A DNA stretch of 64,000 nucleotides from Hoeflea sp. Lineage in GTDB: Bacteria; Pseudomonadota; Alphaproteobacteria; Rhizobiales; Rhizobiaceae. The translations under genes and the position numbers were made by a program. Below the pieces are notes generated by a model. That model saw only the letters and a list, made by a program, of their open reading frames with translations. It ran no database searches and was not told the DNA's origin. Below, in pieces: positions 1-64,000 of this stretch; positions within the stretch are counted from its first letter, which is position 1, and every line of letters starts with the position of its first letter. Location of the stretch: assembly GCF_030682515.1 (NCBI RefSeq), contig NZ_JAUXOD010000135.1, positions 5,335-69,334 of the forward strand, read 5' to 3'.

Positions 1-236
1 GAAGCGGTCCTGAAATTGGCGGGCCCGGTTGCCGTGTGGTAGTGGGCGCCCTTGAGCTGGCGCCAGTTGTATCCGACATCGCCGCGCAGGTACCAGCCGC
101 CAACGGAAGCGACCGGGTGGCTGATCGGGGTTTGATAGATGGGCGCCTCGACGATCTGAGGCAGAACGTCAGCGGCCGTGGCCGATCCTACTCCGGCAAA
201 CACCATGGCTGTGGCAGCCAGGAAGATCTTTCTCAT
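1..236 (-). CDS. Outer-membrane beta-barrel protein (Omp25/RopB-like porin family), N-terminal part; runs off the left edge
   Basis: Not in the ORF track. Manual translation from ATG 236 gives MRKIFLAATAMVFAGVGSATAADVLPQIVEAPIYQTPISHPVASVGGWYLRGDVG: a signal peptide ending A-x-A, then AD, a Pro-rich linker and the GWYLRGDVG first beta-strand typical of rhizobial OMPs. GGAG lies upstream. Confidence 0.8.
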   Translation of the reverse strand, partial: MRKIFLAATAMVFAGVGSATAADVLPQIVEAPIYQTPISHPVASVGGWYLRGDVGYNWRQLKGAHYHTATGPANFRTA

Positions 237-323
237 GATAGGCTCCATCGTCGGGACAGGCGCTGTCCCTTGTTGGGGAGGCAACGCGTTTTTTGGTTCG
301 CAATGGAGAATGAAGGATAAAGG

Positions 324-339
324 TTAAAACCCGCTTAAC
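324..339. promoter_or_regulatory. CtrA box (TTAA-N7-TTAAC) upstream of the OMP gene
   Basis: Sequence TTAA aacccgc TTAAC is a perfect match to the established CtrA consensus, 88 bp upstream of the OMP start. Confidence 0.75.
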
Positions 340-559
340 CACGTCTGTTTACCAAGAAACCGAGTGTAAAGCCAGGTTCTGACGCCTAGCCTTCCGCAAC
401 GACACCTTGAAGGAGCGGTTCAGGTCGCCTTGAAACCGCGGCGGAAAGAGCGCAGCACGGGACCCGCGGGGCCGCCGGTCCCTGTCTCGCCGCAAGCACC
501 GGCGCAGCAGCGGGACAGGCCCGCTGCCGGCACCGAGCCGGAGATCCTTCGGGGGCTGG

Positions 560-1912
560 TCAGGCGGCGTTGCGCACGCCCGAGATCACGTTGATCAGCT
601 GGTCGACAACCGTTTCGATCTGATGACGGTCATCGCCCTCGGCCATCACCCGGATCAGCGGCTCCGTACCCGAAGGACGAATGACCAGCCGGGCCGAATC
701 GCCGAGCGTCGCCTGGGCATCGGCGATGGCCGCCTTGACCAGCCTGTCGTTGAGCGGCTTGCCGCCGGAATGGCGCACGTTCTTGAGCACCTGCGGCACC
801 GGCTCGAACCTGCGGCAGACCTCGGAGACCGGACGCCCCATGCGCTGGACGCAGGCCATCACCTGCAGCGCCGCGACCAGGCCATCGCCGGTGGTGGCGA
901 AATCGGTGAGCACGATATGGCCCGATTGTTCGCCGCCGACGTTGAAATCATGCTTGCGCATGTGCTCGACGACATAGCGGTCACCGACCTGGGTACGCTC
1001 CAGCGACAGGTCGATGCCCTTGAGGAAGCGTTCGAGACCGAGATTGGACATCACGGTGGCAACGATGCCCTTGCCGCGCAGCAGGTTCTCGGCGGCCCAG
1101 GATTCAGCAATCAGCGCCATCAGCTGGTCGCCATCGATCACCGCGCCGGTCTCGTCGACGATCAGCACGCGATCGGCATCGCCATCGAGCGCAATGCCGA
1201 TATCGGCGCGCACTTCGTGCACCTTGCGCGCCAGCGCCACCGGGTGGGTCGAGCCGCAATTGAGATTGATGTTGGTGCCGTTCGGCTCCTCGCCGATCGC
1301 CACCACGTCGGCGCCCAGCTCCCACAGCGCAGCCGGAGCCACCTTGTAGCCGGCGCCATTGGCGCAATCGATGACCACCCGCATGCCCGACAGGGTGATG
1401 TCCTTGGGCAATGTGCGCTTGGCAAATTCGATGTAGCGGTCGTGGACGCCGTCGATACGCTTGGCCCGCCCGATCAACTCGGGACGCGCCAGCTGCAGAT
1501 GGATGTCCTCGTCCATCAGCTCCTCGATGCGGTGCTCGAGTTCGTCCGACAGCTTGAAGCCATCGGGTCCGAACAGCTTGATGCCGTTGTCCTGGTAGGG
1601 ATTGTGCGAGGCCGAGATCATCACGCCGATGTCGGCGCGGAGCGACCGCGTGAGCATGGCCACCGCCGGCGTCGGGATTGGCCCGAGCAGGAACACGTCG
1701 ACGCCGGCCGCGGTGAAGCCCGCCACCAGCGCGTTCTCGATCATGTAGCCCGACAGCCGCGTGTCCTTGCCGATGACGACCCTGTGCCGGTGATCGCCGT
1801 GCCGGAAGAGATTGCCGACCGCGATTCCCACGCGCATCGCCAGGTCCGGCGTCATCGGCGCCTTGTTTGCCTGACCACGAATTCCGTCGGTGCCAAAATA
1901 TCGCCTGCTCAT
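560..1912 (-). CDS. glmM: Phosphoglucosamine mutase
   Basis: [10 protein letters not shown]-terminus, ISASHNP phosphoserine loop, DGDADR metal loop, GGEQSGH, RPSGTEP. Confidence 0.97.
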
Positions 1913-2023
1913 GGAGCCCCCTCCGAACCAATTCGGTCGTTACTACCTGTGTGGCTGACTGTAATTCCCCAGATCGGCCGCACAATACAATCAGATTTTG
2001 TTACAATCCATTGCAATACACAC

Positions 2024-2048
2024 AAAACAGCCGCCAGAGTGGCGGCTG
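2024..2048 (-). terminator. Intrinsic terminator downstream of ftsH
   Basis: 9-bp stem cagccgcca/tggcggctg with a 3-nt loop, followed by TTTT on the minus strand. Confidence 0.55.
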
Positions 2049-2086
2049 CGCTGTGTAACTGCAGGTGTGTGAGATAATTCCACAAC

Positions 2087-4024
2087 CTATTGGGGTTGCG
2101 GCTCCATGCCAGGATCCGGCTCATCGCCCTTCTTGCCCGCTCCGCCCTTCTTGGCGCCAGCGGTCGGAACCGCGGTTCCGCGGCTCGGCGGTGTGTCGTC
2201 GCTGTTTTCGCGCACCGGCTTCTCGCCGCGGATCAGCGCATTGATTTCCTCGCCGGTCAGCGTCTCATATTCGAGCAGGCCTTCGGCGATGGCAACGAAA
2301 TCCTTCTTCTTCTTGGTCAGGATGGTCCGCGCCTCGTCATAGGCCTGGTCGATCAGGCGGCGGATCTCGCTGTCGATCTTCTGGGCGGTGGACTCGGACA
2401 CGTTCTTCTGCTGAGCCACGGAATGGCCCAGGAACACTTCCTGCTGGTTCTCGCCGTAGGCGACCTGGCCGAGCTCGTCGGAGAAGCCCCATTCGGTGAC
2501 CATGGCGCGGGCGAGCTTGGTCGCCTGGACGATGTCGGAGGACGCACCCGAGGTGATGTTCTCCTTGCCGAAGGTGAGTTCCTCGGCGACACGGCCGCCC
2601 ATCATGATGGCGAGCCGCGAGATCATCCACTTGTAGCTCATCGAATAGCGGTCGCCCTCGGGCAGCTGCATGACCATGCCGAGCGCACGGCCGCGCGGGA
2701 TGATCGTGGCCTTGTGCACCGGGTCGGCGGCGGCGACATTGAGCGCGACCACGGCGTGGCCGGCCTCGTGATAGGCGGTGAGCTTCTTTTCTTCCTGGGT
2801 CATGGCGGTCGAGCGACGCTCGGCGCCCATCATCACCTTGTCCTTGGCGTCCTCGAACTCGGCCATCGTCACCAGCCGCTTGTTGCGACGGGCGGCCAGC
2901 AGCGCGCCTTCGTTGACGAGGTTCATGAGGTCCGCGCCGGAGAAGCCGGGCGTGCCGCGGGCCAGAACCTTGAGATCGACATTCGGCGCCATCGGCACGT
3001 TGCGGACATGCACCTTGAGGATCTTCTCGCGACCATTGACGTCGGGCAGCGGCACGACGACCTGGCGGTCGAAGCGGCCCGGACGCATCAGCGCGGGGTC
3101 GAGCACGTCGGGGCGGTTGGTGGCGGCGATCAGGATGATGCCTTCATTGGCCTCGAACCCGTCCATCTCGACCAGCAGCTGGTTGAGCGTCTGTTCGCGC
3201 TCGTCATTGCCGCCGCCAAGTCCGGCGCCGCGATGACGGCCGACCGCATCGATTTCGTCGATGAAGATGATGCAGGGCGCATTCTTCTTGGCCTGCTCGA
3301 ACATGTCGCGCACGCGGCTTGCGCCGACGCCCACGAACATTTCGACGAAGTCGGAACCCGAGATGGTGAAGAACGGCACATTGGCTTCGCCGGCCACCGC
3401 GCGCGCCGTCAGCGTCTTGCCGGTGCCGGGAGGGCCCACGAGCAGCACGCCGCGCGGAATCTTGCCGCCCAGCCGCTGGAACTTCTGCGGATCGCGCAGG
3501 AACTCGACGATTTCCTCAAGATCCTGCTTGGCCTCGTCGACGCCCGCCACGTCAGCGAAGGTGACGCGGCCATGGGCCTCGGTCAGAAGCTTGGCCTTGG
3601 ACTTGCCGAATCCCATCGCGCCGCGCGAGCCGCCCTGCATCTGCCGCATGAAGAAGATCCACACGCCCAGAATGAGCAGGATCGGCAGCCAGGAGATCAG
3701 ATAGCCCACCAGCGTGTTGGAGCTGTCGACTTCCGGCCGGGCGGTGATCGTCACGTTGCGCGCGTTGAGGCGCTGGATCAGCCCCGGATCGCCGGGCGAA
3801 TAGGTCTGAAAGCCGGTGGCGGCATCGGTGTAGTTGCCGGAAATGCGCTCGCCGACGATGGTCACGTCGCGCACCCGTCCGGCTTCGATGTCGGCGAGAA
3901 ACTGGGAATAGGCGATGTCGCGCCCGGTGGTCCGTTCACTCGGAGTCTGAAACATGTTGAACAAAGCGATCAACAGGAGCGCGATGATTGCCCAAAGGGC
4001 GAAATTGCGGAAGTTGGGGTTCAT
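2087..4024 (-). CDS. ftsH: ATP-dependent zinc metalloprotease FtsH
   Basis: Two TM segments, Walker A GPPGTGKT, Walker [39 protein letters not shown] zinc motif. Confidence 0.98.
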
Positions 4025-4090
4025 GCTCGTCCTCGGAGATCATGGCCTGGGGCCACCGGTGCAAAACCGGATTTCGATATTGACTTTGTA

Positions 4091-4118
4091 ACATAGGAGC
4101 CCCGCGGGGCGTTGCCAA
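4091..4118 (-). promoter_or_regulatory. Putative RpoH (sigma32)-type promoter of ftsH
   Basis: Minus strand reads CTTGGC-N15-CCTATGT, resembling the rhizobial RpoH consensus CTTGAA-N15/16-CCTATAT; ftsH is a typical heat-shock gene. Confidence 0.5.
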
Positions 4119-4136
4119 GGCTGTAGGCGGTCTTTG

Positions 4137-5489
4137 TCATTGAACTTTGATCGCGGTCGTCGTCGCACTGACCGGGGGAATTTTCCACGGACACTCCGGA
4201 AACGGGCTGCTCCCCGTCATGCGCGCCAGCGCCTGGGCCACGGGCAGCTCGTAGACCGGCAGAATGCGCGAACTCCGGCCGATTAACCTTCGGCACAGAA
4301 AGCCACCCTCGACGCCGTTTCCCGAGACCCAGTCGCGCACTGTGCCGTCCAAATACCGGCCAAACAATGGCGAAACGCCGTTTTGTCCGCCGCCGCCGAT
4401 CTCCAGCGGCGTAATCCGGTCGAGATTGCGGATGCGGTACCGGCCGTCCCAGACACAGCAGGCTCCCGGCGCGAGGCTTGCCTTTTCGATCCCCCGCCGC
4501 TCCCGCCGGATCTCCAGATCCTTGTTCTTCAGCCGCACCAGCGAGCGGCCTAGGGTGAGCGACCGGTCGCCGCGGTCGCCGGGAGAGGCTGCCCAGAGCC
4601 GCAGGGCCTCGGCCAGCGTCGCTTTGCCGCGCCGGTCCGGCGGCCTTCCGGCGCCGCCGCACAGGTCGATCAGCGCCGCGATCACGGCTGCCAGCAGCAC
4701 CGGATCCTCCTCCGGACGCCATCGCAGAAAGACCATGTCATCGGCATTCCAGGAACAATTCTCGTCGATATGGATCGCCACACTCCGGGAGAGACTCAGG
4801 CGGCCGGCGGCGGTGGACACGCCATCGGGCGCGGCGGCGTCTGCAGGGCTCTGCGTGAGCAGGCCGCGAACGCGCACCCGCTCGAACCGAGCGTCGCTGT
4901 TGGACGGATCCTCGATCCAGTCCACCCGCGCCTGCCTCAGGAAACCGCGGATCTCGGCGCGGGTGAGCCCCAGCAGCGGCCGCAGGACCCACATCCTCTC
5001 CTCGAACAGCGTCGCGCGCGGAATGCCGGCGAGGCCTGCCCCGCCGGAAGGGCTGCGGGCGCGGCGCATCGCCAGCGTCTCCTGCTGGTCGTCGCGGGTG
5101 TGGCCCGTCAGCACCGCGGCGAGACCCAGCCGCGCGGCAGCTGAGGCCAGCAGCCGGTAGCGCGCCGACCGCGCCGCGGCCTGCAGGCCGGTCGGCGGAG
5201 GCCCACCCTCCCAATGGAGCGTTTGATGGCACACGCCGAGCCTTCGGCAATGGGCCTTGACCTGCCGCGCCTCTTCGGCGGAGCCGGGCCTCAGGCCGTG
5301 ATCGACGGTGAGCGCAAAGAGCCTGCCGGGCGCCACCAGGCGGGCAAGCCCGTAAAGCAGGCCGAGCGAATCCGATCCGCCGGACACAGCGACGCCGAGC
5401 GGACGATGGTCCGTCACCTGGCTCAGAAATTCAGAAAGGCATTTTTCAAGACCGGACGGCATCTGGGTGAGCGGGTCCGGCGCGGGCAT
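4137..5489 (-). CDS. tilS: tRNA(Ile)-lysidine synthetase
   Basis: PP-loop VAVSGGSDS, TVDHGLR, RSARYRLL, GHTRDDQQET, RPLL, WIEDPSN, R.RVR; directly upstream of ftsH. Start may be a few codons later. Confidence 0.93.
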   Translation of the reverse strand: MPAPDPLTQMPSGLEKCLSEFLSQVTDHRPLGVAVSGGSDSLGLLYGLARLVAPGRLFALTVDHGLRPGSAEEARQVKAHCRRLGVCHQTLHWEGGPPPTGLQAAARSARYRLLASAAARLGLAAVLTGHTRDDQQETLAMRRARSPSGGAGLAGIPRATLFEERMWVLRPLLGLTRAEIRGFLRQARVDWIEDPSNSDARFERVRVRGLLTQSPADAAAPDGVSTAAGRLSLSRSVAIHIDENCSWNADDMVFLRWRPEEDPVLLAAVIAALIDLCGGAGRPPDRRGKATLAEALRLWAASPGDRGDRSLTLGRSLVRLKNKDLEIRRERRGIEKASLAPGACCVWDGRYRIRNLDRITPLEIGGGGQNGVSPLFGRYLDGTVRDWVSGNGVEGGFLCRRLIGRSSRILPVYELPVAQALARMTGSSPFPECPWKIPPVSATTTAIKVQ

Positions 5490-5506
5490 CAGCGGCGCCC
5501 TCGGGC

Positions 5507-6409
5507 TCAGCAGCTCGCCAGGACCTGCTCTTCGGCGACCTTGGCGCGAACCGCGGCCGATGCACCGGGGTATCGGATCAGCACTTCGCGCAGCGTGGCG
5601 CAGGCGGTGTCGCGATTGTCGAGCTTGGCCAGCGACATGCCGAGCTTGAGCAGCGTGTCGGGGCCCTTGTCGGCGCTCGGATATTTTTTGTGGGCGTCGA
5701 GGAAGGTCTGGGCCGACGCCTGGTAATTGGCTTGGGAATACTGCGCTTCGCCGAGCCAGAACATCGCATCGGGCGCCCGCTCTCCGTCGGGGAAGCTGCC
5801 GACATATTGCTGGAACACCTGCTCGGCGAGCGCATAATCGCCCGCAAGCATGTGATTGTAGCCGGCCTGGTAGATGTCGTCGGGCGCGGTCAGCGAAGCC
5901 GTCGCGGCGCCAGGTTCGGTCGGCTGGATGATGCCGCCGATCAGGTCCCCGTTGTCATTGAACCGGATCGTTCCAAGGTCCACCGGCGGCGTGCCGGTGC
6001 CCTGGCTCCCTTGGTCGGCCGAGGCGGTGCTCGACGGTTCAACGCCCGGCTGGATGACGGCAGGACCGGCATCGCCGCGCTGGCCGCCGGTCTTTTCGAG
6101 TTCCTGGAAGCGGAACTCGTTGTCTTCCTGCATCTGGCGCATCTGTTCCTGCATCTGCAGCAACTGGAAGCCCAGTTCCTCGAGCCGGCCGTTCAACGCG
6201 CGGAGCTGTTCCTCGAGCTGTCCGATCCGGAACACCGGATCAGAGGATTGCGCCAGGACAACCGCCCCCCGATCGGACGACATCGACCCGACCGCGGCGG
6301 GCGGGACCGGCGCGTTCTGCGAAAAACCCGAGAACAAGGGCGCCGCATGTGCCGGGAATGAGAATGCGGCAAGCGCCGCCACTGCAATCAATCTGTAGAC
6401 TGGTTTCAT
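5507..6409 (-). CDS. cpoB: Tol-Pal system protein CpoB/YbgF
   Basis: Signal peptide from MKPVYRL (ATG 6409, GAGG upstream), coiled coil, C-terminal TPRs (YNHMLAGDY, AMFWLGE, LLKLGMSL); follows pal. Confidence 0.9.
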   Translation of the reverse strand: MKPVYRLIAVAALAAFSFPAHAAPLFSGFSQNAPVPPAAVGSMSSDRGAVVLAQSSDPVFRIGQLEEQLRALNGRLEELGFQLLQMQEQMRQMQEDNEFRFQELEKTGGQRGDAGPAVIQPGVEPSSTASADQGSQGTGTPPVDLGTIRFNDNGDLIGGIIQPTEPGAATASLTAPDDIYQAGYNHMLAGDYALAEQVFQQYVGSFPDGERAPDAMFWLGEAQYSQANYQASAQTFLDAHKKYPSADKGPDTLLKLGMSLAKLDNRDTACATLREVLIRYPGASAAVRAKVAEEQVLASC

Positions 6410-6533
6410 AGTTGACCTCACTACGCGGGCAATGACCCGGATCTCCGGGATCCGGACATCTGGCATAACGCATGGCGCGATATCAAATCAACGCACAAAC
6501 GGGCCAAACTATGGTGATCGCGAGAGTTCAACG

Positions 6534-6560
6534 AAAAGAGGGCGGCTTGCGGCCGCCCTC
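6534..6560 (-). terminator. Intrinsic terminator after pal
   Basis: Stem gagggcggc/gccgccctc followed by TTTT on the minus strand. Confidence 0.6.
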
Positions 6561-6586
6561 CTGCTTCGGGATCCGGGATCCTGAGC

Positions 6587-7093
6587 TTAGCTGCCGGCTC
6601 CGCCAACCACGGTGACCGCGCGGCGGTTCTGCGACCAGCAGGAAATGTCGTCGCAGACCGCGACCGGACGTTCCTTGCCGAAAGAGATGGTGCGCATGCG
6701 GTTGGACGGGACGCCGCGGGACGACAGGTACTGCATGGTGGCCGATGCACGCCTTGCGCCCAGCGCCAGGTTGTATTCGCGGGTGCCGCGTTCGTCGGCA
6801 TGGCCTTCGACCGTGATCTGATAGTTCGGATACTGGTTGAGCCACTGGGCCTGGCGGTCAAGCGTCGCGGCTGCATCGGCGCGGATCACCGAGGAATCGG
6901 TGTCGAAGAAGATCCGGTCGCCCACATTGACGGTGAAATCCTGCGGCGATCCGGGCGTCGCGCTGCCGGCGAGACCGAGATCGGAGGCATTGTTGGGCAG
7001 GTTGTTCTTCTTCGAAGCGCAGCCGGTCAGCACCAGCGCGGTGAAAAGCGCCAGCATCGCCGGGTTACGGGCAATAGTCTGCATGCGGCCCAT
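6587..7093 (-). CDS. pal: Peptidoglycan-associated lipoprotein Pal
   Basis: Lipobox LTGC, OmpA-like domain with GHADERGTREYNLALGARRA and SQNRRAV. Confidence 0.97.
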   Translation of the reverse strand: MGRMQTIARNPAMLALFTALVLTGCASKKNNLPNNASDLGLAGSATPGSPQDFTVNVGDRIFFDTDSSVIRADAAATLDRQAQWLNQYPNYQITVEGHADERGTREYNLALGARRASATMQYLSSRGVPSNRMRTISFGKERPVAVCDDISCWSQNRRAVTVVGGAGS

Positions 7094-7140
7094 GGCGGGT
7101 CTCCTTGTGAATTCTGGTTGACCGTTTGTAACCCGCCGCG

Positions 7141-7156
7141 GTTAATCGGCGTTGAA
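7141..7156. promoter_or_regulatory. Possible CtrA box upstream of pal (1 mismatch)
   Basis: Minus strand reads TTCA-N7-TTAAC. Confidence 0.4.
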
Positions 7157-7258
7157 GAAAGACGGTTAACAGATCCCTAGTTTAGATTCGGTTAGCCGCG
7201 TTTGAACGTACATTGCGGCGCAAAAACGGCGGAAATCAGCCTCTTCAGCGGCGGCGCG

Positions 7259-8569
7259 CTATTCCAGCAGGGGTGACCATGCGGGGTCCGACGCGAATGT
7301 CGGCGTCGACACCAGTTGTTCGTTGTAGCCGGTCAGATCGATCGAGTAGATCTGCGGGCCGCCGGAGCCTGCCGGCTGGCGGAAGAACATCAGCACCCGG
7401 CCGTTGGGCGCCCAGGTCGGACCTTCGTTGTGAAACCCGGACGTGAGGATTCGTTCGCCCGACCCGTCGGTGCGCATGACGCCAATCGAGAACTTGCCAC
7501 CCGACTGCTTGGTGAAGGCGATCAGATCGCCGCGCGGCGACCAGACAGGCGTCGAGTAGGAGCCGTCGCCGAAAGAGACGCGGCGCTGGTTGGAGCCGTC
7601 AGCGCCCATGATGTAGAGTTGCTGGCGTCCGCCGCGGTCGCTCTCGAACACGATCTGGCTGCCGTCCGGGGAATAGGAAGGCGAGGTGTCGATGGCCGTG
7701 GTGTTGGTCAGCCTTGTCGTCGCCCGCGAACGCAGATCCATGGTGTAGATATTGGCGTTTCCATCCTGCTGAAGGCTCATGATCACCCTCTGCCCGTCCG
7801 GCGAGAACCGCGGCGAGAAGGTCATGCCCGGAAAATTGCCGACCAGTTCGCGCTGGCCGGTCTCGAGCTGCAGCAGATAGACCCGCGGCTGGCCGCCCTC
7901 GAACGACATGTAGGTGATTTCCTGGCGCGAGGGCGAGAACCGCGGGGTGAGCACGATGTCGTTGGCATTGGTCAGCATGCGCAGATTGGCGCCGTCCTGG
8001 TCCATGATCGCCAGCTGCTTCTTGCGGTCGGTCTTGGGCCCGCTTTCGGACACGAACACGACGCGGCTGTCGAAATAGCCCTTCTCGCCGGTCAGCCGTT
8101 CATAGATCGCGTCGGCGATGATATGAGCCACGCGCCGCCAGTTCTCGGGACGGGTGAAGAACTGCTCGCCCGACAGCTGCTGGCTGGCGAACGTGTCCCA
8201 AAGCCGGAATTCGGCCCTGAGCCGGCCGTCGGCCTCGCGCACCACGCGCCCGGTCACCAATGCCTGGGCATTGATCACTGTCCAGTCCTGAAACCGCGGC
8301 GCGGCGTCCGGATTGGCGATCTTCTCGATGAAGGCCGCCTTGCCGATCGGCGCGAACAGCCCGGACCGCTTGAGGTCCGCCGCCACCACCTCGGCGATCT
8401 GCGCGCCAACGCCATCGGCAGAGAGGAAATCGGTGATGGCGATCGGCAGGGGCTCGACATTGGCCTTGTTGATGTCGATCTCGACCACGGCGCGGGCCGG
8501 GCCTGCCGCCAGCATGGCGAAGGCAACCAAGACCATGGGTAGGACGAGAATGCGGTTGAAGAGTTTCAT
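7259..8569 (-). CDS. tolB: Tol-Pal beta-propeller protein TolB
   Basis: Signal peptide, TolB N-domain (PLPIAI), repeated PD40 motifs ([28 protein letters not shown]). Confidence 0.97.
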
Positions 8570-8587
8570 AGTGCAGCCTTTCAGCGC

Positions 8588-9658
8588 TTAGAACATCTGG
8601 CTGGGATCGAAATTCACGATCACATCAGCCCATGAATCATATTTCTCTTTAGGCAACTGGTAGGGCTGGGCCCTCAGGACTGCGCGCTTGGCGCTGGCCG
8701 ACAATGTGCCACGGGTGGCCGCCGAGCCGCCAGTGGCTGTCACATCCGGCTGGCCGACGATGTTGCCTGTGAGGTCGAGCCTCATCTTGACGATCACCCG
8801 CACATCGCCGCCATCGGCCATTCCAGGAATGATGTTCCAGTATCTCTGGATCTGGCCGCGCAACGCATCCATCTCGCTCTGGGTCAGCGTGTTGCCGCGC
8901 GTGGTGGTCTGGCCGCCCAGGGACGCCGTTTCCGTCGACCGCTTGGCGCCGCCGCCCTGGGCATCCTGCTTGTTGAGCAGCGCCGCCACCTGGTCGGCGT
9001 TGAAATCGCTCTCCTTGGACGACGCGGTTTCGGCTGTCGCCGGCTTGGTGGCGGGTTTCTCCGCAGGTTTCTCGGCAGGTTTCTCCGCGGCCTTCGGCGG
9101 CTCGGGCCGCGCCTGGGGTACCGGTCCGCTTGCAGGCAGGGCCGCGAATTCGGGCTTCGCGGGAGCCGCCTCGGTGATCGCTTCCGCCACCGGATCGGGC
9201 ACGGTTTCGGCAGGCAATGCAGCGACTTCGGCAGGCGCTGGCACGGGCGCCGGCTCCACGGGCTTCGGTTCCGCCACTTCCGCCGGTTTTGGTTCCGCAG
9301 GCTTGGGTTCGGGCTGCGGCGCCGGCTTCTCCGCCGGTTTCGGCGGCGCTTCCGACACCACTTCCCGGGGGCTTGGCTTGGCAGCCTCGGCCGGCTTCAG
9401 GTCGACCTCGTTGTCGCCGACATTCTGGGCGTCGGGCACCGGATCGGGCCGTGCGGTGGGAATGGGCGCTGAGATCTCGGCTATCGCCGCGGTCCTGTCG
9501 CCCTGCTGGATCTGCGTGATCTCGTCGATCGGCACGATGCTGACCGGAAATGATTCGACATCCATCACCTCAAGCGTCTTCGGCGCGCCGAAAGATGCCA
9601 GAGCGAAGCCCAGCACCAGAGCGTGCATTACAGTTGATGTCGCCAGACTTGCCTTCAT
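8588..9658 (-). CDS. tolA: TolA-like cell envelope integrity protein
   Basis: N-terminal TM with SxxxH (STVMHALV), Pro/Ala/Glu/Lys-rich linker (PAEK repeats), TonB/TolA-type C-terminal domain; lies between tolR and tolB. Confidence 0.88.
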   Translation of the reverse strand: MKASLATSTVMHALVLGFALASFGAPKTLEVMDVESFPVSIVPIDEITQIQQGDRTAAIAEISAPIPTARPDPVPDAQNVGDNEVDLKPAEAAKPSPREVVSEAPPKPAEKPAPQPEPKPAEPKPAEVAEPKPVEPAPVPAPAEVAALPAETVPDPVAEAITEAAPAKPEFAALPASGPVPQARPEPPKAAEKPAEKPAEKPATKPATAETASSKESDFNADQVAALLNKQDAQGGGAKRSTETASLGGQTTTRGNTLTQSEMDALRGQIQRYWNIIPGMADGGDVRVIVKMRLDLTGNIVGQPDVTATGGSAATRGTLSASAKRAVLRAQPYQLPKEKYDSWADVIVNFDPSQMF

Positions 9659-9668
9659 CAGTGCGCCG

Positions 9669-10121
9669 TCAGCTATCCTGTTCCTGAAGCGTGACCAGGC
9701 CGAGATTGGTGAACCCGGCCGCCGAGATGCGTGCCATCACTTTCATGACCGTGCCATAATCCGCATTGGTGTCGCCGCGCACAAAGATGCGCTCGCTGTA
9801 GCCTGTGGTGGCGATCGCCTCGAGCTTGGCCACAACTTCGTCGATCGCGATCTCGGTCTCCTGCAGGAAGACCTGCCCGTTGGAATTGACGGAAACTGTG
9901 ATCGGCTGGGTTTCCGCATTCATCGCTCTCGCCTGGGTTTCAGGCAGATCGATCGGAACGCCGACGGTCAGAAGCGGCGCCGCCACCATGAAGATGATCA
10001 GAAGCACCAGCATCACGTCGACAAACGGCGTGACGTTGATTTCGCTCACAAGCTGCTTGCGGCCACCGCGGCGTCCGCGACGCGACCCGCCGCCTCGCCC
10101 ACCTGGTACGGACATGCCCAT
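9669..10121 (-). CDS. tolR: TolR
   Basis: SEINVTPFVDVMLVLLIIFMVAAP, IDLP, RGD....YG motifs. Confidence 0.96.
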   Translation of the reverse strand: MGMSVPGGRGGGSRRGRRGGRKQLVSEINVTPFVDVMLVLLIIFMVAAPLLTVGVPIDLPETQARAMNAETQPITVSVNSNGQVFLQETEIAIDEVVAKLEAIATTGYSERIFVRGDTNADYGTVMKVMARISAAGFTNLGLVTLQEQDS

Positions 10122-10130
10122 CGCCGCCTC

Positions 10131-10847
10131 CTATTCCGCGGCCTGACGGGCGTTCTGACGCTCGTCGATCTGCCGCGACAGGATGCCGGAAAACTCGTCG
10201 GTGAAACCTTCCATGCGGGCGGTCAGCTTGCCGGCGTCGGACGAGAATTTGTTGTAGGCGATCACTGCCGGAATGGCGGCGAGAAGGCCGATGGCGGTCG
10301 CCAGCAGCGCTTCGGCGATACCGGGCGCCACCACGGCGAGGTTGGTCGACTTCGAACCGGCGATGGCCTGAAACGAGGTCATGATGCCGATGACCGTGCC
10401 GAACAGCCCGATGAAGGGCGCGGCCGATCCGATGGTCGCCAGCGACGTGAGCTTGGATTCGAGCGCCTCGGCTTCGCGCGCCAGCGTCACGTCCATCGCC
10501 TTGTCGATGCGCATCTGCAGGCCGATCGGAGACTTGGCGCCACGCTCGAAGGATTTCTTCCATTCGCGCATGGCAGACACGAAGATCGCGCTCATGCCCG
10601 AGGATTTGCGGTCCGCCAGGGTCCGGTAGAGCTCTTCAAGTGACTGGCCCGACCAGAACACCTGTTCGAACTGGTCGAGCTGGCGCCGGAATTTTCCGAA
10701 CGCGATCCATTTGTCGGCGACGATGGCCCAGGTCCAGATCGAGGCGCCGACGAGGCCGAGCATCACGAGCTTGACAACAAACCCGGCCTCCATGAAAAGC
10801 GCCCAGAGCGTCACTTCGCTGGTTGCCGCAAGTCCAACTTGTTCCAT
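10131..10847 (-). CDS. tolQ: TolQ
   Basis: LATIGSAAPFIGLFGTVIGIM and VVAPGIAEALLATAIGL motifs. Confidence 0.96.
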   Translation of the reverse strand: MEQVGLAATSEVTLWALFMEAGFVVKLVMLGLVGASIWTWAIVADKWIAFGKFRRQLDQFEQVFWSGQSLEELYRTLADRKSSGMSAIFVSAMREWKKSFERGAKSPIGLQMRIDKAMDVTLAREAEALESKLTSLATIGSAAPFIGLFGTVIGIMTSFQAIAGSKSTNLAVVAPGIAEALLATAIGLLAAIPAVIAYNKFSSDAGKLTARMEGFTDEFSGILSRQIDERQNARQAAE

Positions 10848-11034
10848 TCACGTACCCTCAGTTCCAAACGCCCGGTTCCATTACCGGGCGGCCCAAGACG
10901 TCACTTTTGCCGGGAGTCCAGAAGTGAGCGATCGCCGCCTGTTCACTTGCCAGTCTTCTCGCGGCCAAATTTGGTCAAAGGATGGCGCACGCCTTCCGCG
11001 CAATCCTCACGGTTCCATTCATAAATAATTATGG

Positions 11035-11049
11035 TTAAGGCTTGGTTAG
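11035..11049. promoter_or_regulatory. Possible CtrA box upstream of tolQ (1 mismatch)
   Basis: TTAA ggcttgg TTAG in an AT-rich patch between ybgC and tolQ. Confidence 0.45.
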
Positions 11050-11095
11050 GATCAAGGTCATGGCTGCCACCGGCCCGCCGCTGCGCGTCAGCGGG

Positions 11096-11545
11096 TCATT
11101 CGCCCGTCGAAGACGCGAACTTCGTCGCGAGCGCCTCGGGCAGCCGCCGCGCCCGGCCGAGCCCGTTGACGACCGCAACCGTCACCGAGGCCTTGGCCAG
11201 CACGACGCCGTCGCGGCTGATGCTCTGCTCGAGCTGCATCCGGGCGCCGCGCACCTCGGCGGGCCGGGTCGCGATGGTCAGTATGTCGTCCATGCGCGCC
11301 GGTGACAGGAAGTCGATCTCCATTCGCCGCACCACGAAGGCCACCGCATCGGCCGGATCGGCCCCGGCATGCAGCGCGCCCTGCGAGACGCCGAGCAGGC
11401 GGATGAAGTCGGTGCGCCCACGCTCGAAGAAATGCAGATACCGCGCGTGATAGACGAAGCCGGAAAAATCCGTGTCCTCGTAATAGACCCGCTGCCGGAG
11501 CAGATGGCCGCCTTCACTCAGATGTCCAGACAGCGATTGATCCAT
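11096..11545 (-). CDS. ybgC: Tol-Pal-associated acyl-CoA thioesterase YbgC
   Basis: RVYYEDTDFSGFVYHARYLHFFERGR hot-dog thioesterase motif; upstream of tolQ. Confidence 0.93.
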   Translation of the reverse strand: MDQSLSGHLSEGGHLLRQRVYYEDTDFSGFVYHARYLHFFERGRTDFIRLLGVSQGALHAGADPADAVAFVVRRMEIDFLSPARMDDILTIATRPAEVRGARMQLEQSISRDGVVLAKASVTVAVVNGLGRARRLPEALATKFASSTGE

Positions 11546-11617
11546 GCCCCGTGGCCTCGTTCAGTGATTGGTCCCATTTATCCACAGTGCGGCGAAGCAA
11601 TTGAGACAATCGTCTTT

Positions 11618-11635
11618 CTGTCATAAAACCGATCT
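11618..11635 (+). promoter_or_regulatory. Possible Pho box upstream of sqdB (strong first half-site, weak second)
   Basis: CTGTCAT-AAAA-CCGATCT versus consensus CTGTCAT-N4-CTGTCAT; sulfolipid genes are commonly induced by phosphate limitation. Confidence 0.3.
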
Positions 11636-11673
11636 ATCAGAATGCAAACAGCGCCGGCACAGGAGAATCAACG

Positions 11674-12894
11674 ATGAAAATTGCAATCATGGGCGGCGAC
11701 GGCTTCGTCGGCTGGCCGACATCCCTGCACCTGTCCAATGCCGGGCACGAGGTTCACATCGTCGACAATCTGTCGCGCCGCTGGATCGACACCGAGCTCG
11801 GCGTGCAATCGCTGACGCCGATGGATTCGATCCAGGAACGCACCCGGATCTGGCATGCGGAGACCGGACGGCGGATCCATTTTCACCTGATCGACCTCGC
11901 CAAGGACTACCAGCTCCTGAAGAACTGGCTGGCCGAGGAGCGCCCGGACGCCATCATCCATTTCGCCGAGCAGCGCGCCGCCCCCTACTCGATGAAGAGC
12001 GACCGGCACAAGAACTACACCGTCAACAACAATGTGAGCGCGACCCACAACCTGCTCAACGCAATGGTGGAGCTCGATCTCGACGCGCATCTGGTGCATC
12101 TGGGCACCATGGGCGTCTATGGCTATTCGACCGTGGGGGCCGCGATTCCCGAGGGCTACCTGCCTGTCGGGATCGAGACCATGGATGGCAGGACGGTCAG
12201 CCAGGACATTCTCTACCCGTCCAATCCGGGCTCGATCTACCACATGACCAAGTGCCTCGATCAGCTGATCTTCCAGTTCTACGCCAAGAACGACAGCCTG
12301 CGCATCACCGACCTGCACCAGGGCATCGTCTGGGGCACCCACACCGACCAGACCAGACGCCACGACCAGCTGGTCAACCGCTTCGACTATGACGGCGACT
12401 ATGGCACCGTGCTCAACCGGTTCCTGATCCAGGCGGCGATCGGCTATCCGCTGACGGTGCACGGCACCGGCGGCCAGACCCGCGCCTTCATCCACATCCA
12501 GGATTCGGTGCGCTGCATCGAGATCGCGCTCAACAACCCGCCGGTGCGCGGCTCCAAGGTCGAGATCTTCAACCAGATGACCGAGACCCACCGGGTGCGG
12601 GATCTCGCCCAGATGATCGCCGGCCTGACCGGCGCCGAGATCGCCTGGCTGCCCAACCCGCGCAAGGAAGCGGCCGAGAACGACCTCGTCGTGCGCAACG
12701 AGAAGTTCCTGGGCTTAGGCCTCGAACCGACCACGCTCAAGGAAGGCCTGCTTTCCGAGGTCGTCGACGTGGCGAAGAGATTCGCCTACCGCGTCGACCG
12801 CTCGCGCGTGCCCGCCGTCTCGGCCTGGACCAAGGACATTGCCACCAAGATCAACCGCGACCCGGAAGGCAAGGCCCTGCGGGAGGTGTCTTGA
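11674..12894 (+). CDS. sqdB: UDP-sulfoquinovose synthase
   Basis: GGDGFVGWPTSLHLS, HFAEQRAAPYSM, HLGTMGVYG, YHMTKC, DLHQGIVWG, FDYDGDYGTVLNRF. Confidence 0.93.
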   Translation: MKIAIMGGDGFVGWPTSLHLSNAGHEVHIVDNLSRRWIDTELGVQSLTPMDSIQERTRIWHAETGRRIHFHLIDLAKDYQLLKNWLAEERPDAIIHFAEQRAAPYSMKSDRHKNYTVNNNVSATHNLLNAMVELDLDAHLVHLGTMGVYGYSTVGAAIPEGYLPVGIETMDGRTVSQDILYPSNPGSIYHMTKCLDQLIFQFYAKNDSLRITDLHQGIVWGTHTDQTRRHDQLVNRFDYDGDYGTVLNRFLIQAAIGYPLTVHGTGGQTRAFIHIQDSVRCIEIALNNPPVRGSKVEIFNQMTETHRVRDLAQMIAGLTGAEIAWLPNPRKEAAENDLVVRNEKFLGLGLEPTTLKEGLLSEVVDVAKRFAYRVDRSRVPAVSAWTKDIATKINRDPEGKALREVS

Positions 12895-13778
12895 CGGACG
12901 GCAGCGCCGCTCGGGAGGGCGTGCGGCCCGAAACCGCCGCCCGATCCGCCCATGCCTTCGTGACGCTGGTGACCAATGCCGATTACGCCATGGGGGCGCT
13001 GGCGCTGGCCCGCTCGATCGGGCTGACGAAGACCACCGCCGACATTGTCGTGCTTTACACCGGCGGCGTGGACGGAGCGGACCTGAAGCCGCTCGCGGGG
13101 CTCGGCTGCCGGCTGGTCGATGTCGATCACCTGGATCTGTCGGACGGCTTCAACGCGCGCCATGCCCGCGGCAACCTGCATGCGGCCGCCCCCTTCGCCA
13201 AGGGTCGCAAGCCGGCCTTCCACTCGCCGCTCGACAATTTCTGCAAGCTCCGTCTCTGGCAGCTGACCGAATACGAGACCTGTGTCTTCATCGACGCCGA
13301 CGCGCTGGTGCTGCGCAACATCGACCGGCTGTTTGCCTATCCCGAGTTTTCCGCCGCCCCCAATGTCTATGAGAGCCTCGAGGATTTCAAACGCCTCAAT
13401 TCCGGTGTCTTCGTCGCCCGCCCCTCGGCCGAGACCTTCGCCGCCATGCTCGAAAGACTCGACCAGCCCGACATCTTCTGGCGGCGCACCGACCAGACAT
13501 TCCTCGAGACGTTCTTCCCCGACTGGCATGGCCTGCCGGTCTACATGAACATGCTGCAATATGTCTGGTTCAACCTGCCGGAATTGTGGGACTGGAAACA
13601 GATCGGGGTGCTGCATTACCAGTACGAGAAACCCTGGGAAGCAAACCATCCCAAGGCCGACCGGCTCGAACCGCTGATCGCGCTCTGGCATGCCTATCAT
13701 GAGGGCACGGCGATCCCCGACATCGCCGCCCTCGCCGGCCCCTCCGGCCGCGTGACCCGAGGATCCGAAGTGGCATGA
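12891..13778 (+). CDS. sqdD: Sulfolipid glycosyltransferase (GT8 family)
   Basis: AFVTLVTNADY, NFCKLRLWQL, DAD motif, NSGVF, DQTFL, HYQYEKPW. TTG start overlaps the sqdB stop, with GGAGG upstream. Confidence 0.88.
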   Translation: MTDGSAAREGVRPETAARSAHAFVTLVTNADYAMGALALARSIGLTKTTADIVVLYTGGVDGADLKPLAGLGCRLVDVDHLDLSDGFNARHARGNLHAAAPFAKGRKPAFHSPLDNFCKLRLWQLTEYETCVFIDADALVLRNIDRLFAYPEFSAAPNVYESLEDFKRLNSGVFVARPSAETFAAMLERLDQPDIFWRRTDQTFLETFFPDWHGLPVYMNMLQYVWFNLPELWDWKQIGVLHYQYEKPWEANHPKADRLEPLIALWHAYHEGTAIPDIAALAGPSGRVTRGSEVA

Positions 13779-14662
13779 AGGCGCTCGTCACCGGCGGCAG
13801 CGGGCTTGTCGGGCGTTACATCGTCGAGACATTGCTGGCGGCGGGTTACGAGGTCGCGGTCGCCGGGCGAACGCCTCCCCCAAGCGACCTGTTTTCCGCC
13901 CCCATCGGCTTTCGCGCCTTCACGCTGGATGCTGGCGACCATCCGGACACCCTGTTCGAGGGCGCAACCAGCCTTGTCCACGCCGCCTTCGATCACATCC
14001 CCGGCCGCTACCGGGGTGGCGAAGGCGATGAGCCGGAGGTGTTCCGCAAGCGCAATCTCGGGGGATCGGTGCGCCTGTTCGAGGCGGCGAAACGCGCGGG
14101 CCTCTGCCGCGCCGTGTTTCTGTCGAGCCGCGCGGTCTATGACGGCGCACCTGCGGGCGTAGCTCTCACCGAGGATACGGACCTCGCGCCGGCAAGCCTC
14201 TATGGCGAAGTCAAGCTTCAGTGCGAACGGGCGCTTTCAGCCCTCGATGGGCCGGATTTCTGCACCGCCAGCCTGCGGCTGACCGGGGTCTACGGGGATC
14301 TGCGGCCGAACAAATGGGACGGGTTGATTGCCGAGTATCTGGCAGGCAGGCCGGTTCCGGTCCGCGCCGGGTCCGAGGTCCACGGCCGCGACGTGGGGCG
14401 GGCGGTGCGGCTGATGCTGGAGGCGGACGCCGCGCGCGTCGGCGGCGAAGCATTCAATGTTTCCGACCTGGTCGTCGACACGCACGACATCCTGTCGGCG
14501 ATCAAGCAGGCGAGCGGGTCTGCGCATCCCCTGCCCGGTCGCGCCGACACGGCGGCGGTCGCGGAGATGGCGTGCGGCAAGATCCGCCGGCTCGGCTGGA
14601 AGCCCGGCGGAAGGGACCTGCTTGCCGCGACTCTGGCGGGCCTGGCGAGGTCCGAGGCCTGA
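13775..14662 (+). CDS. sqdC: Sulfolipid biosynthesis NAD-dependent epimerase/reductase
   Basis: VTGGSGLVG Rossmann motif, SSRAVY, YGEVK; third gene of the sqdBDC arrangement with ATGA overlap. Confidence 0.82.
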   Translation: MKALVTGGSGLVGRYIVETLLAAGYEVAVAGRTPPPSDLFSAPIGFRAFTLDAGDHPDTLFEGATSLVHAAFDHIPGRYRGGEGDEPEVFRKRNLGGSVRLFEAAKRAGLCRAVFLSSRAVYDGAPAGVALTEDTDLAPASLYGEVKLQCERALSALDGPDFCTASLRLTGVYGDLRPNKWDGLIAEYLAGRPVPVRAGSEVHGRDVGRAVRLMLEADAARVGGEAFNVSDLVVDTHDILSAIKQASGSAHPLPGRADTAAVAEMACGKIRRLGWKPGGRDLLAATLAGLARSEA

Positions 14663-14666
14663 GGGG

Positions 14667-15176
14667 TCAGAGTTTGCCGTCGTCCCAGATGATGTGTTCC
14701 GTCGTGCCGGGCAGACTCTCGATGCGATCGGCCAGAAACACCGGCGGCAGCGGCAGCGCCTCGAGGCAGGCGCGGGTGGCCGGAACCCATTTGAACTCCA
14801 GATGGTTCTTGCCGTCGGCATTCTCGTGCACGATGCGGCCGTCTGGGGCGTAGGGAAAGCTCTGCGGAATGTCCATGAGGTAATACCAGCCGACCTCGTG
14901 CCAGTCCCGGTCTTCGAAGTGGAAGAAATTCTCGACCAGGAACACCAGCCGTCCGACCGTCACCGTGACGCCGAGTTCCTCCTCCATTTCGCGCACAAGG
15001 GTCGTGCGGCTGTCCTCGCCCAGTTCCGCGGTCCCGCCGGGAATGGTCCAGAACGGCTCATGCACCGCCCGGTGGACCAGAAGATGGCCGTCGCGCAGCG
15101 CAAGTCCGGCCACCCGCGCATTGAAGCGGCGTCCCTGGTCGTTGAAGCGGATGGTCTTGCGACTCTTGTGGCTCAT
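14667..15176 (-). CDS. NUDIX hydrolase
   Basis: Nudix box [25 protein letters not shown]; its ATG overlaps the ruvB stop (ATGA). Confidence 0.88.
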
Positions 15177-16210
15177 TCTTCTTCAAACAGGCTCGCCTGG
15201 GTGGCGGCGAGATCCCTGGGCGGATTGAGCCCCATATGCCCCCAGGCCCGCGCCGTCAGCACCCGGCCGCGCGGCGTGCGCTGCAGGAATCCCTGCTGGA
15301 TCAGATAGGGCTCGATGATGTCCTCGATGGCGTCGCGCGGCTCCGACAGCCCGGCGGCGATGGTTTCGATCCCCACCGGCCCGCCGCCGAAATTGCGCAC
15401 GATCATGTCGAGATAGCGCCGGTCGAGCTGGTCGAGCCCGATGCTGTCGACCAGCAGCCGGGTCAGCGCCTCGTCGGCGATGGTCTTCGTGACCGCCTCG
15501 ACCTTGGCCACTTCGGCGAAATCGCGCACGCGCCGCAGGAGTCGCCCGGCGATGCGCGGCGTGCCGCGCGCACGGCGGGCGATCTCGAGCGCGCCGTCAT
15601 CGGTCATGCCGAGCCCCATGATCCGCGCGCCGCGGCGCACGATCAGCTCGAGTTCGGGCACGGTGTAGAACTGCAGCCGCACAGGAATGCCGAACCGGTC
15701 CCGCAAGGGCGTGGTCAGCAGCCCGAGCCGCGTGGTGGCGGCCACCAGCGTGAACCGCGACAGGTCGATCTTGACCGAGCGCGCCGCCGGCCCCTCGCCG
15801 ATGATCAGGTCGAGCTGGAAGTCCTCCATCGCCGGATAGAGAATTTCCTCGACGGCCGGGCTCAGCCTATGGATCTCGTCGATGAACAGCACGTCGCGGT
15901 CCTCGAGATTGGTGAGCAGTGCGGCGAGATCGCCGGCCTTGGCGATCACCGGGCCGGAGGTGGATCGGAAATTGACGCCCAGCTCCTTGGCCATGATCTG
16001 CGCCAGCGTGGTCTTGCCGAGACCCGGAGGGCCCACGAACAGCACGTGGTCGAGCGCTTCGCCCCGGCCCTTGGCGGCTTCAATAAACACCTTCAGATTG
16101 GCCCGCGCCTCGGCCTGGCCGGTGAACTCGTCGAGCGTTTGCGGGCGAAGGGTGGTGTCAAAATCCTCGCCGCGCTTGTCGGGGGTGATCAGGCGTTCGG
16201 CGTCGCTCAT
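15173..16210 (-). CDS. ruvB: Holliday junction branch migration helicase RuvB
   Basis: [60 protein letters not shown]. Start set at MSDAERL (ATG 16210). Confidence 0.97.
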
Positions 16211-16602
16211 GAGAGGAACTCCATGCCGGGCACCTGTTTCGACGCCAGTTTGTCGAACGTGACCGTGTGGCTGCATCCGGCTTTCGCGGACGTCCATGCA
16301 ACGAAATAGTCCGCGATGTCGGCCGCGGGTTCGCCCGCCCTCAGCAAGGCGTCGAGTTCTTCCGTCATCTCGATCACGAGCCCGTCGCTGGCCAGCAGAT
16401 CACGCAGAATGCGGGTCACATCCGTCATCGGATACTTCAGCCGGCGGTTCAAGACCCAGACCGTCTCGGCAACAACGATGGCGCTGACATAAGCGGGATC
16501 ATCGGCGTTCCGGCTGCCAAGCCAGCGCCTGGCTGTCAGTCTCTGGTCGCTCTCGTCCTCCACAAGAAACCGAACGAGGATATTGGTATCGATGCCGATC
16601 AC
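16207..16602 (-). CDS. vapC: PIN-domain (VapC-like) toxin of TA module 2
   Basis: [28 protein letters not shown]: PIN acidic residues appear intact. GTG 16602 overlaps the antitoxin TGA; the toxin TGA overlaps the ruvB ATG. Confidence 0.88.
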
Positions 16603-16883
16603 TCTGTTGCTTCCTGCCATTCGGACACGGTCCGACGTTCATCTTCGGCCACAGCGTCCATGACGGCCTCCCGCATCTGTTCGATCGTCAGGGTTTCACC
16701 ACTCGGCGGCTTGCCAAGCGCCCCTGCAAGGTCGGCGAGTTTCTTGTTCTTCGGCACAGCCACGACATGACCATCGTAGGTGGTCACGTAAAACTGTGTC
16801 CCTGCCGTCAGGTTCAATTCATCCCGAACGTTCTTGGGGATGGTCAACTGACCCTTCGAGGTCATGGTGGTGAGGGCGCCCAT
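16599..16883 (-). CDS. AbrB/MazE/SpoVT-family antitoxin of TA module 2
   Basis: MTSKGQLTIPKNVRDELNL swapped-hairpin motif; AGAGG RBS. Confidence 0.88.
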   Translation of the reverse strand: MGALTTMTSKGQLTIPKNVRDELNLTAGTQFYVTTYDGHVVAVPKNKKLADLAGALGKPPSGETLTIEQMREAVMDAVAEDERRTVSEWQEATE

Positions 16884-16884
16884 T

Positions 16885-16946
16885 ATTCTTACCTCTCGAA
16901 AAAATTCTTACACCTTCAGTTTAGTAAGAATATCGTCGTAGAACAA
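16885..16946 (-). promoter_or_regulatory. Internal sigma70-type promoter and repeated operator of TA module 2
   Basis: Minus strand TTGTTC (16946-16941)-17 nt-TAAACT (16923-16918). ATTCTTAC occurs at 16885-16892 and 16904-16911, with its inverse GTAAGAAT at 16924-16931. Confidence 0.65.
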
Positions 16947-16947
16947 C

Positions 16948-17565
16948 TCACCGCGCCAGCTCCTTCAACCCCAGCCGGATCAACCTGGCCGAATCGGGAT
17001 TCTCGCCGGCATTCTTCAGCGCGGCGGCGACCGCGGTGGCGGCCTGATCGCGGGAATAGCCGAGATTGGAAAGCGCCGAAACCGCGTCCGCCACCGGCGC
17101 GGGCGCGACGCCTTCGCCGAGTTCCTGCCTGAGGCCCATGGCGCCGCCGGCCTCGCCCGAATAGGCCGGCGCCTTGGTCTTGAGCTCGGTGACGATGCGC
17201 TGCGCCACCTTGGGCCCGATGCCCGGGGCGCGGGCGATCATCGCCTTGTCCTGAAGCGCGATGGCATTGGCGAGATCGGAGGTCGTCAGCGTCGAGAGGA
17301 CCGCGAGCGCCACCTTGGCGCCCACCCCCTGGACGCTCTGCAAGAGCCGGAACCACTCCCGCTCCAGGACCGTCTCGAAGCCGAACAGCCGCAGTTGGTC
17401 CTCGCGCACATAGGTCTCGATGTGGAGCACCGCCGCCTCGCCCACCGATCCGAGCCGCGACAGCGTGCGGGTCGAGCAATAGGCCACGTAGCAGACGCCG
17501 TGCACGTCGATCAGCACGTGGTCGTCCGCAATTTCTTCTATGCTGCCTTTGAGTTTGCCGATCAT
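16948..17565 (-). CDS. ruvA: Holliday junction branch migration protein RuvA
   Basis: [62 protein letters not shown]. Start at ATG 17565. Confidence 0.97.
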
Positions 17566-17975
17566 GGGTGCGTATCCGGAGCTATGATGTCGAGCGTCGG
17601 GAAATAGCTGCGGTAGCCGGCGGGATCGCGCGTCAACAGCCGGTGACCCCGAACCACCGCATGGGCGCCGATCAGGAAATCGGGCAAAGTGCGCTCGCGG
17701 CTGCCGCCATTGTTGCGGTAGATCCGGAAGGCCCTCCCCGCCGCGAAAGCCGAACCCCATGGAAGGTGCTCACGCTGGAACTCGGAAGGATCGAGCAGCG
17801 CATCAACCTCTTCCACCGACTCGTAGCGGTAGGAAAATTCACTGAAGATCACCGGATTGATGACCAGAGCGCCCTTCTTGAGCGCCTCCGCCATCCGGCC
17901 GCGCGACCAGTCCCGCCACTCCGGATCGCGAAAGGCGACATCGATCAGGACATTTGTATCGACCAGGGTCGCCAT
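17562..17975 (-). CDS. vapC: PIN-domain (VapC-like) toxin of TA module 1
   Basis: [36 protein letters not shown]. Its TGA overlaps the ruvA ATG. Confidence 0.9.
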
Positions 17976-17978
17976 GTC

Positions 17979-18230
17979 CTAGCGATCCCGCGTTTCGCGC
18001 ATCACGTCGTCCGCGCTGAGCGTCGGATCGCCGGTGCCCTCGAGCCGGTCGAGCGCGGCAAGAAACCGCGCCAGGCGCTGCTTGTCGGCCTTCCGTTCGC
18101 TGCCATCCTTGGCTTCGAGGAAAATCCGGCCGCCTTCCACAGAGAAGACAACCTCGCTGTTGGCCTTAATTCCTGCCAGATCGCGAAGGTTCTTCGGGAT
18201 CGTCACCTGACCTTTTTCCGAAACGCGCAC
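17979..18230 (-). CDS. AbrB/MazE/SpoVT-family antitoxin of TA module 1
   Basis: RVSEKGQVTIPKNLRD motif; GTG start with GGAG upstream; ends 3 nt before the toxin ATG. Confidence 0.88.
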   Translation of the reverse strand: MRVSEKGQVTIPKNLRDLAGIKANSEVVFSVEGGRIFLEAKDGSERKADKQRLARFLAALDRLEGTGDPTLSADDVMRETRDR

Positions 18231-18243
18231 CTTATCACTCCAA

Positions 18244-18286
18244 GTCTGAATAATTCCAACTTATTCCGACCTGCAGAACACGTCAA
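18244..18286 (-). promoter_or_regulatory. Internal sigma70-type promoter and palindromic operator of TA module 1
   Basis: Minus strand TTGACG (18286-18281)-17 nt-TAAGTT (18263-18258). Inverted repeat GTC-T-GAATAA-N7-TTATTC-C-GAC at 18244-18270 overlaps the -10. Confidence 0.7.
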
Positions 18287-18290
18287 GAAC
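18276..18290. promoter_or_regulatory. LexA (SOS) box, alphaproteobacterial type
   Basis: GAAC acgtcaa GAAC, i.e. GTTC-TTGACGT-GTTC on the coding strand: a perfect match to the established GTTC-N7-GTTC consensus, enclosing the -35. Confidence 0.75.
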
Positions 18291-18297
18291 AAATCTG

Positions 18298-18804
18298 TCA
18301 CTCAGCCGCCATGCGCCAGGCCGGCGATGTGCGGTGATGGGCGTGGCAGATGGCGATTGCCAGCGCGTCGGCGGCGTGATCGCTGTCGAACGTGGCCTTG
18401 GGCATCAGCACCCTGACCATCATGTGGATCTGCTTCTTGTCGCCGTGGCCCACGCCGATGACCGCCTTCTTGACCGCGTTCGGCGCATATTCAGCGACAC
18501 GCAGGCCCGCCCGCGCCGGCACCACCATGGCGATGCCGCGCGCCTGGCCGAGCTTCAGGGTGGCGGTGGCGTCCTTGTTGACGAAGGTGTTCTCGACCGC
18601 CGCCTCGAACGGCTGGTAGAAGTGCAGCACGCTTTCCAGGCCATCATAGAGCTGCTTGAGCCTTGAGGCGAGATCGAGCTTGCCGTCAGACTTGACCGTG
18701 CCCGACGCGATGAAGCGCAGCGAATTGCCGAGCGTTTCGACAACGCCCCAGCCGCTGTTCCTGAGCCCGGGATCAATACCGATAATCCGAATCGCTTCCG
18801 CCAT
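18298..18804 (-). CDS. ruvC: Crossover junction endodeoxyribonuclease RuvC
   Basis: [65 protein letters not shown] 18804 (TTG 18810 is an alternative). Confidence 0.97.
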
Positions 18805-18849
18805 GCCCAAATCCTATCCGTGACGGATCGAGCTTTCCATCACAAAGGT

Positions 18850-18864
18850 GAACAAACCAAAAAC
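18850..18864. promoter_or_regulatory. Probable LexA box upstream of ruvC (1 mismatch)
   Basis: GAAC aaaccaa AAAC, i.e. GTTT-TTGGTTT-GTTC on the ruvC strand, 46 bp upstream of the ATG. Confidence 0.5.
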
Positions 18865-18964
18865 AAATGCGCTCACGCAAACGTGCGTTTTGCATTCTTG
18901 CGACAGACACCTACATGGAGGCAACCCAAGACGCTTGCGTTTTCAGCCCAGGAAAGTTTTTCAT

Positions 18965-19951
18965 ATGACCGCTTTTTCCATTCTCGATCTCTGCCCCATT
19001 GTCGAAGGCGGCACGGTGAGCGAAGCCCTTGCCGACACACGCCTGATGGCCAAACGCGCCGAGGATACGGGCTACACCCGCTTCTGGCTGGCCGAACACC
19101 ACGGCATGAAGGGCATCGCCAGCGCCGCCACATCCCTTGTCATCGCCGAGGCTGGGCATGCCACCAGCACCATCCGCATCGGCTCGGGCGGCGTCATGCT
19201 GCCCAATCACGCGCCGCTGGTCATCGCCGAGCAGTTCGGAACGCTCGAGGCGCTGTTTCCGGGACGCGTCGATCTCGGCCTCGGCCGGGCGCCCGGAACC
19301 GACATGGCCACCGCGCGCGCGCTGCGGCGCAACCTCGACTCGGGCGCCAACAGCTTCCCCGACGACATAATCGAACTGCAGCACTGGCTGGGAGACCCCG
19401 ATGACGGCAAGCTGATCGCGATCCCGGGCGCGGGGTCGCATGTGCCGCTGTGGATCCTGGGCTCGAGCATCTACAGCGCCCATCTGGCGGCCGCTCTCGG
19501 GCTGCCCTATGCCTTCGCCTCCCATTTCGCCCCCGACATGCTGCTCGACGCGCTCGACATCTACCGGGCCCAGTTCACCCCGTCGGCCCAGCTTTCAAGC
19601 CCCTACGTGATGGCGGCCGTCATGGGCGTGATGGCAGATACCGATGCGGAGGCCGCCTTCCTGTTCACCACGCTGCAACAGAGCTTCGTCAACATGCGCC
19701 GCAATGCGCGCGGCAAGATGCCGAGGCCGGTCGACAGCATGGAAGGGTTCTGGACCGATGTGGAGAAGATCGCCGTCGAGCACACCCTGCGCTATGCGGT
19801 GGTGGGCGGACCCGAGACGGCACGGACCAGGATGCGGGATTTCATCACCGAAACCGGCGCCGACGAGATCATGATCTCGATGCCGATCCATTCTTCCCAG
19901 GCGCGGCTCAGATCGGTCGAGCTGTTCGGCGAGATGCGCGCGGCGCTCTGA
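18965..19951 (+). CDS. Luciferase-like (LLM class) flavin-dependent monooxygenase, YhbW-like
   Basis: [49 protein letters not shown]. Start set at ATG 18965. Confidence 0.88.
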
Positions 19952-19957
19952 CACAGG

Positions 19958-19987
19958 AAAGGCCGCCGGTCCTGGGGACCGGCGGCC
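19958..19987. terminator. Strong hairpin between the convergent LLM and yebC genes
   Basis: 12-bp stem ggccgccggtcc/ggaccggcggcc with a 3-nt loop; AAA on the left gives a short U-tract for the minus strand. Confidence 0.6.
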
Positions 19988-20010
19988 ACACATGCGCTCG
20001 CGATTGAGGG

Positions 20011-20757
20011 TCAGGCGGACAGTTTCGCCATGACCTCGTCGGAGACTTCGAAATTGGCGTAGACGTTCTGCACGTCGTCATCATCGTCGAGCGTGGCGAT
20101 CAGCTTGAGCACCGACTGCGCCTTGTCCTCGTCGACCGGCGCGGAGGTCTGCGGCTTCCACACGGCCCGCACCGACTGCGCCTCGCCCAGCGCCTCTTCG
20201 AGCGCGCCCGAGACCTCGCCGATGTCCTCGAAGGCGCAGAGGATGGCGTGCTCCTCCTCGCTGCTGGTCACGTCTTCCGCGCCCGCCATGATCGCCGCTT
20301 CCATGATCGCGTCGGCATCGCCCGCGCTGGCGGGATAGATGATTTCGCCGACGCGGGAGAACATGAAGCCGACCGAACCGGTTTCGCCCAGCGCCCCGCC
20401 GGACTTGGTGAAGGCCGCGCGCACATTGGAGGCGGTACGGTTGCGGTTGTCGGTGAGCGCCTCGACGATGACGGCGACGCCGCCAGGACCATAGCCCTCG
20501 TAGCGCACTTCCTCGTAGTTCTCGCTGTCGGCACCCGAGGCCTTGTTGATGGCGCGCTGGATATTGTCCTTGGGCATCGACTGCGCCTTGGCGTTCTGCA
20601 CCGCGAGCCTGAGACGCGCGTTCATCGACGGATCCGGCGCGCCCATCTTGGCGGCCACGGTGATTTCGCGCGCGAGCTTGGAGAACATCTTGGAGCGGAC
20701 GGCATCCTGCCGTCCCTTGCGGTGCATGATGTTTTTAAATTGTGAATGGCCGGCCAT
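20011..20757 (-). CDS. yebC: YebC/PmpR family protein
   Basis: [45 protein letters not shown]; conserved neighbour of ruvC. Confidence 0.96.
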
Positions 20758-20867
20758 AATGCCCCTGTATTTTTGCTCTGAGTTCTGTGCTCTCAACTTG
20801 GAATGGCCGCCTTATAAATCCGTTCCCGGTTTTCGTCCAGACGATACGAGTCTCGAAGGATTGACCC

Positions 20868-21341
20868 ATGCCCAAGACCACGGTCCCGCCACTGCCGCTC
20901 ACGGGCGGATGCCAGTGCGGACGCATCCGCTACCGCTTGACCGCCAGGCCGCTGGTTTTCTACCTGTGCCACTGCACCGAGTGCCAGCGCCACACATCCT
21001 CCGCCTTTGGCGAAAGCCTGAGGTTTGACCGCACGGCGCTCGACATCACCGACGGGCTGAGCGTGTTCCGCCGCACAAGCGACCGCGGCTCCGTGCGCGA
21101 GGGCTGGTTCTGCCCCGATTGCGGCGTCAGGATCTGGCACGGCACCCAAGGCTCGGCCCAGATCAACATCAAGGCCGGCACGCTCGACGACACCGGTTGG
21201 CTGGTTCCCGCCGGCCACATCTGGACGAGGTCGAGACAACCTTTCATGACGCCCTCCGAGGAGGACCTGGTCTACGAGACACAGCCCGAGGACGGCTACG
21301 CCGCCTTGATGGCGCGGTGGCGCGAGATGACCGCGGAGTAA
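20868..21341 (+). CDS. GFA (glutathione-dependent formaldehyde-activating)/CENP-V family protein
   Basis: GGCQCG, CHCTECQR, FCPDCG zinc motifs; GTLDD, HIW. Confidence 0.85.
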   Translation: MPKTTVPPLPLTGGCQCGRIRYRLTARPLVFYLCHCTECQRHTSSAFGESLRFDRTALDITDGLSVFRRTSDRGSVREGWFCPDCGVRIWHGTQGSAQINIKAGTLDDTGWLVPAGHIWTRSRQPFMTPSEEDLVYETQPEDGYAALMARWREMTAE

Positions 21342-21457
21342 CCGCCGCCCCGGCGCAGCATCCGGGCTCGGCTGAATAAAGCGGGCGCCAGGCTTTACCT
21401 TCGCAAACTTCGCCCTAGTGTTCTCGCTATCGTGAAAGCCACCTCGCGGAGCCGCAC

Positions 21458-22288
21458 ATGCCCCGGATGAAAGCCTTCCTGTTGTGTCTTGCACTGTTCG
21501 CCCTGCCCGCCCATGCGCAGGAAGAGGCCCGCCCCTTCAGCCAGTGCCTGGCCGTCGCCCAGTCCCTGCCGGGCGCCAGCTACGCCAATCTGACCCCCGA
21601 GGGGCTCCGCGACGGGCTGATCAAACCGGCCCAGGCCGGGTCCGGCGAGGTCGAGTTCATGTTCGCCGGGCACTCGACCTATGTGATCACCACGCCCGCG
21701 GGCGTGACCATCGCCACAGACTTCAACGGCTGGTCGGGCCGCGTGGCCGTTCCGGTTGTCGTCACCATGAACAAGGCGCATTCCTCCCATTTCACCCTGT
21801 CGCCCGACGAGCGGATCGAACATGTGCTGCGCGGCTGGAATTTCGATGGATCGCCGGCCGATCACGACGTGGTGGTCGACGACGTCTATGTCCGCAACGT
21901 CACCACCGACATCCGCAATTTCGGCACTATGGAGCCCGACGGCAATTCGATCTTCATCTTCGAGGTCGCCGACCTGTGCATCGGTCATCTCGGGCATCTG
22001 CATCATGCGCTCGAAGACCGCCACTACGCCCAGATCGGCAGGCTCGACATCGTCATGGTGCCGGTCGACGGCGGCCTGACGCTGAGCCACGACGCCATGA
22101 CCGGGATCGCCAGGCGCCTGCAGTCCTCGATCCTGCTGCCGATGCACCGGCGCGGCGCGCCGATCTCGAGTTTCATCGACATGATGGGCGACAAGTTCCT
22201 GGTCGACTATGTCAACAGCGACAGCTTTACCGTGACGGCCAGAAGCCTGCCGCGGCAGCCGACGATCGTGATCCTGAACGGGGTTTGA
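21458..22288 (+). CDS. Exported metallo-beta-lactamase-fold hydrolase
   Basis: Signal peptide ending AHA; GHS, TMNKAHSSH, HLGHLHH, PVDG, PMH motifs. Confidence 0.75.
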   Translation: MPRMKAFLLCLALFALPAHAQEEARPFSQCLAVAQSLPGASYANLTPEGLRDGLIKPAQAGSGEVEFMFAGHSTYVITTPAGVTIATDFNGWSGRVAVPVVVTMNKAHSSHFTLSPDERIEHVLRGWNFDGSPADHDVVVDDVYVRNVTTDIRNFGTMEPDGNSIFIFEVADLCIGHLGHLHHALEDRHYAQIGRLDIVMVPVDGGLTLSHDAMTGIARRLQSSILLPMHRRGAPISSFIDMMGDKFLVDYVNSDSFTVTARSLPRQPTIVILNGV

Positions 22289-22376
22289 AGCGGCAAAGGC
22301 CGGATCGGCGCGTCGGCCGCGACGCTGACCGCACCCTGATCAAAGCTGCAGGCAGCCATGCACGATTTCGTGAGGA

Positions 22377-23201
22377 TCAGCTCCAGAAATCCGGCATGGT
22401 CTCGCTGAGACGCGGCCCGATGCGCAGGGGAGCGATCTTTTCCGCGAGCCCCGTGCGGTCGGAAATCTCCACGGCGACGCCGCAGATCGTCGCCGGCCCG
22501 GACGCCGCCTCGAAGCGGCCCTTGGGGATGCGCGACAGGAACCTGTTGATCGGCTCCTCCTTGTCCATGCCGATGGACGAATCATAATCGCCGCACATGC
22601 CCGCATCCGAGAGATAAGCGGTGCCGCCGTTGAGGATCTGCGCGTCCGCCGTGGGCACATGGGTGTGCGTTCCCACCACGAAACTCGCCCGTCCATCGAC
22701 GAAATGGGCAAAGCAGAGCTTCTCGCTGGTGGCTTCGGCATGGAAATCGAAGATCACCGCATCGGCCTGCTCGCCCAGCGGACAGGCGTTCAGGATCGTC
22801 TCGCCGGCGGAAAACGGATCATCGAGATCGGGATGCATGAACACCCGGCCCATCACATTGGCGACGAGCACGCGCGCGCCATTGCGGGCGATGAACAGAT
22901 TGGAGCCGCGCCCGGGCGTGCCCGAAGGATAATTGGCCGGGCGCAGGAACCGGTCCTGGCGGTCGGCGTAGACGAGCGCCTCGCGCTGGTCCCAGACATG
23001 ATTGCCGGTCGTCACCACATCGGCGCCGGCACCGAGCGTTTCCAGAAAGATTTCTTCGGTGATGCCGAAGCCGCCCGCGGCGTTCTCGCCATTGACGATG
23101 ACGAAATCCAGGCTGAAATCGCGGATCAGCCCGGGAAGACGGTTCCAGACCGCGGTGCGGCCGGATCGTCCGACCATGTCTCCAAGAAACAACAGGCGCA
23201 T
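22377..23201 (-). CDS. YmdB/TIGR00282-family metallophosphoesterase
   Basis: LFLGDMVG, VNGENAAGG, TGNHVWD, DFHAEATSEK, VGTHTH, SDAGMCG. Confidence 0.92.
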   Translation of the reverse strand: MRLLFLGDMVGRSGRTAVWNRLPGLIRDFSLDFVIVNGENAAGGFGITEEIFLETLGAGADVVTTGNHVWDQREALVYADRQDRFLRPANYPSGTPGRGSNLFIARNGARVLVANVMGRVFMHPDLDDPFSAGETILNACPLGEQADAVIFDFHAEATSEKLCFAHFVDGRASFVVGTHTHVPTADAQILNGGTAYLSDAGMCGDYDSSIGMDKEEPINRFLSRIPKGRFEAASGPATICGVAVEISDRTGLAEKIAPLRIGPRLSETMPDFWS

Positions 23202-23208
23202 CGGCTCT

Positions 23209-23781
23209 CTATAAGGGTTGCGAAAACGAGCGCAAGCCTCGTTCGGTCAGGATCATCTCAAGCGCCACGTCATGGGCTTCGTGCGGAAGGCTGTGGGCCT
23301 CCTGCACCGAGAACGCGGTTCCGATCAGCCGCGGCCGCAGCCCCTTGCCATGGAGCTGCGCGATGGCCCGGTCGTAATGGCCCGCGCCATAGCCGAGCCG
23401 GTTGCCCGCCGCATCAAACGCCGACAGGGGCATCAGCAGGATCTGCGGATCCAGCACCTCGGCGTCGGGTCCCGGCCCGGACGTTCCGAAACCGGTGTTC
23501 ACCAGCTCCGCGCCCCGGACGAAATCGCGGAAGACGATGGTCTGGCGGTCCAGCACCACCGGCAGGCAGAGCCGCGCGCCGCGCGCACCCAGCCGCGCCA
23601 TCAACGGCCGCAGATCCGGCTCCGACCTGATCGGCAGATAGCCGGCGATGACGGTGCCCGGGTCGAAGGCGATCGACTCGCCGGCCTCGGCCATGGCGAG
23701 ACTCATCTCGATGCGGCGCTCCGGCGCCAGGCCATCCCTGCGCGCCAGCATCGCCGCGCGAATGCCTGCCTTGCTGTCCAT
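23209..23781 (-). CDS. ygfA: 5-formyltetrahydrofolate cyclo-ligase
   Basis: KAGIRAAMLARR, YLPIRSEPD, PLSAFDAAGNRLGYGAGHYDR, PHEAHD. Confidence 0.92.
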   Translation of the reverse strand: MDSKAGIRAAMLARRDGLAPERRIEMSLAMAEAGESIAFDPGTVIAGYLPIRSEPDLRPLMARLGARGARLCLPVVLDRQTIVFRDFVRGAELVNTGFGTSGPGPDAEVLDPQILLMPLSAFDAAGNRLGYGAGHYDRAIAQLHGKGLRPRLIGTAFSVQEAHSLPHEAHDVALEMILTERGLRSFSQPL

Positions 23782-24007
23782 CTGGGTCTCCGGGGTTGCG
23801 ACTGGACCGGACTAATCCCGAATGCATCCCCGCGTCAACGCCCCGGCTACGTGGCCCGGGACGCGATCCGGGCGCGGTTTCATCCCGGGATCGGGCCTTA
23901 CCGTTTGTTCATGACGATTGCAGAATCCGGTTGCCGCGCCTGTTCGGATGCCTGAAATGTCCGCGCTTAAAGTCGAACGATATCAATAAATACAGTTGCG
24001 GATTGCG

Positions 24008-24217
24008 ATGACAAGACCTTTGGAACGCCTGACCCACGCGGAAAGAACCTGTCTTCATCTGGCAGCGAGCGGTCAGGCGCCGGAGGCCATCGCCGAGCAG
24101 TTTGGCGGCGACCCCGACACGGTCGACACACATCTCGCATCGGCGCGCAGGAAGCTGATGGCCAACACCACGATCGAGGCTGCGGCGCGCGCCCTGAAGC
24201 TGGGCCTGATCGAGTAG
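24008..24217 (+). CDS. Stand-alone LuxR-type C-terminal HTH protein (69 aa)
   Basis: LTHAERTCLHLAASG...IAEQFG...TVDTHLASARRKL...AAARALKLGLI; no receiver or autoinducer domain. Confidence 0.75.
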   Translation: MTRPLERLTHAERTCLHLAASGQAPEAIAEQFGGDPDTVDTHLASARRKLMANTTIEAAARALKLGLIE

Positions 24218-24384
24218 GCACTGCCGCGGCCCGTGCCGGCCATCTTCACAGATCCGGCAACGGAAATCTGGGGCTCCGGCTCCCCATGCGGTGCGTTCAA
24301 GTCGCCCTATCGCCGCACGGGGATGACCGCGCGGCGACAGGGACTTTCAGATTGATCCGCGGCTCAGGACCGGGGGCGGCTGGA

Positions 24385-26586
24385 TCAAAACTCCGTCCAT
24401 TCGTCGGATTTGACAGCCAGATTGCCCTGCGAGGCGGTGCGTTTTCCACCCGCGGTTCCGTGGGCCATGGCCGTTGCGGTCCGGCGCAAGGCCGCCGCGT
24501 CGCCGCGTGCGAAACCGTCGAGACGGAACTGTCCGATCAATTCCCCCAACTGGCCGGCCTCCGTTGACAGCGTCGCGCTGGCGGCCGTGTTTTCCTCCAC
24601 CATGGCCGCGTTCTTCTGCGTCACCTGGTCCATCTGGTTGACCGCGATATTGACTTCGCCCAGACCCACCGACTGTTCCTTGGCGGCGTGCGCAATGGCT
24701 TTCATGTGCTCGTTGACCGTGACGATGTAGGTCTCGATCGTCTTGAGCGCCTCACCGGTCTCGTTCACGAGCCGCACGCCGCCTTCCACTTCCACCGTGG
24801 AATTGCGGATGAGATCCTTGATCTCCTTGGCGGCCTTGGCCGACCGTTGCGCAAGCTCGCGGACTTCCTGGGCCACGACCGCGAAGCCTCGTCCCGCCTC
24901 GCCGGCCCGCGCGGCTTCCACCCCGGCATTGAGCGCCAGCAGGTTGGTCTGGAAGGCGATTTCGTCGATGACGCCGATGATGTTGGAGATCTGGTTTGCG
25001 GACTGTTCGATCTTGCCCATGGCATCGACGGCGTTCGCGACGATCGTGCCCGATTGCACCGCGCTGTGGTTGGCCTGTTCGGCCGCCGTCCTTGCCTCCT
25101 CGACGCGTTGTGTCGAACTGGCGACATTGGCGGTGATCTGGTCGAGCGCGGCGGCGGTTTCCTCGAGCGAAGCGGCCTGCTGTTCGGTGCGCTTGGACAG
25201 ATCCTGCGCCGACTGGCTGATTTCCGTCGACCCCGTGGCGATCTGAATCGACGCCTCGGCCACCGACCGCAAGGTGTTGCCGAGCTGTGAAACCGCGTCG
25301 TTGAAATCGGTGCGCAGTCCTTCGAAGTCGCTCGCGAAGGGCTCGGTCAGCTGGAAGGACAGATCGCCGGCGGCAAGGTGCTTCAATCCCTCGCCGAGAC
25401 CGGAGGTCGCCTGCCGCATTTGCTGCGCCCTGAGTTGTTCCTCCTGGCTGGTGCGATTGCGCGCCTCTTCCGAGCTGTTGCGCTGGGCGTCGGCCTCCTG
25501 CTCCAGGCGGATCTTTTCGAGGCCTGCCTCCTTGAAGACCTGGACCGCACGCGCCATTGCGCCGATTTCGTCGGGACGGTTCTGGTCGCCGACAATGGCG
25601 GCCAGATCGCCGCTGGCCAGACGCGCCATGGTTCCCGTCGTCTTGCTGATGGTGCCGGAGAAGGCGCGGGCATAGAAGAAGAAGCCCAGCAGCGACAGCA
25701 GCGAGACGAGGAGGGTGCCGATGATCGACGCCGTCGTCGCGCTCCTGCCTGCGGCCACGATCGGGGTGACATTCGACGCCATTTCGATGACGCCGATCTT
25801 CTCGCCGGAGAAGTTCTCCAGCACCGTACCGGCAACGGCATAGTCACGATTGTTGGACGCGATCATCGTGATCGGCAGATTGCCGTCGAACGCCGCCTGG
25901 ATCTGGTCCGGCGTCAGCATCGTGGCACCATCGAAGGTCGACGCCTGGGTCTCGAACTTGCCGTCACCGAAAATGTGAATGGCGATCTGGGAATCGGTCT
26001 TCTCCGCGATCCGCGCGAAGTAGGCCTCGGAGAGTTCGCTGCCGACGTCGACAATGCCTCCGGTATTGCCATTGGCCAGGGCCGGAGCGGATGCGAACAC
26101 GTTGACCGAGGTGCGTCCCGGCTCGATGCCCGCATGCAGCTTGGCCTCCTTCAGGGTTGCAGCGATCATCTTCCTTCGACCCGTGATGTCATCTCCGAAC
26201 TTGTCCGGAGCGTGGACGCGCGCCACGACAACGCCATTCTGGGTGAAGGTGATGAGCCCGAGGCCGCTGGTTGCGTTGACGTTGGCAAGACTGCCCGCAT
26301 ATTTGGCCACCAGTTCCTCACGCGCATCGGTGGCGATGAGACCGGCAATGTCCGGTTCGCCGGCCAGGGTCAGCGCAAGCGCGGAGGCGGCGCGCTTCTG
26401 CGCGTCCATGTCGGCCTCAAGCACATCGAGGTCGGAATTGAATTCCTGAAGCACGGCCCGTTCATTCATCGCCGACTGGCTGTACCAGGCCAGGCCGCCG
26501 ATCGCGGCGCTGGCAAAAAGCACGGCCGCAAATCCGTAGCCGGTCATCTTGACCCACATCGGCCTCTTAATATTGATTTCAGACAT
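24385..26586 (-). CDS. Methyl-accepting chemotaxis protein with periplasmic Cache-type sensor
   Basis: Two TM segments flanking a periplasmic domain, HAMP (DEIGAMARAVQVFK), signalling hairpin IAFQTNLLALNAGVEAARAGEAGRGFAVVAQEVR, C-terminal pentapeptide EWTEF. Start set at ATG 26586. Confidence 0.93.
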   Translation of the reverse strand: MSEINIKRPMWVKMTGYGFAAVLFASAAIGGLAWYSQSAMNERAVLQEFNSDLDVLEADMDAQKRAASALALTLAGEPDIAGLIATDAREELVAKYAGSLANVNATSGLGLITFTQNGVVVARVHAPDKFGDDITGRRKMIAATLKEAKLHAGIEPGRTSVNVFASAPALANGNTGGIVDVGSELSEAYFARIAEKTDSQIAIHIFGDGKFETQASTFDGATMLTPDQIQAAFDGNLPITMIASNNRDYAVAGTVLENFSGEKIGVIEMASNVTPIVAAGRSATTASIIGTLLVSLLSLLGFFFYARAFSGTISKTTGTMARLASGDLAAIVGDQNRPDEIGAMARAVQVFKEAGLEKIRLEQEADAQRNSSEEARNRTSQEEQLRAQQMRQATSGLGEGLKHLAAGDLSFQLTEPFASDFEGLRTDFNDAVSQLGNTLRSVAEASIQIATGSTEISQSAQDLSKRTEQQAASLEETAAALDQITANVASSTQRVEEARTAAEQANHSAVQSGTIVANAVDAMGKIEQSANQISNIIGVIDEIAFQTNLLALNAGVEAARAGEAGRGFAVVAQEVRELAQRSAKAAKEIKDLIRNSTVEVEGGVRLVNETGEALKTIETYIVTVNEHMKAIAHAAKEQSVGLGEVNIAVNQMDQVTQKNAAMVEENTAASATLSTEAGQLGELIGQFRLDGFARGDAAALRRTATAMAHGTAGGKRTASQGNLAVKSDEWTEF

Positions 26587-26894
26587 GTATTCATCCCCAA
26601 ATGTGAAGCGCTCAAAAGCCTTCAATGATATCAATCAACAGCCGCACTGGACTGGATTTGCATTGATATTTGATTATCGAAATCAACGACTTCTAAGGGA
26701 TCAATGTTTGCAAGGCACGGATTTCGAGCGCTGCGTCCGAGGTGGCCCGAGCGATGGTGTCCGATCGTCCCGGCCTCGTTGAGGGAGTTCGAGGTTCGCG
26801 GCCCGAGCCCTGGACAGCCGTCGTCGTGCCGTTCCGCACAAGGAGGAGCGGCAGCTGAAGGACAAGCGGCCACGTCAGGAGCATCGGTGAGATG

Positions 26895-27052
26895 AAGTGC
26901 GATCCACGGCAACCGATGGATTTATTGATCCTGGGAACCTACAACGTAGGTGGGCGCCATATGACCAGACCCACGAGTCCGGTCAGGGACAGCTCCCTTG
27001 GATCAATTAAGGCCCCAGGGATTGTGTATCCTGTCGAGAGGCGCAGATCGCC
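26895..27052 (-). ncRNA. ssrS: 6S RNA
   Basis: Minus strand contains CCCTGGGGCCTTAA..GGGAGCTGTCCCTG..GGCGCCCACCT typical of alphaproteobacterial 6S; the ends pair (gcgatc/gatcgc); downstream of zapA. Promoter TTGGCG (27086-27081)-17 nt-TATATG (27063-27058). Ends are approximate. Confidence 0.85.
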
Positions 27053-27214
27053 CATTACATATAGGTCATGAAATGGTTTCCGCCAAACGGCAATTTGCCG
27101 AACCGCGTTTTCACCCGTTGAGGTGATTGAGACACCCCCATCCACGGCACGCCTGTCTGCGATCAAGGGCAACGAACCCAAACTCGATCGTGCCCATGAC
27201 GTCCGTCCGAAGGC

Positions 27215-27577
27215 CTACCCCCGGCCCGCCAGCTTGCCTGCAATCAATTCGATCTTGCCGGTCACCTGAACCAGCGCCTCGGCCAGGTCGTGCTCGGTCT
27301 TGTCGGCCTTGCTCAGCACCGTGTCGCGGGTCTTCTTCAGCGTCTCGACCTCCGCCTCCAGCCCGCGCATCCGCCGTTGCAGTTCATGCAACTCGTCCAT
27401 CACCATGATCCCGGCCATCACGGTGATTCTGAGATCGCCGATTTCGCCGAACTGGTCCTTGAGGTGCCCGACATAGCGGTCGAAGCGGCTGGCCAGTTCG
27501 CTCAGGTGCTCTTCCTGACCCTCTTCGCAGGCCATCCGGTAGGTCTTGCTGTCAATGGTGACCGTGACTTGCGCCAT
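27215..27577 (-). CDS. zapA: Cell division protein ZapA
   Basis: VTVTIDSKTYRMACEEGQEEHL, FGEIGDLRITVMAGIMVMDE, coiled-coil tail; upstream of 6S RNA. Confidence 0.92.
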   Translation of the reverse strand: MAQVTVTIDSKTYRMACEEGQEEHLSELASRFDRYVGHLKDQFGEIGDLRITVMAGIMVMDELHELQRRMRGLEAEVETLKKTRDTVLSKADKTEHDLAEALVQVTGKIELIAGKLAGRG

Positions 27578-27638
27578 TCAACATGTCCTGTTCTGCGTTC
27601 GCACGCGGAGGGGTCTCCGGCGGCGCGACACCCACATT

Positions 27639-27911
27639 TCAGCGGTCCAAGACCGCCCTGATCGTTTCCATGGCCGTCACCAGGCGACGCGACACCTCGC
27701 GATTGGCCTCTTCCAGGCGATTGGCCCTGTCCTGCGCCCGGTCGAGTTCCTGGGCAATGCGCGAACGGTCCTCGACCATGCGGCCGAGCTCGGCCGCCGC
27801 TTCGGTCGAAGAGCGGCTGGCCTCGACTTGCCGGTCAACCTCATTGTCGAGCTGATTCAAGGCCTTGGTCAAAGCCTCAAGAGCTGCTTTCACTGTCATT
27901 TCAGCGGGCAT
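27639..27911 (-). CDS. DUF4164-family coiled-coil protein
   Basis: DRSRIAQELD..RLEEANREVSRRLVTAMETIRAVLDR; conserved position between zapA and tkt. Start uncertain (27911 or 27899). Confidence 0.75.
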   Translation of the reverse strand: MPAEMTVKAALEALTKALNQLDNEVDRQVEASRSSTEAAAELGRMVEDRSRIAQELDRAQDRANRLEEANREVSRRLVTAMETIRAVLDR

Positions 27912-28157
27912 CGCGGGCTTCCCTGGATCTGGATCACAAGCCGAATCGCTTGTATTCCGGACACTTGTGAGCGCAAGTTTACCCATTAGCCGAACATGGC
28001 GTCAACAAAACCGCGTCTTGCATCCCCAGCCGTTTGCGGCCCCATGCCTTTCCACGCCTTTATTGACTCCCGTCAGGCAACTGCTATGTGTGCGCGGCCT
28101 TCGATCCGGTCCCACAGTGGTCCGGTCCTGACCTGAACGCGACTGAGCGGACCCATC

Positions 28158-30149
28158 ATGATTTCACGCGAAAAACACGACCGGATGGCCAATGCAATCC
28201 GGTTCCTATCCATGGACGCCGTTGAAAAGGCCAAGTCCGGGCATCCCGGACTGCCAATGGGCGCAGCCGACGTGGCCACAGTGCTGTTCTCGCGCTATCT
28301 CAGCTTCGATCCGAAGAAACCCGACTGGCCTGACCGCGACCGCTTCGTGCTGTCGGCCGGCCATGGCTCGATGCTGATCTATTCCCTGCTCTACCTGCTG
28401 GGGTATGACGACATCTCGCTCGACGACATCAAGAATTTCCGCCAGCTAGGGTCCCCCACCGCCGGCCATCCCGAATATGGCCACGCCGCGGGCATCGAGA
28501 CCACCACGGGTCCGCTGGGCCAGGGCATCGGCAACGCGGTCGGCATGGCCATCGCCGAGCGCAAGCTCGCCGACGAATTCGGGTCGGGCCTGGTCGAGCA
28601 TCACACCTATGTGCTGGCCGGCGACGGCTGCCTGATGGAGGGCATCAGCCAGGAAGCGTTTTCGCTCGCCGGCCATCTCAAGCTCAACAAGCTGATCGTC
28701 ATCTGGGACAATAACTCGATCTCCATCGACGGACCGGTGTCCTTGACTGATTCGACCGACCAGCTGGCGCGGTTTGCGGCGTCGGGCTGGAACACGCTCG
28801 ATATCGACGGGCACAATCCCGACTCCATCGCCCAGGCCATCGAGGCCGCGCAAAAATCCGACCGGCCGACGCTGATCGCCGCCAAGACAATCATCGGCTT
28901 CGGCGCCCCCACCAAGGCCGGAACAAGCGGCGCCCACGGCTCGCCGCTCGGCGACAAGGAAATCGCCGGCGTGCGCAAGGCGCTTGGCTGGACTGACGAG
29001 CCCTTCGTCGTGCCGTCCGACATCCTCGACGCCTGGCGCCTGGCAGGCTTGAGGTCGGTTAAGGACCGCAAGGCCTGGGAAGCCCGCCTGACGGAAGCCG
29101 ACAACGATGTCCGCACGGCGTTCGAACGCCGCATGAGCGGCGAACTGCCCGGCGGCCTCGAACCCGCGCTGATCGCCTACAAGAAGAAGCTGAGCGAGGA
29201 CCTGCCCGCGGTCGCCACCCGCAAATCCTCGGAAATGGCGCTCGAGGTGATCAACGGCGTGGTGCCCGAGACCATCGGCGGCTCGGCCGACCTGACCGGG
29301 TCCAACAACACCCGCACCAGCCAGACCAAGCCGATCACGCCCGATGATTTCTCCGGCCGCTACATTCACTATGGCATCCGCGAGCACGGCATGGCCGCGA
29401 TCATGAACGGCATCGCGCTGCATGGCGGCCTGATCCCCTATTCGGGCGGCTTCCTGATCTTCTCCGATTACTGCCGACCGTCGATCCGCCTGGCGGCGCT
29501 GATGGGCATTCGCGTCATCCATGTGCTGACCCATGATTCCATCGGCCTTGGCGAGGACGGCCCGACGCACCAGCCGGTCGAGCAGATGGCGGCGCTGCGC
29601 GCCATCCCCAACCTGCTGATGTTCCGTCCCGCGGACGCGGTGGAAGCGGCGGAATGCTGGCACATCGCCCTTCAGGAGCAGAAGCGCCCGAGCGGCATCG
29701 CGCTCACCCGGCAGAACCTGCCCACCGTCCGCAAGGACTTCACCGAGGAAAACCTCTGCGCCTACGGCGCCTATGACCTCGTCTCCTCGAGCGAGGCCGA
29801 AGTGACGATCTTCGCCACCGGCTCGGAAATCGAGATCGCGCTCGAGGCCCGCCAGATGCTTGAGGCGAATGGTCACACCACAAGGGTCGTGTCCGTGCCC
29901 TGCTTCGAGTTGTTCGAAGAGCAGAGCGTGGAGTATAAACACGCTGTTATCGGGGATTCCAAGGTCAAGATCGCCATCGAGGCCGGCATCCGTCAGGGAT
30001 GGGACCGGTTCATCGGCTCCGACGGCCTGTTCATCGGCATGACCGGGTTCGGCGCGTCCGGACCCTACAAGGAACTCTACGAGCATTTCGGCATCACCGC
30101 CAAGGCCACTGTCGCCGCGGTGGAAGCCCGCCTGCATGACAAGGCCTGA
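28158..30149 (+). CDS. tkt: Transketolase
   Basis: [56 protein letters not shown]. Confidence 0.98.
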
Positions 30150-30194
30150 TCTCTCGGGGATCAGGCGACCTCAGACCCGCGACGGAGAACGAGC

Positions 30195-31205
30195 ATGAAG
30201 ACCAGGATTGCAATCAACGGATTTGGCCGGATTGGCCGCAATGTGATGCGCGCAGTTTATGAATCCGGCCGCCAGGACATCGACATCGTCGCCATCAACG
30301 ACCTGGGCCCGGTGGAAACCAATGCCCATCTGCTGCGCTGGGATTCGGTCCACGGCAAGTTCCCCAAGTCGGTCGAAGTCGATGGCGACACGATCCGGAT
30401 TGATGGCACAGACTCGTTCAAGGTCTTCGCCGAGCGCGATCCCAAGAACCTGCCCTGGGGCGACCTCGGCATCGACATCGTGATGGAATGCACCGGCATC
30501 TTCACCGCCCGCGACAAGGCCGCCTTCCACCTCGAAGCCGGCGCCAAGCGCGTGCTGGTGTCCGCGCCCTCCGCCGGCGCCGACAAGACCGTCGTCTATG
30601 GCGTCAACCATGACGTGCTGACCAAGGACGACCTCGTCGTCTCCAACGCGTCCTGCACCACCAACTGCCTGGCGCCGGTCGCCTATGTGCTCAACAACGC
30701 CATCGGCATCGAAAAGGGCATGATGACGACCATCCACTCCTACACCGGGGATCAGCCGACGCTCGACACCATGCACAAGGATCTCTATCGCGCCCGTGCG
30801 GCCGCAATGTCGATGATCCCGACATCGACGGGTGCTGCCAAGGCCGTGGGCCTGGTGCTGCCGGAACTCAACGGCAAGCTTGACGGCATGTCCATCCGCG
30901 TGCCGACCCCGAATGTCTCGGTCGTCGACCTGAAGTTCATCGCCAAGCGCTCCACCTCTGTCGAGGAAATCAACAAGGCCATCCGTGCCGCGGCGGAGGG
31001 CGAACTCAAGGGCGTCCTGGGCTTCACCGATGAGCCCAATGTCTCCATCGACTTCAACCACAACCCGCATTCCTCGGTGTTCCACATGGACCAGACCAAG
31101 GTGATGGACGGAACCTTCTGCTCGATCCTGACCTGGTATGACAACGAGTGGGGCTTCTCCAACCGGATGAACGACACCGCCGTGGCCATGGCGAAGCTCA
31201 TCTAG
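30195..31205 (+). CDS. gap: Glyceraldehyde-3-phosphate dehydrogenase (type I)
   Basis: [46 protein letters not shown]. Confidence 0.98.
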
Positions 31206-31207
31206 TC

Positions 31208-31306
31208 CATATCGCGCAAAGGCGCGCAGCGGTTTTGCGACAACGACATGCCCAATCAAGAAGATAAAGCGCGTCGCCCGGATCCGTGCAATTGCGACGC
31301 GCTTTA
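31208..31306. repeat. Composite palindromic intergenic element (rhizobial RIME/REP-like)
   Basis: Imperfect hairpin catatcgcgcaaa..ttttgcgacaacgacatg (31208-31250) followed by a perfect 13-bp inverted repeat taaagcgcgtcgc/gcgacgcgcttta (31265-31306). Resembles dispersed repeats I recall from Hyphomicrobiales; only one copy is seen here. Confidence 0.55.
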
Positions 31307-31351
31307 GGGGGCAGCCACCCCTCGCCGCCCCGAACAGACTCTGGACACCTG

Positions 31352-31388
31352 CACCGCCACCGCATCAACCGGTGGCGGTGTTGTTTTT
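31352..31388 (+). terminator. Intrinsic terminator after gap
   Basis: Stem caccgccaccg/cggtggcggtg followed by ttgttttt. Confidence 0.6.
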
Positions 31389-31575
31389 GCCGCCCGCCTC
31401 GGCGAAACTGCGCGCCTGTGCTGTTTTGTGCAGCGCCGCTCAAACTATCACCTTGTTTGAAGCCTAGTGTCGGTTCTGCTGCATCCGGACATTGCCCCGG
31501 ATGCCGCCTTCTTTCATACTCGACACCATAACAGCGATCACGCGTCAATCAGGGCGTCAGGACAAGGGACGAGGA

Positions 31576-33396
31576 GTGGACACATTCTACGTTGTGACAT
31601 TGGTCTCGATGTCACTCATTCTCATCGCCGCGTTCTCCAGTCTTCTCGCCGAACGGTTTGGCGCACCGCTGCTGCTTCTGTTTCTGATTATCGGGCTGTT
31701 TGCCGGCGTCGACGGGCTGGGCATCGATTTTTCCAACAACTCCGCGGCCTTCATGCTGGGGTCGATCGCGCTGGCGATCATCCTGTTTGATTCGGGCTAC
31801 GGAACCTCGCTGCATTCCTTCCGCCAGGCGGCCGTTCCGGCGCTGACGCTCGCCACGCTCGGCGTCGCTCTCACCGCCGTCCTGTTCGGCGTCGCGGCGC
31901 GCTTCCTGTTGGGCTTTTCCTGGCTGGAAGGCCTGCTGCTGGGCTCGATCGTCGCCTCCACCGACGCCGCCGCCGTGTTCTTCCTGCTGCGCACCGGCGG
32001 CATCAGCATCCGCGACAAGGTCCGCTCGACGCTGGAAGTGGAATCGGGAACCAACGACCCGATGGCGATCTTTCTCACCGCCGCGCTGGTCGGCATCATT
32101 GCCGCCGGCGAAGGCCTGGGAGGCTCGGGCGTCGAATTGCTCGCCCTGTTCGCCAAGCAGATGGGCCTGGGCCTGGTGGTGGGTCTGGGCGGAGGGTTCC
32201 TGATCGTCCAGCTGATGCGCCGCGTTCCGGTCGAGCGCGGACTGGCCCCCATCTTCGTGCTCGCCCTCGCGCTGCTGGTCTTTGCCTACACTTCGGCGAT
32301 CGGCGGAAGCGGCTTCCTCGCGGTCTATGTGGCGGGCATCTATGCCGGCAACCAGAAGATCCGTCCCAAGGCCTCCATCGTGCGGTTCCAGGAGGGCATG
32401 ACCTGGCTCGCGCAGATCATCATGTTCCTGGTGCTGGGCCTGCTCGCCACACCCTCGCAGTTTCCGCAGATAGCCCTGCCGGCGATCGTGCTCGCGTTCT
32501 TCCTCGTCTTCATCGCCCGCCCGCTGGCGGTCTGGCTGTGCCTGCTGCCGTTTGACTACACCCAGCGCGAGACCGGTTTCGTGGCCTGGGTCGGCTTGCG
32601 CGGCGCGGTCTCCATCCTGCTCGCCATCCTGCCCATCCTCGGCAATCTCGAAAACGGGCAGCTCTATTTCAATACCGCCTTCATCGTGGTGATGGTGTCG
32701 CTCATCATCCAGGGATGGACCATCAAACCCATGGCCCGCCGCCTCGGGCTGATCGTCCCGCCGCAGATCGGCGCCATCGACAAGCTCGAGCTCGACCTTC
32801 CCGGCACCGCCAACCACGAGTTGCTCGCCTACCGGGTGGTGGCCGACAGTCCGGTGCTGCGCGGCGAGCGGATTCCCCGCTGGGCGCGTCCCTCGCTGGT
32901 CATTCGCGACGGCAAGTCGATGCGCTACCAGTATGCCGGCCGGCTGCAGGAGAACGACCATGTCTACCTGTTCATCGCGCCGGGGTATTCCCGTCTCCTC
33001 GACCGTCTGTTCGCCTCCAAGGTCGAGGTGCGCGAAGACGACGCCGAGTTCTTCGGCACCTTCACCATCGATCCGTCCAGGACCGGCGAGGATCTCGATC
33101 TCGCCTATGGTCCGGGCCTCGTCACGCCCGCCGAAAAATCCCTGACCATCGCCGATCTGATGAAACATCGGCTGGGCGACAACCCGGACTACGCCGACCG
33201 CGTCAAGATCGGACGCATCGTGCTGATCGTGCGCGAGACCGACGAACTCGGCGTCATCAGATCGGTCGGGATCTCGCTCGAACCGGTGGCGCCGGTCACC
33301 CGCCTGCCCCTGTTCCTGAGCCTGCGGGAGATTATCCAGCGGGCACGCGACAACGCGCGCAAACGCCGCGGGCAAGAGCCCCGTTCCGGGGCGTGA
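31576..33396 (+). CDS. cvrA: K+/H+ antiporter (CPA1, CvrA/NhaP2 type) with C-terminal CorC-like domain
   Basis: GAPLLLLFL, LFDSG, STDAAAVF, LEVESGTNDPMA, GLRGAVSI. GTG start at 31576. Confidence 0.85.
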   Translation: MDTFYVVTLVSMSLILIAAFSSLLAERFGAPLLLLFLIIGLFAGVDGLGIDFSNNSAAFMLGSIALAIILFDSGYGTSLHSFRQAAVPALTLATLGVALTAVLFGVAARFLLGFSWLEGLLLGSIVASTDAAAVFFLLRTGGISIRDKVRSTLEVESGTNDPMAIFLTAALVGIIAAGEGLGGSGVELLALFAKQMGLGLVVGLGGGFLIVQLMRRVPVERGLAPIFVLALALLVFAYTSAIGGSGFLAVYVAGIYAGNQKIRPKASIVRFQEGMTWLAQIIMFLVLGLLATPSQFPQIALPAIVLAFFLVFIARPLAVWLCLLPFDYTQRETGFVAWVGLRGAVSILLAILPILGNLENGQLYFNTAFIVVMVSLIIQGWTIKPMARRLGLIVPPQIGAIDKLELDLPGTANHELLAYRVVADSPVLRGERIPRWARPSLVIRDGKSMRYQYAGRLQENDHVYLFIAPGYSRLLDRLFASKVEVREDDAEFFGTFTIDPSRTGEDLDLAYGPGLVTPAEKSLTIADLMKHRLGDNPDYADRVKIGRIVLIVRETDELGVIRSVGISLEPVAPVTRLPLFLSLREIIQRARDNARKRRGQEPRSGA

Positions 33397-33479
33397 ATCT
33401 TGACCCTTTGCCTTGCGTCGTGGTTCGAGGGGTGTAATCTCGCCCCAAAATTCCGCCAAAACGACGAACGGACCAAGCC

Positions 33480-34676
33480 ATGCCCGCCTTCAAGACTCTC
33501 GATGACCTGACAGACCTTTCCGGCAAGCGCGTGCTGCTGCGGGTCGATCTGAATGTTCCCGTCAAGGATGGCAAGGTCACCGACACGACCCGGATCGAGC
33601 GCGTCGCGCCCACCATCCTTGAACTTTCCGGCAAGGGCGCGAGGGTGATCCTGCTCGCCCATTTCGGCCGTCCCGACGGCAAGGCCGTCCCTTCGATGTC
33701 GCTTGGACCGATCGCGGGCGTTGTCGAAAGCGTGCTTGATCACCGCGTCGATTTTGCCGCGGATTGCATCGGCGAGGCCGCGCGAGAGGCCGTGGCCGCC
33801 ATGGATAACGGCGACGTGCTGCTGCTCGAAAACACACGCTTCCATGCGGACGAGGAAAAGAACGATCGCGGATTCGCCGAAGCGTTGGCGAAAAACGGCG
33901 ACATCTACGTCAATGACGCCTTTTCCGCGGCCCACCGCGCCCATGCCTCGACCGAAGGCCTTGCGCACCTGCTGCCCGCCTATGCCGGACGCACCATGCA
34001 GGCGGAACTGATCGCGCTCGAGAAAGGTCTCGGAAAGCCGACGCGGCCGGTGGTCGCCATTGTCGGCGGGGCAAAGGTCTCCTCCAAGATCGACCTGCTC
34101 AAGAACCTGGTCAAGAAGGTCGACGCGCTGGTGATCGGTGGCGGCATGGCCAACACCTTCCTCGCTGCCCGCGGCATCGACGTCGGCAAGTCATTGTGCG
34201 AGCACGACCTCGCCGTCACCGTCAACGGGATCGAAGCCGAGGCCACGGCGGCGGGCTGCGCTCTGGTGCTGCCGGTGGATGGCGTGGTGGCCCGTGAATT
34301 CAAGGCCAATGCAGACAGCGAGACTGTCGATGTCACGGCAATCCCCGCCGACGCGATGATGCTCGACATCGGGCCGAAATCGGTCGCCTCCGTCAACGCC
34401 TGGATTTCCAAGGCCCATACCCTGGTCTGGAACGGCCCGCTCGGCGCCTTCGAGATCCCGCCCTTCGACGCGGCGACCGTGTCGGCCGCCCGGCATGCCG
34501 CGCGCTGCACCTCAGAAGGGCTTCTGGTCTCGGTGGCCGGCGGCGGCGACACCGTCTCGGCGCTCAACCATGCCGGCGTGGCCGAGAGTTTCACCTATGT
34601 CTCCACCGCAGGCGGCGCCTTCCTGGAATGGATGGAAGGCAAGCCTCTGCCCGGGGTAGACGTTCTCGAGGCCTGA
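33480..34676 (+). CDS. pgk: Phosphoglycerate kinase
   Basis: [55 protein letters not shown]. Confidence 0.98.
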
Positions 34677-34736
34677 ACCGCGGGCCGCGCTCGGCACGCG
34701 CCGGCTGAGTTGGGGTTTGCGTCGAAATCACTTTTG

Positions 34737-34772
34737 TTTTCAATCGATTGAAAGATTTTCAATCGATTCAAG
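34737..34772. promoter_or_regulatory. Tandem palindromic operator upstream of the aldolase
   Basis: Perfect 16-bp palindrome TTTCAATCGATTGAAA (34738-34753), with a near copy TTTCAATCGATTCAAG 19 bp downstream. Confidence 0.6.
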
Positions 34773-34851
34773 CAGCGCCATGCCTCTTTTATTCCCGGCG
34801 CTGCTTCTGGTAAACCAGCCGCCAACACCGAGATGAACAGGGGTCCAAAGC

Positions 34852-35745
34852 ATGATGAATGCAACCATGGCGCAGCAGATGACGGACAAGGACGGCTTCA
34901 TCGCCGCGCTCGACCAGTCGGGCGGGTCCACGCCCAAGGCGCTCAAACTCTACGGCGTGGAGGAAGGCGCCTATTCGAATGACCAGGAGATGTATGCGGC
35001 GATCCACGCCATGCGCGCCCGCATCATCAAGTCCCCCGCTTTCACCGGCGAGAAGGTGATCGGCGCGATCCTGTTCGAGCGCACCATGGACAGCGACATC
35101 GACGGCATCCCGACCGCCGATTATCTCTGGGACAAGCGCGGCATCGTGCCGTTCCTGAAGGTCGACCAGGGCCTGGCCGGGGAAGAGAACGGCGTGCAGC
35201 TGATGAAGCCGATCGGCGGGCTCGACGCGCTTCTGGACCGCGCGGTGGCCAAGAATATCTTCGGCACCAAGATGCGGTCCGTCATCAACGCCGCCGACAA
35301 GGACGGGATCGAGGCGATCGTCGCCCAGCAGTTCGAGGTCGGCAAGCAGATACTCGGCCACGGCCTGATGCCGATCATCGAACCGGAAGTGAACATCAAG
35401 ATTTCCGACAAGGCCGAGGCCGAAGACCTGCTGCTGGCAGCACTCGGCCGTCACCTCGACACCTTGTCATCGGGGCAGAGGATCATGCTCAAGCTGTCGC
35501 TGCCGACCAAGACCAATCTCTACAGGAAGCTGGTGGACGATCCGCGCGTCATGCGCGTGGTGGCCCTGTCGGGCGGCTATTCCCGCGACGAAGCCAACCG
35601 CCTGCTGTCCGCCAATGACGGCGTGATCGCCTCCTTCTCGCGCGCGCTCACCGAAGGCCTGTCCCACGGCCAGAGCGATGCGGAGTTCGATGCGACCCTC
35701 GCCGCCACCATCGACAGCATCTACCAGGCGTCCCGCGCCGCCTGA
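34852..35745 (+). CDS. fda: Class I fructose-bisphosphate aldolase (short bacterial Fda type)
   Basis: FIAALDQSGGSTPKAL, GAILFE, PFLKVDQGL, GTKMRS, PIIEPEV, VVALSGGYSR, ASFSRAL. Confidence 0.9.
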   Translation: MMNATMAQQMTDKDGFIAALDQSGGSTPKALKLYGVEEGAYSNDQEMYAAIHAMRARIIKSPAFTGEKVIGAILFERTMDSDIDGIPTADYLWDKRGIVPFLKVDQGLAGEENGVQLMKPIGGLDALLDRAVAKNIFGTKMRSVINAADKDGIEAIVAQQFEVGKQILGHGLMPIIEPEVNIKISDKAEAEDLLLAALGRHLDTLSSGQRIMLKLSLPTKTNLYRKLVDDPRVMRVVALSGGYSRDEANRLLSANDGVIASFSRALTEGLSHGQSDAEFDATLAATIDSIYQASRAA

Positions 35746-35773
35746 CCGGCCCTCGGCAAACCTGGTTTGTTTC

Positions 35774-35800
35774 AACCCGCCGTGGCAACGCGGCGGGTTT
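35774..35800 (+). terminator. Terminator-like hairpin after the aldolase
   Basis: Stem aacccgccg/cggcgggtt; weak U-tract. Confidence 0.45.
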
Positions 35801-35861
35801 CCATTTAGGATGATGGCGACTGTGAAGCCTGATGAACGACAGGGACCGAGACGGATGGCCC

Positions 35862-36605
35862 ATGCATAGACTCGTAGCCGGCCTGATGAGTTGGGCGCTC
35901 GTTCCCGTGGCCGTCATCCAGGGCGCAGGCGTGCGCAGGACCGCGCCGCGGCTGCCGCCGCCGCGCGGGGTTCCGAAGGGCCAGGTGGGCGAAGGACCCG
36001 CAGAGATCCGCCTGCTGGTCGTGGGCGATTCCTCCGCCGCGGGCGTCGGCGCCGAGCGCATCGAGGACACGCTCGGCCCACAGATCGCCCTGCGCCTGAA
36101 CCAGAGCACCGGCAGACCGGTCGCCTGGCGCAATGCCGGCGCCAATTCCGCAACGGCAGCCCAGGTTCGCGACCATGTGGTCCCCAACATCGAGGAGCGG
36201 GATTTCACTCACGTGATCCTGCTGGTGGGCACCAACGACGCCAAGAACTTCGTCACGAAGTCGCGCTTCAAGCAGGGGTTCGGCGGCCTGCTCTATGCAG
36301 CCCATGCCCGCTGGCCGGACGCAAGGATCTACTGGTCGCCGGTCATCGCCATGAAGGATGTGCCGGCATTGCCGCGCGCGCTCGGCTTCATCCTCGGCCT
36401 GCGGGTCGCCATCATCAACGCCACCGGCGCGCAACTGTGCCAGGAACGCTATGGCGCGGCCGTCGATCCGCTTGCCGTGGATGGGCCGGAGGGATTTGCC
36501 GTCGATGGGTTCCACGCCAATGCGCTGGGCTACGGCCACTGGGCCGATCATGTGGCCCGGTTCATCCTGGACGCAGAACGAGCGCCATCATCATCGCAAA
36601 GATGA
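35862..36605 (+). CDS. SGNH/GDSL hydrolase
   Basis: VVGDSSAAG, GANSAT, VGTND, DGFH catalytic blocks. Start uncertain (35832, 35862 or 35886). Confidence 0.85.
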   Translation: MHRLVAGLMSWALVPVAVIQGAGVRRTAPRLPPPRGVPKGQVGEGPAEIRLLVVGDSSAAGVGAERIEDTLGPQIALRLNQSTGRPVAWRNAGANSATAAQVRDHVVPNIEERDFTHVILLVGTNDAKNFVTKSRFKQGFGGLLYAAHARWPDARIYWSPVIAMKDVPALPRALGFILGLRVAIINATGAQLCQERYGAAVDPLAVDGPEGFAVDGFHANALGYGHWADHVARFILDAERAPSSSQR

Positions 36606-36723
36606 GGATCAGGGCGATTTTCCAGACATCGGCCCGCTTCTTGAGGCCCGGAAGCCCGAATGGCTTGATCAGGTGCAGCCCCATCGCGACCAGGACCAGA
36701 GCAAGCAGTACTTTCATCACCAT
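36562..36723 (-). CDS. Small two-TM membrane protein of unknown function (about 53 aa)
   Basis: Two hydrophobic segments around LHLIKPFGLPGLKKRADVWKIAL; overlaps the SGNH 3' end by 44 bp. Start uncertain. Confidence 0.55.
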   Translation of the reverse strand: MVMKVLLALVLVAMGLHLIKPFGLPGLKKRADVWKIALILIFAMMMALVLRPG

Positions 36724-36846
36724 GCGGCGCGCCTTTTTCATTCCAGCCATAAACCTGTCATGATCAGGGTCGATCAGCTAGGCTTGTTATCCGGGCATTG
36801 ATTCCGGTCCGCTCCATCTTGAAACGCTTCTACACACCGGATTATC

Positions 36847-38088
36847 ATGCGACGCAATCTTCTTCCCGTTCTGTCATTGCTGCTGGGCACGGCCTTCCTG
36901 CTTGCGGGCAATGGCCTGCACGGCCTGCTGCTGCCCATGCGCGGATCCGCCGAAGGCTTCTCCCCGACCTCGCTCGGCCTTCTTGGCACGGCCTGGGCCA
37001 CGGGATTCGTGCTCGGATGCATCTATTCGCAGCGTCTGGTCCGGCGCATCGGGCATATCAGGGCGTTTTCGGCCTTCTCCGCCACCATTGCCATCATCGC
37101 GTTGCTGACCGGACTGCTGGTCGATCCCGTCTCCTGGATCCTGCTGCGGGTGGTCACCGGCTTCGCCATCGCCGCCGCCTTCATGATCATCGAAAGCTGG
37201 CTCAACGAGCGGGCCACCAACGAGACAAGGGGCCTGATCTTCTCGCTCTACATGACCGTCACCTATGTCGCCATCGTCGCCGGGCAGATGAGCATTGCGC
37301 TGGGCGACATCAACCAGTCGACCTTCTTCATCATCGCCGGCATCCTCTACTGCCTGGCGCTGCTGCCGACGGCGGTGTCCACCGCATCGAGCCCGGCGCC
37401 ACTCAAGGAGGTCAAGCTCGACCTCGGCATGATCTACCGGAATTCGCCGGTCTCCTTCATCTCGATCCTATTGATCGGCATCGCCAATGGCGCCTTCGGC
37501 ACGCTGGCGCCGGTGTTCGGCGCCAATGTCGGGCTGACCACGCTGACGATTGCCACGATGATGTCGATCACCATCTTCTCGGGCGCCGTCATGCAGCTGC
37601 CCGCCGGCCGCATGTCGGACCGCATGGACCGGCGCTATGTCCTGGCCGGCCTTGCAGCCGTCGCCGGTCTATCGGGCCTCGCCATCGCGGTGATCCAGCC
37701 GTCGGGAATCGGCATCCTGTTCGGGCTGATCTCGCTCTATGGCGCGATGTCCTACACGCTCTATTCCATCACGGTGGCCCATGCCAACGACTTCGCCGCC
37801 AGTGACAAGTTCGTCACCGTCTCCGGCGGCCTGCTGCTGCTCTACGGCATCGGCACCATCATCGGCCCGCTGATTGGCGGCTTCGCCATGGCGAGCAACA
37901 CCTATCTTCTGTTTGCCGTGACCGCGGTTTCCCATGTCGCCATTGCCGTCTACGCCCTGTTCCGTACCCGCAGGCGCGCGGCGATCCCCGCCGAAGATCG
38001 CGATAACTTCTCCTCGACACCGCTTGCCAAGTCCGCGACGCCGGAATCGATCAATCTCGACCCGCGGGCCACCACCCAGGACAACTGA
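36847..38088 (+). CDS. MFS transporter (YcaD-like)
   Basis: About 12 TM segments; IESWLNE, QLPAGRMSDRMDRR, HAND motifs. Confidence 0.88.
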   Translation: MRRNLLPVLSLLLGTAFLLAGNGLHGLLLPMRGSAEGFSPTSLGLLGTAWATGFVLGCIYSQRLVRRIGHIRAFSAFSATIAIIALLTGLLVDPVSWILLRVVTGFAIAAAFMIIESWLNERATNETRGLIFSLYMTVTYVAIVAGQMSIALGDINQSTFFIIAGILYCLALLPTAVSTASSPAPLKEVKLDLGMIYRNSPVSFISILLIGIANGAFGTLAPVFGANVGLTTLTIATMMSITIFSGAVMQLPAGRMSDRMDRRYVLAGLAAVAGLSGLAIAVIQPSGIGILFGLISLYGAMSYTLYSITVAHANDFAASDKFVTVSGGLLLLYGIGTIIGPLIGGFAMASNTYLLFAVTAVSHVAIAVYALFRTRRRAAIPAEDRDNFSSTPLAKSATPESINLDPRATTQDN

Positions 38089-38109
38089 TGCCGGGGGCCG
38101 CCGGGCGCT

Positions 38110-39090
38110 TCAACCCATGTCGAGCACGATCTTGCCGATGTGATCGCCATCCTCCATGCGCTGGTGGGCGGCGGACGCCTGCTCCATCGGAAAGATCGAA
38201 TCCATCACCGGCAGCACCTTGCGTTCGCTCAGGAGCGGCCAGACATGCTGGCGCAGCTCGTCGGCGATTTTCGCCTTGAAGGCGATGTCGCGCGCCCTGA
38301 GCGTCGATCCGGTGTGCGTCAGCCGCTTCATCATCAGCAGCGAGAAATCGACCTCCGCCTGGCGGCCCTTGAGGAAGGCGATCTGCACGATCCTGCCCTC
38401 GACCGCCGCCGCCTTGTAGTTGCGGTTGATGTAGTCTCCGCCCACCATGTCGAGGATCAAGTCGACGCCCTTGCCGCCGGTGGCTTCCCGCACCGCGTCG
38501 ACGAAATCGCTCTCGCGATAATTGATGGCCACATCCGCGCCCAGATCGCGCATCGCAGCACACTTCGCCTCCGAACCCGCCGTCGCCAGGACGCGCGCGC
38601 CGAACGCCTTGGCGAGCTGGATGGCGGTGGTGCCGATGCCCGAGGTTCCGCCATGCACCAGGAAGGTCTCGCCCGCCTTGAGCCCTCCCCGCTGGAACAC
38701 ATTGTGCCAGACGGTAAAGAAAGTCTCGGGCAGGGCCGCCGCTTCGGTCATGGTCAGACCGCCGGGGGCGGGCAGCGCGTTGGTTTCATCCACGCAGCAG
38801 AACTCCGCATAGCCGCCGCCGGGGACCAGGGCGCAAACGCGATCTCCCGGCTTGAAGCGCGTGACCGCCGCGCCCGCCGCGACGACTTCGCCGGCGATTT
38901 CAAGCCCGGGAATATCCGACGCCCCTGGCGGCGGCGGATAGGCGCCCTGTCGCTGCAGGCAATCGGGACGGTTGATGCCGGCCGCCAGAACCCTGACCAG
39001 CACTTCTCTCTCCTTGGGAACCGGCCTCTCCCGCGTTGTGATCTGGAGAACCTCGGGGCCTCCGGGTTCACGGATCTCGACTGCACGCAT
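38110..39090 (-). CDS. NAD(P)H:quinone oxidoreductase, PIG3 family
   Basis: AAGINRPDCLQRQGAYPPPPG, PGLE, HGGTSGIGTTAIQLA, HIGKIVL. Confidence 0.9.
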   Translation of the reverse strand: MRAVEIREPGGPEVLQITTRERPVPKEREVLVRVLAAGINRPDCLQRQGAYPPPPGASDIPGLEIAGEVVAAGAAVTRFKPGDRVCALVPGGGYAEFCCVDETNALPAPGGLTMTEAAALPETFFTVWHNVFQRGGLKAGETFLVHGGTSGIGTTAIQLAKAFGARVLATAGSEAKCAAMRDLGADVAINYRESDFVDAVREATGGKGVDLILDMVGGDYINRNYKAAAVEGRIVQIAFLKGRQAEVDFSLLMMKRLTHTGSTLRARDIAFKAKIADELRQHVWPLLSERKVLPVMDSIFPMEQASAAHQRMEDGDHIGKIVLDMG

Positions 39091-39203
39091 CGCTTCACTC
39101 TCCTGCCATCACTTTTCCCCAGCCTAGGCTCAGGCTAGGATGACTTCAATGCCGGATCGCCGCGCGTCCAGGCCAGGCCAGGACCTCACAGGAGACCAGA
39201 CCC

Positions 39204-39395
39204 ATGTTCACTGAAGATGACCGCCCCAAACCCCGGAAGCTTCACGAGATCGGATGCGACCTGACCTTCCTGTCCGCAGGCGAACTCGAGGAGCGCATTG
39301 CGCTGTTGAACGAGGAAATCGCCAGGCTCGAAGCAGACAAGCGCGCCAAGACATCGAGCCGCAGCGTCGCCGAGAGCCTGTTCAAGTCGAAATAG
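39204..39395 (+). CDS. DUF1192-family small protein
   Basis: HEIGCDLTFLSAGELEERIALLNEEIARLE..RSVAESLF; AGGAG RBS. Confidence 0.8.
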   Translation: MFTEDDRPKPRKLHEIGCDLTFLSAGELEERIALLNEEIARLEADKRAKTSSRSVAESLFKSK

Positions 39396-39434
39396 CCCTT
39401 GAGTTGCAAGTCCTTAGCGAAAACTCTCGCGTTG

Positions 39435-39449
39435 TTAAGCTTCGGTTAA
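39435..39449. promoter_or_regulatory. CtrA box overlapping the -35 region of the predicted sRNA promoter
   Basis: TTAA gcttcgg TTAA (perfect); -10-like TATACT at 39467-39472. Confidence 0.7.
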
Positions 39450-39478
39450 GCTTTACAAGTCTTTACTATACTCATCCA

Positions 39479-39569
39479 GGCATCCTGGATTTGACATTTT
39501 GGCCTCCGGTCAATCTGTTTGACGCCTCCCTGTTAAACTCTTGAGAGCCGCTCCTGCGGCTCTTTTTTT
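39479..39569 (+). ncRNA. Predicted trans-acting sRNA with anti-Shine-Dalgarno loops
   Basis: Promoter upstream; stem-loops at 39491-39513 and 39517-39538, both showing GCCTCC in the loop; Rho-independent terminator agagccgc-tcct-gcggctct-T6 (39544-39569). The 5' end is inferred. Confidence 0.65.
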
Positions 39570-39693
39570 GTGCCCGGCCTCGCCTCGAGCCCTGCGGCTC
39601 CTGCCCGAAAACGGCACAATCTGACCCGCGACCGCACCCTCCTGCCGCCCCGCAAACCGCCGAAGCGCGCGGTGTATCACGCCGGCGGGCATG

Positions 39694-39708
39694 TTAACCC
39701 TTTCTTAA
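39694..39708. promoter_or_regulatory. CtrA box upstream of rcdA
   Basis: TTAA ccctttc TTAA (perfect), 113 bp upstream of the rcdA ATG. Confidence 0.72.
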
Positions 39709-39820
39709 GAATAGGCTTGCCGGAACCGATGCTTCGGTTCAGGATACAGGGGCTCGGCAAGGATATGTGACGCCAAGCAGCCGCGTAGCCCAGTATTTTG
39801 TAATCAGGAATTTCCGGCCA

Positions 39821-40339
39821 ATGTCTGAAACCAGTCTCAACACCGTCAATCTCGCAGACCGCATGGCCAATTCAGCCCAGTTCAAGGCGCTCTATGCCGA
39901 GGGCATGGGGCTGGTTGAGGAAACCGCGAACTATCTGGACGGTCCCGGCCGCATCGCGTCGAAGGCGCTGCCGCGCATGGCGGGCGTTCTCTACGCCGCG
40001 GAATCCATGCGCCTGACCACGCGGCTGATGCAGATGGCCTCCTGGCTGCTGCTGCAGCGCGCCGTCAACAATGGCGAGATGAACCGCGACCAGGTGATGG
40101 CCGAAAAGAGCAAGGTGCGCCTCGACAGCTTCAATTGCGACAAGTCCGCCCAGGGCTGGGCCGACCTGCCGGAAAGCTTCCGCGACCTGGTCGAGCGCTC
40201 GCTGCGCATCCAGAACCGCGTGGCGCTGCTCGACCGCGAAATCTACCGTCCCGCCGAAGCCGCGGCCTTGAAGCCGGACAACGAGAACTCGGTGCAGGCC
40301 CAGCAGCTCCTGCTGCAGACGGTGTTCAACAAGCGCTGA
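39821..40339 (+). CDS. rcdA: Regulator of CtrA degradation RcdA (DUF1465)
   Basis: LYAEGMGLVEETANYLDGPGR, YAAESMRLTTRLMQMASWLLLQRAV. Start at ATG 39821. Confidence 0.9.
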   Translation: MSETSLNTVNLADRMANSAQFKALYAEGMGLVEETANYLDGPGRIASKALPRMAGVLYAAESMRLTTRLMQMASWLLLQRAVNNGEMNRDQVMAEKSKVRLDSFNCDKSAQGWADLPESFRDLVERSLRIQNRVALLDREIYRPAEAAALKPDNENSVQAQQLLLQTVFNKR

Positions 40340-40369
40340 ACCGCCTTTTCAGGTCGAAAACCCTGCCAG

Positions 40370-40394
40370 GGCCCGCGAAGACGCGGGCCTTTTT
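40370..40394 (+). terminator. Intrinsic terminator after rcdA
   Basis: ggcccgcg-aaga-cgcgggcc followed by TTTTT. Confidence 0.7.
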
Positions 40395-40439
40395 GCATGG
40401 CGCGAAAGCGTCTGCGTCCGCCAGGCCGCGCAGGACACG

Positions 40440-40470
40440 AAAAAACCCGCCTGAGCGAACAGGCGGGTTT
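40440..40470 (-). terminator. Intrinsic terminator after rpmE
   Basis: aaacccgcctg/caggcgggttt stem with a U-tract on the minus strand. Confidence 0.7.
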
Positions 40471-40496
40471 CAAGTCTCCGGCCTTGGCCGGAACGA

Positions 40497-40718
40497 TTAC
40501 AGGCTGAGGCCTTCGAAACGCTTCTTGAACTTCGACAGGCGGCCGCCGCGGTCCAGCATCTGCTGGTTGCCGCCGGTCCAGGCCGGGTGCGACTTCGGGT
40601 CGATTTCGAGGTTCATGGTGTCGCCTTCGGCGCCCCAGGTCGACCGGGTCATGTATTCGGTGCCGTCGGTCATGACCACCTTGATCATGTGGTACTCGGG
40701 ATGGATGTTCGCCTTCAT
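40497..40718 (-). CDS. rpmE: 50S ribosomal protein L31
   Basis: [28 protein letters not shown]. Start at ATG 40718. Confidence 0.96.
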
Positions 40719-40920
40719 CTTCTTTGTCCTGCCGTTGGGAGGCCCCTGCGCAGCATAGCTTGCGGCAATTTGGCCAAAACATAAACGAAGCCGGTGTCTG
40801 TCAGGACAACGGCTTCCCAATTGGATGGCGAGCCTATACATGAAGGCACAATCGATAACAAGGGCCGCCTCCGTTTTTGCAGGCCCGCGGGATCACCGCA
40901 TACGCATACCAGGAGACGAC

Positions 40921-42756
40921 GTGGCTGAACAATTCGAACCCACCAAGACGGCGCGCCTGTCCGTTCGCCCGCTCACCCGTCTCGCCCCCTATGTCCTGCG
41001 CTATCCGCATCTGGTCATTGGCGCCCTCGCCTTCCTGCTGGTGGCGGCCGTCACCACCCTGTCGCTGCCCATGGCGATCCGCCGGATGATCGACCATGGC
41101 TTTTCCGCCCAGGACGCAGGCTTCATCAACAGCTACTTCTCCATGCTCGCGGGCATTGCCGTCCTTCTCGCCGTGGCGTCCGCCTGCCGCTACTACTTCG
41201 TCATCACGCTGGGCGAGCGCGTGGTCTCCGACATCCGCCGCGATGTCTTCGACCACGTCACGCAACTCTCGGCCGCCTTCTACGACGCCAACCGGTCGGG
41301 AGAGATCGTCTCGCGCCTCACCGCCGACACCACCCAGATCAAGTCGACCGTCGGCGCCACGGCGTCGCTGGCGCTGCGCAACACCATCCTGTGCGTGGGC
41401 GCGGGCGCGATGATGTTCATCACCTCGCCCAAGCTCTCCGGCCTGGTTCTGGCCGTGATCCCATTGATCGTTTTCCCGCTGGTGGGCTTCGGCCGCAAGG
41501 TGCGCAAGCGCTCGCGCGAGGCGCAGGACAGCCTGGCCGAAGCCATGACCTTCGCCGGCGAGGCCATCGGCGCAACCCGCACCGTCCAGGCCTTCAACAC
41601 CGAGAAAAGCTCCCAGGCCCGCTTCAGCCAGGCCGTCGAACTGGCCTTCGACGCAGCCCGGAAATCGATCCTGGCGCGCTCGGTGCTGACCGGCTTCGCC
41701 ATTGCCATGGCCTTCGGCTCGATCGTCGCGGTGTTGTGGTACGGCGCCCAATCGGTGCTGTCGGGAGAGATGACACCCGGAACGCTCGGTCAGTTCCTGC
41801 TCTATTCGGTCTTTGCCGCGGGCAGCCTGGGCGCCCTGTCGGAAGTGTGGGGTGAACTGTCCCAGGCCGCAGGCGCCTCCGAGCGGCTGAGCGAACTGCT
41901 GGACGAAGTGCCGAGCATCCGCGCGCCGCAATCGCCCAAGCCGCTTCCCGTGCCCGCCGTGGGCGACATCCGCTTCGAGAACGTGCATTTTGCATACCCG
42001 GCCCGGCCCGACACCTCGGCGCTGACCGGCACCAGCTTCCATGTCCGGCCCGGCGAGACAGTCGCCGTGGTCGGGGCCTCGGGTGCCGGCAAGTCGACCT
42101 TGTTCTCGCTGATCCTGAGATTCTATGACGTCACCCGGGGGGCGGTGCTGATCGACCATGTCGACGTGCGCGACGCCGACCCGGCCGAAGTGCGCGCCCG
42201 CATCGCCCTCGTGCCGCAGGACGTGACCATCTTCGCCGGCAGCGTCGGCAGCAATATTGCCTTCGGACAACCCGGCGCCAGCCAGGCGGAGATCGAGGCC
42301 GCCGCGAAGGCGGCGCAGGCGCATGACTTCATCATGGCGCTGGACAAGGGCTACGACACCCCCGTCGGCGAGCGCGGCATCACGCTCTCGGGCGGCCAGC
42401 GCCAGCGCGTGGCGATCGCCCGGGCGATCCTCAGGGACGCGCCGATCCTGCTGCTCGACGAGGCGACCTCGGCGCTGGATGCGGAAAACGAGAAACTGGT
42501 GCAGAAGGCGCTCGAGGGCCTGATGCAGAACCGCACCACGATCGTCATCGCCCACAGGCTGGCGACCGTCTTGCGCGCCGACCGCATTCTGGTCATGGAC
42601 AAGGGGCAGATCGTCGAGGAAGGCAGTCATGCCGAGCTGGTGGCGACCGGCGGCCTGTATGCCCGTCTCGCCCGCCTGCAGTTCGAACATGGCGCCGAGG
42701 CCCTGACGCTCGAAACCAGGTCAGGGATGGCAAGCGTCGCCGGCGATCAAGCTTGA
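40921..42756 (+). CDS. ABC exporter, fused TMD-NBD (MsbA/ABCB-like)
   Basis: Six TM segments, [35 protein letters not shown] 40921 with AGGAG upstream. Confidence 0.92.
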
Positions 42757-42886
42757 AAAGCAAGTGTAACAATCTTGTGAAAGCGCTCAAATCAGGATAA
42801 TCATCCGGTGTTCGTCTGGAAGCCACGCGGGGGACGGGACGCCTGTCCGCGGGCTATAACAGGAACATTCAGAAGGTGTATCCACG

Positions 42887-43798
42887 ATGCGGAATGACGC
42901 GGAGTGGCGAACCCTGCTTCTGGCAGGCGTTTGCTATGCTGTGTGGTTGTTGCTGACGTTTGGGTGGGCGGATCTGCCGGACATTGTGCGTGTCCTTGTG
43001 CTGATCCCCACGATTACGCTGCATTCCTCGCTCCAGCATGAATTTTTGCACGGCCACCCATTCAGGACCCAGAAACTCAACGATCTCCTGATCTCCCCGC
43101 CCATCGGAGTGCTGGTGCCCTACCTGCGCTTCAAATCCTGCCACCTCACCCACCACATCAACGAGAACATCACCGACCCCTATGACGACCCGGAGAGCTA
43201 CTATCTCGACCGGACGGTCTGGGCGTCGCTGCCCTCGTGGTTCCAAAGCCTGCTTGTGGCCAACAACACCCTGGTCGGCCGGATGACGCTCGGACCGGCG
43301 CTTGCCACGGTTGGCTTCCTGCGCAGCGAGTTCACCCGCGCGAGCGCCGGCGACAGGGAGATACTTACGATATGGCTGCGTCATGTTCTGGCAGTAGCCG
43401 TGCTGTTCTGGCTGATCTCCGCCTATGGCAGCCTGCCGCCGATCGCCTATTTCATCGCCGCCTATTTCGGCATGGGGCTGTTGATGGTGCGCTCGTTCCT
43501 CGAGCACCAGGCGGTGGAAAAGACCAACCAGCGGTCGGTGATCATCGAAACGCGCGGGCCCCTGAGCCTGTTGTTTCTCAACAACAACTACCACTCGGTG
43601 CACCACGCCTATCCGTCGCTGGCCTGGTACCGGATTCCCGCCTTCTTCCGGGAGAACCGGGAGCGCTTCCTGCGCATGAATGGCGGCTACCGCTATGAAA
43701 GCTACTGGGAGGTGCTCCGCCGCTTTGCCTTCCGGCCCAAGGAACCTGTGGCATGGCCAATGGAGCGCCCTCGCAAACGCCGCGGCGACTCCCTGTGA
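42887..43798 (+). CDS. Fatty-acid-desaturase-family membrane di-iron enzyme
   Basis: His boxes HSSLQHEFLH, CHLTHH and NYHSVHH; hydrophobic segments. Confidence 0.85.
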   Translation: MRNDAEWRTLLLAGVCYAVWLLLTFGWADLPDIVRVLVLIPTITLHSSLQHEFLHGHPFRTQKLNDLLISPPIGVLVPYLRFKSCHLTHHINENITDPYDDPESYYLDRTVWASLPSWFQSLLVANNTLVGRMTLGPALATVGFLRSEFTRASAGDREILTIWLRHVLAVAVLFWLISAYGSLPPIAYFIAAYFGMGLLMVRSFLEHQAVEKTNQRSVIIETRGPLSLLFLNNNYHSVHHAYPSLAWYRIPAFFRENRERFLRMNGGYRYESYWEVLRRFAFRPKEPVAWPMERPRKRRGDSL

Positions 43799-44616
43799 GC
43801 TCATCATCAGACACGGGAGGCGAAGCCCCGCACGGCATCGCCTCCCTGCCCATGTATGACTGGCCTGAGATCAGGCCCGCCACGGACGCCCTGTGGGCCG
43901 GGATTCGCGACCAGCTGTCGCGGCGGGGCCTCGACGCACCCGCAACGCTCGACCGGAGCGCGGATCCGGAGCCGCTCTGGACCGATCCGGGACTGATCCT
44001 GTCGCAGACCTGCGGCTATCCCTTTGCCACCAGGCTGACAGGCAGGGCGGTGCTCGTGGGGACGCCGGCACATGCAGCGACCGGCGCCGGGCCCGGCCGC
44101 TATTTCAGCGTGCTGGTCGCACGGAAAGGCGAAGTGCCGGACGGCTCGGGCGATCTCGCGGGCAAGCGCTTTGCCTTCAACACGAGGCACTCGCAATCGG
44201 GCTTTGCCGCCCCCGTCCGGCTGCTGGCCGCGGGCGGGCACGTGTCCCTGCCCCCGCCGCTCGAAACAGGCGCGCATCGGGCGTCGATCCGCGCCGTGGC
44301 CGAAGGCACGGCGGACTGGGCGGCGATCGACGCCGTGGCCTGGGAACTGGCAAGGCGCCATGACCCTTCGGCCAGGGATCTGGTCGTCTTCGCCCGAACG
44401 CCCGAAACACCGGGACTGCCGCTGATCACCAGCCTGGTCCACGCGGACGGCGCGGACGCTATCGCGGCCGCTGTCGAGGCAGCGATCCATGCGCTTGAGC
44501 CGGAGGTTCGCGAGGCCGTGCTTCTGACCGGGCTGGTGCGGTTCACGCCGGCGGACTACGCGCCGCTGGCGGCTGAATTGCCCGTGCGCCAGGTCCTGCC
44601 GGGCCTGGACAGCTGA
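43795..44616 (+). CDS. PhnD/SsuA-like substrate-binding-fold protein without a signal peptide
   Basis: ASLPMYDW, QTCGYPF, NTRHSQSG, GAHRASIRAV, AAIDAV. GTG 43795 overlaps the desaturase TGA (start inferred). Confidence 0.7.
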   Translation: MSSSSDTGGEAPHGIASLPMYDWPEIRPATDALWAGIRDQLSRRGLDAPATLDRSADPEPLWTDPGLILSQTCGYPFATRLTGRAVLVGTPAHAATGAGPGRYFSVLVARKGEVPDGSGDLAGKRFAFNTRHSQSGFAAPVRLLAAGGHVSLPPPLETGAHRASIRAVAEGTADWAAIDAVAWELARRHDPSARDLVVFARTPETPGLPLITSLVHADGADAIAAAVEAAIHALEPEVREAVLLTGLVRFTPADYAPLAAELPVRQVLPGLDS

Positions 44617-44625
44617 CAAGCGCCG

Positions 44626-45657
44626 TCAGCGTTCGGTGAGCTTGAGCTCGATGCGGCGGTTGGTGGCGCGGTCCTGGTCCGTGTCGCCTTCAGTGATCGG
44701 CTGGAACTCGCCGAAGCCCGCCGCCACCAGCCGGTTGGCCGGCACGCCGTTGGCGACCAGGTACTTGACCACCGACGTGGCGCGCGCGCTCGAAAGCTCC
44801 CAGTTGTCGGCATAGCGGCCGGTGCCCGACAGCGGCACGTTGTCTGTATGCCCGTCGACACGCAGGACCCAGTTGATCTCGTCCGGGATCTCGCGGGCGA
44901 GCTCTATGATCGCGCTTGCGAGTTTAGCCATCTGTTCCTGGCCGGCCGGATTGAGTTCGTTGCCGCCGGAGGGGAACAGCACTTCCGACTGGAACACGAA
45001 ACGGTCGCCCACCACGCGCACATCCTCGCGGCTCGAAAGGATTTCGCGCAGGCGGCCGAAGAAGTCGGACCGGTAGCGGTTGAGCTCCTGCACGCGCTGC
45101 GCCAGCGCCACGTTCAGGCGCCGCCCCAGATCGGCGATCTTGGTCTGGGTCTCCCGGTCCTTGGTCTCGGACACCTCGAGCGCATCCTCGAGAGCGCCAA
45201 GCTGGGTCCTGAGCGCGGCAATCTGCTGGTTGAGCAGGTCGACCTGGTTGAGCGCCCGCTGCGAGACCTGTTTTTCCGCGTCCAGCGTCTCCGACAGCGT
45301 GCCGATACGGGCTTCCGCGGCCTCGCTCGCGCCCGAGCCGCTGGCCAGGAGCTCCTGCAGCCGGGACCGGTCGGACTCCGACTGCGACAGCGATGCCTGC
45401 AGATTGGCGAGCGTATCCTCAAGATCCTGCTTTCCGGAGCGCTCGAGCGCCAGGAGCTGGGTCAGTTCGTTGATCTGGCTGTTGAGCCGGTTGAGCACCT
45501 GGTCCCGGCCGGAGATCTCGCGCGACAGGAAGAACTGCGCCAGCACGAACACCGTGAGCAGGAACATGATGGCGAGCAGCAGGGTCGACAGGGCGTCGAC
45601 GAATCCCGGCCAGTAGTCGACCGCATGTTCCCGCCGCCGGTTCCGCGCCAGCGCCAT
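44626..45657 (-). CDS. MotB/OmpA-like peptidoglycan-binding protein with a long coiled coil
   Basis: N-terminal TM WPGFVDALSTLLL (contains Asp), coiled coil, OmpA-like domain with VDGHTDNVP, NWELSSARA, NRRIE. Confidence 0.85.
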   Translation of the reverse strand: MALARNRRREHAVDYWPGFVDALSTLLLAIMFLLTVFVLAQFFLSREISGRDQVLNRLNSQINELTQLLALERSGKQDLEDTLANLQASLSQSESDRSRLQELLASGSGASEAAEARIGTLSETLDAEKQVSQRALNQVDLLNQQIAALRTQLGALEDALEVSETKDRETQTKIADLGRRLNVALAQRVQELNRYRSDFFGRLREILSSREDVRVVGDRFVFQSEVLFPSGGNELNPAGQEQMAKLASAIIELAREIPDEINWVLRVDGHTDNVPLSGTGRYADNWELSSARATSVVKYLVANGVPANRLVAAGFGEFQPITEGDTDQDRATNRRIELKLTER

Positions 45658-45659
45658 GC

Positions 45660-46682
45660 CTACTTGTCCCCGATCTTGTCGGCGAGCTTGTCGAGCGTTT
45701 CGCGCATCCGCCGCGATTCCACCTGCTGGGCTTCGATCCAGTCACGCAGCATCTGCTGCTCGTTGCGCATGTTCTTGACCAGGCCCTGGATGCCCTCGGC
45801 CAGGCTCGCCATCGCCGCCGTGGTCCGGGGCGTCATGCCCGAATCCTGCGACAGCTTCTGCATCCGCTCGGACAGCATCCGGATTTCCTCGGTGGCGCCG
45901 GCGCTGTCGGACGGCATGGCCATGCCGGAATCAAGATCGGTCATCGTCGACAGCCAGTTTTCGAGCTCGGTGTAGAACCGGTTCTGCGCCCGTCCCGCCT
46001 GCAGATCGAGAAATCCGAGGATCAGCGATCCGGCGAGGCCGAACAGCGAGGAGGAAAACGCCGTGCCCATGCCGTCAAGCGGCGCCGACAGGCCGGTCTT
46101 CAGCGTCGACAGCACGTCGTCCGCGCCGCCGGTTCCCGGATCCAGCGACTGGATCACCTGGTTGATCGATCCGATGGTGCCAAGCAGGCCCCAGAACGTG
46201 CCGAGCAGGCCCAGGAACACCAGAAGACCGATCAGGTAGCGCGAGGTGTCGCGCGACTCGTCAAGCCGGGTGGCGATGGAATCGAGGATCGACCGGAGCG
46301 AGGTGGTCGACAGCGCCATCGACTGGCGGCGGCCGATCAGCGCGCGCATCGGCGCCAGCAGCACCGGGTCGCGCCCGACCTTCTCGGCGTCGCCGGTGGC
46401 GCGCAGCGAATTGACCCAGCGCACTTCCGGACGCAGCCGGATGACATGGGTGAACACCAGGAGCACGCCGACCGCCAGCACCCCGAGGATCAGGCCGTTC
46501 AGCCCGGGATTGGCGAGAAACGCCGTCTGGATCTGCCGGTAGAGAATGGCCGCGACAAAACCGGAGAGGATGAGAAAGATCATCATGCTCCAGAAAAACA
46601 CCAGCGGACTGGAGAGCTTGTAGGGATCGGCCCCGCTGCCGTCTTCCGAGATGCCCCATCCTGACAATGTCAGTTTTGCCAT
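45660..46682 (-). CDS. MotA/TolQ/ExbB-like proton-channel subunit
   Basis: TM motifs LVFLGLLGTFWGL and GMGTAFSSSLFGLAGS; cytoplasmic coiled-coil tail; ends 2 bp before the MotB-like gene. Confidence 0.8.
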   Translation of the reverse strand: MAKLTLSGWGISEDGSGADPYKLSSPLVFFWSMMIFLILSGFVAAILYRQIQTAFLANPGLNGLILGVLAVGVLLVFTHVIRLRPEVRWVNSLRATGDAEKVGRDPVLLAPMRALIGRRQSMALSTTSLRSILDSIATRLDESRDTSRYLIGLLVFLGLLGTFWGLLGTIGSINQVIQSLDPGTGGADDVLSTLKTGLSAPLDGMGTAFSSSLFGLAGSLILGFLDLQAGRAQNRFYTELENWLSTMTDLDSGMAMPSDSAGATEEIRMLSERMQKLSQDSGMTPRTTAAMASLAEGIQGLVKNMRNEQQMLRDWIEAQQVESRRMRETLDKLADKIGDK

Positions 46683-46752
46683 GCGTTGTCCGTCCTGGCC
46701 TTTGTCTCAAATCACAAGATTGTGCGAAGACTAGCCGATATTATGGCGGAAA

Positions 46753-46768
46753 TGAAAGCATGCTTTCA
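46753..46768. promoter_or_regulatory. Perfect 16-bp palindrome overlapping a candidate promoter of the MotA/MotB-like operon
   Basis: TGAAAGCATGCTTTCA; minus strand TTGAAA (46769-46764)-18 nt-CATAAT (46745-46740). Confidence 0.4.
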
Positions 46769-46791
46769 AAACAATGCTGTGACGGCGCTTC

Positions 46792-47592
46792 TCAGACCGT
46801 CGGAACAGGCCGCTGGATGAGGTCGAGAAGGCCCTTGAGCACATATTCATTGCCGGCCGCCACGGACTTGGTGCCGAACATGTCGGTGCCGCCAGTCATG
46901 TCGGAGACGAACCCGCCCGCTTCCCGGATCAGGATGAGGCCAGCAGCCATGTCCCAGGGCTCGAGAGGCTTTTCCCAGAACCCGTCAAGCCGACCGGCCG
47001 CCACGTAGGCGAGATCCAGCGCCGCCGCGCCCATGCGGCGGATGCCTGCGCATTCGCCCATGACATGGCGCAGCTCCACCAGGAACTTGCCGTGATGGCC
47101 GCGCCCGAGATGCGGCACGCCTGTCCCGATAACAGCATCCGACATCGCCCTGCGGCCGGCAACCCGGAGGCGCCGGTCGTTCAAAAACGCGCCGCCGCCG
47201 CGTTCGGCGGTGTAGAGCTCATCGGTCGAAGGATTGTAGATGACGCCGGCAACGATCTCGCCATTGCGCTCGAGCGCGATCGACACGGCGAAATGCGGCA
47301 TGCCGTGCAGGAAATTCGTGGTGCCGTCGAGCGGATCGACGATCCAGCGATGGGCGCCGTCGGTACCCGTCAGCTCATCGCTCTCCTCGCCCATGAAGCC
47401 ATAGGTGGGGCGCGCCCGCAGAAGCTCTGTCTTGATGATGGCTTCGGCCTTGCGGTCGGCCTGGCTGACATAGTCTCCCGGTCCCTTGAGCGAGACCTGC
47501 AGGTTCTGGACCTCGCCGAAATCGCGCGCAAGCGAGCGACCGGCCTTGAGCGCCGACTGGACCATCACGTTGAGAAGGGCTGAACGCGCCAT
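46792..47592 (-). CDS. suhB: Inositol monophosphatase family protein
   Basis: GEES, WIVDPLDGTTNF, RRMGAAALDLAYVAAGRLDGFWE, PWDMAAG. Confidence 0.92.
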   Translation of the reverse strand: MARSALLNVMVQSALKAGRSLARDFGEVQNLQVSLKGPGDYVSQADRKAEAIIKTELLRARPTYGFMGEESDELTGTDGAHRWIVDPLDGTTNFLHGMPHFAVSIALERNGEIVAGVIYNPSTDELYTAERGGGAFLNDRRLRVAGRRAMSDAVIGTGVPHLGRGHHGKFLVELRHVMGECAGIRRMGAAALDLAYVAAGRLDGFWEKPLEPWDMAAGLILIREAGGFVSDMTGGTDMFGTKSVAAGNEYVLKGLLDLIQRPVPTV

Positions 47593-47646
47593 CTGTGTTC
47601 TTCCTTGGGTGGGGCGGCGCGATGCCGGTCGCGGCCGGAATCAGTT

Positions 47647-48210
47647 TCAGTCGGCGCGGCGCAGATAGGTCAGTTCATTGGTGTCGACGACCACCCGTTC
47701 GCCGGACGCGATGAACGGCGGCACCAGGATGCGCACGCCGTTTTCCAGGATCGCAGGCTTGTAGGACGAGGCCGCGGTCTGGCCCTTGACCACCGGATCG
47801 GCTTCGGCGATCGTCAGCGTCACCTGATCGGGCAGCGCGATGCCGATCGGCCGCTCGTCATAGAGCTCGACGGTCACCATCATGCCGTCCTGGAGGAAGG
47901 CGCGGCGGTCGCCGACGAAATCCTTCTGCAGCTCGAGCTGCTCGTAGCTTTCGAGATCCATGAACACCAGCGCTTCGCCCTGCTCGAACAGGAACTGGAA
48001 ATCCTTCTGCTCGAGCCGGATGCGCTCGACCGTCTCGGACGAGCGGAACCGTTCGTTGAGCTTGGTGCCGTCGATGAGGTTCTTCAGCTCGACCTGGTTG
48101 AAGGCGCCGCCCTTGCCGGGCTTGACCGCGTTGGTTTTGACCACGGCCCACAGGCCGCCATTGTGCTCAAGCACGTTGCCGGGGCGAATTTCATTTCCGT
48201 TGATTTTCAT
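47647..48210 (-). CDS. efp: Elongation factor P
   Basis: [31 protein letters not shown]. Start at ATG 48210. Confidence 0.96.
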
Positions 48211-48330
48211 GGGAGCATTCCGCGTCAGCTTGATCCGGCCCGGTTTTCGGCGCCGCTTGGCGGCCTCAAGACCACAAATGACCGAGCTTTTCAAGTCTGG
48301 CGCACAATCAGCGCGCCCCTGCGTCCCGGC

Positions 48331-49395
48331 TCAGCGCCTGCCGAACCGGTTTGCGGCCTCGATGGCCTGTTTTTGTTCTTCTTCCGTCAGGCCCTGGTAG
48401 AAGTCATCCAGCGACCGGTCATTGTATCCGGCCCGGCGCGACAGGATGTACCACTTGGCCGCCTCCACCGGATCACCCAGGGTGCCGATGGCGTTGATGT
48501 TGAGAACCGCCATGCGGTTCTGCGCCAGCACATTGCCCCGGGTCGCAGCAACCTTCATCCAGCGGTATCCGTTCTCGTAGTCCTTGGGGCCGCCGATCCC
48601 GTCGATCAGCCACATGGCATAGTCAAGCTGCGCGGTGTCGAAACCGCCGCGCGCAGCCTTCTCCATGAATTCCCTCGCCCTCGCCCGCTTCTCGTCGGGA
48701 ACGCCGCTAGTGTTGCTGTAGATCTGCGCCAGCGCGTATTGGGCGTCCGGAATGCCCTGTTCCGCCGCCCTCTCGAAATAGGGCAGGGCCTCCAGAATGC
48801 CCGCGTCCCCGGGCTTCTTGGACACGAGCGCCTGAGCATGGTTGAACTGGCCGAAGGCATTGCCCGCGTCCGCGGCCTTCTTCATCAGCTCTTCGGCCCT
48901 GGCCGGGTCGGCCTTCACATGCCTGCCCTCAAGCAGCATCACGCCATATTTGAACTGAGCCGACGGATCGCCGGCCTCGGCGGCCTGGCCATACCAGAAG
49001 GCGGCGTCGTCCATGCTGCGCCCCACTCCGAGACCCGCCGCGAAAAGCTCCGCAACCAGTGTCTGCGCCGCGGGGTCGCCTTCCTGCGCGCGCGGCAGCG
49101 CCAGCTCCATCGCCGTGAGATAGTAGCCGCGCTGGAAGGCGCCAAAGGCCTGCGCGGTCCCGTCCGCAGGCGCCGTGGCGTCGGCGGGCGCTGCGGCGTC
49201 GCCTGCCGCGGGGGCAGTGCTCCCGGCCTCACCGGCTTCCGCCGGTGCCGCCTCCGCGCCGTCGCTGTCCTGGGCGTGGACCGGCGCGCTCAGGAGCGCC
49301 AGCACCGCCGCCAGGGGCAGCCATCGTGAGGTTTGGTAGGACATGGCGGCGGACCTGCGGGACTTCGGGACTTCAGGATCAGTCAATCGGCGCAT
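48331..49395 (-). CDS. Exported Sel1-repeat protein
   Basis: Signal-like segment (WLPLAAVLALLSAPVHA) and repeated AQ..(Y/L)G..A..W Sel1 units. Start is 49395 (overlapping the upstream stop) or 49344. Confidence 0.85.
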   Translation of the reverse strand: MRRLTDPEVPKSRRSAAMSYQTSRWLPLAAVLALLSAPVHAQDSDGAEAAPAEAGEAGSTAPAAGDAAAPADATAPADGTAQAFGAFQRGYYLTAMELALPRAQEGDPAAQTLVAELFAAGLGVGRSMDDAAFWYGQAAEAGDPSAQFKYGVMLLEGRHVKADPARAEELMKKAADAGNAFGQFNHAQALVSKKPGDAGILEALPYFERAAEQGIPDAQYALAQIYSNTSGVPDEKRARAREFMEKAARGGFDTAQLDYAMWLIDGIGGPKDYENGYRWMKVAATRGNVLAQNRMAVLNINAIGTLGDPVEAAKWYILSRRAGYNDRSLDDFYQGLTEEEQKQAIEAANRFGRR

Positions 49396-50048
49396 TATCG
49401 GCCAAACCGTGGCGCTTTTTCGTCAAGCACCGCATTGATTTCCGCGACAATGCGCGGGGCATCGGCGGGATCAGTGAAAACCGCCTTTCCGAAGGCGATG
49501 AACTCGGCCCGGGTCTGCGCCATCTCTTCGACAAAGGCCGTGCTGGTCCCGCCCATGATCATGCAGGGGATCTCGATCATGTCCGCCCACCATTCCGCCA
49601 GCGCCAGGTTCTTGGAATGCGGCTCGGGCTTGATGTCGCCGGCAATCGAGCCGAACATGACGTAGTCCGGCTGCGCTTCGCCGATGGAGAGGGCGGAATG
49701 GCGCTCGCGCGCGTTGCCGCCGCCCACGATCAGGCCCGGCGCATGGCGCCCGACGGCTTCCGCCATCGCCGTGGGTCCAACCTCGAGATGCAGACCGTCG
49801 CAGCGCACCCGCCCGGCAATCCGGGAATCGCCCGCCACAAGCGCGGCCGCGCCAGCAGCCTGGATGACCGGGACCACGACCTCGCAGCGCTTCTGGAAGC
49901 TCTTCTCGTCGAGCCCGTGCTGCGGAACGATCACCGAGGCGACATCGCCACCGCGCAGCGCATCCGCGGTCACCGCCGCCAGTACGGCGGCATCGGCGAT
50001 GTCTGGCGTCACAAGAACAAGGCGGCAGCGATTGATCGGATCGGTCAT
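49395..50048 (-). CDS. Thiamine-phosphate-synthase-like (ThiE/TenI fold) protein
   Basis: RCRLVLVTP, DGLHL, DYVMFG, WWADMIEIPC motifs. Start at ATG 50048. ThiE activity is not demonstrated. Confidence 0.75.
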   Translation of the reverse strand: MTDPINRCRLVLVTPDIADAAVLAAVTADALRGGDVASVIVPQHGLDEKSFQKRCEVVVPVIQAAGAAALVAGDSRIAGRVRCDGLHLEVGPTAMAEAVGRHAPGLIVGGGNARERHSALSIGEAQPDYVMFGSIAGDIKPEPHSKNLALAEWWADMIEIPCMIMGGTSTAFVEEMAQTRAEFIAFGKAVFTDPADAPRIVAEINAVLDEKAPRFGR

Positions 50049-50140
50049 GGAAGTTCCTGTCAGGGCCGGTGCTGAAAGCCGATATGGCCAATTGAATGCA
50101 AACGGGATAGACCGGCGCGGCACAAGGATCAACCACCCCG

Positions 50141-50917
50141 ATGATGACGGACCCGTACTTCTATGCCGCCGCCATTCCGGCCGTCATCATGGTCGGCCTG
50201 TCCAAGGGCGGCTTTGGCGGCGCCATGGCGCTCTTGGGCGTGCCGCTGATGTCGCTGACGATCTCGCCGGTGCAGGCCGCCGCGATCCTGCTGCCGATCC
50301 TCATCGTCATGGATATTGTCAGCCTCTGGAGCTGGCGCAGCCACAAGGACACCAGGACGCTCACCATCATGGTGCCCGGCGCGCTTGTGGGCATCGGCAT
50401 CGGCTGGGCCACCGCCGCCTGGGTCACGCCGTCCATGATCCGGCTGATCGTCGGCGCCGTGGCGCTCTGGTTCGTCTGGCGCTACGCGGTGCAGACCCTG
50501 GCCGCGGCCCGCGGCGGCGACAGGCAGGAGCCGCGCGGCCACCGCCCCCTGAGGGGCGTGATCTGGGGCGCCCTGTCCGGATTCACCAGCTTCGTCTCTC
50601 ATGCCGGCGGCCCGCCCTACCAGATCTACACTTTGCCGCTGAGGCAGGATCCGAAGACCTACACCGGAACCAGCGTCCGCTTCTTCGCCATCATCAACGC
50701 GATCAAGGTGGCGCCCTATTTCGCGCTTGGCCAATTCGACGCGACCAATCTGTCGACGGCGCTGGTGCTGGCGCCGCTCGCCCCGGTGGCGACTCTTGCG
50801 GGCGCCTACATCGTCCGCCGCATGAAGCCCGACATCTTCTACCCGTTCATGTATGCGATGGTGCTGCTCGCGTCCCTGAAACTGATCTGGGACGGGGCCG
50901 TTCACCTTCTGGCCTGA
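50141..50917 (+). CDS. TauE/SafE family (TSUP) membrane transporter
   Basis: GLSKGGFGG, SGFTSFVSHAGGPP duplicated halves; about 8 TM segments. Confidence 0.85.
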   Translation: MMTDPYFYAAAIPAVIMVGLSKGGFGGAMALLGVPLMSLTISPVQAAAILLPILIVMDIVSLWSWRSHKDTRTLTIMVPGALVGIGIGWATAAWVTPSMIRLIVGAVALWFVWRYAVQTLAAARGGDRQEPRGHRPLRGVIWGALSGFTSFVSHAGGPPYQIYTLPLRQDPKTYTGTSVRFFAIINAIKVAPYFALGQFDATNLSTALVLAPLAPVATLAGAYIVRRMKPDIFYPFMYAMVLLASLKLIWDGAVHLLA

Positions 50918-50983
50918 TGACAAGTCCCCCGCCAGGTGGTTTGATGTCGGACCGTCTTGACCATCATTCGCAGGATCCAGAGC

Positions 50984-52636
50984 TTGACCGCAAATCCCTA
51001 TGAAACCGATCTCGACCGCAATCCCGCCAATTACCAGCCTCTGACGCCGCTGGCCCATCTCGAACGCGCCGCGCTGATCCATCCCGATCGCACGGCCATC
51101 ATCCACGGCGCGATGCGGGTGAGCTACCGGAGCTTCCTGGAGCGGTCGAAACGGCTCGCCAACGCGCTGGCGGCGCTGGGGATCGGCAAGGGCGACACGG
51201 TCTCGGTGATGCTGTCCAACACCCCGGCGATGCTCGAGACCCATCACGGCGTGCCGATGCTGGGCGCGGTGCTGCATTCGATCAACACACGGCTCGACGC
51301 CCCGGCGATCGCCTTCCAGCTTGATCACGCCGAGTGCAGGGTGCTGATCGTCGACCGCGAGTTCTCCGCCGTCATGGCCCAGGCGCTCGATCTCGCGGAA
51401 GTCCGGCCCGTGGTGATCGATTATGACGACACCGAATACCCCGCCGACGCCCCCTTCCCCAAGGGCGACCGTATCGGCGCGCATGATTACACCGAGTTCG
51501 TTCTCGCGGCGTCGGCGGATTTCACCCGCACCCTGCCCGCCGATGAGTGGGAGTCAATTTCGCTCAACTACACCTCCGGCACCACCGGCAATCCCAAGGG
51601 CGTGGTCTATCATCATCGCGGCGCGGCGCTGATGGGCTATTCCAACGTGATCGCCTCGGGCATGGGCCGTCACCCGGTCTATCTGTGGACCCTGCCGATG
51701 TTTCACTGCAACGGCTGGTGCTTTCCCTGGACGCTCTCCGTCGTCGCGGGCACCCATGTCTGCCTGCGCTGGGTCCGGGCCAGGGCCATGTACGACGCCA
51801 TCGCCGACCACGGCGTCACCCATCTCTGCGGCGCGCCGATCGTCATGTCGACCCTGCTCAACGCCCCCGATACCGACAAGCGCGACTTCTCCCACACCGT
51901 AAGCTTCAACACCGCGGCTGCCCCTCCCCCCGAGGCCGTTCTCGCCGGCATGGCCGACGCGGGCTTCGAGGTGGTCCATCTCTACGGCCTGACCGAGACC
52001 TACGGGCCCGCTGTCGTCAACGAGTGGAAGGCCGAGTGGTCGGCGCTGGAGCGCGGCGCCAGGACCACGAAGAAGGCGCGGCAGGGCGTGCGCTACCCGG
52101 CGCTCGAGGACCTGGCGGTGATGGACCCGGAGACCATGGAGAAGACCCCCGCCGACGGCGAGACCATCGGCGAGGTGATGTTCCGCGGCAACATCGTCAT
52201 GAAAGGCTATCTCAAGAACCCCGCGGCCAGCGCGGAGGCGTTCCGCGGCGGCTGGTTCCACTCCGGCGATCTGGGCGTCATGCATCCCGACGGCTACCTG
52301 CAGCTCAAGGACCGGTCCAAGGACATCATCATTTCCGGCGGCGAGAACATCTCCTCCATCGAGGTGGAGGACGCGCTCTACAAGCATCCCGCCATCCTCG
52401 CCGCAGCCGTGGTGGCGCGGCCCGACGACAAATGGGGCGAGACGCCCTGCGCCTTTGTCGAACTCCGCCCCGGCCACAGCCTGACGGAAGCCGAAGTGAT
52501 CGACCATTGCCGCGGGCTGCTCGCCCGGTTCAAATGTCCGCGCACCGTGATCTTTCACGAAGTCCCCAAGACATCGACCGGCAAGATCCAGAAATACCTG
52601 CTCCGCGACGAGGCCCGGACACTCGGCGCGTCGTGA
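50984..52636 (+). CDS. Acyl-CoA synthetase (AMP-forming)
   Basis: YTSGTTGNPKG, YGLTET, FHSGD, DRSKDIIISGGENIS, PKTSTGKIQK. TTG start inferred at 50984 (AGGA upstream). Confidence 0.9.
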   Translation: MTANPYETDLDRNPANYQPLTPLAHLERAALIHPDRTAIIHGAMRVSYRSFLERSKRLANALAALGIGKGDTVSVMLSNTPAMLETHHGVPMLGAVLHSINTRLDAPAIAFQLDHAECRVLIVDREFSAVMAQALDLAEVRPVVIDYDDTEYPADAPFPKGDRIGAHDYTEFVLAASADFTRTLPADEWESISLNYTSGTTGNPKGVVYHHRGAALMGYSNVIASGMGRHPVYLWTLPMFHCNGWCFPWTLSVVAGTHVCLRWVRARAMYDAIADHGVTHLCGAPIVMSTLLNAPDTDKRDFSHTVSFNTAAAPPPEAVLAGMADAGFEVVHLYGLTETYGPAVVNEWKAEWSALERGARTTKKARQGVRYPALEDLAVMDPETMEKTPADGETIGEVMFRGNIVMKGYLKNPAASAEAFRGGWFHSGDLGVMHPDGYLQLKDRSKDIIISGGENISSIEVEDALYKHPAILAAAVVARPDDKWGETPCAFVELRPGHSLTEAEVIDHCRGLLARFKCPRTVIFHEVPKTSTGKIQKYLLRDEARTLGAS

Positions 52637-52726
52637 TGGCACGGACGGGTTCTACACCACGAGATCCCTTGGTTGCAGTGCACATAAAGACTTGCCCGGC
52701 CGGTTGCTTTAAATTACCGTGACTGG

Positions 52727-52984
52727 ATGACAACGGATGCTTTTCAAGCCATCGCTGATCCCAACAGGCGGCATATCCTGGAAGAGCTGCGCCGCCAGCC
52801 GCGCACCGTCAACGAACTGGCGAACGGCCTGCCGATCAGCCGCCCGGCAGTGTCCCAGCATCTCAAGGCGCTGCTCGACTGCAAGCTGGTGACGGTCACC
52901 AACAAGGGCACGCGCCGGATCTATGCCGTCAACACCGGCGGGTTCCTGCATCTGAACCTCTGGATCGACCAGTTCTGGTCCTGA
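52727..52984 (+). CDS. ArsR/SmtB-family transcriptional regulator
   Basis: FQAIADPNRRHILEEL, ISRPAVSQHLKAL. Confidence 0.85.
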   Translation: MTTDAFQAIADPNRRHILEELRRQPRTVNELANGLPISRPAVSQHLKALLDCKLVTVTNKGTRRIYAVNTGGFLHLNLWIDQFWS

Positions 52985-53017
52985 GCAAGAGCTTGCTCTT
53001 CGAGACAACCCGAAAAT

Positions 53018-53045
53018 AAAAAAGCGCGGGGGAATTTCCCCGCGC
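53018..53045 (-). terminator. Intrinsic terminator after the minus-strand DUF465 gene
   Basis: gcgcgggg/ccccgcgc stem with a 6-U tract on the minus strand. Confidence 0.65.
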
Positions 53046-53073
53046 CTGTCATCTTGGTGTCATGCAGTCGTGA

Positions 53074-53250
53074 TCAATGTTGCGTGTCTGAGCGCAACCG
53101 ATTGATCTGATCCTTGAGGCGTAGTTTTCGCCGCTTGATCTCGACAATCTCCTCGTCATGGACTGATGGCTGCGCTTGCACTGAGCGAAGTTCGGCTTCA
53201 AGTTCACCGTGCTTTTTCTCAAGCGTGGCAAGATGAGCATCAATCGACAT
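53074..53250 (-). CDS. DUF465/YdcH-family small protein
   Basis: MSIDAHLATLEKKHGELE..IKRRKLRLKDQI; AAGGAG RBS. Confidence 0.8.
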   Translation of the reverse strand: MSIDAHLATLEKKHGELEAELRSVQAQPSVHDEEIVEIKRRKLRLKDQINRLRSDTQH

Positions 53251-53461
53251 GGGCGACTCCTTTGGTGGGATGCACCGGCGCCGGAACACCGGAGCAAATC
53301 GTTTGTTGACACCGGCGAGTGTGCCACGGCTTTTTCCTTTTGTCGAAGATGATTTCTTGATTGGGGATAACTTCCTGTTACACCCGATTCTGTGCTAGGA
53401 GCGCCGGAAAGACGAACACGTCGGACCAGCGCCGACAGGATGCGTGAGACGGGGAAACTCT

Positions 53462-53665
53462 ATGTCCGATCAGGAACAGGCGGAGCGTCGTATGCTCGTG
53501 GCGCGGCTGCGCCACGAGCACGAGGACTTCGACGTTGCGATTAACGCCATGATTCAGACTGGTTGCGACCAGCTGCGCATTCAGCGCATGAAAAAGAAGA
53601 AGCTGGCGATCAAGGACAAGATCACCGAGCTCGAGGACCAGCTCATCCCCGATATCATAGCCTGA
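53462..53665 (+). CDS. DUF465/YdcH-family small protein (second copy, divergent)
   Basis: [33 protein letters not shown]. Confidence 0.82.
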
Positions 53666-53678
53666 CGGGGAGTTGCGC

Positions 53679-54179
53679 ATGACCCTTGCTGAACCCCCGA
53701 AGGTCGCCGTGATCATGGGCAGTCAGTCTGACTGGCCCACAATGAGACACGCCTGCGAGACGCTTGCGGAACTCGGGATTTCCAACGCCTCCCGGATCGT
53801 CTCGGCACACCGCACCCCCGAGCGTCTTGTGTCCTTCGCCAAGGGCGCACGCGCCGAGGGGTTCAAGGTGATCATCGCCGGCGCAGGAGGGGCTGCCCAT
53901 CTGCCCGGCATGACCGCCGCCTTCACGCCGCTGCCCGTCTTCGGGGTCCCGGTGGAATCCAGGGCGCTGTCGGGGCAGGACAGTCTTCTCTCCATTGTGC
54001 AGATGCCCGCTGGCATTCCCGTCGGCACATTGGCGATCGGCAAGGCCGGCGCGATCAATGCCGCCCTGCTTGCTGCCGCCGTGCTTGCCCTGTCCGACCC
54101 GGCGCTGGCGGAGCGGCTCGACGCCTGGCGCCAGGCCCGCACCGACGCGGTGGCCGATCACCCGGTCGACCAGCCATGA
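53679..54179 (+). CDS. purE: N5-CAIR mutase
   Basis: [38 protein letters not shown]. Confidence 0.97.
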
Positions 54180-55273
54180 ACGCCCAACCGCTTCCGCCCG
54201 GCTCCGTCATCGGCATCATCGGCGGCGGTCAGCTGGGCCGCATGCTGGCGATGGCTGCGGCCAGGCTAGGCTACAAGACCATCATCCTGGAACCCGATCT
54301 CCATGCCCCCGCGGCGCAGGTCGCCAACAGCCAGATCGTCGCCCGTTATGACGACCCCGAAGCGCTCGACCAGCTGGCGACGCTCTGCGATGTCGTGACC
54401 TACGAATTCGAGAACGTGCCCGTCGGGGCCGTCCGGTCGCTGGAAGCGCGCGTCCCGGTCCGCCCGGGCTCGAAAGCGCTCGAGGTGGCCCAGGACCGTT
54501 TGCGCGAAAAGGCTGTGGCGCGGGAGCTCGGCGCCGAAACCGCCCTGTTCGCCGCCGTGTCGAGCCGCAAGGACCTGGAGCAGGCCATCCTCGCCACCGG
54601 GCTGCCGGCTGTGCTCAAGACCACGCGGCTCGGCTATGACGGCAAGGGCCAGGCGAAGCTGGTCCGGCCGGACGACGCGGATGCCGCCTTCGCCGCCATG
54701 AACGGCCAGATGGCCATTCTCGAATCCTTCGTCCACTTCCAGAGCGAAGTCTCGGTCATTGCCGCGCGGGGCGTATCGGGCGAAGTCCAGGCCTTCGATG
54801 TCGTCCAGAACGTCCACCGCGACCACATCCTGCATACCTCGACCGTTCCTTCCGAGCTTGGACCCGAGGCCTGCGCCGAAGCCCTCAGAATTGCCGAGGC
54901 CATTGCCCATCATCTCGACTATGTCGGCGTGTTCGCCGTCGAGTTCTTCGCTGTCCGCGACGGGGACGGGCACCGGATGCTGGTCAACGAAATCGCCCCG
55001 AGGGTTCACAATTCCGGACACTGGACCGAGGCCGCCTGCGCGATCTCGCAATTCGAGCAGCATATCCGCGCGATTGCCGGACTGCCGCTCGGCGATCCCA
55101 GACGCCATTCCGATTGCGTCATGGAGAACCTGATCGGCGACGATGTCCACAGGCTCGCCGAGCTGGCGGCCGAACCCGGCGCCGTGATCCATCTCTATGG
55201 AAAATCGGACGCGCGACCCGGCCGCAAGATGGGCCATGTGACCCGTATCACGCCGCGGAACCGGACTTCCTGA
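54176..55273 (+). CDS. purK: N5-CAIR synthetase
   Basis: [37 protein letters not shown]...PGRKMGH. Confidence 0.97.
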
Positions 55274-55423
55274 GCGCATCCGGGACGGGAAAACGCCGTC
55301 CCGGAGTTGACAGCAAATGCCCAAGCGGCTACATGCCGTCCCAACCGATGAGCGCGTCCCTGGCTGGCGCGCTTTTGATTGAATAGGCGGCCCGGCCGCC
55401 CAGATAACACGCGGATCAGAACA

Positions 55424-55549
55424 ATGAAGATCAAGAATTCGCTTAAGGCGCTCAAGGCCCGTCACCGCGACAACCGTCTGGTTCGCCGCAAGGGCCGGGT
55501 CTACATCATCAACAAGCTGAACCCGCGTTTCAAGGCTCGTCAGGGCTGA
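55424..55549 (+). CDS. rpmJ: 50S ribosomal protein L36 (Cys-free type)
   Basis: Below the ORF-track cutoff; manual translation [41 protein letters not shown]. Promoter TTGACA (55307)-17 nt-TACATG. Confidence 0.96.
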
Positions 55550-55618
55550 AGCAGCGGCCGCTTGGCCCACACTGACAATTGCATTTGAAATTTGGCGCGG
55601 ACGGACTAGTTTTCCGTC

Positions 55619-56230
55619 ATGCGCCATTTTCTGTTTGCCCATGCCCTCGCCCTGCCCGTCGCCGCCGCCCTGTTCGCAGGCTCGGCGGTGAGTCACGCAT
55701 CGGCCCAAGCCACGCCCGAGCCTCCGGCGTCCGGCGCGGCGGTCAAGCCCGCCGACACGCTCGACAACCTGTTTTCCGAACTCAAGCGCGAGCGCGACGA
55801 CCAGCAGGCCAAGCGAATCAGCGAACGGATCTGGGCGAAATGGCGTGATTCGGGCAGCGCCACCGTCAATCTGATGATGCAATGGGCCGACAAGGCCGTC
55901 ACCGACAACAAGAATGGCCTGGCGCTGGATCTCCTGGACCAGGTCGTTGTCCTGGAGCCGGATTATGTCGAGGGATGGAACCGCAGGGCGACCTTGCATT
56001 TCATGATGGGCAACCACGGCAAGTCGATGGTGGACATCAACCGGGTCCTGACGCTCGAGCCGCGCCATTTCGGCGCCATAGCCGGCATGGCCGCCATCCT
56101 CGCGGTCTCGGGAAACGCCGAACTCGAACTGCGGGCCTGGGAGCAGATGCTGGAGATCTATCCGGCCAGCCGCCAGGCCCAGAAGAAGGTGGGTGAGCTG
56201 GCCGACAAGCTTGCCGGCAGCAGGACCTGA
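55619..56230 (+). CDS. Exported TPR protein
   Basis: Signal peptide; EGWNRRATL, LEPRHFGA TPR motifs. Confidence 0.8.
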   Translation: MRHFLFAHALALPVAAALFAGSAVSHASAQATPEPPASGAAVKPADTLDNLFSELKRERDDQQAKRISERIWAKWRDSGSATVNLMMQWADKAVTDNKNGLALDLLDQVVVLEPDYVEGWNRRATLHFMMGNHGKSMVDINRVLTLEPRHFGAIAGMAAILAVSGNAELELRAWEQMLEIYPASRQAQKKVGELADKLAGSRT

Positions 56231-56316
56231 TTGCCCCTGAAACTTTATCCGCACTTCATCGTCCTGGAAGAGGGGCAGACGCGCCCCTCCTTCCAGCGCC
56301 CCGAAACTGATGTCCC

Positions 56317-57378
56317 ATGGCCCTCCCCAAAGCGATTCGAACCTACATGATCTATCTTGTCCTGGCGCTGGCCCTGCTGCTCGCCGGTCTCGTCACGTGG
56401 TCCCAGGTGAAGGCCCGCGAAATCGAGGCGATGTATCCGCCCATCGGCGAGATGATCGATGTCGGCGGCTACAGTCTTCACGCCCTTCATGTCCCGCGTC
56501 CCGGCACGGCCGACCTGCCGCCGCTCGTGTTCATTCACGGTGCCAGCGGCAATTTGCGCGATCAGCTTGTCCCCTTCGGAAGGGAACTGGAAGGCCGCGC
56601 CGAGATGCTGTTCATCGATCGACCCGGACATGGCTGGTCGGAGCGCGGCGGCAGCAAGAACAACACTCCCGACGGCCAGGCCGAGGCCATCGCCCGCGCG
56701 ATGCGGGCCAAGGGAATTTCCAGGGCCATCATCATCGGCCATTCCTTCGGCGGCGCGATTGCGGCAAGTCTTGCGCTCGGCCATCCCGAGATGACGGCCG
56801 GTCTGGTATTCCTGGCGCCCGCCACCCATCCCTGGCCGGGCGGGATCGCCTGGTATTACGGCCTGACGAGCACGCCGCTGATCGGCCCGCTGTTCGCCCA
56901 CACGCTGGCGCTGCCCGCCGGGCTCACCCGGATCGACAGCGGGTCGGCCTGCGTGTTCGCGCCCAATCCGACACCTGGTGACTATGTCACCCAGACGGGT
57001 CCGGCGCTGGTGCTCAGGCCGGCAGCGTTTCGCAACAACGCCGTCGATGTCCATAACCTCAAGCCCTACGCCACCCGCGTGGCGCCGCGGTACAGCGAAA
57101 TCACCGCGCCGACGGTCATCATCACCGGCGACAGTGATTCGATCGTGCTGGCCCATATTCACTCCGAGGGACTGGCGCGCGACATACAAGGGGCAGAACT
57201 GCTCTGGATCCGCAATCTCGGCCACAAGCCCGATCACGTCACCCCCGGCCTTGCCGTGAAGGCGATCGAGAAGGTGGCGGGATTCCCGGTGGATCTCAAG
57301 GCCGCGGCCGTAGCGGCCGAGGCAGCGCTCGCCGGAGACGATGCAGCCTGTCCCGGCGAAGCTCCCTCCGCCGGATAA
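56317..57378 (+). CDS. Alpha/beta hydrolase with an N-terminal membrane anchor
   Basis: HGAS oxyanion motif, DRPGHG, GHSFG nucleophile elbow, GHKP. Confidence 0.85.
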   Translation: MALPKAIRTYMIYLVLALALLLAGLVTWSQVKAREIEAMYPPIGEMIDVGGYSLHALHVPRPGTADLPPLVFIHGASGNLRDQLVPFGRELEGRAEMLFIDRPGHGWSERGGSKNNTPDGQAEAIARAMRAKGISRAIIIGHSFGGAIAASLALGHPEMTAGLVFLAPATHPWPGGIAWYYGLTSTPLIGPLFAHTLALPAGLTRIDSGSACVFAPNPTPGDYVTQTGPALVLRPAAFRNNAVDVHNLKPYATRVAPRYSEITAPTVIITGDSDSIVLAHIHSEGLARDIQGAELLWIRNLGHKPDHVTPGLAVKAIEKVAGFPVDLKAAAVAAEAALAGDDAACPGEAPSAG

Positions 57379-57410
57379 AAGGCCGCGTCAGCGATCCCTT
57401 GTGCGGGCTG

Positions 57411-58850
57411 TCAGATCCCGGTCATGCCGTCCGAGCCGATATAGGCGATGCGCAGCATGTTGGTGGATCCCGGCGTGCCGAGCGGCACGCCTGCCGAAAT
57501 GATAATGCGATCGCCGGGCTTGCCGAAACCTTCGCGGAAGGCAATCCGGCAGGCGCGATCGACCATGTCGTCGAGATCGGTCGCATCCTGGGTCACCACG
57601 CAATGCAGGCCCCAGACGACCGACAGCCGCCGCGCGGTCTGGATCACCGGCGAGAGCGCAATGATCGGCACATTCGGCCGCTCGCGGGCGGCGCGCAGGC
57701 CGGTATTGCCGGACGAGGTGTAGCAGACGATGGCCGACAGATTGAGCGTTTCGGCGATCTGGCGCGCGGCGAGAGAAATCGCATCGGCGCCGGTGGCGTC
57801 GGGCTGCGGCCGCTGCGAATAGATGATGCCCGGATAATTCGGGTCGCGCTCCACCTTGCGGGCGATCGACGCCATCATGGTGACGGCTTCGACCGGATAA
57901 TCGCCGGCCGCCGATTCCGCCGACAGCATCACCGCATCGGCGCCCTCGAACACGGCGGTTGCCACGTCGGAGACTTCGGCGCGGGTCGGGACCGCCGCCG
58001 AGATCATCGATTCCAGCATCTGTGTCGCGACCACCACCGGCTTGCCGGCCCTGCGGCAGGCGCGGGTCAGCTGCTTCTGGATCCCCGGCACGGATTCGAT
58101 CGGCATCTCGACGCCGAGATCGCCGCGCGCCACCATCAGCGCATCCGACAATTCGATGATTTCGTCGATGCGTTCCAGCGCCTGCGGCTTTTCGATCTTC
58201 GACATCAGGCCGACGCGGCCGCGGGCGATCTTGCGGACTTCGGCCAGGTCCTCGGGCCGCTGAATGAACGACAGGGCCACCCAGTCGACATCGTTGATGG
58301 CGAGGACGGCGTCCAGATCGCTCCTGTCCTTCTCGGTCAGCGCGCCGACCCCGAGCGTGGTATCGGGCAGGCTGACGCCCTTCTTGTCGGAGATCTTGGT
58401 GCCGGCGACGACTGTGCAGGTAATCGAGGTCTTGTCGGAGTGGGTGGCGAGCAGCTGCAACCGCCCGTCATCGATCAAGAGCCGGTGGCCCGGCTGGACC
58501 GCCTCGAGGATTTCCGGATGTGGCAGGAACACGCGCGTCGAATCGCCTGGCTCGTCGCGGTTGTCCAAGGTGAATGTCTGGCCGGCGGCCAGCGTCGCCG
58601 ATCCTTCGGCGAATTTTCCCACGCGCAGTTTCGGCCCCTGAAGGTCGGCAAGAATGCCGATCGGGCGACCGCATTTCTTCTCCACCGCGCGGATCCGGCC
58701 GACCAGCGTGCGCATCAGCTCATGGCTGGAATGGCTCATGTTGATGCGGAACAGATCGGCGCCGGCCTCATGCAGCTTCTGGATCATCGCTTCGTCCGAC
58801 GACGCGGGTCCCAGAGTCGCGAGAATTTTCACATTGCGAAGACGCTTCAT
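57411..58850 (-). CDS. pyk: Pyruvate kinase
   Basis: KILATLGPAS, FRINMSH, DLQGPKLR, KIEKPQA, MVARGDLGVE, ATQMLESM. Start at ATG 58850. Confidence 0.97.
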   Translation of the reverse strand: MKRLRNVKILATLGPASSDEAMIQKLHEAGADLFRINMSHSSHELMRTLVGRIRAVEKKCGRPIGILADLQGPKLRVGKFAEGSATLAAGQTFTLDNRDEPGDSTRVFLPHPEILEAVQPGHRLLIDDGRLQLLATHSDKTSITCTVVAGTKISDKKGVSLPDTTLGVGALTEKDRSDLDAVLAINDVDWVALSFIQRPEDLAEVRKIARGRVGLMSKIEKPQALERIDEIIELSDALMVARGDLGVEMPIESVPGIQKQLTRACRRAGKPVVVATQMLESMISAAVPTRAEVSDVATAVFEGADAVMLSAESAAGDYPVEAVTMMASIARKVERDPNYPGIIYSQRPQPDATGADAISLAARQIAETLNLSAIVCYTSSGNTGLRAARERPNVPIIALSPVIQTARRLSVVWGLHCVVTQDATDLDDMVDRACRIAFREGFGKPGDRIIISAGVPLGTPGSTNMLRIAYIGSDGMTGI

Positions 58851-59323
58851 CAATTTTGGCTTTCCGGCGCTTCCGGGGCATCCGAGAGCTGGACCATCCA
58901 ACTGCCTTGCCGTCCGGTGTCGTATTCCTTGAACCCCACGCGCTGAAAACCACGAGCGAAACAGTCCTCGACCCCGACAATGCGGAATTCATTGTCGGCG
59001 ACGCACATGTTGATGTCTCCGGCCCACCGTCCACCGCCACCGGCATCCTCGGCATAGAGATAATAGTACCGCGAACCCAGTTGACCCTCGATCAGCGTGG
59101 CGCAGGAGTTGGCCGGGATCTGCCACCAGCCTTCCGTCACCCAGCCCTCCGCCGTGCGGTAGCCGATCGCGCCGCCGACCAGGGATTGCGTGCCGTTACA
59201 GACCCGGAAATCCGCCCTGGCCTGACTGACGGAGGCGAGCATCAATGCCCCGAGCGTCAGGGGAATGAGGACGGCAAATCTGGTGATGGAGGCATAGGCT
59301 TTTGGCAACTTGCGAAACATCAA
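58850..59323 (-). CDS. DUF1036-family exported protein
   Basis: ARADFRVCN, GWVTEGWW, YYYLYAED, DCFARGF, EYDTG; stop overlaps the pyk start. Confidence 0.8.
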   Translation of the reverse strand: MMFRKLPKAYASITRFAVLIPLTLGALMLASVSQARADFRVCNGTQSLVGGAIGYRTAEGWVTEGWWQIPANSCATLIEGQLGSRYYYLYAEDAGGGGRWAGDINMCVADNEFRIVGVEDCFARGFQRVGFKEYDTGRQGSWMVQLSDAPEAPESQN

Positions 59324-59535
59324 TTTCGGTCAGTCTCCGCTTGGGGCTTATGGTTTGCTTTTTGCGCCGGAGGGGCGTGAAAGTCAACGAACGACGCCAG
59401 ACTAAAGTCAGGCGCTGCAAGCTATCATAAACGGCGAGAATGCAAAGAACCTGATCCGGAAGGTTGCCCGGACGCCATGGCTGTGCCATTGATCCGACCC
59501 TGTCACCCGTCCCAATCTCCGTATCCGAACCCGCC

Positions 59536-60318
59536 ATGTCCGGCTTCAAGCCCTTCGAGATCATTCCCGGCGACCCGAGCCGTTCCCTGGTGATCCTCGC
59601 CGATCACGCCATGAACCGGCTGCCCGCCGAATATGGCGATCTGGGCCTGCCCGCAGAAGCCTTCAAGAGGCACATCGCCTATGACATCGGCGTGGAGGAC
59701 GTGACCCGCGGGCTCTGCGCCAGACTGGGGGTTCCCGCGGTGCTGGGGTGTTTCTCGCGGCTGCTGATCGATCCCAACCGCGGCGAGGACGATCCGACGC
59801 TGATCATGAAGCTCTCTGACGGAATGGTCATACCGGCCAATCATCCGCTCTCGGCGGAGGAGCGCGACCGTCGTCTCAATCTCTACCACCGCCCCTATCA
59901 CAACGCCGTCGCCACCACGATCGCCGAGGTCTGGCGCCTGTCGCGCAAACCGCCGCTGGTCATATCCCTGCATTCCTTCACCCACGCCTGGAAGGGCGTC
60001 GGCAGGCCCTGGCATGCGGGCGTGCTGTGGGACACCGACCCCCGTGCGGCACAGCTCCTGATCGGACTGCTGAGCGCCGATCCGGCGCTGGTCGTGGGTG
60101 ACAACGAACCCTATGACGGGGCGCTCAGGGGCGACACCATGCACCGGCATTGCTCGATGACCGGCCTGCCTCACGCCCTGCTCGAGATCCGCCAGGACCT
60201 GATCTCGGAAACGCCGGGCATCAAGTCCTGGGTCGACCGCCTCGCGCCGATTCTCGCCTCGCTGGCCGACAATCCGGATTTGCACCAGGTCGAGCTCCAC
60301 GGCTCGCGGGTGGTTTAG
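59536..60318 (+). CDS. N-formylglutamate amidohydrolase family protein
   Basis: DHA, HIAYDIG, SRLLIDPNR, YHRPYH, SLHSFT, GDNEPY, LLEIRQDL. Start inferred. Confidence 0.85.
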   Translation: MSGFKPFEIIPGDPSRSLVILADHAMNRLPAEYGDLGLPAEAFKRHIAYDIGVEDVTRGLCARLGVPAVLGCFSRLLIDPNRGEDDPTLIMKLSDGMVIPANHPLSAEERDRRLNLYHRPYHNAVATTIAEVWRLSRKPPLVISLHSFTHAWKGVGRPWHAGVLWDTDPRAAQLLIGLLSADPALVVGDNEPYDGALRGDTMHRHCSMTGLPHALLEIRQDLISETPGIKSWVDRLAPILASLADNPDLHQVELHGSRVV

Positions 60319-60458
60319 GGCGGCCGGCATCCCCATGTCCACAGGCGGGCGAATATTCCGCACAGAGAGCGCAAACGCCCTTGACCCGAAGCCTGCCTTT
60401 GGGCACTTGAGGCCCCACACGATCAACCCCTCCATCTTGTCAAATCAGGAGTGACCCC

Positions 60459-60725
60459 ATGTCTGATGCCGGCGCCGTAGCTCGCGACCAGCTCCGTTCC
60501 ATTGTCGAACGCATTGAACGGCTGGAAGAAGAAAAGAAGACCATCGCCGACGACATCAAGGATGTCTATGGCGAGGCGAAATCCAACGGATATGACACCA
60601 AGGTGCTGCGCAAGGTCGTGGCCATCCGCAAGCAGGACCAGAACGATCGCCTTGAGCAGGAGGCCATCCTCGACACCTACCTGCATGCGCTCGGCATGGC
60701 GCCGGAACCCGAAGACGCCAGCTGA
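60459..60725 (+). CDS. gapR: Nucleoid-associated protein GapR (DUF2312)
   Basis: [38 protein letters not shown]; AGGAG RBS. Confidence 0.92.
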
Positions 60726-60867
60726 GGCCGCGGGGCTGGCTGGCCCGATCGAATGCCGAGAATCAAGCGAGGCCGCCACGAGGAAACTCGGGCGGCCTCG
60801 ATCATGTCAGGCTGGGTCTATCAGGCTGTCTTGTGCGATCGCAGGCGGCGCGCGCCCGAACGGAACC

Positions 60868-62736
60868 CTACTCGCCAAACCGCGCGACGGTGACGAAATT
60901 GACCGCCGATCCGGTGAACTGGTTGTGCGGCAGGTCGCCGCCGCCGGGCGCAAAGCCGTTCGCATAGACGACCTTTGGAGCGGCGCGCAGCTGGGTGACG
61001 ACGAATTGGCGCGATTTGTCGGGCGAGGGTGACATGGTCTGCACCCGTTCCTGCGCCAAGGCCCATTTCGAGATCATGGTGTTGGTGAGTTTGGGTTCCG
61101 TGCGGACCGCCGGACGCGGCGCCAGATCCGCGACCTGGGCCGCCGTCGGGCGGGCGCCCTTGCGCGGCGCGGAGGCATTTGCTGAAACCGTGGCCAGACG
61201 CTGGCCGCGCGGGGCCAGGCCCAGAGACGCCACTTCGACCTGCCCGGGCGCCTGGTCGCCGGCCTGCACCGGCGCGGGCGCGGCAGGGCCGTCCACGGCC
61301 AGATCGGCCGGCCTGCGGATCGGCAGGGGAACGAAATCCCCATCGGGAGCCGAAACCGCCGCCGTTTCGACCGGTGCGGGAGCGGGTGATGGCAGCGGAA
61401 CAGGATTGGCCGACGCCGAAGCGGTCTTGATCTCCACGTCGGCTTCCGATGCCTCGGCCAGCATGCGCGACCGGATCGGGGTCGGCACCGGCAGGGCTGC
61501 CACTTCCACTGCCTGTGCCTCGGGAGCCTGTGCAGGCGCCGGACCCGCACCGGCGGCTCGTTCGGCAAGAAGCACGGGAATGGGGGCACGAATGCTGGCA
61601 AGGTTGACAGGGACGCTCGCCGGCGGCGCGACAGCCACTTCCGCGCTGGCGGCGGCGGCAAACGCGTTGACCTCGGCCTGGGCGGGCAGGACCGGCTGCG
61701 GTGGCGCCAGAGCGGCGACAACGACCGGAGCCTCGAGCACAGGCCTTGCGTCCGGGACGGGCCCCCTGGTCGGCAGTACGAAGCCATTGACGGCGGCCGG
61801 CGCAGCGGCCTGGGGCGCATCCGCTACGCTCGGCATGGACGCGACTTCGACACGAGGCGGTGCGGGGGCAGGGGCAGGCGCCGCTATGATTTCATCGGGC
61901 GACTCGTCCTCGTCGCCGCCAAACAGGGCTGCCAGCAGGCCGCCCGAGCGCTTGCCGCTGCTCTTGGAATCGCCGCCACCGGTCGAGACGATCGCTCCGC
62001 CGCGCTTCTTGTATTCAGCCAGCGCGACATTGTAGCCAGGCAGCGGCTTGCCGTCCGGCGGGAGGTGAATCGTCTTGCCGTCCGGGAAAATCTGGCTCAG
62101 TTCCTGCCTGCTCATGCGCGGCCAGGCACGCACGCTTCCCGTATCAAGATGGATGAAGGGCGAACCCGATTTCGGGTAATAGCCGACGCCGCCGCCCTGG
62201 ATCTTCATGGCCGTGGCGCGCAAGGTGGCGAGCTTCACTCCCGGGATGAAGAAGTCCATCGCCGTGCCCATCGTATGCTGGCTTTTCTTGGCCTGACCGC
62301 CGCGGGTGCGACGCAACATGTCATTGGTGGCTGGCGAACGGTAGGCCGAGACGACATGGATATAGTCGCGCGCGCCGGTCTGCTTGTAGACTTCCCAAAC
62401 CAGGTCGAACAGTTTCGGGTCCATCTTGGTCGGCTCGTTGCGCCGCCAGTCCCGCAGGAAGCGGTTGAGCTTGGTCAGGCCGGCCTGATCATACCTGCCG
62501 TTGCGCTTGAAGACGATCTCGGCCTTTTCCTTGGTATGGATATAATAGAGCTTGAGCGAGCGGGTCTCCGCCGATGCGCTGGAGGCCGTGGCCAATCCCG
62601 CGCAGGTTGCAAACAGCGCAAGCAAGCAGAACCGAAACATCAATGACACGACCGCCATTCCCCGTCCGAGCCGCACGCTCGCAGCCGCATGCCTTGGGGA
62701 GTGTTCCAAATCTGAACCTGGTGTCATTATCGCCAA
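60868..62736 (-). CDS. DUF882/YcbK (peptidase M15) domain protein with a long Pro/Ala-rich extension
   Basis: LRDWRRNE, SAYRSPATN, SQHTMGTAMD, GGVGYY, FIHLDTG. Start uncertain (alternatives 62658 or 62640). Confidence 0.85.
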   Translation of the reverse strand: MAIMTPGSDLEHSPRHAAASVRLGRGMAVVSLMFRFCLLALFATCAGLATASSASAETRSLKLYYIHTKEKAEIVFKRNGRYDQAGLTKLNRFLRDWRRNEPTKMDPKLFDLVWEVYKQTGARDYIHVVSAYRSPATNDMLRRTRGGQAKKSQHTMGTAMDFFIPGVKLATLRATAMKIQGGGVGYYPKSGSPFIHLDTGSVRAWPRMSRQELSQIFPDGKTIHLPPDGKPLPGYNVALAEYKKRGGAIVSTGGGDSKSSGKRSGGLLAALFGGDEDESPDEIIAAPAPAPAPPRVEVASMPSVADAPQAAAPAAVNGFVLPTRGPVPDARPVLEAPVVVAALAPPQPVLPAQAEVNAFAAAASAEVAVAPPASVPVNLASIRAPIPVLLAERAAGAGPAPAQAPEAQAVEVAALPVPTPIRSRMLAEASEADVEIKTASASANPVPLPSPAPAPVETAAVSAPDGDFVPLPIRRPADLAVDGPAAPAPVQAGDQAPGQVEVASLGLAPRGQRLATVSANASAPRKGARPTAAQVADLAPRPAVRTEPKLTNTMISKWALAQERVQTMSPSPDKSRQFVVTQLRAAPKVVYANGFAPGGGDLPHNQFTGSAVNFVTVARFGE

Positions 62737-62841
62737 AATCGTCCCCGAACGCCGGAAAACCGTTGTTAATCACTATTTGGTGATCAATTGCGGTGACACA
62801 ATGGCGACCGCCGCCATGTATCGCTTTGGGATACCTTATAG

Positions 62842-62867
62842 TGAACGATCCCTTAACAAGGAATGAA
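62842..62867. promoter_or_regulatory. Two overlapping near-consensus CtrA boxes upstream of the DUF882 gene
   Basis: TGAA-N7-TTAA-N7-TGAA. Confidence 0.4.
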
Positions 62868-62913
62868 ACAGATCAATCCGGGGAAATTTTCCTGTGGGCC
62901 GCCCCTTCTGGCG

Positions 62914-64000
62914 TCAAGCGGCCTCCCGTCCGGGGTTGTCCGGATCGATCTCGTAATCCTTGAGCTTGCGGTACAAGGTGGAACGGCCGATGCCCAGACG
63001 GCGGGCAACTTCGCTCATCTGCCCGCGGTAGAATGACAGGGCAAAGCGGATGAGTTCTTCCTCGACTTCGGAGATCGGACGCACCTCGCCATCCCGCGTT
63101 ACCGCATTGACGGCGGGCACGCCGAAATCCGCAGGCAAGGCCGATGCCGCGTTCTCGGGCGGGGACTCCTGTTCAGGGCCGGCATTCGGGTCGGCCACCA
63201 TCAGGCCCGGCACCGCCGACGGCGGCAGGGCAAGCCCCTGGGACTCCTCGAAATCCTTCCGCGCCTCAAGATCGTAGCCCGGCATCTGGGCCGCGATCTG
63301 GGGGAAGAGCGCAGTCGTCAACATGTCGCCGTCGCACAGCACGATGGCTCTGTAGATGGCGTTTTCCAGTTCGCGGATATTGCCGGGCCAGTCATGGGCG
63401 GTCAGCAGCGCCATGGCTTCGGACGCGATCCCGCGAATGCGGTTTCCGCCGATCGTCTCCGAATAGTGCTGCGTGAAGTGGCGCACCAGTTGCGGAATAT
63501 CTTCCTTGCGCTTGCGCAGCGCCGGAACATGGATCGGAAACACATTGAGCCTGTAGTAGAGGTCCTCGCGGAACCGGCCGGCCTTCACCTCGGCGATCAG
63601 ATCCTTGTTGGTTGCCGAGATCAGGCGGACATCGACCTTTTTGGCCACCCGCGCGCCAATGGTCTCGATCTCGCCGGATTGAACCGCACGCAGCAGCTTG
63701 ACCTGGATCTCGTGCGGCAATTCACCGACCTCATCGAGAAACAGCGTGCCGCCATCGGCCTCGGCGAATTTCCCGGCATGGCGCTCGGACGCGCCGGTAA
63801 AGGCGCCCTTCTCATGGCCGAAGAGGATGCTCTCCACCAGATGTTCGGGAATAGCGCCGCAGTTGACCGTGACGAACGGCTTGTTGCGGCGAAGGCCTTC
63901 GGCCTGGATGGCATGCGCGATCATTTCCTTGCCGACGCCGGATTCGCCTTCCAGCACCACGGGAATGGTCGAGGCCGCGGCGCGATGGCCAAGCGAAATC
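62914..64000 (-). CDS. tacA: Sigma54-dependent activator, TacA-like; C-terminal part, runs off the right edge
   Basis: GESGVGKE, GAFTGA, LFLDEVGE, FREDLYYRLN, WPGNIRELEN, C-terminal Fis HTH; the frame stays open to 64000. The tacA name rests on recalled synteny with DUF882-gapR; the bEBP call itself is secure. Confidence 0.8.
   Translation of the reverse strand, partial: ISLGHRAAASTIPVVLEGESGVGKEMIAHAIQAEGLRRNKPFVTVNCGAIPEHLVESILFGHEKGAFTGASERHAGKFAEADGGTLFLDEVGELPHEIQVKLLRAVQSGEIETIGARVAKKVDVRLISATNKDLIAEVKAGRFREDLYYRLNVFPIHVPALRKRKEDIPQLVRHFTQHYSETIGGNRIRGIASEAMALLTAHDWPGNIRELENAIYRAIVLCDGDMLTTALFPQIAAQMPGYDLEARKDFEESQGLALPPSAVPGLMVADPNAGPEQESPPENAASALPADFGVPAVNAVTRDGEVRPISEVEEELIRFALSFYRGQMSEVARRLGIGRSTLYRKLKDYEIDPDNPGREAA

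Follow-up and report, generated by a model that had tools for sequence, protein, structure and literature searches.

How two complete toxin-antitoxin (TA) pairs came to lie inside a DNA repair operon, and what keeps them there, is the question raised by the ruv locus of this Hoeflea sp. (Rhizobiaceae), whose genome comes from a groundwater metagenome. On the minus strand of the window (the whole 64-kb stretch of DNA analysed here), the genes follow the order ruvC, vapB1-vapC1, ruvA, vapB2-vapC2, ruvB, and a NUDIX hydrolase gene, and everything is co-oriented; all features described below are on this strand. The Holliday junction resolvase gene ruvC occupies 18298..18804 (Pfam RuvC, 7e-45), ruvA 16948..17565 (RuvA_N, HHH_5, and RuvA_C domains), and ruvB 15173..16210 (RuvB_N, 3e-79, with AAA_lid_4 and RuvB_C). 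Between ruvC and ruvA (slot 1) lie vapB1 (17979..18230), which encodes an AbrB/SpoVT-type antitoxin of 83 aa from a GTG start (AbrB/MazE PF04014, 8e-10; TIGR01439, 2e-11), and vapC1 (17562..17975), which encodes a PIN-domain toxin of 137 aa (PF01850, 4e-12). Between ruvA and ruvB (slot 2) lie vapB2 (16599..16883), for an AbrB/SpoVT-type antitoxin of 94 aa (PF04014, 2e-8; TIGR01439, 4e-11), and vapC2 (16207..16602), for a PIN-domain toxin of 131 aa read from the GTG at 16602 (PF01850, 3e-11). An alternative ATG start of vapC2 is present at 16620; the homologues are mostly called at 131-132 aa. All four TA reading frames are intact, and the domain matches and coordinates bear out the first-pass annotation, which had reported a complete, co-oriented antitoxin and PIN toxin pair in each of the two gaps.

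A 3-nt gap lies between vapB1 and vapC1, vapB2 overlaps vapC2 in GTGA, and the stops of vapC1, vapC2, and ruvB overlap the ATG codons of ruvA, ruvB, and the NUDIX gene, respectively, each in ATGA. The NUDIX gene (14667..15176; PF00293, 6e-14) is found in the same position in the related loci L003, L012, L013, and L088. Because its start overlaps the ruvB stop, it is probably the final member of the ruv transcription unit.

The sequences support the assignment of both cassettes to complete VapBC-type modules, that is, type II systems with a PIN toxin and an AbrB antitoxin. Each toxin carries the PIN domain with its four acidic active-site residues, as judged from PF01850, alignments, and AF2 models, and each is preceded by a small gene for a DNA-binding antitoxin (PF04014, TIGR01439) that overlaps or abuts it. 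The acidic motifs, already noted in the first reading of the sequence, are near-invariant among homologues: D6, E46, D99, and D117 of PIN1 are retained in 33/33 sequences, and the four equivalent residues of PIN2 in 37-38/39. The AF2 model of VapC1 (pLDDT 90.8) has its nearest folds in Rickettsia VapC2, Mtb VapC15, and Shigella VapC (TM 0.74-0.79), and the top matches of the VapC2 model (pLDDT 94.9) are VapC-type PIN folds; neither toxin reaches 25% sequence identity with a solved VapC. The two cassettes are also as dissimilar as had been claimed. VapC1 and VapC2 belong to different families, with a cross-slot identity of about 25-31%, and VapB1 resembles VapB2 in the N-terminal AbrB portion alone (32% over 40 aa). 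Purifying selection acts on both cassettes, with dN/dS of 0.14-0.21 for vapB1, 0.14-0.24 for vapC1, 0.06 for vapB2, and 0.19 for vapC2 (0.06-0.24 overall).

The layout is widespread in Rhizobium-family bacteria. In 80 loci of related species, picked as best RuvA matches and hence not a random sample, a PIN-sized ORF was found in both slots in 16, in slot 2 only in 19, in slot 1 only in 13, and in neither in 32; after curation, both cassettes were intact in 14/80. At least one intact cassette is present in about 47/80 species, which refutes the possibility, left open by the first-pass annotation, of a sporadic single-strain insertion. The ruv gap lengths over the 80 loci are bimodal, with one group of up to about 170 nt and another of about 705-765 nt. 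Each slot has its own PIN family, one per slot, and PIN2 homologues (51-71% identity) lie between ruvA and ruvB in other Rhizobiaceae as well; the nearest Hoeflea relatives are without TA1. Across loci the toxin stop overlaps or closely abuts the ruv start, always overlapping it in slot 2. The other possibility left open, that the arrangement is already described, holds for one part of it: in Rhizobium leguminosarum 3841, the published INSeq annotation places RL3987-RL3988 (vapBC) upstream of RL3989-RL3990 (ruvAB), the same arrangement as in slot 1 (PMC11406972). That paper mentions only one cassette, in passing, and is silent on any LexA box, further slot, allele class, or turnover (PMC11406972). 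Beyond this slot-1 pair, the findings appear to be undescribed.

The region upstream of each cassette suggests how the operon may be controlled. The alpha-proteobacterial LexA motif is GTTC-N7-GTTC (PMC3323433; PMC9578287), and LexA sites have been predicted at the alpha-proteobacterial ruvCAB promoter (PMC3323433). Upstream of ruvC, a LexA-like box, GTTTTTGGTTTGTTC (18850..18864), has one mismatch to this motif, and it recurs with unchanged spacing to ruvC in 73/84 loci. A perfect LexA/SOS box, GTTCTTGACGTGTTC, follows the ruvC stop at 18276..18290; it is one of only two perfect boxes in the 64-kb window. It contains the predicted vapB1 -35, TTGACG (18286..18281), and by this motif the promoter is a predicted member of the alpha-proteobacterial LexA (SOS) regulon. 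A perfect box comes after the ruvC stop wherever slot 1 is occupied, and in nearly all of these loci it is identical at 15/15 positions. The slot-1 pair is predicted to sit behind a DNA-damage (SOS) promoter.

A putative vapB1 operator, the inverted repeat GAATAA-N6-TTATTC (18248..18265), overlaps the predicted -10, TAAGTT (18263..18258). Other slot-1 allele classes have palindromes of their own at the same place, either GTAATACC..GGTATTAC or GTAAGA..TCTTAC. These class-specific palindromes overlap the predicted -10 and transcription start, and are putative operators for the antitoxin or the TA complex. In the plasmid relatives of the slot-1 TA the LexA box is absent, though the GGTATTAC antitoxin operator is present.

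Slot 2 has a putative promoter/operator region at 16884..16946, with a predicted -35, TTGTTC (16946..16941), and -10, TAAACT (16923..16918). It contains a triple ATTCTTAC/GTAAGAAT repeat: an inverted repeat, TATTCTTAC/GTAAGAATA (16932..16924 with 16911..16904), and a third copy of GTAAGAAT at 16892..16885. A homologous TCCTTAC..GTAAGGA palindrome is found in most slot-2 loci. The proposal that ruvA and ruvB each stand behind their own TA promoter is supported: a putative region of this type lies directly upstream of each cassette. RNA data from relatives of the window organism point in the same direction, though they are assembled contigs of small runs with unreliable depth and possible DNA carry-over, one run having yielded a 6-kb contig over the whole locus. 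In Agrobacterium vitis, contig 5' ends fall on the A of the ruvC start codon and on the G in the right arm of the slot-2 operator, and the contigs that begin at the operator continue over the vapC2-ruvB junction. By analogy with the latter 5' ends, transcription of vapB2 in the window is predicted to start at 16911. In R. rhizogenes, a contig of nominally high depth extends from the tail of vapC1 into ruvA and a separate one spans the vapC2-ruvB junction.

The history of the cassettes differs from that of the operon. When toxin and Ruv ancestry were compared, as the first-pass annotation had proposed, the two were found to be decoupled: Ruv and PIN identities correlate with rho of 0.06 in slot 1 and 0.02 in slot 2 (permutation p 0.12 and 0.31), and on the Ruv tree, a neighbour-joining tree of the three proteins, the allele classes are interspersed with one another. 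Certain species pairs have Ruv proteins that are 97-99% identical, yet PIN proteins that are only 35-47% identical. L060 and L067 share 98.7% of Ruv residues and 95% of PIN2, and only 47% of PIN1; L045 and L047 share 97.3% of Ruv, and 44% and 35% of PIN1 and PIN2. In comparison with close Hoeflea relatives, nucleotide homology ends at the ruvA stop codon and returns in the last ~7 codons of vapC2, so that the breaks fall exactly on the cassette borders. Synonymous divergence (dS) of TA1 is 0.10-0.30 against 0.41-0.77 for the flanking ruvC and ruvA, or 2-4 times lower. Some of the discordance between alleles could be mimicked by very fast divergence under diversifying selection, which would leave the low dS of TA1 and the bimodal identities unexplained.

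Products of turnover are also found. L088 and L093 have tandem cassettes, and in L093 the two are separated by 71 nt duplicated from the 5' end of ruvA (69/71 identical), the sole duplication in the surveyed loci. Orphan antitoxins are present in L090 and L094, decayed cassettes in L008, L011, L046, L049, and L069, and deletion scars, in which the promoter, the PIN tail, or both remain, in L016, L025, L042, L057, L074, L076, L081, and L087. A scan of neighbouring genes, in the window or called in relatives, yielded no transposase or integrase, and a repeat search found no direct repeat flanking the cassettes, as had been stated earlier for this locus; nor were attC sites, terminal repeats, or target-site duplications found in the window locus and 80+ related loci. 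The suggestion of repeated selfish insertion is not supported in the form in which it was made: divergent alleles of one PIN family per slot are swapped, stacked in tandem, and deleted, in the manner of selfish genes, which differs from a series of independent insertions of unrelated TAs.

Three other explanations have to be weighed. A checkpoint linking RuvAB supply to a toxin-induced pause had been suggested from the first reading. In such a domesticated regulator, damage would lead to LexA cleavage and induction of vapBC1-ruvA, antitoxin turnover would free the VapC RNases, and translation and growth would pause while RuvAB processes the junctions, with translational coupling tying RuvA and RuvB output to TA expression. 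The perfect LexA box in every slot-1 cassette and its absence from plasmid relatives, the toxin stops set against the ruv starts, invariably overlapping in slot 2, and the purifying selection on all four TA genes argue for it. However, transcriptional induction of a TA system is insufficient alone to release the toxin. Moreover, both slots are without a PIN-sized ORF in 32/80 relatives and other relatives have just one slot filled, the closest Hoeflea relatives lack TA1, many copies are decayed or deleted, and the non-orthologous alleles of sister species are a poor fit to a tuned host circuit. The SOS-induced higBA of Caulobacter, a growth regulator, is a precedent (PMC9578287), and in R. leguminosarum transposon insertions in vapB or vapC give the same phenotype as those in ruvAB (PMC11406972); these shared phenotypes are consistent with polarity, which is a simpler account of them. 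Hard to square with so patchy a distribution, a checkpoint seems rather unlikely to us.

It may also be asked whether the cassettes are anti-phage (abortive infection) modules, for which the ruv position is incidental and allele turnover reflects a phage arms race. Phage defence is a known role of some type II TAs, both families have plasmid-borne relatives, and rapid turnover of divergent alleles at a fixed locus, with tandem stacking, resembles defence hot spots. However, a PADLOC search (E<=0.01) matched none of the four TA proteins to described defence systems, the neighbours scanned or called in relatives look metabolic or housekeeping with no adjoining defence or mobile-element genes, and the conserved LexA box and the fixed ruvB junction are left unexplained; we regard this reading as improbable. 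Least credible is that the pairs are decaying passengers, inactive in the present genome. The five decayed loci listed above show that such a fate occurs, but in the window none of the four ORFs is disrupted, the toxins retain their catalytic residues and the operators their repeats, and dN/dS is 0.06-0.19 against a relative with TA proteins 89-95% identical, which makes inertness highly improbable.

Compared with VapBC systems with AbrB-type antitoxins, such as Rickettsia felis VapBC2, Shigella/Salmonella VapBC, Caulobacter VapBC1, and Sinorhizobium NtrPR, the ruv modules have the same antitoxin-then-toxin order with overlapping or abutting ORFs, the same N-terminal AbrB/SpoVT DNA-binding domain, and (putative) palindromic operators that overlap the promoter. 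Known VapCs can also be superposed on the model of PIN1. Unlike free-standing VapBC, the ruv modules are nested between repair-operon genes, with the toxin stop overlapping the next start. Chromosomal hot spots for TA systems are known, as in E. coli ccdO157 between folA and apaH and in the TA cassettes of Vibrio superintegrons. As at the ruv slots, these combine a fixed position with lineage-variable presence and decaying copies, and the orphan antitoxins of the ruv locus are compatible with anti-addiction. The ruv slots differ in being inside an operon and in having no integrase or attC machinery; the evidence here, including the duplicated ruvA fragment of L093, points to exchange via homologous flanks. 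E. coli dinB-yafN-yafO-yafP and the LexA-regulated higBA of Caulobacter crescentus likewise place a type II TA under a LexA-controlled promoter with or beside DNA-damage-response genes (PMC9578287), LexA control being predicted in our case. However, YafNO and HigBA are RelE-like whereas the ruv-nested toxins are PIN proteins, and the ruv locus differs in having two modules with a repair gene downstream of each, in a putative slot-1 promoter where a LexA box is combined with an antitoxin operator specific to the cassette, and in cassettes that are polymorphic between species.

Overall, it appears probable that addictive VapBC modules became entrenched in an SOS-regulated repair operon and are exchanged through recombination within the conserved ruv sequences on either side. 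Each slot would have been colonised by its own VapBC family, the one in slot 2 being apparently ancestral across much of the Rhizobiaceae. The modules would persist because they are addictive; in addition, their 3' ends may now serve as the translation-initiation regions of ruvA and ruvB, and therefore most deletions would be polar on the repair genes. Divergent alleles would replace each other via recombination anchored in the highly conserved flanks, which would account for swapped alleles, stacked cassettes, antitoxins without a toxin, and deletion scars. The operon has a LexA-type box upstream of ruvC and, in slot 1, what would be a chimeric promoter, with a ruv-locus-specific perfect LexA box over the -35 and a cassette-specific VapB1 operator over the -10, and vapB1-vapC1-ruvA would therefore be both SOS-inducible and autorepressed; a separate autorepressed slot-2 promoter would feed vapB2-vapC2-ruvB-NUDIX. 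What the data show directly are the gene content, its conservation, the selection on it, the breakpoints, the motifs, and, in relatives, the 5' ends of RNA and RNA across gene junctions; we infer the binding of LexA and VapB, toxicity and its neutralisation, translational coupling, and any influence on RuvAB supply. The strong purifying selection, long retention, and invariant LexA box would equally fit a host-beneficial regulator, so the modules may not be purely selfish. With a conserved LexA box before vapB1, the idea of a checkpoint becomes concrete and testable.

In the window, the minus strand carries ruvC (18804..18298), vapB1 for an AbrB/MazE-type antitoxin (18230..17979), vapC1 for a PIN-domain toxin (17975..17562), ruvA (17565..16948), vapB2 for an AbrB-type antitoxin (16883..16599), vapC2 for a PIN toxin (from 16602, or 16620, to 16207), ruvB (16210..15173), and a NUDIX hydrolase gene (15176..14667), each with a Pfam match above the curated cut-off; NCBIfam agrees for both antitoxins. 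The vapB1-vapC1 pair (TA1) occupies the ruvC-ruvA gap (slot 1) and the vapB2-vapC2 pair (TA2) occupies the ruvA-ruvB gap (slot 2). Three 4-nt ATGA overlaps in the sequence join the vapC1 stop to the ruvA start, the vapC2 stop to the ruvB start, and the ruvB stop to the NUDIX start, and vapB2 overlaps vapC2 by GTGA. The antitoxins have the AbrB part alone in common, and the toxins belong to different families. The domain matches and overlaps bear out the first-pass annotation, which had described two dissimilar toxin-antitoxin (TA) pairs between ruvC, ruvA, and ruvB and had seen no transposase or integrase; none occurs among the scanned neighbouring genes, and no flanking direct repeat was found. 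The G+C fraction is about 0.65-0.72 in the ruv genes and 0.53-0.61 in the cassettes and their upstream regions. Since its start overlaps the ruvB stop, the NUDIX hydrolase gene is probably the final gene of the transcription unit. It has an equal position in four of the related ruv loci (L003, L012, L013, and L088), and elsewhere it is about 1 kb off or absent; the protein has a domain-level PADLOC match to the candidate system PDC-S07 (1.4e-9).

The cassettes of the window look functional, judging from sequence and models. The four PIN acidic residues are retained in 33 of 33 slot-1 toxins and in 37-38 of 39 slot-2 toxins, despite overall identities down to 35-50%. Against the close relative L094, dN/dS is 0.17 for vapB1, 0.14 for vapC1, 0.06 for vapB2, and 0.19 for vapC2, similar to that of ruvA (0.13). 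A sequence search of solved structures gave no meaningful match for either toxin, and a fold search was used instead. The AlphaFold models of the two toxins have pLDDT values of 90.8 and 94.9; that of vapC1 aligns with Rickettsia VapC2, Mtb VapC15 and VapC11, and Shigella VapC (TM 0.74-0.79), and that of vapC2 matches VapC-type PINs with high probability at lower TM. In sequence and in modelled structure, the proteins conform to VapBC. The top Foldseek PDB match of the vapC2 model (16207-16602), above the Mtb VapCs, is PcrIIC1 (8wmm_G, E 1.5e-4), a PIN-like partner of type II-C Cas9; its TM of ~0.49 is low, so the match may mean little.

The window RuvA was scanned against one genome per species, and the best 80 of more than 541 matched loci span Hoeflea, Rhizobium, Neorhizobium, Agrobacterium, Allorhizobium, Ensifer, Phyllobacterium, Mesorhizobium, and others. 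Among these best 80, the ruvC-ruvA and ruvA-ruvB gaps are bimodal in length, at most ~170 nt or ~705-765 nt with few intermediates, and a PIN-sized ORF is present in both slots in 16 loci, in slot 2 only in 19, in slot 1 only in 13, and in neither in 32. After curation, which set aside the decayed L011 and an unrelated ORF in L085, 14 of the 80 carry two intact cassettes and about 47 carry at least one. This survey had been proposed in the first-pass annotation, which had also considered a sporadic single-strain insertion; the arrangement is not of that kind, as vapC2 homologues with identities down to 51% occupy the identical slot in other Rhizobiaceae with the layout ruvC-TA-ruvA-TA-ruvB. 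Such homologues come from Neorhizobium sp. NCHU2750, unclassified Rhizobium, and metagenomic contigs, among others. The toxins of each slot make up a family of their own, and identity across slots is ~25-31%. Remoter relatives in the slot-2 family (Rubrivivax, other contigs, S. meliloti) are not in a ruv context, and plasmid-borne relatives exist for both families. The window RuvA is nearest to that of Hoeflea (86-89%), and, among the matches listed, the window vapC1 is 92-99% identical to Hoeflea proteins.

Other sequences are also found in the gaps. An unrelated 307-aa ORF lies between ruvC and ruvA in L084 (3081-4004), and the unrelated ORF of L085 (4618-5127), of 169 aa, lies between ruvA and ruvB. 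The ruvC-ruvA gaps of L055 (246 nt) and L079 (168 nt) contain long imperfect palindromic elements, which are not TA remnants and look like small repeat or MITE-type insertions; the gap element of Sinorhizobium saheli is GGCCTGCCGGCCATCTCCCCCACAAGGGGGGAGA…TCTCCCCCCTTGTGGGGGAGATGGCCGGCAGGCC.

Comparison of the toxins with the ruv genes, likewise proposed in the first-pass annotation, indicates that their ancestries are decoupled. Spearman rho between PIN and Ruv pairwise identity is 0.06 in slot 1 (permutation p 0.12) and 0.02 in slot 2 (p 0.31). L060 and the R. rhizogenes locus L067 are 98.7% identical in Ruv and 95% in vapC2, and just 47% in vapC1; L045 and L047 are 97.3% identical in Ruv, 44% in vapC1, and 35% in vapC2. 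Since slot-1 identities between close species are bimodal (~85-95% or ~42-49%), they point to two idiomorph-like slot-1 classes, which are interleaved on the Ruv tree; in slot 2, allele classes are numerous. In five Hoeflea loci with Ruv 91-93% identical to that of the window (L008, L009, L012, L013, and L033), TA1 is wholly absent, and TA2 is absent or just 31-36% identical to its counterpart in the window. The Hoeflea-like metagenome contigs L088, L090, and L094 have a TA1 92-94% identical to that of the window. The nucleotide alignment of the window with L088 and L090 is unbroken through ruvC-TA1-ruvA to the ruvA stop, is lost over slot 2, and returns in the last ~7 codons of vapC2; with L009 and L013, homology is lost precisely between the ruvC stop and a point 3 nt short of the ruvA ATG. 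The dS values of the TA1 genes (0.10-0.30) are 2-4 times below those of the flanking ruvC and ruvA (0.41-0.77), which implies that the shared ancestry of the cassette is more recent than that of its flanks.

Products of turnover are visible in several relatives. L088 carries two tandem VapBC cassettes in slot 2 (5094-6542) and three TAs overall, and in L090 (5099-5365) and L094 (3323-3589) an orphan 88-aa antitoxin precedes different slot-2 cassettes. Therefore, slot-2 content varies among the close relatives of the window. In slot 1, L093 carries two cassettes, the second with its own GTTCTTGACTTGTTC box, and between them 71 nt duplicated from the 5' end of ruvA (4431-4501), identical to the resident ruvA at 69 of 71 positions; this duplicate is the trace left by recombination anchored in ruvA. 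Between the duplicate and the second cassette lie 37 nt, which were considered as a foreign ruvC 3' end and were not identifiable as such, the region being too variable. Decayed copies occur in L008, L011, L046, L049, and L069. About eight 'empty' slot-2 loci retain the promoter and/or the last vapC2 codons (…PGMELLT and stop) fused to the ruvB start. A scar origin for every 'empty' slot-2 gap was rejected, since just ~8 of 45 have an unmistakable PIN tail; some of the remaining gaps are degenerate, and those of 27 nt or less show no PIN tail. The PG[MF]xL tail is a feature of the slot-2 toxin family, present outside ruv contexts too. Creation of the ATGA overlap by the insertion was also rejected, since ATGA opens ruvB in every locus, even where the gap is short and cassette-free. 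The toxin 3' end appears to escape the deletions, which would fit a second role of this end as the ruvB translation-initiation region.

In front of vapB1, 8 nt past the ruvC stop on the minus strand, lies a perfect GTTC-N7-GTTC direct repeat, GTTCTTGACGTGTTC (18290..18276), which contains a TTGACG -35; the predicted LexA target is also given as GTTCTTGACtTGTTC. GTTC-N7-GTTC is the alpha-proteobacterial LexA motif (PMC3323433; PMC9578287). The 64 kb window has two perfect boxes of this type, and the second (35380-35394) was rejected as an SOS site; it is intragenic, inside an aldolase-like ORF by pgk, in line with chance expectation. The 15-mer GTTCTTGACTTGTTC lies 2-23 nt past the ruvC stop in every slot-1-occupied locus, decayed ones included, and is missing from all loci with short ruvC-ruvA gaps. 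The 15-mer persists without the cassette in four loci, at least two of which (L016 and L014) also keep a vapC1-tail remnant and are therefore deletion derivatives. Past the box and over the predicted -10, every slot-1 allele class has a palindrome of its own, GTAATACC..GGTATTAC in class 1A, GTAAGA..TCTTAC in class 1B, and GAATAA..TTATTC in the window. Plasmid-borne relatives of the slot-1 TA family have the GGTATTAC operator and lack the LexA box; therefore, the operator comes with the TA, and the LexA box with the ruv locus. On this sequence evidence, the slot-1 promoter is chimeric, with a predicted LexA box and a putative VapB operator.

A further box lies upstream of ruvC with one mismatch (GTTTTTGTTTTGTTC, 18850-18864, minus strand); it is conserved in 73 of 84 loci, with GTTTTTGTTTTGTTCAC as the conserved motif. 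This agrees with the LexA sites predicted at the alpha-proteobacterial ruvCAB promoter (PMC3323433) and with the SOS induction of Caulobacter ruvCAB (PMC9578287). Slot 2 has no LexA box. Its upstream layout is conserved, with a -35-like TTG element and an inverted repeat that reads TCCTTAC..GTAAGGA in most loci and TATTCTTAC..GTAAGAATA in the window, where a third copy stands beside the start codon. A generic scan for promoters and terminators detected neither an E. coli-type promoter nor an intergenic terminator, a result that is uninformative for alpha-proteobacterial promoters.

The window sequence itself was matched solely in DNA runs, from groundwater and other metagenomes, and a search for runs of Neorhizobium galegae gave none. 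In three RNA runs of Agrobacterium vitis, adapter-joined assembled contigs have their first base at the A of the ruvC start codon (locus L027, 3406-3466), 7 nt past a TAGGAT -10, which suggests that the ruvC mRNA is leaderless. Upstream of vapB2, contig 5' ends fall on the G of the right operator arm, and further contigs span the vapC2-ruvB junction. In R. rhizogenes runs, a high-depth contig with a different vapC1 allele reads from the toxin tail into ruvA, and another spans the vapC2-ruvB junction; only junctions aligned because the strain has different cassette alleles. These observations support an internal slot-2 promoter and toxin/ruv co-transcription in the relatives, in small runs kept as contigs, where depth is unreliable and DNA carry-over possible. 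The RNA runs X21-X23, labelled R. rhizogenes like L067, have different TA1 and TA2 alleles; toxin tails and ruv genes alone align with L067 (3944-4025, 5278-5801), which suggests allele differences within one species label. In R. leguminosarum, vapB and vapC insertions share the ruvAB phenotype (PMC11406972), which is consistent with polarity.

Most likely, VapBC modules were entrenched at this locus and exchanged through the ruv flanks. In the proposed scheme, addictive VapBC modules would be firmly lodged in a repair operon under SOS control and would swap between lineages via recombination in the conserved ruv flanks. On this reading, ruvA would stand behind a promoter under both LexA and VapB1, and ruvB behind a VapB2-controlled promoter, with translational coupling between toxin and ruv genes; this regulatory consequence appears structurally well supported. 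The first-pass annotation had proposed either a checkpoint that links RuvAB supply to a toxin-induced pause in translation or repeated selfish insertion. Such a checkpoint is possible, if rather unlikely, and the LexA box makes the idea testable. The patchy, decaying, and allele-swapping distribution is an argument against host benefit as the main reason for the genes. An anti-phage role of the cassettes seems unlikely, with no PADLOC match for the TA proteins.

Entrenchment and exchange might also go further, and it is conceivable, if rather unlikely, that the Rhizobiaceae ruvCAB operon is specialised as a site where recombination drives the exchange of VapBC 'idiomorphs'. There, mutually incompatible alleles with distinct operators would contest two fixed slots, would pass from species to species by homologous recombination within the ultra-conserved ruv genes, and would have captured the SOS promoter and the ruvA and ruvB start regions. 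If so, the ruv genes would resolve the very recombination intermediates that spread the cassettes, post-damage RuvAB supply would be gated by a TA circuit, and cassette loss would be impossible without a repair cost.

Functionally, the systems nearest to this one are E. coli dinB-yafNOP and Caulobacter higBA, which are LexA-controlled type II TAs (PMC9578287); unlike the ruv-locus cassettes, they are RelE-type, single, and not polymorphic. As to whether the arrangement was already described, the slot-1 pair upstream of ruvAB is annotated in R. leguminosarum 3841 and mentioned in passing (PMC11406972). In a full-text literature search, neither the double arrangement nor the LexA box, the slot-specific families, or allele turnover came up.

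The locus presents no new mechanism and serves as a well-defined natural system for questions of TA persistence and of TA interaction with SOS. Chromosomal TA modules are abundant, and the reasons for their persistence are disputed. Here, a conserved repair operon with two fixed slots forms a clean natural experiment, in which close species differ in cassette number (none, one, two, or three) and allele, and orphan antitoxins and deletion scars record past turnover. Toxin 3' ends that act as ruvA and ruvB translation start regions may offer a mechanism of entrenchment, and recombination in the conserved flanks may offer one of spread. Through the chimeric promoter, with its predicted LexA box and VapB operator, the link between SOS and a VapC RNase is testable. 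For rhizobial genetics, vapBC insertions are likely to be polar on ruvAB, and the predicted SOS control of ruvA and ruvB may vary by strain with cassette content.

Follow-up and report, generated by a model that had tools for sequence, protein, structure and literature searches.

A predicted LexA operator overlaps the -35 element of a probable internal vapBC-ruvA promoter in the ruv cluster of a Hoeflea-like member of the Rhizobiales

The LexA motif of alphaproteobacteria is GTTC-N7-GTTC, and several toxin-antitoxin pairs of Escherichia coli, namely yafNO, dinJ-yafQ, and tisB, are under LexA control. The higBA pairs of Caulobacter crescentus and of IncC plasmids (PMC8230891; PMC13384398) have the organization predicted below for the vapBC1 pair, that of a type II pair with an SOS box in its promoter; in these systems, the antitoxin serves as the second repressor, and C. 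crescentus, itself an alphaproteobacterium, has the same LexA motif (PMC8230891). A LexA site that likewise follows ruvC and belongs to a separate, damage-inducible promoter for ruvA(B) is represented by the SOS promoter of ruvAB in E. coli and by the internal ruvAB site of some Vibrionaceae, as given in the passages on these operons in PMC3323433. In Rhizobium leguminosarum 3841, a vapBC pair (RL3987/RL3988) precedes ruvAB in the same order as in the DNA analyzed here, vapB-vapC-ruvA-ruvB, and, in the passages of PMC11406972 that deal with these genes, transposon insertions in vapB, vapC, ruvA, and ruvB fall into the same phenotype class, with root-attachment phenotypes shared by the vapBC and ruvAB insertions; the ruvA, vapB, and vapC passages of that source mention neither a promoter nor a LexA site.

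Here, we describe a 15-mer located between ruvC and a vapBC pair in the ruv cluster of a Hoeflea-like member of the Rhizobiales, for which the best RuvC matches are in Hoeflea genomes, at 86-93% identity. The cluster lies within a 64-kb stretch of DNA that was analyzed as a whole and is hereafter called the window. Judging from matrix searches and comparative analysis of related loci, this box is, with good confidence, a LexA operator placed over the -35 element of an internal promoter for vapB1-vapC1-ruvA.

The cluster occupies the minus strand. Its operon begins with ruvC (18298..18804), which ends with the stop codon TGA at 18300..18298 and is followed by a 67-nt gap (18297..18231), vapB1 (17979..18230, with a GTG start at 18230), vapC1 (17562..17975), and ruvA (16948..17565); beyond a second gap, of 64 nt (16947..16884), the ruvA-ruvB interval contains another pair, with the antitoxin gene vapB2 (16599..16883) and the toxin gene vapC2 (16207..16620), and then comes ruvB (15173..16210), the start of which was placed at the ATG at 16210, where the alignment with homologues begins. 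The product of vapB1 is an AbrB/MazE/SpoVT-type antitoxin of 83 aa (PF04014, E-value 8e-10, 39 bits), and vapC1, which starts 3 nt past the vapB1 stop codon, encodes a PIN-domain toxin of 137 aa (PF01850, E-value 4e-12, 47 bits), the translation of which contains the acidic residues D6, E46, D98, and D116. By its domains, these residues, the gene order, and the promoter repeats described below, vapB1-vapC1 appears to be a type II VapBC pair, with toxicity and neutralization predicted. The vapC1 stop codon and the ruvA start overlap in an ATGA (CACCCATGATCGGC), with ruvA translationally coupled to vapC1, and an ATGA overlap also joins vapC2 to ruvB, so that there is no room for separate promoters before ruvA or ruvB. 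Third-position G+C is 0.70-0.75 in the four toxin-antitoxin genes compared to 0.85-0.88 in the ruv genes, as expected of acquired cassettes.

The box in the ruvC-vapB1 gap, denoted O2, reads GTTCTTGACGTGTTC, that is, GTTC-TTGACGT-GTTC (minus strand, 18276..18290), and begins 7 nt past the ruvC stop codon; its repeat unit is 6 nt long, with TGTTCT occurring twice, 11 nt apart, and the extended 23-mer, ATTTGTTCTTGACGTGTTCTGCA, spans 18272-18294 on the same strand. The spacer between the half-sites holds TTGACG (18281..18286), a -35 hexamer, which is separated by 17 nt (18280..18264) from the -10-like hexamer TAAGTT (18258..18263). This arrangement, with TTGACG inside the spacer and TAAGTT 17 nt further on, is the one that had been claimed in the original prediction, and it was confirmed on the minus strand, from 18290 to 18276. 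Further downstream, the ribosome-binding site GGAG (18241..18238) stands ahead of the GTG start of vapB1, and transcription would start near 18251. A generic promoter scan of positions 16000-19200 reported nothing, because TAAGTT, which shares just 3 of 6 bases with TATAAT, falls below its threshold; the call of an internal promoter, proposed to be of the sigma-70 type, therefore rests on the conserved 17-nt geometry. Among sequencing runs, only metagenomic DNA and no RNA matched the sequence of this organism, and the contigs assembled from RNA runs of a Rhizobium tropici relative have a flat depth that shows neither starts nor steps.

The same gap contains an imperfect 16-nt inverted repeat, CTGCAGGTCGGAATAA-N7-TTATTCAGACTTGGAG (minus strand, 18238..18276), the arms of which are 81% complementary; it includes GGAAT(A) direct repeats and covers the -10-like hexamer, the putative transcription start, and the ribosome-binding site. 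This palindrome is a candidate operator, and VapB1 or the VapBC1 complex may bind the repeats in 18238..18276. As RNA, the palindrome gives a weak fold (-20.5 kcal/mol, z -1.9), which we took to be a by-product of the operator, and a hairpin or attenuator in the gap was dismissed on that ground. We also discarded the box as the end or attachment site of a mobile element, given that no second copy occurs at the vapC1-ruvA overlap on the other side of the pair.

Exact matches to GTTC-N7-GTTC are not enriched over the whole 64-kb window: two were found against 1.5 expected, a count that 44 of 100 shuffles reach, and the second match (35380..35394) is located inside an ORF, the translation of which resembles a class I aldolase. 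Within the 67-nt gap, the exact pattern turned up on either strand in 223 of 200,000 shuffles (~0.001), reproducing the chance expectation of ~0.002 that had been calculated for the gap originally. For scoring, a matrix of 23 nt was built from 55 non-redundant published Rhizobiales LexA sites (Sanchez-Alberola et al. 2012, PMC3323433), mostly computational predictions themselves, which come from Agrobacterium, Sinorhizobium, Brucella, and Ochrobactrum and lie upstream of lexA, recA, uvrA, ssb, dinB, uvrD, imuA, and recG; sites tabulated for ruvC and ruvA were excluded. Leave-one-out scores of these 55 sites range from 13 to 35 bits (median, 25.2; lower quartile, 20.9), and O2, at 22.3 bits, is thus inside the range of real sites. 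This score ranks second among the ~128,000 positions on both strands of the window, after the 24.1 bits of a site upstream of ruvC (O1, discussed below) and well ahead of the third-best match (15.0 bits), which is in coding sequence. A score of at least 22.3 bits was reached in 3 of 200 block-shuffled windows and in 2 of 20,000 shuffled gaps (~0.0001). Across the 1.9 million positions of 80 related loci, 95 matches of at least 20 bits were found, all but ~2 at the positions of O1 or O2; the background rate at this threshold is ~1 per million positions.

The 80 loci in question are Rhizobiales ruvC loci; in 36 of them, including L059, which is cut by a contig end, ruvC and ruvA are separated by a VapBC pair. 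The box follows soon after the ruvC stop codon in 35 of these 36, and the genera that bear it, Mesorhizobium, Rhizobium, Shinella, Aminobacter, Aurantimonas, Agrobacterium, Allorhizobium, and Endobacterium, represent several families. Alignment of 35 ruv-embedded promoters (from 33 of these loci, from the Shinella chromosome L087, and from the window itself) showed GTTCTTGACTTGTTC in 29, with single-base variants in the others: TTGACA, TTGACC, TTGACG (the window), or TTTACA in the spacer, and TTTC as the first half-site in L061. The half-sites are kept next to -35 hexamers as different as TTGACT, TTGACA, TTGACC, TTGACG, and TTTACA, with TTGAC invariant in 34 of the 35. The information content is ~2 bits at 14 of the 15 box positions, the sole free base being the sixth of the -35 hexamer; the T immediately 5' of the box retains 1.7 bits, compared to 0.1-0.9 bits elsewhere in the flanks. 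In nearly all aligned loci, a -10-like hexamer, TAAGTA (18 loci), TAATTC (6 loci), or a similar sequence, including TAGGTA and TAAGTT, follows TTGAC at a distance of exactly 17 nt. No LexA-like site was found before the second pair, vapB2-vapC2, either in the window, where the gap at 16884-16947 has GTAAGAA repeats of its own and a top matrix score of 0.2 bits, or in the relatives, so that a LexA box is no general consequence of toxin-antitoxin insertion into this operon.

Short repeats, direct or inverted, in the promoter of the antitoxin gene are often the binding sites of AbrB-type antitoxins, and the box has this form and location, being a direct repeat within the vapB1 promoter. Ordinary autoregulation, with the box as the operator of VapB1 or of the VapBC1 complex, is nonetheless very improbable in view of the repeats beside the -10 hexamer, which fall into three classes, GTAATACC-N5-GGTATTAC, GTAAGAAT..ATTCTTAC, and the GGAATA direct repeats that the window and its closest relative (L010) have in the same place. 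These classes track the antitoxin type, among VapB proteins 36-69% identical to VapB1 of the window, and are likely the antitoxin operators, while the box stays constant across all of them; in the window, the palindrome over the -10 hexamer is available to the antitoxin as a separate site. Moreover, in 11 plasmid-borne VapBC homologues (VapC ~50% identical) from Rhizobium, Ensifer, Sinorhizobium, Mesorhizobium, Agrobacterium, Paracoccus, Azospirillum, and Sulfitobacter, the antitoxin gene is preceded by the GTAATACC/GGTATTAC repeats but by no LexA-like site (top matrix score, at most 5.2 bits), which argues that the box is not the site of the antitoxin; compared to these homologues, it is a separate element confined to the ruv-embedded copies. 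Part of the conservation is owed to RNA polymerase, given that TTGAC, within the box itself, is invariant and is followed at 17 nt by the -10-like hexamer. A core promoter element and nothing else would, however, leave unexplained the four invariant bases on each side of the -35 hexamer, the sixth base of which varies, a pattern of conservation beyond what a -35 element needs; furthermore, the flanks are the LexA half-sites at the LexA spacing of this order, and the matrix score is like that of real sites of other genes. To our knowledge, no other regulator has a TGTTC direct-repeat motif. In Rhizobiales, the site tables of PMC3323433 predict SOS control of the operon, which has been shown experimentally in Caulobacter (PMC12700426). 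A reading of the 15-mer as only a core promoter, or as the TGTTC direct-repeat site of another host regulator, is improbable, albeit less so than autoregulation. As for a chance match without function, roughly 1.5 exact patterns are expected per 64 kb, and the other one in the window does lie inside a coding region, but the gap-specific values (~0.001 when the exact pattern is counted, ~0.0001 when the matrix score is used) speak against it, and the retention of the box at 35 of 36 orthologous positions in several families effectively refutes this explanation, to which we assign a negligible probability. The proposal made originally, an alphaproteobacterial-type LexA box over the -35 element of the promoter for this pair and ruvA, with antitoxin control as a second layer, draws support from the matrix score, the 35/36 conservation, the 17-nt spacing, the separate repeats at the -10 hexamer, and an independent published prediction, and the box is very probably a genuine LexA site, with SOS induction of the pair and ruvA as a prediction.

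The origin of the box is a separate matter. The original prediction had suggested that it might be an ancestral control site of ruvA captured by the insertion, that is, an old LexA-controlled ruvA promoter that predates the pair, which then inserted just downstream, and had pointed to the ruvC-ruvA gaps of relatives without the pair as the place to look. Of the 44 such relatives, 42 lack the box, and in most of the 44 the ruvC-ruvA spacing is tiny (-4 to 30 nt, with 10 nt in the four closest Hoeflea genomes). Of the two exceptions, L048 bears a deletion scar of the pair, in which a degenerate box (GTTT...) runs directly into the final 9 codons of vapC, whereas L078, the box of which is perfect, has a gap of 237 nt where traces of the pair are faint at most, and may be such a scar as well. 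An ancestral site would be in line with several observations: the plasmid homologues are without the box, which is therefore linked to the position within ruv as opposed to the cassette family as such; gammaproteobacteria do have internal LexA sites ahead of ruvA, going by the part of PMC3323433 that covers them; and the box is common to two VapC clades that differ in their antitoxin operators, with a plasmid clade between them in a midpoint-rooted tree, a pattern that could mean exchange of cassettes behind a fixed site. The midpoint root is arbitrary, however, so that a single origin of the box together with the pair may also account for the two clades of ruv-embedded copies, and nothing follows from this tree as to one or several insertions, a count that we abandoned. 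In addition, among the 13 alphaproteobacterial genomes tabulated in PMC3323433, a "ruvA" site is listed only for Agrobacterium radiobacter K84. An ancestral ruvA promoter is, on this evidence, unlikely and the suggestion stands unsupported; what is observed is that the box goes with the pair at the ruvC-ruvA location.

Under the favored interpretation, in which the box is a LexA operator of the alphaproteobacterial direct-repeat type, TGTTC-N6-TGTTC, a LexA dimer bound to it in the undamaged cell would block RNA polymerase at the -35 element, and the VapB1/VapBC1 complex on the repeats over the -10 hexamer and the transcription start would form a second layer of repression. DNA damage would lead to RecA-stimulated self-cleavage of LexA and free the -35 element, whereupon transcription of the antitoxin, toxin, and RuvA genes would rise, still damped by the antitoxin complex. 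The predicted SOS-inducible internal transcript would comprise vapB1-vapC1-ruvA, which appear to be co-transcribed, and would probably extend into vapB2-vapC2-ruvB because of the ATGA overlaps and because no terminator was seen; the phenotype class shared by the vapB, vapC, ruvA, and ruvB insertions of R. leguminosarum 3841 fits polarity within one transcript. Induction of transcription is not the same as release of active VapC1 during SOS, and such release is not implied. A possible reason for the presence of the box is that it keeps the self-repressed, otherwise constitutive promoter of a toxin-antitoxin pair from uncoupling ruvA from the SOS response. We consider it rather doubtful, although conceivable, that VapBC1 is, instead of a passive hitch-hiker, a domesticated arm of the SOS response that became fixed within ruvCAB in many Rhizobiales; LexA would then gate a PIN-domain RNase that slows growth or translation after damage, the ATGA overlap would tie its dosage to that of RuvA, and the invariant box would be kept by selection for this coupling.

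The internal promoter would act next to a better known one. The predicted operator O1, GTTTTTGGTTTGTTC (minus strand, 18850..18864), has one mismatch to GTTC-N7-GTTC, and its 23-mer (18846-18868) begins ~64 nt upstream of the ruvC start; among the 80 loci, the site is found at -62 to -65 in 73, at other distances (-67 to -124) in 4, and is absent in 3. The tables of PMC3323433 contain the same element as the predicted ruvC LexA site of Sinorhizobium, Agrobacterium, Brucella, and Ochrobactrum, and SOS or damage induction of the ruvC promoter has been shown experimentally in Caulobacter (PMC12700426). If O1 controls the first promoter of the operon and O2 the internal one, the whole ruv cluster would be under SOS control despite the inserted pair. 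Given that the box follows ruvC at a distance of 7 nt, too short to hold a terminator and without one, read-through from ruvC past O2 is likely, and the internal promoter is probably not the sole source of ruvA transcripts.

Neither the motif nor the principle is new. For A. radiobacter K84, the ruvA column of Additional file 4 of Sanchez-Alberola et al. 2012 (PMC3323433) contains a predicted LexA site, GTTTGTTCTTGACTTGTTCTCGT, at -317, which is the same motif in the same operon and of the same sequence class as ATTTGTTCTTGACGTGTTCTGCA of the window. In the R. tropici-group loci, where the box is at 6513 and vapC at 6828, the spacing between box and vapC start equals the -317 of K84, so that the K84 site is very probably the same element, and, by this comparison, K84 very probably carries the same pair. 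In that file, the site is only tabulated, the intervening toxin-antitoxin pair goes unmentioned, and both that site and ours are predictions. Known or predicted beforehand, then, were the motif, the SOS control of ruvCAB in alphaproteobacteria, the sequence class as a LexA site, and LexA-controlled pairs with the antitoxin as co-repressor; the comparisons presented here add the apparent link of the box to the pair, its spread over the Rhizobiales, and its overlap with the predicted -35 element. In the literature that we searched, neither LexA control of a VapBC pair nor an association of this box with the pair inside ruvCAB had been described. By analogy with the 80 loci, which do not include it, the locus of R. 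leguminosarum 3841 is expected to have the box.

If LexA does bind the box, the locus would show how a repair operon keeps its damage control after the insertion of a selfish pair with its own promoter, would add a PIN-domain (VapC) toxin to the few pairs wired into SOS control, which to date are mainly HigBA, YafNO, and TisB, and would offer rhizobial genetics a clean two-repressor promoter; what is known of LexA motifs and of the SOS control of ruv is unchanged by the finding. Set against the internal ruvAB sites of E. coli and Vibrionaceae described in the ruv passages of PMC3323433, where foreign genes have likewise been inserted into ruvCAB, the box of the window differs in its motif, GTTC-N7-GTTC as opposed to CTGT-N8-ACAG, and in its placement: the former sites lie directly before ruvA, whereas here a toxin-antitoxin pair stands between, and relatives devoid of the pair are also devoid of the site. 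With respect to higBA, the toxins belong to different families, HigB being a ribosome-dependent mRNase and VapC1 a PIN-domain RNase, and the genomic settings differ as well, given that higBA is outside any repair operon and its damage induction is experimental, whereas vapBC1 is inside ruvCAB and its induction is predicted. The box on the vapBC-ruvA promoter is, in this comparison, a new example of a known mode of regulation and not a new kind.

Two relatives carry the internal box in altered form or number, the box being the predicted LexA operator GTTC-N7-GTTC that lies at 18276-18290 (minus strand) between ruvC and vapB1. In L048 (Rhizobiaceae bacterium UBA1291), the deletion scar at 4019-4090 contains a degenerate box, GTTTTTGACTTGTTC, directly behind which stand the final nine vapC codons and, after them, ruvA; judged from this order, L048 is a locus from which the vapB1-vapC1 pair was lost while its promoter stayed in place. 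The locus of Aminobacter aminovorans (L052) has two copies of the box, at 6520 and 6845 (about 325 nt between them), each with an antitoxin-like ORF behind it, and a single vapC downstream, an arrangement suggesting that box and antitoxin were duplicated in tandem before one toxin gene. The only other exact copy of the pattern in the window, at 35380-35394 (minus strand), is located within an ORF that, judged from its translation, encodes a class I fructose-bisphosphate aldolase, and was dropped as a chance match because of its poor matrix score.

The imperfect inverted repeat at 18238-18276 (minus strand), a candidate VapB1 or VapBC1 operator, is predicted to fold as RNA into a hairpin (-20.5 kcal/mol, z -1.9), the 3' arm of which contains the vapB1 ribosome-binding site. 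This hairpin would be present in transcripts reading through from ruvC but not in those starting near 18251. Downstream, each toxin gene overlaps the following ruv gene by ATGA, vapC1 with ruvA at 17562-17565 and vapC2 with ruvB at 16207-16210 (both minus strand), which suggests that, twice within one operon, a toxin is translationally coupled to a repair protein.

The second pair, vapB2-vapC2 (16207-16883, minus strand), is inserted between ruvA and ruvB, a position occupied by such pairs in 28 of the 80 Rhizobiales loci. Its promoter gap (16884-16947, minus strand) holds three GTAAGAA/TTCTTAC repeats and is free of LexA-like sites. In many Mesorhizobium-like loci, ruvA-ruvB gaps without the second pair (for example, L006-L012, L031, L053, and L080) display a short, conserved pattern, gCTTGyc ... 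atGCAAGGA, 5' of ruvB, possibly a structured element or a promoter of small size.

The top matrix score in the entire window (24.1 bits) belongs to a predicted LexA site upstream of ruvC, ATTTGTTTTTGGTTTGTTCACCT (18846-18868, minus strand), a 23-mer that begins about 64 nt 5' of the gene. In 73 of the 80 loci the element keeps its place at -62 to -65, and nearly all relatives in which it occurs show GTTT instead of GTTC as the first half-site. The element is absent from L046 (Rhizobium sp. C4) and L049 (R. aquaticum), which retain the internal box, so that in these two loci the internal box may be the sole SOS input to the ruv genes. The ruvC-upstream element itself already appears in print as the predicted LexA site of ruvC (PMC3323433).
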